DNA of 11,928 nt, from the IMG/VR virus record IMGVR_UViG_3300027896_000028; one strand, written 5' to 3'. This document shows positions 1 through 11,928 of the stretch, in pieces; within the stretch, counting starts at the first letter, position 1; every line of letters begins with the position of its first letter. Position numbers and translations under genes: made by a program. Source of the stretch: a virus (Duplodnaviria > Heunggongvirae > Uroviricota > Caudoviricetes). The notes beneath the pieces are model-generated. The model was not told the DNA's origin. It did no database searches and saw only the letters and a program-made list of their open reading frames with translations.

Positions 1-243
1 AAGTTGCTAGTTAATACGGACGACTTATTTAGTCGAGACTTGAACGGTGTTTTCATCTATTAGATTCAACCGGTGCTATTAAAGTTGCTAGTTAATACGG
101 ACGACTTATTTAGTCAGGTAGTGAACGGTGTTTTCATCTATTAGATTCAACCGGTGCTATTAGGATCTATGAGTTAATACAGACGACTTATTTAGTCGAA
201 ACCTGAACGGTGTTTTGGTCTATTAGATTCAACTGGTTCTATC
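1..243. repeat. Tandem repeat, 3 copies of an ~81-bp unit (starts 1, 82, ~163); may continue left of the window
   Basis: GTTAATAC recurs at 10, 91, 173. Copies 1 and 2 are identical at 76/81 nt, with all 5 differences inside a 7-nt patch (35-41 GAGACTT vs 116-122 AGGTAGT). Copy 3 is the 3' end of CDS 192..515. Confidence 0.95.
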
Positions 244-515
244 GATCCTACGAGTGCTTCAGTTACACCCCTGATATCTCCCTTAGAGCGCTCTTCATAG
301 TCAGAATGGAACCTGTGTGACTGGATCCTTATAGACATTTGTACTTGATCTCTTAACCCTTCAATCGTACGCGTATCGATATCTATCTCACCCCATATCT
401 GTTTAAGAGTGACATTATCTATTTGACCAGCTAACTGATCCCACATCTTGTCAATCACATTGGAGTGTATCCTATCACATACCTCACTAACAACCTGTAT
501 ACCCATTGTTGTCAT
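192..515 (-). CDS. Tetrad-repeat (QVxx-like) family protein with extra C-terminal tail, 107 aa
   Basis: ORF track; ATGA overlap with 512..817; MWDQLAGQI / LRDQVQMSI motifs. Confidence 0.8.
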   Translation of the reverse strand: MTTMGIQVVSEVCDRIHSNVIDKMWDQLAGQIDNVTLKQIWGEIDIDTRTIEGLRDQVQMSIRIQSHRFHSDYEERSKGDIRGVTEALVGSIEPVESNRPKHRSGFD

Positions 516-817
516 ATCAGTGATCTCATTACTTGGTTACTGACTTGTATACGCACGCCGTTATCCACTTTGTCATATACTTGCTCCCATGTTTGGCTCC
601 ATACCAAGTCGCCTACTTGACTATTAGTCTGGTTAATCACTTGCTCACGTACTTGATCCCACATTAGATCCCAGACTTGAGCATACACTTGTTTATCTAC
701 CCGGGTACCCACTTGATCTCTCACTCGGCCATCCACTTGGTCATTCACCTGTCTCTCTACTTGGTGCCACACTTGGCTCAACTGGTTATCCTTATTCACT
801 TGTTCTTCAGTTGTCAT
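512..817 (-). CDS. Tetrad-repeat QVxx protein (archetype), 101 aa
   Basis: V at 18 of 21 every-fourth positions (residues 16-96), preceded by Q in 15; ATGA overlaps at both ends. Confidence 0.9.
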   Translation of the reverse strand: MTTEEQVNKDNQLSQVWHQVERQVNDQVDGRVRDQVGTRVDKQVYAQVWDLMWDQVREQVINQTNSQVGDLVWSQTWEQVYDKVDNGVRIQVSNQVMRSLI

Positions 818-1023
818 GATGTTAATGAGGTTCTTAGAAATATAAAAATTTGATCGCGAATCTGAGCCTGTACCTGCCCTCTAACCTGCATTATAACCTG
901 ATCCAGTATGTGGTGATCAACCTGAGCATAAACATCGGTAAATGAGCTATCCCATACTTGATCCCAGATACTGTGGTCAACATCCCTTCTAACTATACTA
1001 GCAATTTGTTCTTGTATTGTCAT
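814..1023 (-). CDS. Tetrad-repeat QVxx protein, 69 aa
   Basis: I/V/L at 16 of 17 positions 3,7,11...67; ATGA coupling. Confidence 0.9.
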   Translation of the reverse strand: MTIQEQIASIVRRDVDHSIWDQVWDSSFTDVYAQVDHHILDQVIMQVRGQVQAQIRDQIFIFLRTSLTS

Positions 1024-1226
1024 GTCAGTGATCTCTTTATTGGTACAGCTACTTGACGTTCAACTTGTACCCACACTCGGTTTTCTACGCTGTCACGTAT
1101 ATTAACCTGTGTTGCTCTATTCATTAAGTCATGTACATCAGAGCTTACTTGACCCCAGACTCTACCAATCACCTGGTGGTATACTCTGTTATGCACTTGA
1201 GTAAATATTTGTTCTCTAGTTATCAT
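1020..1226 (-). CDS. Tetrad-repeat QVxx protein, 68 aa
   Basis: I/V/L/M at 15 of 16 positions 7,11...67; ends KRSLT; ATGA coupling. Confidence 0.9.
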   Translation of the reverse strand: MITREQIFTQVHNRVYHQVIGRVWGQVSSDVHDLMNRATQVNIRDSVENRVWVQVERQVAVPIKRSLT

Positions 1227-1447
1227 TCTATTAAACCTCTTACATGGTTCCTAACTTGCCCCTCGGTCTGAAAGCGAACAGGTGACCATACTTCTTGATT
1301 GATCAACCCTCTGATCTCGTCACTTATCTGATTTCTGGTCTGCATAATCATCTTGAAGTTGATCTCGCTGAACACTTCACCTTCTACACGATCATAGATC
1401 TGAGAGCGAACTTCGTTATAGTCGTTATAGAGTGTGTGCGTCTTCAT
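1223..1447 (-). CDS. Tetrad-repeat family protein, 74 aa
   Basis: EVRSQIYDRV...QVRNHVRGLI 4-residue pattern; overlaps neighbours. Confidence 0.85.
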   Translation of the reverse strand: MKTHTLYNDYNEVRSQIYDRVEGEVFSEINFKMIMQTRNQISDEIRGLINQEVWSPVRFQTEGQVRNHVRGLIE

Positions 1448-1631
1448 GATTCCATTGTGATGCCATTATTAAATCGCTGACCTGAGTGTTGACTTGTTCA
1501 CTGATATGATTCTGCATAAGACCTTCAATCTCATGCCTGATATGGAAGTTCACATCTTTGCTAACCTGGTTCATCATTGGGTTGGTAACATTATGCCAGA
1601 TTGAATCGTGAACTCGTTGAGTGTTTATCAT
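1425..1631 (-). CDS. Tetrad-repeat family protein, 68 aa
   Basis: QVSKDV...HISEQVNTQVSDLI; AAGGAGG SD upstream; ATGA coupling. Confidence 0.85.
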   Translation of the reverse strand: MINTQRVHDSIWHNVTNPMMNQVSKDVNFHIRHEIEGLMQNHISEQVNTQVSDLIMASQWNHEDAHTL

Positions 1632-1858
1632 TTCAATACCCTCCTTACATTATTGCGCACAGGTTCTATCACAACAGTCATCGGCCAACGCAAACCGTCC
1701 CATATTAACAAGTCCACGCTAGGGTAGATACTGTCACCCAGATCTCCTTCTGTTGGATCGGTTACATACTGACTGATGCACGCATACACCTCAATCCCTA
1801 GCTGGTTACGCGCTTTATGGATAGCTAAAAACTGTTCGTATTTCTTGTTACGTTTCAT
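1628..1858 (-). CDS. Diverged tetrad-repeat family protein (start revised to MKRNKK, 76 aa)
   Basis: ATG at 1858 overlaps the TGA of 1855..2103 (ATGA); IWDGLRWP motif. Confidence 0.75.
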   Translation of the reverse strand: MKRNKKYEQFLAIHKARNQLGIEVYACISQYVTDPTEGDLGDSIYPSVDLLIWDGLRWPMTVVIEPVRNNVRRVLK

Positions 1859-2103
1859 ATTGGTCTGTGCCAATCACCAGCACCTTGACCCCATGCAGCT
1901 TCACTATCTAAGCTCATTATCAGCATCAGGTTTACCGGTCTTAAGTTGACAGCCGTAGGTGTGTATAGTTTACTGAATAGTGTAACCCCTTTGACTTCAG
2001 ATGTTGCATCTATGTCATTATAGCAGCTGAGCTCTATACGTAGGTACATAGCGCTGTTAACGGCATAACAAATTCTATCGTATATTTTATCTCGCTCTGT
2101 CAT
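1855..2103 (-). CDS. Hypothetical protein, probably a diverged tetrad-family member, 82 aa
   Basis: N-terminus MTERDKIYDRI resembles MTTQDKIADTI of the neighbour; coupled. Confidence 0.7.
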   Translation of the reverse strand: MTERDKIYDRICYAVNSAMYLRIELSCYNDIDATSEVKGVTLFSKLYTPTAVNLRPVNLMLIMSLDSEAAWGQGAGDWHRPI

Positions 2104-2299
2104 AAGCTGTTAGTACATCTGATACCTGAACACCTATCTGATTACCTACTGCATTGTATATGCAAATTTTTATCTGATCGCGTACATCAACGTATAAATT
2201 GGCTTCTATGTCGTCCCATAGTGTCTCACGTATGCTTCGATCGAAGCGTTGACACACGCGAAGTCTTATGGTATCTGCTATTTTATCTTGCGTTGTCAT
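2087..2299 (-). CDS. Tetrad-repeat family protein, 70 aa
   Basis: DVRDQIKICIYNAVGNQIGVQVSDVL pattern; TAATATG junction. Confidence 0.85.
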   Translation of the reverse strand: MTTQDKIADTIRLRVCQRFDRSIRETLWDDIEANLYVDVRDQIKICIYNAVGNQIGVQVSDVLTAYDRAR

Positions 2300-2300
2300 A

Positions 2301-2552
2301 TTACGTAACCCGTAAAGAAACCTCTACATTGTTGCCCACTTGATCACGGACTGCAATGCGAATCGTTCTAGCTAATTCATCTGATATGACATCAACAGCT
2401 TCCACACTGACTGCTTTCTGTACCTCACACCACGCTGGATTGCGTATATAATCCATGAACCTGTTATACGTTATAGTACGTATCTGCTCATCAGCTGAAT
2501 GCTGCATCGGAGGTACGTTGTAACCTGGTATGTATGAACCTGTTAATATCAT
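2301..2552 (-). CDS. Tetrad-repeat family protein, 83 aa
   Basis: IRIAVRDQVGNNVEVSL C-terminal pattern; ATGA coupling. Confidence 0.8.
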   Translation of the reverse strand: MILTGSYIPGYNVPPMQHSADEQIRTITYNRFMDYIRNPAWCEVQKAVSVEAVDVISDELARTIRIAVRDQVGNNVEVSLRVT

Positions 2553-2785
2553 AAATATCTCAGCGATCTAACTACAGGACCGCGAACTTCAATACTGACC
2601 TCATTACGCACTGGTGAGCGTAACCCATGCCACACTATAGGGTCTATCCCGTTTTGTATCAAGAATTCTAGTTGATCTACCTCACGAGTACCCAGTATGT
2701 CAGTCAAGCGCCTGTGCACTTGAATGTATACGTCATTTTCGTCTAAAGAGATGACTTGTTCTGCTTCTGTTTCTTCTTCTGTCAT
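2549..2785 (-). CDS. Tetrad-repeat family protein, 78 aa
   Basis: VWHGLRSPVRNEVSIEVRGPVVRSL; TAATATG junction. Confidence 0.8.
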   Translation of the reverse strand: MTEEETEAEQVISLDENDVYIQVHRRLTDILGTREVDQLEFLIQNGIDPIVWHGLRSPVRNEVSIEVRGPVVRSLRYL

Positions 2786-2786
2786 A

Positions 2787-2981
2787 TTAAAATGCGCGCA
2801 ACAAGGTTACTAAAGGGCTGTGAACCGGTGCTATCTGAGCGTCAATTGGGAACCAGAGGTGAAGATCAATCTGAGCATCGACGTGTGTAGATATCGTAGC
2901 TTGAACATCACGCCAATGTGATATGATCATATCATGTAAAGCCCCACTAGCTTGACCGATTACTTGTTCTTCAACGTTCAT
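2787..2981 (-). CDS. Tetrad-repeat family protein, 64 aa
   Basis: Starts MNVEEQV like MTTEEQV; periodic V/I; 11-nt overlap. Confidence 0.8.
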   Translation of the reverse strand: MNVEEQVIGQASGALHDMIISHWRDVQATISTHVDAQIDLHLWFPIDAQIAPVHSPLVTLLRAF

Positions 2982-3177
2982 TGTTCAAAGAGTGCATAAC
3001 ATTGAGACTAACGTCTCTGACTTGTCGGTATACCAACCATTGTAAACCATCATAGATTATACTTCTATCTACGAGTCTTACATGATATTCTAGATCACGA
3101 CTAATAGTCGACATAGTACCTTGAATAGCAATACACGTCTCTTTACCGTTGTAAGAGCTTTCAATACTGGATTTCAT
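2971..3177 (-). CDS. Diverged tetrad-repeat family protein (start revised to MKSSIE, 68 aa)
   Basis: IYDGLQWLVYRQVRDVSL; the longer ORF-track start would overlap 3161..3520 by ~100 nt. Confidence 0.65.
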   Translation of the reverse strand: MKSSIESSYNGKETCIAIQGTMSTISRDLEYHVRLVDRSIIYDGLQWLVYRQVRDVSLNVMHSLNNER

Positions 3178-3520
3178 CGTAGATGACGACGAGGAGGAGT
3201 TTGTTTTCTTCGCCAACTTTGTGATAGACTCGAATCTCGTACTCTTCGAATCCATCAACCGGGTTAGCGATGTTATCGCACTTCTCTAGAAGTTGTATAT
3301 CATCGTTACTGAGTAAACGCATTGTGTTTCCATTAACAAACATCTGACGGATCTCTCCTTTATCTCGGCGAGCGAGAGTGAGAAGGATACCAGTAGCATC
3401 CTCCATCGTAGCCTGAACATCTAATGGTGTGCGGTCTTCGACGGCATCCATCAGCATATCGCTCATATGAGCGATAACGAGTTTAGCCATGTCTTCAATT
3501 TGAACTTTGATTGTAATCAT
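3161..3520 (-). CDS. Hypothetical protein, 119 aa (start revised to MITIKV)
   Basis: ATG at 3520 forms an ATGA overlap with 3517..3882. Confidence 0.75.
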   Translation of the reverse strand: MITIKVQIEDMAKLVIAHMSDMLMDAVEDRTPLDVQATMEDATGILLTLARRDKGEIRQMFVNGNTMRLLSNDDIQLLEKCDNIANPVDGFEEYEIRVYHKVGEENKLLLVVIYDEIQY

Positions 3521-3882
3521 GATTTTGTTTTGTTGAGGTAGTGTGAATGAAGTCCGACGACTTTGCAATGAGAATTGGATATAAAGATTTTATCGAACGC
3601 GACAAAATAGCGCGTATACATACGACCAGGTACGTATCCAAAACCTTTGTATTGCATAGACGAGCGAATCGTCTTACCATTCGGAGTGGAAACAGCGATT
3701 ACAACTCCCTCTTCACCGATGTACTTGTCATAACGACCATCTTCACATCCTTCGGTTTGTTTACCGACGCGAACAACATCCCCTTGCTGAAACTTACAGC
3801 GAGGATTGTTCCAATCAGTCAACACCTTCGCTTTGATGTTGTTGCTTTTGAGTACCGCTTTAACTATATGATTTACTTTCAT
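3517..3882 (-). CDS. Hypothetical protein with SH3/KOW-like beta-barrel signature, 121 aa
   Basis: KFQQGDVVRV...GEEGVVIAV...YFVAF is a typical small-barrel pattern; first gene after the promoter. Confidence 0.65.
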   Translation of the reverse strand: MKVNHIVKAVLKSNNIKAKVLTDWNNPRCKFQQGDVVRVGKQTEGCEDGRYDKYIGEEGVVIAVSTPNGKTIRSSMQYKGFGYVPGRMYTRYFVAFDKIFISNSHCKVVGLHSHYLNKTKS

Positions 3883-3888
3883 AAAGAG

Positions 3889-3917
3889 ATTGTACTTGCT
3901 CCTCGTTAGAAGAGCAA
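3889..3917 (-). promoter_or_regulatory. Sigma70-type promoter, leaderless
   Basis: TTGCTC (3917-3912), 17 nt, TACAAT (3894-3889), 6 nt, ATG (3882). Confidence 0.7.
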
Positions 3918-3927
3918 GTACTTTTTT
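3892..3927 (+). terminator. 10-bp perfect inverted repeat plus T6 (intrinsic-terminator-like on + strand, or operator)
   Basis: GTACTTGCTC (3892-3901), 10-nt loop, GAGCAAGTAC (3912-3921), TTTTTT. Confidence 0.5.
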
Positions 3928-3930
3928 GGT

Positions 3931-4131
3931 TTACTCCAGTTTCCAGCCGCCCTTAACAGGCTGCCGATTCGCTTTGATGAGTTCGTAGACGGTGTAATCA
4001 CCATCGTCACCATGGTCGTCGAGCTCTCTCTGTACGATATCTTCAATCTCGCTCATCGTAGCGCAGACGTCGCCGACCAATTCGCCATTACACTCATCCA
4101 TCAAGATGAATTGTTTTTCGTTTCTGGCCAT
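3931..4131 (-). CDS. Hypothetical acidic protein, 66 aa, paralog of 4162..4377
   Basis: AGGAG SD 5 nt upstream; FILMDE...YTVYELI matches YAILIDE...LTVCKLV. Confidence 0.8.
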   Translation of the reverse strand: MARNEKQFILMDECNGELVGDVCATMSEIEDIVQRELDDHGDDGDYTVYELIKANRQPVKGGWKLE

Positions 4132-4161
4132 ATTAACTCCTGGTTAGTTGTTGTGGTTGGT

Positions 4162-4377
4162 TTAATTCTTGAGCATCGTAACGATAGGCTCATCAGGCAG
4201 CATAATCGTTGCGACCGGCACCAGCTTGCAAACGGTGAGGATAGCACCCTCATCGATATTGCCTTTGCATTCTCTAACAGCCGCTTCGATGCTGTCGTAC
4301 ATACAACCACTCCACACGCAATCACCATCCTCATCGATGAGGATTGCATATTTCGTTTTGTCTTTCTTCTGATACAT
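4162..4377 (-). CDS. Hypothetical protein, 71 aa (start revised to MYQKK)
   Basis: GAAAGG SD-like sequence and a promoter upstream; similar to 3931..4131. Confidence 0.75.
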   Translation of the reverse strand: MYQKKDKTKYAILIDEDGDCVWSGCMYDSIEAAVRECKGNIDEGAILTVCKLVPVATIMLPDEPIVTMLKN

Positions 4378-4417
4378 ATTTTGCCTTTCGGTTAATGGTT
4401 TCTCTAACAACAAATAC

Positions 4418-4446
4418 AGTATACAGGTTCCTGGATCGAAGTGCAA
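4418..4446 (-). promoter_or_regulatory. Sigma70-type promoter (leadered)
   Basis: TTGCAC (4446-4441), 17 nt, TATACT (4423-4418). Confidence 0.7.
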
Positions 4447-4447
4447 C

Positions 4448-4834
4448 TTAATTATTACGAACAGCTGCAGCTTCTTTATCCATGCGAGTGACCTTCTGTT
4501 TCTGTCGACCAATCAGAAGACCAGCTGCAGTAGGGTAATACCCATCCGCCGTCTTTGTCGCGAGTTTGTCCTCATTGACAAGCTCATCGATAAACAGAGC
4601 AACACCCTCTTTGATCTCATCGAGGTCGAGCATCTTGTTGAACTTGTTAAAGATCGATTTATTGATCGTGTCGACCGTCATCCGGCCATGACCAGCATAA
4701 ACCAGATCAGCCATCGCTTCGAGGACAGAGCTTTTAACGACCAAGCCCCGGAGCTGAGCAGGTGTGATATTGAGGTTGGAGCAGAGATCGACAACGACCT
4801 CAGCAGTTGATTTGTCAATTGATTTCGGATTCAT
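4448..4834 (-). CDS. Probable winged-helix DNA-binding protein, 128 aa
   Basis: Helical region ending LVNEDKL followed by GYYPTAAG, resembling the YxLTxxG wing motif; by eye only. Confidence 0.55.
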   Translation of the reverse strand: MNPKSIDKSTAEVVVDLCSNLNITPAQLRGLVVKSSVLEAMADLVYAGHGRMTVDTINKSIFNKFNKMLDLDEIKEGVALFIDELVNEDKLATKTADGYYPTAAGLLIGRQKQKVTRMDKEAAAVRNN

Positions 4835-4867
4835 ATTTGGTTAAGTGTTAATGTTAACGACCAAATA

Positions 4868-4896
4868 AGTATACCAGCTCAGCGGCAGAACTGCAA
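4868..4896 (-). promoter_or_regulatory. Sigma70-type promoter (leadered)
   Basis: TTGCAG (4896-4891), 17 nt, TATACT (4873-4868). Confidence 0.7.
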
Positions 4897-4899
4897 GAG

Positions 4900-5163
4900 C
4901 TAATTCGAACTATTTTGTCGATCGAATTCCTCAGCCTCATGTAATGCAGCTTCTGATCCTGGCTTAGCCTTCAAGCAAAAAGATAAACCAAGTTTACCGA
5001 GCGGGATTGGGTTGCGTTGCTTGTACGATTTGCTTCCGGGTTTAGGAGCGTAAGGACCTTCCTGCCAAATACTATTGAGTAAGTCGAGATGCTCTTCGGC
5101 AGTCTTATCGATTGCCTTATAACGTGTTGACCAGTCGCTCTTTTTGTATTCTTCCATTGTCAT
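4900..5163 (-). CDS. Hypothetical protein, 87 aa
   Basis: ORF track; ATG 3 nt after the upstream stop. Confidence 0.75.
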   Translation of the reverse strand: MTMEEYKKSDWSTRYKAIDKTAEEHLDLLNSIWQEGPYAPKPGSKSYKQRNPIPLGKLGLSFCLKAKPGSEAALHEAEEFDRQNSSN

Positions 5164-5166
5164 AAA

Positions 5167-5364
5167 TTATTCAGTAGGTGGTTTCAATTCAACTCTCCGG
5201 TTCCAAGCTAACGGATTTAACCTATTCGTATAGACATCGTTTGATTCGAGTCTACAGCCACAATCTTCACAAGCTACAATCATCGACTGGCGACTAGTAC
5301 CAAGGCGCTCTATTACTGGAGTACCTCCACAAAACGGACATGGTAGCAAATGTTTCATGGTCAC
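5167..5364 (-). CDS. Lar family (restriction alleviation-like) Zn-finger protein, 65 aa
   Basis: LLPCPFCGG...CEDCG...AWNRR is the characteristic Lar-family signature. Confidence 0.8.
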   Translation of the reverse strand: MTMKHLLPCPFCGGTPVIERLGTSRQSMIVACEDCGCRLESNDVYTNRLNPLAWNRRVELKPPTE

Positions 5365-5582
5365 TCTGAGTCTGAATCGATTACCGGTAACATGCTCTCT
5401 TCAATAGCACCCTCTTTACCAACATGACGGTTGGCAGTTCTGCAAATGACTGCAGCTTCGTCCAGACTATAGCGTCCAGCTTCAGCTCTGTTAGGAGTAT
5501 ACCCCATACCATCTTGCCTCCAGTATTGGTTACGCTCGTGACTCCACACGATCCAAAGAGTGTTGTCAGTTTTGTGCTTCAT
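5361..5582 (-). CDS. Conserved phage hypothetical protein (W...GYT...AGRY...EA motif), 73 aa
   Basis: YWRQDGMGYT...EAGRYSLDEAAVIC motif; ATGA coupling to the Lar-like gene. Confidence 0.75.
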   Translation of the reverse strand: MKHKTDNTLWIVWSHERNQYWRQDGMGYTPNRAEAGRYSLDEAAVICRTANRHVGKEGAIEESMLPVIDSDSE

Positions 5583-5588
5583 GTAGTT

Positions 5589-5616
5589 ATATTACAGGTT
5601 TTTTATTTTTTGTCAA
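5589..5616 (-). promoter_or_regulatory. Sigma70-type promoter, leaderless
   Basis: TTGACA (5616-5611), 16-nt A-rich spacer, TAATAT (5594-5589), 6 nt, ATG (5582). Confidence 0.7.
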
Positions 5617-5624
5617 GAAGATTG

Positions 5625-5903
5625 TTAAGAATACTGTAGATTAATCTCAGCTATAATGTCATCTATAATGTCATCTATAATTGCATCCTGTATTAAAGCT
5701 CTCACTACACTAGCAATCGGTGAGATGTTATCATCAACAGGCCCTTTAACACAATAAATAACAGAATGGTTTACATCGAAGCTAATACCATTACGCTCGT
5801 CTACAAAATCGTGGAGTGGTGAACTCCACAGTACCCTATCACGCACCTTTCGTACCAACCTATCAGTAAGATACTCGTTGAATGTATGTTTTTTAGTTCT
5901 CAT
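5625..5903 (-). CDS. Diverged tetrad-repeat family protein, 92 aa
   Basis: LVRKVRDRVLW...IIDDIIDDII periodic pattern; 11-nt overlap. Confidence 0.7.
   Translation of the reverse strand: MRTKKHTFNEYLTDRLVRKVRDRVLWSSPLHDFVDERNGISFDVNHSVIYCVKGPVDDNISPIASVVRALIQDAIIDDIIDDIIAEINLQYS
5651..5681. repeat. 12-bp tandem duplication (CTATAATGTCAT x2.6) inside CDS
   Basis: Exact copies at 5651-5662 and 5663-5674, partial at 5675-5681; encodes IIDD IIDD II. Confidence 0.9.
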
Positions 5904-6084
5904 TTAATAAAGACAACTCTGTCATTCGTCTAACGTGAGTTACTATATCTGAATACACAAATATTTGTATATCGCTAACAACAGTAGCATTAGCCATTTT
6001 GTTAATCTCATGCTGAGCACCAGCGAGTACGCTATCAACGCAGAGCACTAAATCGAGCAACGTATTATGTTCATTACGCTTCAT
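5893..6084 (-). CDS. Hypothetical protein, possible diverged tetrad-family member, 63 aa
   Basis: Size, periodic aliphatics (VVSDIQIFVYSDIVTHV), 11-nt overlaps. Confidence 0.65.
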   Translation of the reverse strand: MKRNEHNTLLDLVLCVDSVLAGAQHEINKMANATVVSDIQIFVYSDIVTHVRRMTELSLLNEN

Positions 6085-6271
6085 ATAATTGTGTACTAGC
6101 GTTTACTAAATTTCTTACCCTGAGAACGTTAAGGTCTATATCAATTGTTAGCGTAGACCAGACAACACTCCAGTCATACGTGTCTAACTGGTTTGCAGTA
6201 TCCTCGCTATTGGATACTAAAACAATACTGCACCGTCTTGCAACATCTCCACGATTTCCAAAATCATTCAT
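6074..6271 (-). CDS. Hypothetical protein, possible diverged tetrad-family member, 65 aa
   Basis: VVWSTLTIDIDLNVLRVRNLV pattern; coupled. Confidence 0.65.
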   Translation of the reverse strand: MNDFGNRGDVARRCSIVLVSNSEDTANQLDTYDWSVVWSTLTIDIDLNVLRVRNLVNASTQLYEA

Positions 6272-6277
6272 AATTCG

Positions 6278-6652
6278 TTAAGAAGGTTTCCTAACTCTTG
6301 GCTTTTTAAACCTAGAGAGAGCTATGCTCAACGGATCTTGACAATAACCAGCTGGTCGAGGACCTATACCTTTAATGCAGTCTATTCGACCTGAGCAAGC
6401 TCTTCCTTGCTTTGCCCATTTATTATAGTAATCAACATCAAACGGTGTATCTATTATTATACCGTTCCAATGTCCATCCACTTTTGAACCACCGCTAGGG
6501 AACTCCATAAGTTGAACAGTAGCAACATTATCTCTACAACCTGTTGGGGCTTCACCACCATTAGGATGTATTTCGGTGTATATAATGTCACCAGGTTTAA
6601 GTCTATTAACCTGCTCTGGTGTAAGTGTACTATGATCTGTTAGATTACTCAT
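6278..6652 (-). CDS. Hypothetical protein, possible SH3-like N-terminal barrel, 124 aa
   Basis: LKPGDIIY motif; basic C-terminus. Confidence 0.65.
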   Translation of the reverse strand: MSNLTDHSTLTPEQVNRLKPGDIIYTEIHPNGGEAPTGCRDNVATVQLMEFPSGGSKVDGHWNGIIIDTPFDVDYYNKWAKQGRACSGRIDCIKGIGPRPAGYCQDPLSIALSRFKKPRVRKPS

Positions 6653-6660
6653 AAGATTAT

Positions 6661-6864
6661 TTAAGATCGCAGAAGGAATACTAGATTGCGTTTAATGTCA
6701 GCGAGCAATCTGTTATTTGTCTCTCTAGTAATCCCAATATACAATACATCTGACAGCTCAGGGCTTATCACGCTGTGTACAGCATCGTAAACAGGTCGTG
6801 TCACTTTCTCTTTAATCAGAATGCATGGCGCTACATCTATCATATTGCAAGGATTATTCATCAC
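6661..6864 (-). CDS. Diverged tetrad-repeat family protein, 66-67 aa (GTG 6864 or ATG 6861)
   Basis: KVTRPVYDAVHSVI...LADIKRNL periodicity; overlap with upstream stop. Confidence 0.7.
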   Translation of the reverse strand: MMNNPCNMIDVAPCILIKEKVTRPVYDAVHSVISPELSDVLYIGITRETNNRLLADIKRNLVFLLRS

Positions 6865-7060
6865 GCAGAGTTCTACAGAGAGGTACCTGTACTTGCAATC
6901 TGATAGACTCTATTATAGGGTTCCTAACCCCTCTCCAGATATCTACTTCAACAAATGATGATACCTCCTCGAACCGGTTCATTAGATGAATACTAAGCGC
7001 TTCCTTCACGTTGTATATTATAGCAATATTAACACCAGATTTGATATCAGCATCAGTCAT
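6854..7060 (-). CDS. Tetrad-repeat family protein, 68 aa
   Basis: Hydrophobic residues at 6,10...30 and 33,37...65; IWRGVRNP; ends RTL. Confidence 0.8.
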   Translation of the reverse strand: MTDADIKSGVNIAIIYNVKEALSIHLMNRFEEVSSFVEVDIWRGVRNPIIESIRLQVQVPLCRTLRDE

Positions 7061-7302
7061 ATCGGAGGTAGTTTAACCATCGATTGATCAGTATCATCAG
7101 CTGACGCTGCTTCACTAAAGTTGTCACAGAATATGCTAGCTAACCGCACTGTACACTCAGCCAGCTTCTGCATGTTGTGGTTAGTATTCTCGAGGTTCCT
7201 TACGGTCAGTTCGAGGTTGGTGTTCTCTCTACCTAACCGATTGTTTTCTAATGCGAGATAGGTAATAGTAGCCGTTAAGAGGATCGTCATTAAAATTTTC
7301 AT
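7057..7302 (-). CDS. Membrane-anchored coiled-coil protein, 81 aa
   Basis: Hydrophobic N-terminus ILMTILLTATITYLAL followed by heptad-like ENTNLE...NLENTN. Confidence 0.7.
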   Translation of the reverse strand: MKILMTILLTATITYLALENNRLGRENTNLELTVRNLENTNHNMQKLAECTVRLASIFCDNFSEAASADDTDQSMVKLPPI

Positions 7303-7308
7303 TTACGT

Positions 7309-7337
7309 ATTATAGAATATTTCAATGAAAATAACAA
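7309..7337 (-). promoter_or_regulatory. Sigma70-type promoter, leaderless
   Basis: TTGTTA (7337-7332), 17 nt, TATAAT (7314-7309), 6 nt, ATG (7302). Confidence 0.75.
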
Positions 7338-7344
7338 GTTTTAT

Positions 7345-7758
7345 TTAGAGTTTACCATCACCATAATGCCGATGATTACGCTTGAAGCATTCGATCAGAG
7401 AGATGATATTAGTCTTGCCAATAGGGTTCATCGTGTGGACGTAATACTCTGGAAATGGTTGGTTGTGTTTAATACAGTACTCTACTAGCCACATAGCGCA
7501 ATCATATCCAGTCTTCTCTGTATACGAACCATAGGGAATAGTATTGGGGTTAGATATTCCTCCTTTGGGTTCCATAAACGGGTAGTGTTCAATGGATAAA
7601 TCATGATCGAACGTTACGCGTGCAGGCATCCCGTGTGTTGCAATCACGTGTACAAATTCTTTATAATTGCGTACAATAGTCCAGTGCACAGGTGGCAGCT
7701 GTACCCATGATACCTGCTTCGGAGAGCGTTCGTCGTCTAGAAAAAGTGAGTATGTCAT
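7345..7758 (-). CDS. Cyclic-phosphate-processing receiver-domain (cREC-like) protein, 137 aa
   Basis: LFLDDERSP...WTIVRNY.EF...FDHDL...TGYDCAMWL...VHTMNPIG motifs match this family. Confidence 0.8.
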   Translation of the reverse strand: MTYSLFLDDERSPKQVSWVQLPPVHWTIVRNYKEFVHVIATHGMPARVTFDHDLSIEHYPFMEPKGGISNPNTIPYGSYTEKTGYDCAMWLVEYCIKHNQPFPEYYVHTMNPIGKTNIISLIECFKRNHRHYGDGKL

Positions 7759-7964
7759 AATTGTTTCTCTTTACTTACATCGATGTCGCCCGGTTTCAAG
7801 GTTAACCATAACTGTTGCGCTACCTGTCTACATACTTGTATATACACCTTAGTACCAATACCCTCCTTAACACCGATATGATCAGTAAAGCTCAATGCGC
7901 ATTGAACCTCTTGACATACATCTTCTATGAAGTTGCTTACTTTCTTTTCGTTCTTACTTATCAC
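7755..7964 (-). CDS. Tetrad-repeat family protein, 69 aa
   Basis: KVYIQVCRQVAQQL; ATGA coupling to the cREC gene. Confidence 0.75.
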   Translation of the reverse strand: MISKNEKKVSNFIEDVCQEVQCALSFTDHIGVKEGIGTKVYIQVCRQVAQQLWLTLKPGDIDVSKEKQL

Positions 7965-8172
7965 TTGGTACCTCCACGTCTGATAGCAAGGTGTCTCTAC
8001 TAATATGACGTATCATCCACAACTGTCTATCAACTTCAGTTTTGATACCATGCCACACAGTCATATCGGTTTGGAGCCCAGCTTGTTGATTGCAGTCTTT
8101 ATTGTTCTCACAAATCACAAAGCTTATGAGCTCGTGATGTCTAGTAGATAATCTGGGATCAGTAGTCCTCAT
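7954..8172 (-). CDS. Diverged tetrad-repeat family protein, 72 aa
   Basis: VWHGIKTEVDRQLW; TAATG junction. Confidence 0.7.
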   Translation of the reverse strand: MRTTDPRLSTRHHELISFVICENNKDCNQQAGLQTDMTVWHGIKTEVDRQLWMIRHISRDTLLSDVEVPSDK

Positions 8173-8375
8173 TATAAGGTTCGGTGTAAAGTATTTGAAA
8201 CAAAGTCAACTTGTCTTGCAATTGGACCGAGGCTGCCATATATCATACCTCTAACATTCTCGCTGATACTATCAAATACAGCAGCATCAATACCGTCCCT
8301 AACAGAGTCCTTAAACATCTTGTAGGGCATAAAGCGTACAAGCTTTGTAACCTCTTCAAGTGCTGTTAGTTTCAT
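8172..8375 (-). CDS. Tetrad-repeat family protein, 67 aa
   Basis: V/I/L/F at 21,25,29...49; ends HRTL; first gene after the promoter. Confidence 0.8.
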   Translation of the reverse strand: MKLTALEEVTKLVRFMPYKMFKDSVRDGIDAAVFDSISENVRGMIYGSLGPIARQVDFVSNTLHRTL

Positions 8376-8383
8376 TCTCGTTA

Positions 8384-8412
8384 ATTGTAGCGTATATCTA
8401 CGAGAATGTCAA
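8384..8412 (-). promoter_or_regulatory. Sigma70-type promoter, near-leaderless
   Basis: TTGACA (8412-8407), 17 nt, TACAAT (8389-8384), 8 nt, ATG (8375). Confidence 0.8.
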
Positions 8413-8433
8413 GAAGTTATTTGTGGATTCGTA

Positions 8434-8616
8434 TCAACCTACCTTGTCGAGAGCTGCTTTGACTATCGTAATCAGCTTCGGATGACCTACATCAGTTGGT
8501 TCAGAGGTAAGATGCTTGTATACATCCTTCAATGCAGTAAGAGCTACCTTCAGCTTCGCGTCAGAGTTATGTTTCTCATCGAGCGCTTCGTACATCAAAC
8601 GGTTATCTTTATTCAT
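8434..8616 (-). CDS. Hypothetical helical protein, 60 aa
   Basis: ORF track; 8-nt overlap with upstream gene. Confidence 0.7.
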   Translation of the reverse strand: MNKDNRLMYEALDEKHNSDAKLKVALTALKDVYKHLTSEPTDVGHPKLITIVKAALDKVG

Positions 8617-8815
8617 ATTGATTATTTATCTGATCTGTCAACGCTACTTTAAGAATACTGCTAACCTGCCGTTGTATGATATTGCCGAGTGGTACCCTAA
8701 GGAAGACGTATATATCATCTCTAATAAAGCCGGAAGTAATCTCAGTATCGTAAACATCCCAGAAAGGATGTACTACGAGCTTCGTTATTTTTAGCCTTAC
8801 TTCATCATTATTCAT
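8609..8815 (-). CDS. Tetrad-repeat family protein, 68 aa
   Basis: Hydrophobic residues at 6,10...26 and 31,35...63; IQRQVSSIL. Confidence 0.75.
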   Translation of the reverse strand: MNNDEVRLKITKLVVHPFWDVYDTEITSGFIRDDIYVFLRVPLGNIIQRQVSSILKVALTDQINNQYE

Positions 8816-8860
8816 ATAAACAAATCGTTTAAATCAAAGGCTAGAGGGTTTAAACCATGT

Positions 8861-9079
8861 TTAATACCCACGAAAAGATGCATGTACAGCTTCTCCAATT
8901 TGCCAGTAGACTACATGAGAGATAGGATCAAAGTTACTTCTGAGAGCTTCTATATTAATTTTCTTCTGTTTGATCTGATCCATGAATGAATCACTAAGCT
9001 CTCTGATACGATCATCAACCTGCCAGGTAATAGCATTGTTGAGTAAGAAGTAATTCTCAGTTGTGTTCAGCTTGCTCAC
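8861..9079 (-). CDS. Possible diverged tetrad-family protein, 72 aa
   Basis: WQVDDRI...VVYWQIGEAV; ATGA coupling. Confidence 0.65.
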   Translation of the reverse strand: MSKLNTTENYFLLNNAITWQVDDRIRELSDSFMDQIKQKKINIEALRSNFDPISHVVYWQIGEAVHASFRGY

Positions 9080-9270
9080 AGTGCCAACGGGAGATTTTCA
9101 TTCTCGGCGTACTCAGCGACAGCTTTGACATACTCTTCGGTGAAGCGGCTATTGATACCCTTCTCGTGATGCTCTTTCATCGCAGCTAGCTTCCAAGCAG
9201 GCCAATCAAGTTTCACTTTCTCAGCTGCTATTTTATAGCGCTCAGCCATCGTTTGTTCTGGTTTATTCAT
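9076..9270 (-). CDS. Hypothetical protein (WPAWK motif), 64 aa
   Basis: ORF track; coupled. Confidence 0.75.
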   Translation of the reverse strand: MNKPEQTMAERYKIAAEKVKLDWPAWKLAAMKEHHEKGINSRFTEEYVKAVAEYAENENLPLAL

Positions 9271-9276
9271 ATTAAA

Positions 9277-9408
9277 TTAACATCCACCTAACAGGCAGCA
9301 TATAATAATTATACCGATGATGATACCCCAACCATCATCATCATTAGACTGCTTCGAGTAGCCTTGATAGCGGCCGTGCCTATCGTATCTTTTCCATTTT
9401 TTACTCAT
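9277..9408 (-). CDS. Unlisted 43-aa tail-anchored membrane peptide
   Basis: Hand translation MSKKWKRYDRHGRYQGYSKQSNDDDGWGIIIGIIIICCLLGGC*; ATGA overlap with 9405; fills the gap exactly. Confidence 0.7.
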   Translation of the reverse strand: MSKKWKRYDRHGRYQGYSKQSNDDDGWGIIIGIIIICCLLGGC

Positions 9409-9740
9409 GTTATTTTCCTTTTAGGTATTAAAGACTTCAAGAAGTCTCTTTCTTTGGCAGCAGCCTTTAACCATTTCTTATCTTTGACATCCCTAGGAAG
9501 GAGAGAGATATTAGAAATATAGTCATTAGCTATCTCAAATGGGGTTCTGTTACAGTATCTATGACCTGTATGCTCTTTAACCGGGCAGTCGTCACAGTAC
9601 TCTTTACCCTTGAGATCTTTGTCGTTAAACTCTAGACAGAGGGCACAGCTCCCTCGGCTTACTTGTTCGTTCGCTCCGGCGGCTAAGCGCTCCCAATGGG
9701 CAATGCTTTCCTTTAAAGCTTTTAATGTTTTAGGTTTCAT
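9405..9740 (-). CDS. Cys-rich putative metal-binding protein, 111 aa (start revised to MKPKT)
   Basis: CALC...CDDCP...YC; TAATATG junction with 9742. Confidence 0.7.
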   Translation of the reverse strand: MKPKTLKALKESIAHWERLAAGANEQVSRGSCALCLEFNDKDLKGKEYCDDCPVKEHTGHRYCNRTPFEIANDYISNISLLPRDVKDKKWLKAAAKERDFLKSLIPKRKIT

Positions 9741-9741
9741 A

Positions 9742-10041
9742 TTATTCAATGTGTCGAACGACTGCTCCGTCATACATACCGATTAAGGTAGTCAGTATGG
9801 TGTTAGATGTTACTTTTGTTTTACCATCGGGATATACCCAACGATTCTTAATTATTTTACCTTCTCGTATCACTAAATCTGACATATGCATTAAGCGGTC
9901 AGATGTAACTTTAAAATGATCTTGAGGTGGAAAAGAATTCTGAAAGTCCTCTAGAGAAGGGAAGAGTACGTTGTGCTCTTTACCTCCACCAAAAACCATC
10001 AGCGGTATAAAGTAGTAACTAGTTCTTGTATTTCTTTTCAT
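9742..10041 (-). CDS. Hypothetical protein, 99 aa
   Basis: ORF track; fits the operon. Confidence 0.75.
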   Translation of the reverse strand: MKRNTRTSYYFIPLMVFGGGKEHNVLFPSLEDFQNSFPPQDHFKVTSDRLMHMSDLVIREGKIIKNRWVYPDGKTKVTSNTILTTLIGMYDGAVVRHIE

Positions 10042-10071
10042 AGAGTTTTATTCGGCGTTGATGAGGACGGG

Positions 10072-10170
10072 TTAACCAGCCTGCAACAGTAATACAATCT
10101 CCGCGCACAGTTTCATGGCGGCGATGGCGGCGTTGTTGGCAATGTCTTCAATGTCCTGCGCGTCCACCAT
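10072..10170 (-). CDS. Possible unlisted 32-aa ORF (MVDAQDIEDIANNAAIAAMKLCAEIVLLLQAG)
   Basis: Hand translation; overlaps the end of 10148..10357 and fills the gap; could instead be a frameshifted tail of that gene. Confidence 0.35.
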   Translation of the reverse strand: MVDAQDIEDIANNAAIAAMKLCAEIVLLLQAG

Positions 10171-10357
10171 TGCTGTAGTAGTTGACCTGCGCGTTGCAGT
10201 TTTTCAACATTCTGATTTCAATATCAGCGTCGGATAATTCGTTTTCGAGTTGGCGGGCGAAGTCACCCCATTCAGAGCAACTTCTTCCGACTGGCGCGAT
10301 TCCTTTCGCTTTCCAATAAAACTCATCCGTTCTCGGTGTTTTTGATTGTTCACTCAT
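10148..10357 (-). CDS. TPRTD...FARQLE phage family protein, 69 aa
   Basis: MSEQSKTPRTD...FARQLENEL; AGGAG SD. Confidence 0.75.
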   Translation of the reverse strand: MSEQSKTPRTDEFYWKAKGIAPVGRSCSEWGDFARQLENELSDADIEIRMLKNCNAQVNYYSNGGRAGH

Positions 10358-10829
10358 AGTTATTTCTCCTTCCCCATTGCTGCGTCGATGGCTTGGCGGA
10401 TATGCCTATCTACAAAGTGTGTATTTTTGTCAGTATCAAGGCAGACTACTTCGCCTAGCTCGTCCTCACTTGTCCACATGTTGAAACTATCTTCCTCCAA
10501 CCAATCCAATCTTTTGCTGTCCTTCTTCGCCTCGTCGTTCTGTTGCTTGAGGCTGTCGCGTTCGGATTTAATTGCTATGATTTGCCCAGCATCGGCAGCC
10601 GTATAAACTGATTTTGATTTGGCTTTTTCTTCGACACGGAACTGAATTTCTTTCCTCAACCCCTCGCAAGTGGCTTTGAGTTCGGTGAGTTCTGTTTCGA
10701 GTTGGCGGGCGAATGCTGAATTTACCCACTGTTCGCCATTTCTGTCTTTGCCACAAGCTTGGCTGTCGGTTCTTGGTGTGTTTGATTGTTCACTCATAAT
10801 TATTTCTCCTTGTTCATTGCTGCGTTGAT
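10326..10829. repeat. 64-bp direct repeat (10326-10389 and 10766-10829), plus 19-bp identical block (10243-10261 / 10695-10713)
   Basis: 56/64 identical; spans upstream gene tail, stop, SD and the first 11 codons. Confidence 0.85.
10360..10797 (-). CDS. TPRTD...FARQLE coiled-coil phage protein with RLDWL...AIDAAM C-terminal module, 145 aa
   Basis: Motifs seen in translation; AGGAG SD. Confidence 0.8.
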   Translation of the reverse strand: MSEQSNTPRTDSQACGKDRNGEQWVNSAFARQLETELTELKATCEGLRKEIQFRVEEKAKSKSVYTAADAGQIIAIKSERDSLKQQNDEAKKDSKRLDWLEEDSFNMWTSEDELGEVVCLDTDKNTHFVDRHIRQAIDAAMGKEK

Positions 10830-10888
10830 TTGCAGCCGGTCAGCAAAATCAGCGACGAGAGCATGAGGATTGTGAGGAGTGAGTTCAT
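10814..10888 (-). CDS. Unlisted 24-aa lipobox micro-ORF (MNSLLTILMLSSLILLTGCKSTQQ)
   Basis: ATG 10888 overlaps the TGA of the upstream gene (ATGA); hydrophobic core plus LTGC lipobox; no basic n-region. Confidence 0.45.
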   Translation of the reverse strand: MNSLLTILMLSSLILLTGCKSTQQ

Positions 10889-11154
10889 ACAAGTCCTTTC
10901 ACTTTTGCTAACGCTTGAACACGCTGTTGCCAAGTGGCGTGATATGTTAAACGCTTAATACAATCAGCGTCCATTTCATCTTCGGTTAGTCCTTCCTCCA
11001 CCAACCAACATAGGTGCAGTAGTTCGGTGTCGAGGACTGGGCGAGTATAACCTTTATCTTCGTCAAAACAAGTAAGCACTCGTCCATAAGTTAACTTCTC
11101 CGGCAGCATCTTCGCCAGCAGTTGTTTCAGTTTTAGTTCGGTGTCAGTTTTCAT
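10885..11154 (-). CDS. Conserved-looking phage hypothetical protein, 89 aa (start revised to MKTDTE)
   Basis: VLDTELLHLCW...HATWQQR; 11-nt overlap with the upstream gene. Confidence 0.75.
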   Translation of the reverse strand: MKTDTELKLKQLLAKMLPEKLTYGRVLTCFDEDKGYTRPVLDTELLHLCWLVEEGLTEDEMDADCIKRLTYHATWQQRVQALAKVKGLV

Positions 11155-11368
11155 AGTTCTCTTTGTAAGTCTTGTTCCAGTCTTCGGCAGCCTTGACCCA
11201 TGCTTCACCATTAATCATCGTATGCTTCATCGCTTCGATCAGCTCCCCTTTCCTCTCAGCGCACTGCTTAGCATAGCGACCGATTGCTTCCATCAGGAAC
11301 AGCTGGTTGACTGCTGAACCATCCATGTAGTCTTTTACGACCTGAGTGTTAGTTTTAGGTTGTTTCAT
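11144..11368 (-). CDS. Hypothetical protein, 74 aa (start revised to ATG 11368)
   Basis: ATG lies 6 nt after the -10 box. Confidence 0.8.
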   Translation of the reverse strand: MKQPKTNTQVVKDYMDGSAVNQLFLMEAIGRYAKQCAERKGELIEAMKHTMINGEAWVKAAEDWNKTYKENYEN

Positions 11369-11374
11369 ACTCAA

Positions 11375-11403
11375 AGTATAGATGTTCCTGGTTGATTATG
11401 CAA
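11375..11403 (-). promoter_or_regulatory. Sigma70-type promoter, leaderless
   Basis: TTGCAT (11403-11398), 17 nt, TATACT (11380-11375), 6 nt, ATG (11368). Confidence 0.75.
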
Positions 11404-11405
11404 GA

Positions 11406-11722
11406 TTAATTTACAGGTATTGCTGTATCAAAGCTGCTCTTATACAGCGTCATTTTATCAAACACTAGGTACTTGGAAAGGATCTCTGGCGGATAAAGGC
11501 TCACATCCCACTTCTTCAAAGGTGTCAAGAAGTTGTAGAAATTAGCACCGAATGCGATGTTAGCAAAGCTATGGATCTCATCGAGCCACTTCTCCAGCTT
11601 GCTGTATGCTCTATCGGTTCAAAGTTATCAATCATTGATATAGGTGGCGATATAACAAGACCCAGAAACAACTCATCACCTCGTCTATATCGCCACCTCT
11701 TAGATTTGACTTCTAATTGCAT
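11406..11722 (-). pseudogene. Probable split gene: frame 1 from ATG 11722 (ORF 11525..11722) plus a startless 70-codon frame 11618..11406
   Basis: TAATG-coupled start; the second frame ends 2 nt before the next -35 box; a single -1 shift near 11619 joins them. Confidence 0.4.
11642..11698. repeat. 13-bp perfect inverted repeat with 31-nt spacer
   Basis: AGGTGGCGATATA (11642-11654) / TATATCGCCACCT (11686-11698). Confidence 0.85.
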
Positions 11723-11928
11723 TACTTTGAAATACTAGCATTACTCTTGAACAAGAGCCCACAGAGAACAGCAATACCAAATGCATGCTTCCAAGTGATA
11801 GGATGGATACCGTCAACGGCAACGACCAAGCAATGATTCCAGAGATACATTACGAACCAACTGAAGACAGCGGCCATAATGACACAGGTAACAATTGCTG
11901 TTACAACAACACCGAGAATAGTTAGAAT
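11722..11928 (-). CDS. Small membrane protein, 5'-truncated by the window edge
   Basis: Hand translation ILTILGVVVTAIVTCVIMAAVFSWFVMYLWNH...ITWKHAFGIAVLCGLLFKSNASISK*; TAATG overlap. Confidence 0.75.
   Translation of the reverse strand: MLTILGVVVTAIVTCVIMAAVFSWFVMYLWNHCLVVAVDGIHPITWKHAFGIAVLCGLLFKSNASISK

Follow-up and report, generated by a model that had tools for sequence, protein, structure and literature searches.

An uncultivated freshwater phage carries a lineage-specific expansion of tetrad-repeat mini-genes, with 17 supported paralogues (up to 21) encoding proteins of 63–107 aa between positions 192 and 8815 of the 11,928-nucleotide stretch analysed here (the window). Membership was assessed by comparing leave-one-out (LOO) HMM scores with those of 100 or 200 register-preserving shuffles, and periodicity by the Fourier power of hydrophobicity at period 4, given as z against 500 shuffles (Table 1). 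The first-pass annotation had proposed about 23 family genes; the expansion is real but that count was too high, since of the 23 named genes 17 are supported, with one more rated probable, three possible and two lacking support. Thirteen members had been placed at 192–3177, where we find a tightly packed operon (192–3258; the ORF 2971–3258 had been given a start at 3177) with 11 supported and two doubtful members. Of some ten distal copies, six are supported by LOO HMM and lie dispersed upstream of the compact array on the same strand, whilst 5893–6084 and 6074–6271 are not supported against the register-preserving shuffles. All of the mini-genes are on the minus strand and many neighbours share a 4-nt overlap (ATGA), which suggests translational coupling, in the compact array for most members. 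Shadow ORFs are also present on the plus strand.

Table 1 Tetrad-family genes and two neighbouring genes in the window. LOO, leave-one-out HMM score in bits vs decoy scores; fractions give the decoys reaching the score; z, period-4 signal.
Position	Strand	Length (aa)	Assignment	Support	Remarks
192..515	-	107	Member	LOO 32.7 vs 6.1+/-3.9, 0/100; z = 3.3	Last gene of array; C-terminal third without periodicity
512..817	-	101	Member	LOO 48.0 vs 33.3+/-4.3, 0/100; z = 15.4	Most regular; V/M/L ends 21/25 tetrads, mostly xxQV
814..1023	-	69	Member	LOO 32.9 vs 26.0+/-3.6, 5/100; z = 8.7	16/17 tetrads in register
1020..1226	-	68	Member	LOO 30.5 vs 23.5+/-3.0, 2/100; z = 7.4	
1223..1447	-	74	Member	LOO 33.8 vs 26.2+/-3.5, 3/100; z = 5.5	
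1425..1631	-	68	Member	LOO 26.2 vs 18.0+/-3.4, 1/100; z = 6.5	
1628..1873	-	81 (inner ATG: 76)	Member	LOO 16.4 vs 1.7+/-2.0, 0/100; z = 2.6	C-terminal W-x-G-L-R-x-P module
1855..2103	-	82	Probable degenerate member	17-member HMM 7.7 bits vs -1.7+/-2.7, 0/200	Likeness limited to N-terminal 33 residues; 36% identity to 2087-2299 N-terminus (pairwise E = 0.001); period-4 signal absent (z = 0.2)
2087..2299	-	70	Member	LOO 31.3 vs 17.7+/-3.6, 1/100; z = 4.7	
2301..2552	-	83	Member	LOO 24.7 vs 9.6+/-3.0, 0/100; z = 5.3	
2549..2785	-	78	Member	LOO 27.9 vs 10.7+/-3.8, 0/100; z = 6.3	Complete C-terminal module W-H-G-L-R-S-P-V ... R-S-L
2787..2981	-	64	Member	LOO 10.2 vs 1.1+/-1.6, 0/100	Profile support only; periodicity weak (z = -0.4)
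2971..3258	-	95	Possible member	HMM score reached by 19/200; z = 5.5	Module likeness only in C-terminal 25 residues; 36% identity to 1628-1873 C-terminus (pairwise E = 0.008)
5167..5364	-		Lar-like restriction-alleviation protein, non-member	PF14354 E = 1.6e-9; phrog_599 E = 1.5e-9	
5625..5903	-	92	Distal member	LOO 14.7 vs 1.9+/-1.7, 0/100; z = 3.1	
6661..6864	-	67 (inner ATG: 60)	Distal member	LOO 10.9 vs 6.0+/-2.8, 5/100; z = 5.4	
6854..7060	-	68	Distal member	LOO 18.2 vs 3.6+/-2.5, 0/100	C-terminal module closely resembles 2549-2785 (BLASTP E = 3e-5)
7345..7758	-		cREC_REC domain protein, non-member	PF20274 E = 2e-21	
7755..7964	-	69	Distal member, weaker support	LOO 12.0 vs 4.0+/-2.7, 1/100; z = 1.6	
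7954..8172	-	72	Possible distal member	6.6-6.7 bits, 3/100 and 6/200	No period-4 signal (Fourier vs shuffles)
8172..8375	-	67	Distal member	LOO 9.8 vs 1.9+/-2.1, 0/100; z = 3.5	C-terminus H-R-T-L
8609..8815	-	68	Distal member	LOO 15.2 vs 3.0+/-1.9, 0/100; z = 4.2	
8861..9079	-	72	Possible member (periodic only)	16/100 and 21/200; z = 5.8	Period-4 protein

The repeated unit consists of a variable residue, a variable or acidic residue, often Q, and then V, I or L, and it spans nearly the whole protein. The period-4 peak expected by the first-pass annotation was found, with z of at least 4.7 in 11 genes (maximum 15.4, in 512–817) and of about 2.6–4.2 in seven others. Normalised period-4 power exceeded 6 in 10 of 43 window genes vs 0.5% of 1,123 control phage ORFs, whereas 37 small genes of similar composition that flank the window in the same phage all stayed at or below 3. 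V, I or L occupies 66% of register positions, Q stands just before it in 19%, and the register is identical between the protein halves in 13 of the 17 members. Whilst the register and the preceding Q are kept, the two remaining positions are nearly unconstrained, which fits the earlier idea of a fixed scaffold with variable surfaces; a crude count in closer paralogues of related arrays gave the same pattern. About half of the members have the shared starts and ends described previously, MT.xEQ[VI] and R[ST]L, which are the family's own; the latter is part of a longer motif at the C-terminus, W-x-G-L-R-x-P ... R-[ST]-L.

AlphaFold2 (AF2) predicts family members to form either an unbroken helix or a helix interrupted once: 512–817 is modelled as a single helix over residues 4–100 (pLDDT 93.5) and 2549–2785 as helices 3–31 and 33–77 (pLDDT 87), the Atlas models being less confident than ours (pLDDT 0.77 and 0.46). 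On a 3.6-residue helix a period-4 ridge turns by about 40 degrees per tetrad, a matter of geometry and not of the models, so the ridge spirals round the helix and forms no single face. Coiled coils have periods of about 3.5–3.75, and the exact period of 4.0 in the window proteins does not fit their known packing.

The mini-genes belong to an accessory block that also contains Lar-like and cREC genes and genes for NAD+ rebuilding. The Lar-like and cREC-like neighbours recognised earlier were borne out by profile searches (Table 1), and immediately upstream are genes for NAMPT, Prs-like, NADAR and HIT proteins. The HMM search for copies elsewhere, which had also been suggested, matched more than 1,000 protein clusters (1,071 cluster representatives). 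The top matches are proteins of 350–600 aa in which a long [W/R/G][D/A/N]QV array follows an N-domain and precedes a DUF6745 domain at the C-terminus (PF20530 in 40 of the 57 top matches examined). At the sequence level the window unit matches the [W/R/G][D/A/N]-Q-V module between the two conserved domains of these phage proteins, and the family profile recovers them with E-values down to 3e-40, although homology to the module is not separable from convergence on this score because the match rests largely on periodic composition. Tandem, free-standing xxQV mini-gene arrays were also found in other uncultivated phages, with as many as 19 matches to the profile in a single record (G001). Four mini-genes abut a DUF6745 gene in L038, 12–14 surround one in L109 and others lie beside or around one in G004; DUF6745 is encoded in six of nine records with mini-genes vs none of three large control records. 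Around the window array, no DUF6745 gene, N-domain or C-domain was found within the 26 kb examined, and a search elsewhere for relatives of the degenerate members returned none. The system had been put forward as undescribed, and we found no paper on a free-standing xxQV mini-gene class, but its repeat corresponds to the DUF6745 module and such arrays recur in other phages. The window family is not isolated and appears to be a diverged, free-standing form of the DUF6745-type tetrad repeat, distinct in its degenerate repeats, its own N- and C-terminal motifs and the lack of a nearby DUF6745 gene.

We tentatively propose, with a probability of roughly 0.45, that the 17–21 paralogous helical mini-proteins act as a panel of protein-binding helices, most plausibly in defence or counter-defence. 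The mini-proteins would be co-produced accessory proteins, in which the conserved V/I/L ridge serves as a structural or contact element and the two free positions of each tetrad give every paralogue a surface of its own; it is from this shared ridge with paralogue-specific surfaces that we infer a panel of binders. Such a set could interfere with protein complexes of the host or the phage, or tune them, for which defence and counter-defence would be the most plausible arena, and it may cooperate with a DUF6745 protein whose gene would lie in another part of the genome.

It is rather unlikely, though far from negligible, that the mini-proteins are instead subunits of one assembly, packing through the V/I/L ridge either among themselves or against a DUF6745 protein's tetrapeptide stalk, so as to build a helical hetero-oligomer or to determine how long the DUF6745 protein is and what geometry it takes, with no separate targets. 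Translational coupling would yield similar amounts of each product, mini-genes adjoin or surround the DUF6745 gene in the three records above and co-occur with it in six of nine, and a long helix that stands alone and exposes a hydrophobic ridge, as in the AF2 model, would probably not make a stable monomer. However, lengths of 63–107 aa and almost free surfaces would be unusual for subunits of one defined structure, the DUF6745 gene is absent from the surrounding 26 kb, and, by established coiled-coil geometry, normal helices could not sustain a period of 4.0 along an extended parallel bundle.

When the DNA is compared with itself at lag 12, the nucleotide identities for codon positions 1, 2 and 3 are 0.34, 0.38 and 0.31, with other in-frame lags at about 0.23–0.30, and the signal is equally strong at lags 24 and 36. 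Tandem Repeats Finder detected almost no 12-bp arrays, only weak and short ones; codon usage for Q matches that of non-family genes, and V is encoded by a mixture of codons. As the periodicity is carried by codon positions 1–2 and stays undiminished over distance, it is kept at the protein level and does not reflect a recent 12-bp DNA repeat. The loss of that repeat, the loss of periodicity or part of the pattern in 1855–2103, 2787–2981 and 2971–3258, and the failure to find relatives of degenerate members would suit an evolutionary relic, a once regular, slippage-prone xxQV array whose turnover stopped and which is drifting with little or no present function. We consider this improbable, because drift would erase features that are all retained: every ORF is intact with its tight junctions and overlaps, the register runs unbroken over whole proteins despite identities of 13–41% to 512–817 in the family alignment, the periodic signal falls mainly on codon positions 1–2, and family-specific motifs outscore the register-preserving shuffles.

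There is likewise only a small chance that the window family is an unrelated small helical protein with an i/i+4 hydrophobic pattern, its likeness to the DUF6745 module being incidental. Register-preserving shuffles do reproduce most of the profile score of the most regular members, no counterpart of MT.xEQ[VI] or W-x-G-L-R-x-P ... R-[ST]-L was seen in the regular arrays, and a DUF6745 gene is absent from the vicinity; yet the window family and the module have in common the Q before the hydrophobic position, a preference for R/W/Y just behind it and then D/N/E, and the family shares its size, tandem layout and overlapping junctions with the regular mini-gene arrays. Finally, a DNA-level element (iterons or binding-site arrays) or a composition artefact with incidental ORFs is very improbable: the 12-nt periodicity is detectable in the DNA and there are shadow ORFs on the plus strand, but the lag-12 signal is lowest at codon position 3, Q and V are each encoded by a mix of codons, 12-bp arrays are only weak and short, minus-strand ORFs tile the region with start/stop overlaps, and the 37 flanking small genes of similar composition lack the signal.

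Compared with known systems, the window proteins resemble coiled coils, including right-handed hendecad and pentadecad forms, in their long predicted helices and regularly spaced hydrophobic position, but differ in the period of 4.0 with one core position per repeat. They can also be compared with the other IMG/VR mini-gene arrays (L038, L109, L035, L147 and L080), whose proteins of 55–90 aa are almost all tetrads and are encoded by tandem genes with overlapping junctions in 2 to about 19 copies, with array-specific N- and C-caps as in the window family. Those arrays are regular at the DNA level and usually have a DUF6745 gene 0–26 kb away, whereas in the window array only some 19% of tetrads retain the Q, the 12-bp repeat has been lost from the DNA, all strain contigs compared carry identical genes and DUF6745 is absent within 26 kb. 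The DUF6745 proteins themselves (PF20530; phrog_31813; e.g. Mycobacterium phage prophiGD102-1 gp38) have the same unit, a hydrophobic V/L after Q, then W/R/G, then D/N/A/G, in near-perfect repeats between an N-domain of ~90 aa and a C-domain of ~200 aa; the window proteins are free-standing and degenerate, with their own terminal motifs and neither domain. The sole tetrapeptide-repeat phage protein with a demonstrated role, in counter-defence, is gp54 of mycobacteriophage Tweety, in which N- and C-domains flank 40–48 tetrapeptide repeats; escape from the Phrann gp29/gp30 defence has been traced to changes in the number of repeats (PMC9262239, PMC2884959). Like Che8 gp57 and PMC gp51, this accessory protein carries a long repeat of four residues, which, comparably to the window tetrads, has two fixed and two variable positions, W/G being among the variable residues. 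Its repeat is AA[GWQ][SY] rather than xxQV, it has flanking domains and it was not detected by tblastn with a DUF6745 domain query, so the likeness is architectural only and does not imply homology. On these architectural grounds, Tweety gp54, a tunable counter-defence protein, is the nearest studied analogue of the mini-proteins.

The small proteins of the window form a real family, a diverged, unusually large and free-standing variant of a widespread, unstudied phage tetrapeptide-repeat module built on the xxQV tetrad (a four-residue unit in which a hydrophobic V/I/L is often preceded by Q). The window is one continuous run of ~43 small minus-strand genes in which a start/stop overlap of 4 nt is frequent; across 192-3258 this overlap occurs at six of 12 junctions, the remainder ranging from a 23-nt overlap to a 1-nt gap. 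Fourier analysis of Kyte-Doolittle hydrophobicity, with power at period 4.0 compared with 500 shuffles, recovered the period-4 peak anticipated by the first-pass annotation: 11 genes reached z >= 4.7 (maximum 15.4, in 512-817) and seven more z of ~2.6-4.2. Power peaked at 3.9-4.05 or at its harmonic of 2.0, with no signal at 3.6 in core members. Normalised period-4 power exceeded 6 in 10 of the 43 window genes vs. 0.5% of 1,123 ORFs from unrelated phage loci, where the top scorers were proline-valine low-complexity frames, and exceeded 3 in none of the same phage's flanking genes, 21 small ones downstream on strain contig L031 and 16 upstream on strain contig L153. Control loci with cREC relatives also contained ~70-aa ORFs of (P-P-V-x) repeats, which show another period-4 pattern and are possibly reverse-strand frames of a repeat gene. 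The tetrad register is unbroken through whole proteins, for example at 16 of 17 tetrads in 814-1023, and both protein halves keep the same register in 13 of 17 members vs. 9 of 26 non-members. At the fixed position V makes up 32%, I 22% and L 12% (V/I/L 66%), Q stands just before it in 19%, and R/S/D/W/Y, then D/N/E, follow. By a crude per-register count, which is at most indicative, the register and Q are likewise kept in closer paralogues of other arrays.

As BLASTP connects just the first six genes, 2549-2785 and 6854-7060, each candidate was scored by an HMM built without it, against 100 shuffles keeping residues in their own register class. Ten genes scored above all decoys, and seven more were matched or beaten by one to five of the 100. 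The ~23-gene family proposed from the sequence alone was thereby trimmed: 17 members are supported and one is probable, three are possible, and two (5893-6084 and 6074-6271) are unsupported by the HMM against decoys. The signal beyond the register lies at the two ends: the N-terminus contributes the motif MT.xEQ[V/I], and the C-terminus a module that reads approximately [W/Y]-x-[G/S]-[V/L]-R-x-P-[V/I/M] before four or five tetrads that end in R-[S/T]-L. The match is confined to the first 33 residues in 1855-2103 (36% identity to 2087-2299; none of 200 decoys reached its score) and to the last 25 in 2971-3258, 7954-8172 matches marginally, and 8861-9079 is periodic without specific similarity to the family. 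In the family alignment, identity of the paralogues to 512-817 is 13-41%. Family membership is reasonably supported.

Given the 17 paralogues as a shallow alignment, AlphaFold2 predicted 512-817 as one helix spanning residues 4-100 (pLDDT 93.5, pTM 0.43) and 2549-2785 as helices 3-31 and 33-77 (pLDDT 87); the Atlas models were less confident (pLDDT 0.77 and 0.46, respectively). Such predictors default easily to long single helices; we regard the predicted helix as reasonably supported. Sequence searches of the PDB returned no related solved structure, Foldseek with the 2549-2785 model returned no fold match, and Atlas look-alikes were unnamed viral clusters for 512-817, with none usable for 2549-2785. 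On a 3.6-residue helix, a period of 4.0 shifts the hydrophobic residue by ~40 degrees per tetrad, so the ridge would spiral once per nine tetrads and present no single face. A role as DNA mimic was rejected, net charges being just -7 to +3.

A tblastn match pointed to Mycobacterium phage prophiGD102-1 gp38, in which a long [W/R/G][G/D]QL array is followed by Pfam DUF6745 (PF20530). When run against 1.84 billion cluster representatives, the family profile had 1,071 protein matches at E <= 0.001; the top-scoring ones are 350-600 aa long, with an N-domain, a near-perfect [W/R/G][D/A/N]QV array and DUF6745; PF20530 was present in 40 of the 57 matches examined. Word-based searches with 512-817 and the family alignment found, beyond the window, two sequences: a 116-aa tetrad ORF from a metagenome and a truncated protein of DUF6745 type. 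In the 116-aa metagenomic ORF P0156 the start MINV.NKV occurs twice, and it looks like two mini-genes (free-standing tetrad-protein genes) fused. When IMG/VR was scanned with a degenerate pattern for DNA encoding five Q-V tetrads in phase, at least 120 loci matched, with small stand-alone period-4 ORFs in at least 23, and among the matches listed several are tandem arrays with overlapping junctions and array-specific caps. A DUF6745 gene lies directly before the array in one of these loci (L038) and inside it in another (L109). DUF6745 was found in all five array-bearing records searched whole and in one of four further records, the other three being fragments of 7-20 kb, and in none of three large control records. 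In the complete genomes G003 and G005, eight profile matches lie 0 to ~26 kb from the DUF6745 gene, and one 32-kb fragment holds 19 profile matches. The suggestion of an undescribed system thus held in part: the repeat is a module of DUF6745 proteins and free-standing arrays recur, and literature searches for DUF6745 found no paper.

We favour, at somewhat below even odds (roughly 0.45), the reading that the co-expressed helices serve as a panel of binders whose targets are protein complexes of the host or the phage; in the mechanism we infer, a conserved ridge would be common to all helices and each paralogue would carry its own surface. The main rival, in which the proteins would build a single assembly as its subunits or pair with a DUF6745 stalk, is possible and on balance rather doubtful. 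The company of DUF6745 genes in other arrays speaks for it, and the search around the window, where PF20530 (the C-terminal domain, ~200 aa) matched no window protein, against it. An HMM of 16 DUF6745 domains, which matches 18 control loci at E <= 5.5e-31, gave a best E of 0.14 over six frames of the window, L031, L029 and the called genes upstream on L153; an HMM of 86 N-domains (~90 aa), which matched 17 control loci, gave a best E of 0.069 in the window, L031 and L029. Both domains went undetected in the window, 7.4 kb downstream and 6.8 kb upstream (26 kb of a 75.9-kb contig). Complex prediction with three copies of 814-1023 scored 0.00, the partner fold being uncertain, and this result weighs on neither side. 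A bolder extension of the helical panel, which we consider improbable, is that the xxQV tetrad encodes a new helical building block, a long helix with a hydrophobic ridge winding round it at a period of exactly 4. Phages would deploy panels of such helices (17-21 here) combinatorially, to dock onto or co-assemble with host sensors or the tetrad stalks of DUF6745-type proteins. If true, phage-host conflict would include a new, tunable way of recognising proteins.

Likeness to the DUF6745 module could instead be convergence, which we judge unlikely. The central xxQ[V/L] array of DUF6745 proteins is a feature found in the window family, with profile E down to 3e-40, much of that score reflecting periodic composition. 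Other searches were negative within their scope: scans of family members against Pfam, PHROG and NCBIfam gave nothing significant, megablast found no DNA near-identical to the window in GenBank phages, a related-locus search with 2549-2785 alone found no relative, and family members were absent from 27 loci encoding cREC relatives. A tblastn search of phages with a regular mini-protein gave no match, probably owing to the low-complexity filter.

At the DNA level, Tandem Repeats Finder reported only a few weak arrays, each of 2-3 units. At lag 12, the three codon positions in order had nucleotide identities of 0.34, 0.38 and 0.31, against ~0.23-0.30 at other in-frame lags, lags 24 and 36 were as strong as lag 12, and CAA/CAG usage for Q was like that of other genes. 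A recent slippage array would be expected to show signal also at codon position 3, decaying with distance. The periodicity here is old and is kept up at the protein level, in the sequence of amino acids. Going beyond regular arrays, the window copies are down to roughly 15-40% identity and no longer carry the DNA repeat, with the four-residue hydrophobic register still unbroken, which points to selection on the periodic structure itself, beyond mere replication slippage. That the array is a decaying relic has little probability beside that intact register, and a feature acting at the DNA level is scarcely credible given the lag pattern.

Contigs from two other samples carried family genes 100% identical to those of the window, and differences between those strains were confined to a mosaic patch in 3161-3882 and short patches of an 81-bp repeat. 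The two mosaic patches in the table look like the outcome of recombination just upstream of the array, the other partner being a diverged relative. The family lies inside a one-directional accessory block with a Lar-like gene, a cREC_REC gene and an NAD+-rebuilding island (NAMPT, Prs-like, NADAR and HIT genes just past the window's end, on a strain contig), and the interspersed Lar-like and cREC-like genes of the first-pass annotation were borne out. Although the Lar-like gene is uncalled on L153 and L154, the DNA there matches the window exactly; gene calling differs and no gene was lost. Promoter- and terminator-like sites in the window were not enriched over shuffles; the strongest terminator-like or palindromic site is the hairpin at 3892-3921, which has no T-run on the minus strand. 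Elsewhere, two adjacent genes have their first residues in common, and recurrence of ELKQLLAKMLP in the same phage hints at a possible second small paralogous family.

Features of the window, its strain contigs (L029, L030, L031, L153, L154) and loci of other phages
Feature	Position	Details
81-bp tandem repeat	1-242	3 copies, 86% matches; follows and overlaps 3' end of 192-515
Repeat differences vs. L029	35-40, 116-121; 94	two 6-nt patches, same place in copies 1 and 2; one more difference
Small hairpin	184-198	
Mosaic patch, gene 3161-3568	3254-3446	53 mismatches in 193 nt vs. L029 and L030
Mosaic patch, gene 3517-3882	3630-3855	~30 mismatches and small indels vs. L153, many synonymous
Hairpin, 13-bp stem	3892-3921	in 48-nt gap between 3517-3882 and 3931-4131
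Lar-like protein	5167-5364	E = 1.6e-9
Uncalled Lar-like gene	L153 13362-13566; L154 9204-9408	
cREC_REC protein	accessory block of window	E = 2e-21
Adjacent gene pair	10148-10357 and 10360-10797	first 40-45 residues in common, 49% identity, E = 1e-5
64-nt DNA repeat of the pair	10326-10389 vs. 10766-10829	87.5%
28-nt insertion in L154	10353/10354	
ELKQLLAKMLP	10885-11211; L031 6827-6952	108-aa protein; 41-aa ORF; ~18 kb apart
(P-P-V-x) ORFs	L017 3176-3385; L009/L010 4066-4290	
L038 array		four genes, caps MTSQNKV ... QNDLTK
L038 region with DUF6745 gene and array	3905-5821	
L109 array	5702-11097	12-14 genes, caps MIxMN ... DDYHE
L109 DUF6745 gene	7013-7903	
L035, L147, L047, L080, L110 arrays		two to four genes each

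The xxQV tetrad is widespread, with more than 1,000 protein clusters matched by the family profile and many phage arrays, and for work on structure and binding the window offers one scaffold in 17 naturally occurring sequence variants. In canonical coiled coils each repeat has two core positions, and the hydrophobic period is 3.5-3.75; the period of 4.0 in the window lies outside this range, and defined assembly of such a helix, if it occurs, would constitute a new motif of helix packing. Literature searches on tetrapeptide repeats in phages found the work on Tweety alone, in which N- and C-regions of gp54 flank 40-48 AA[GWQ][SY] tetrapeptides and mutants escaping the Phrann gp29/gp30 defence differ in gp54 repeat number (PMC9262239; PMC2884959). 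Our translation of Tweety gp54 gave the same repeats with flanks of ~135 and 40 aa, whereas the window proteins have neither the AA-x-x repeat nor such flanking regions, and a DUF6745 query does not find gp54, which we would regard as an analogue in architecture with a different repeat. If the analogy holds, tetrad panels would represent a new protein class with an anti-defence or regulatory role. A further comparison is with free-standing xxQV arrays of other phages, which likewise encode ~55-110 aa proteins with tetrads over nearly their whole length, in tandem copies with overlapping junctions. Their 12-bp DNA tandem repeat and strain-variable gene or repeat number were not found in the window, where the repeats are instead degenerate and accompanied by a family-specific, Pro-containing C-terminal module, and where the 17 supported copies approach the highest per-record profile-match count, 19.
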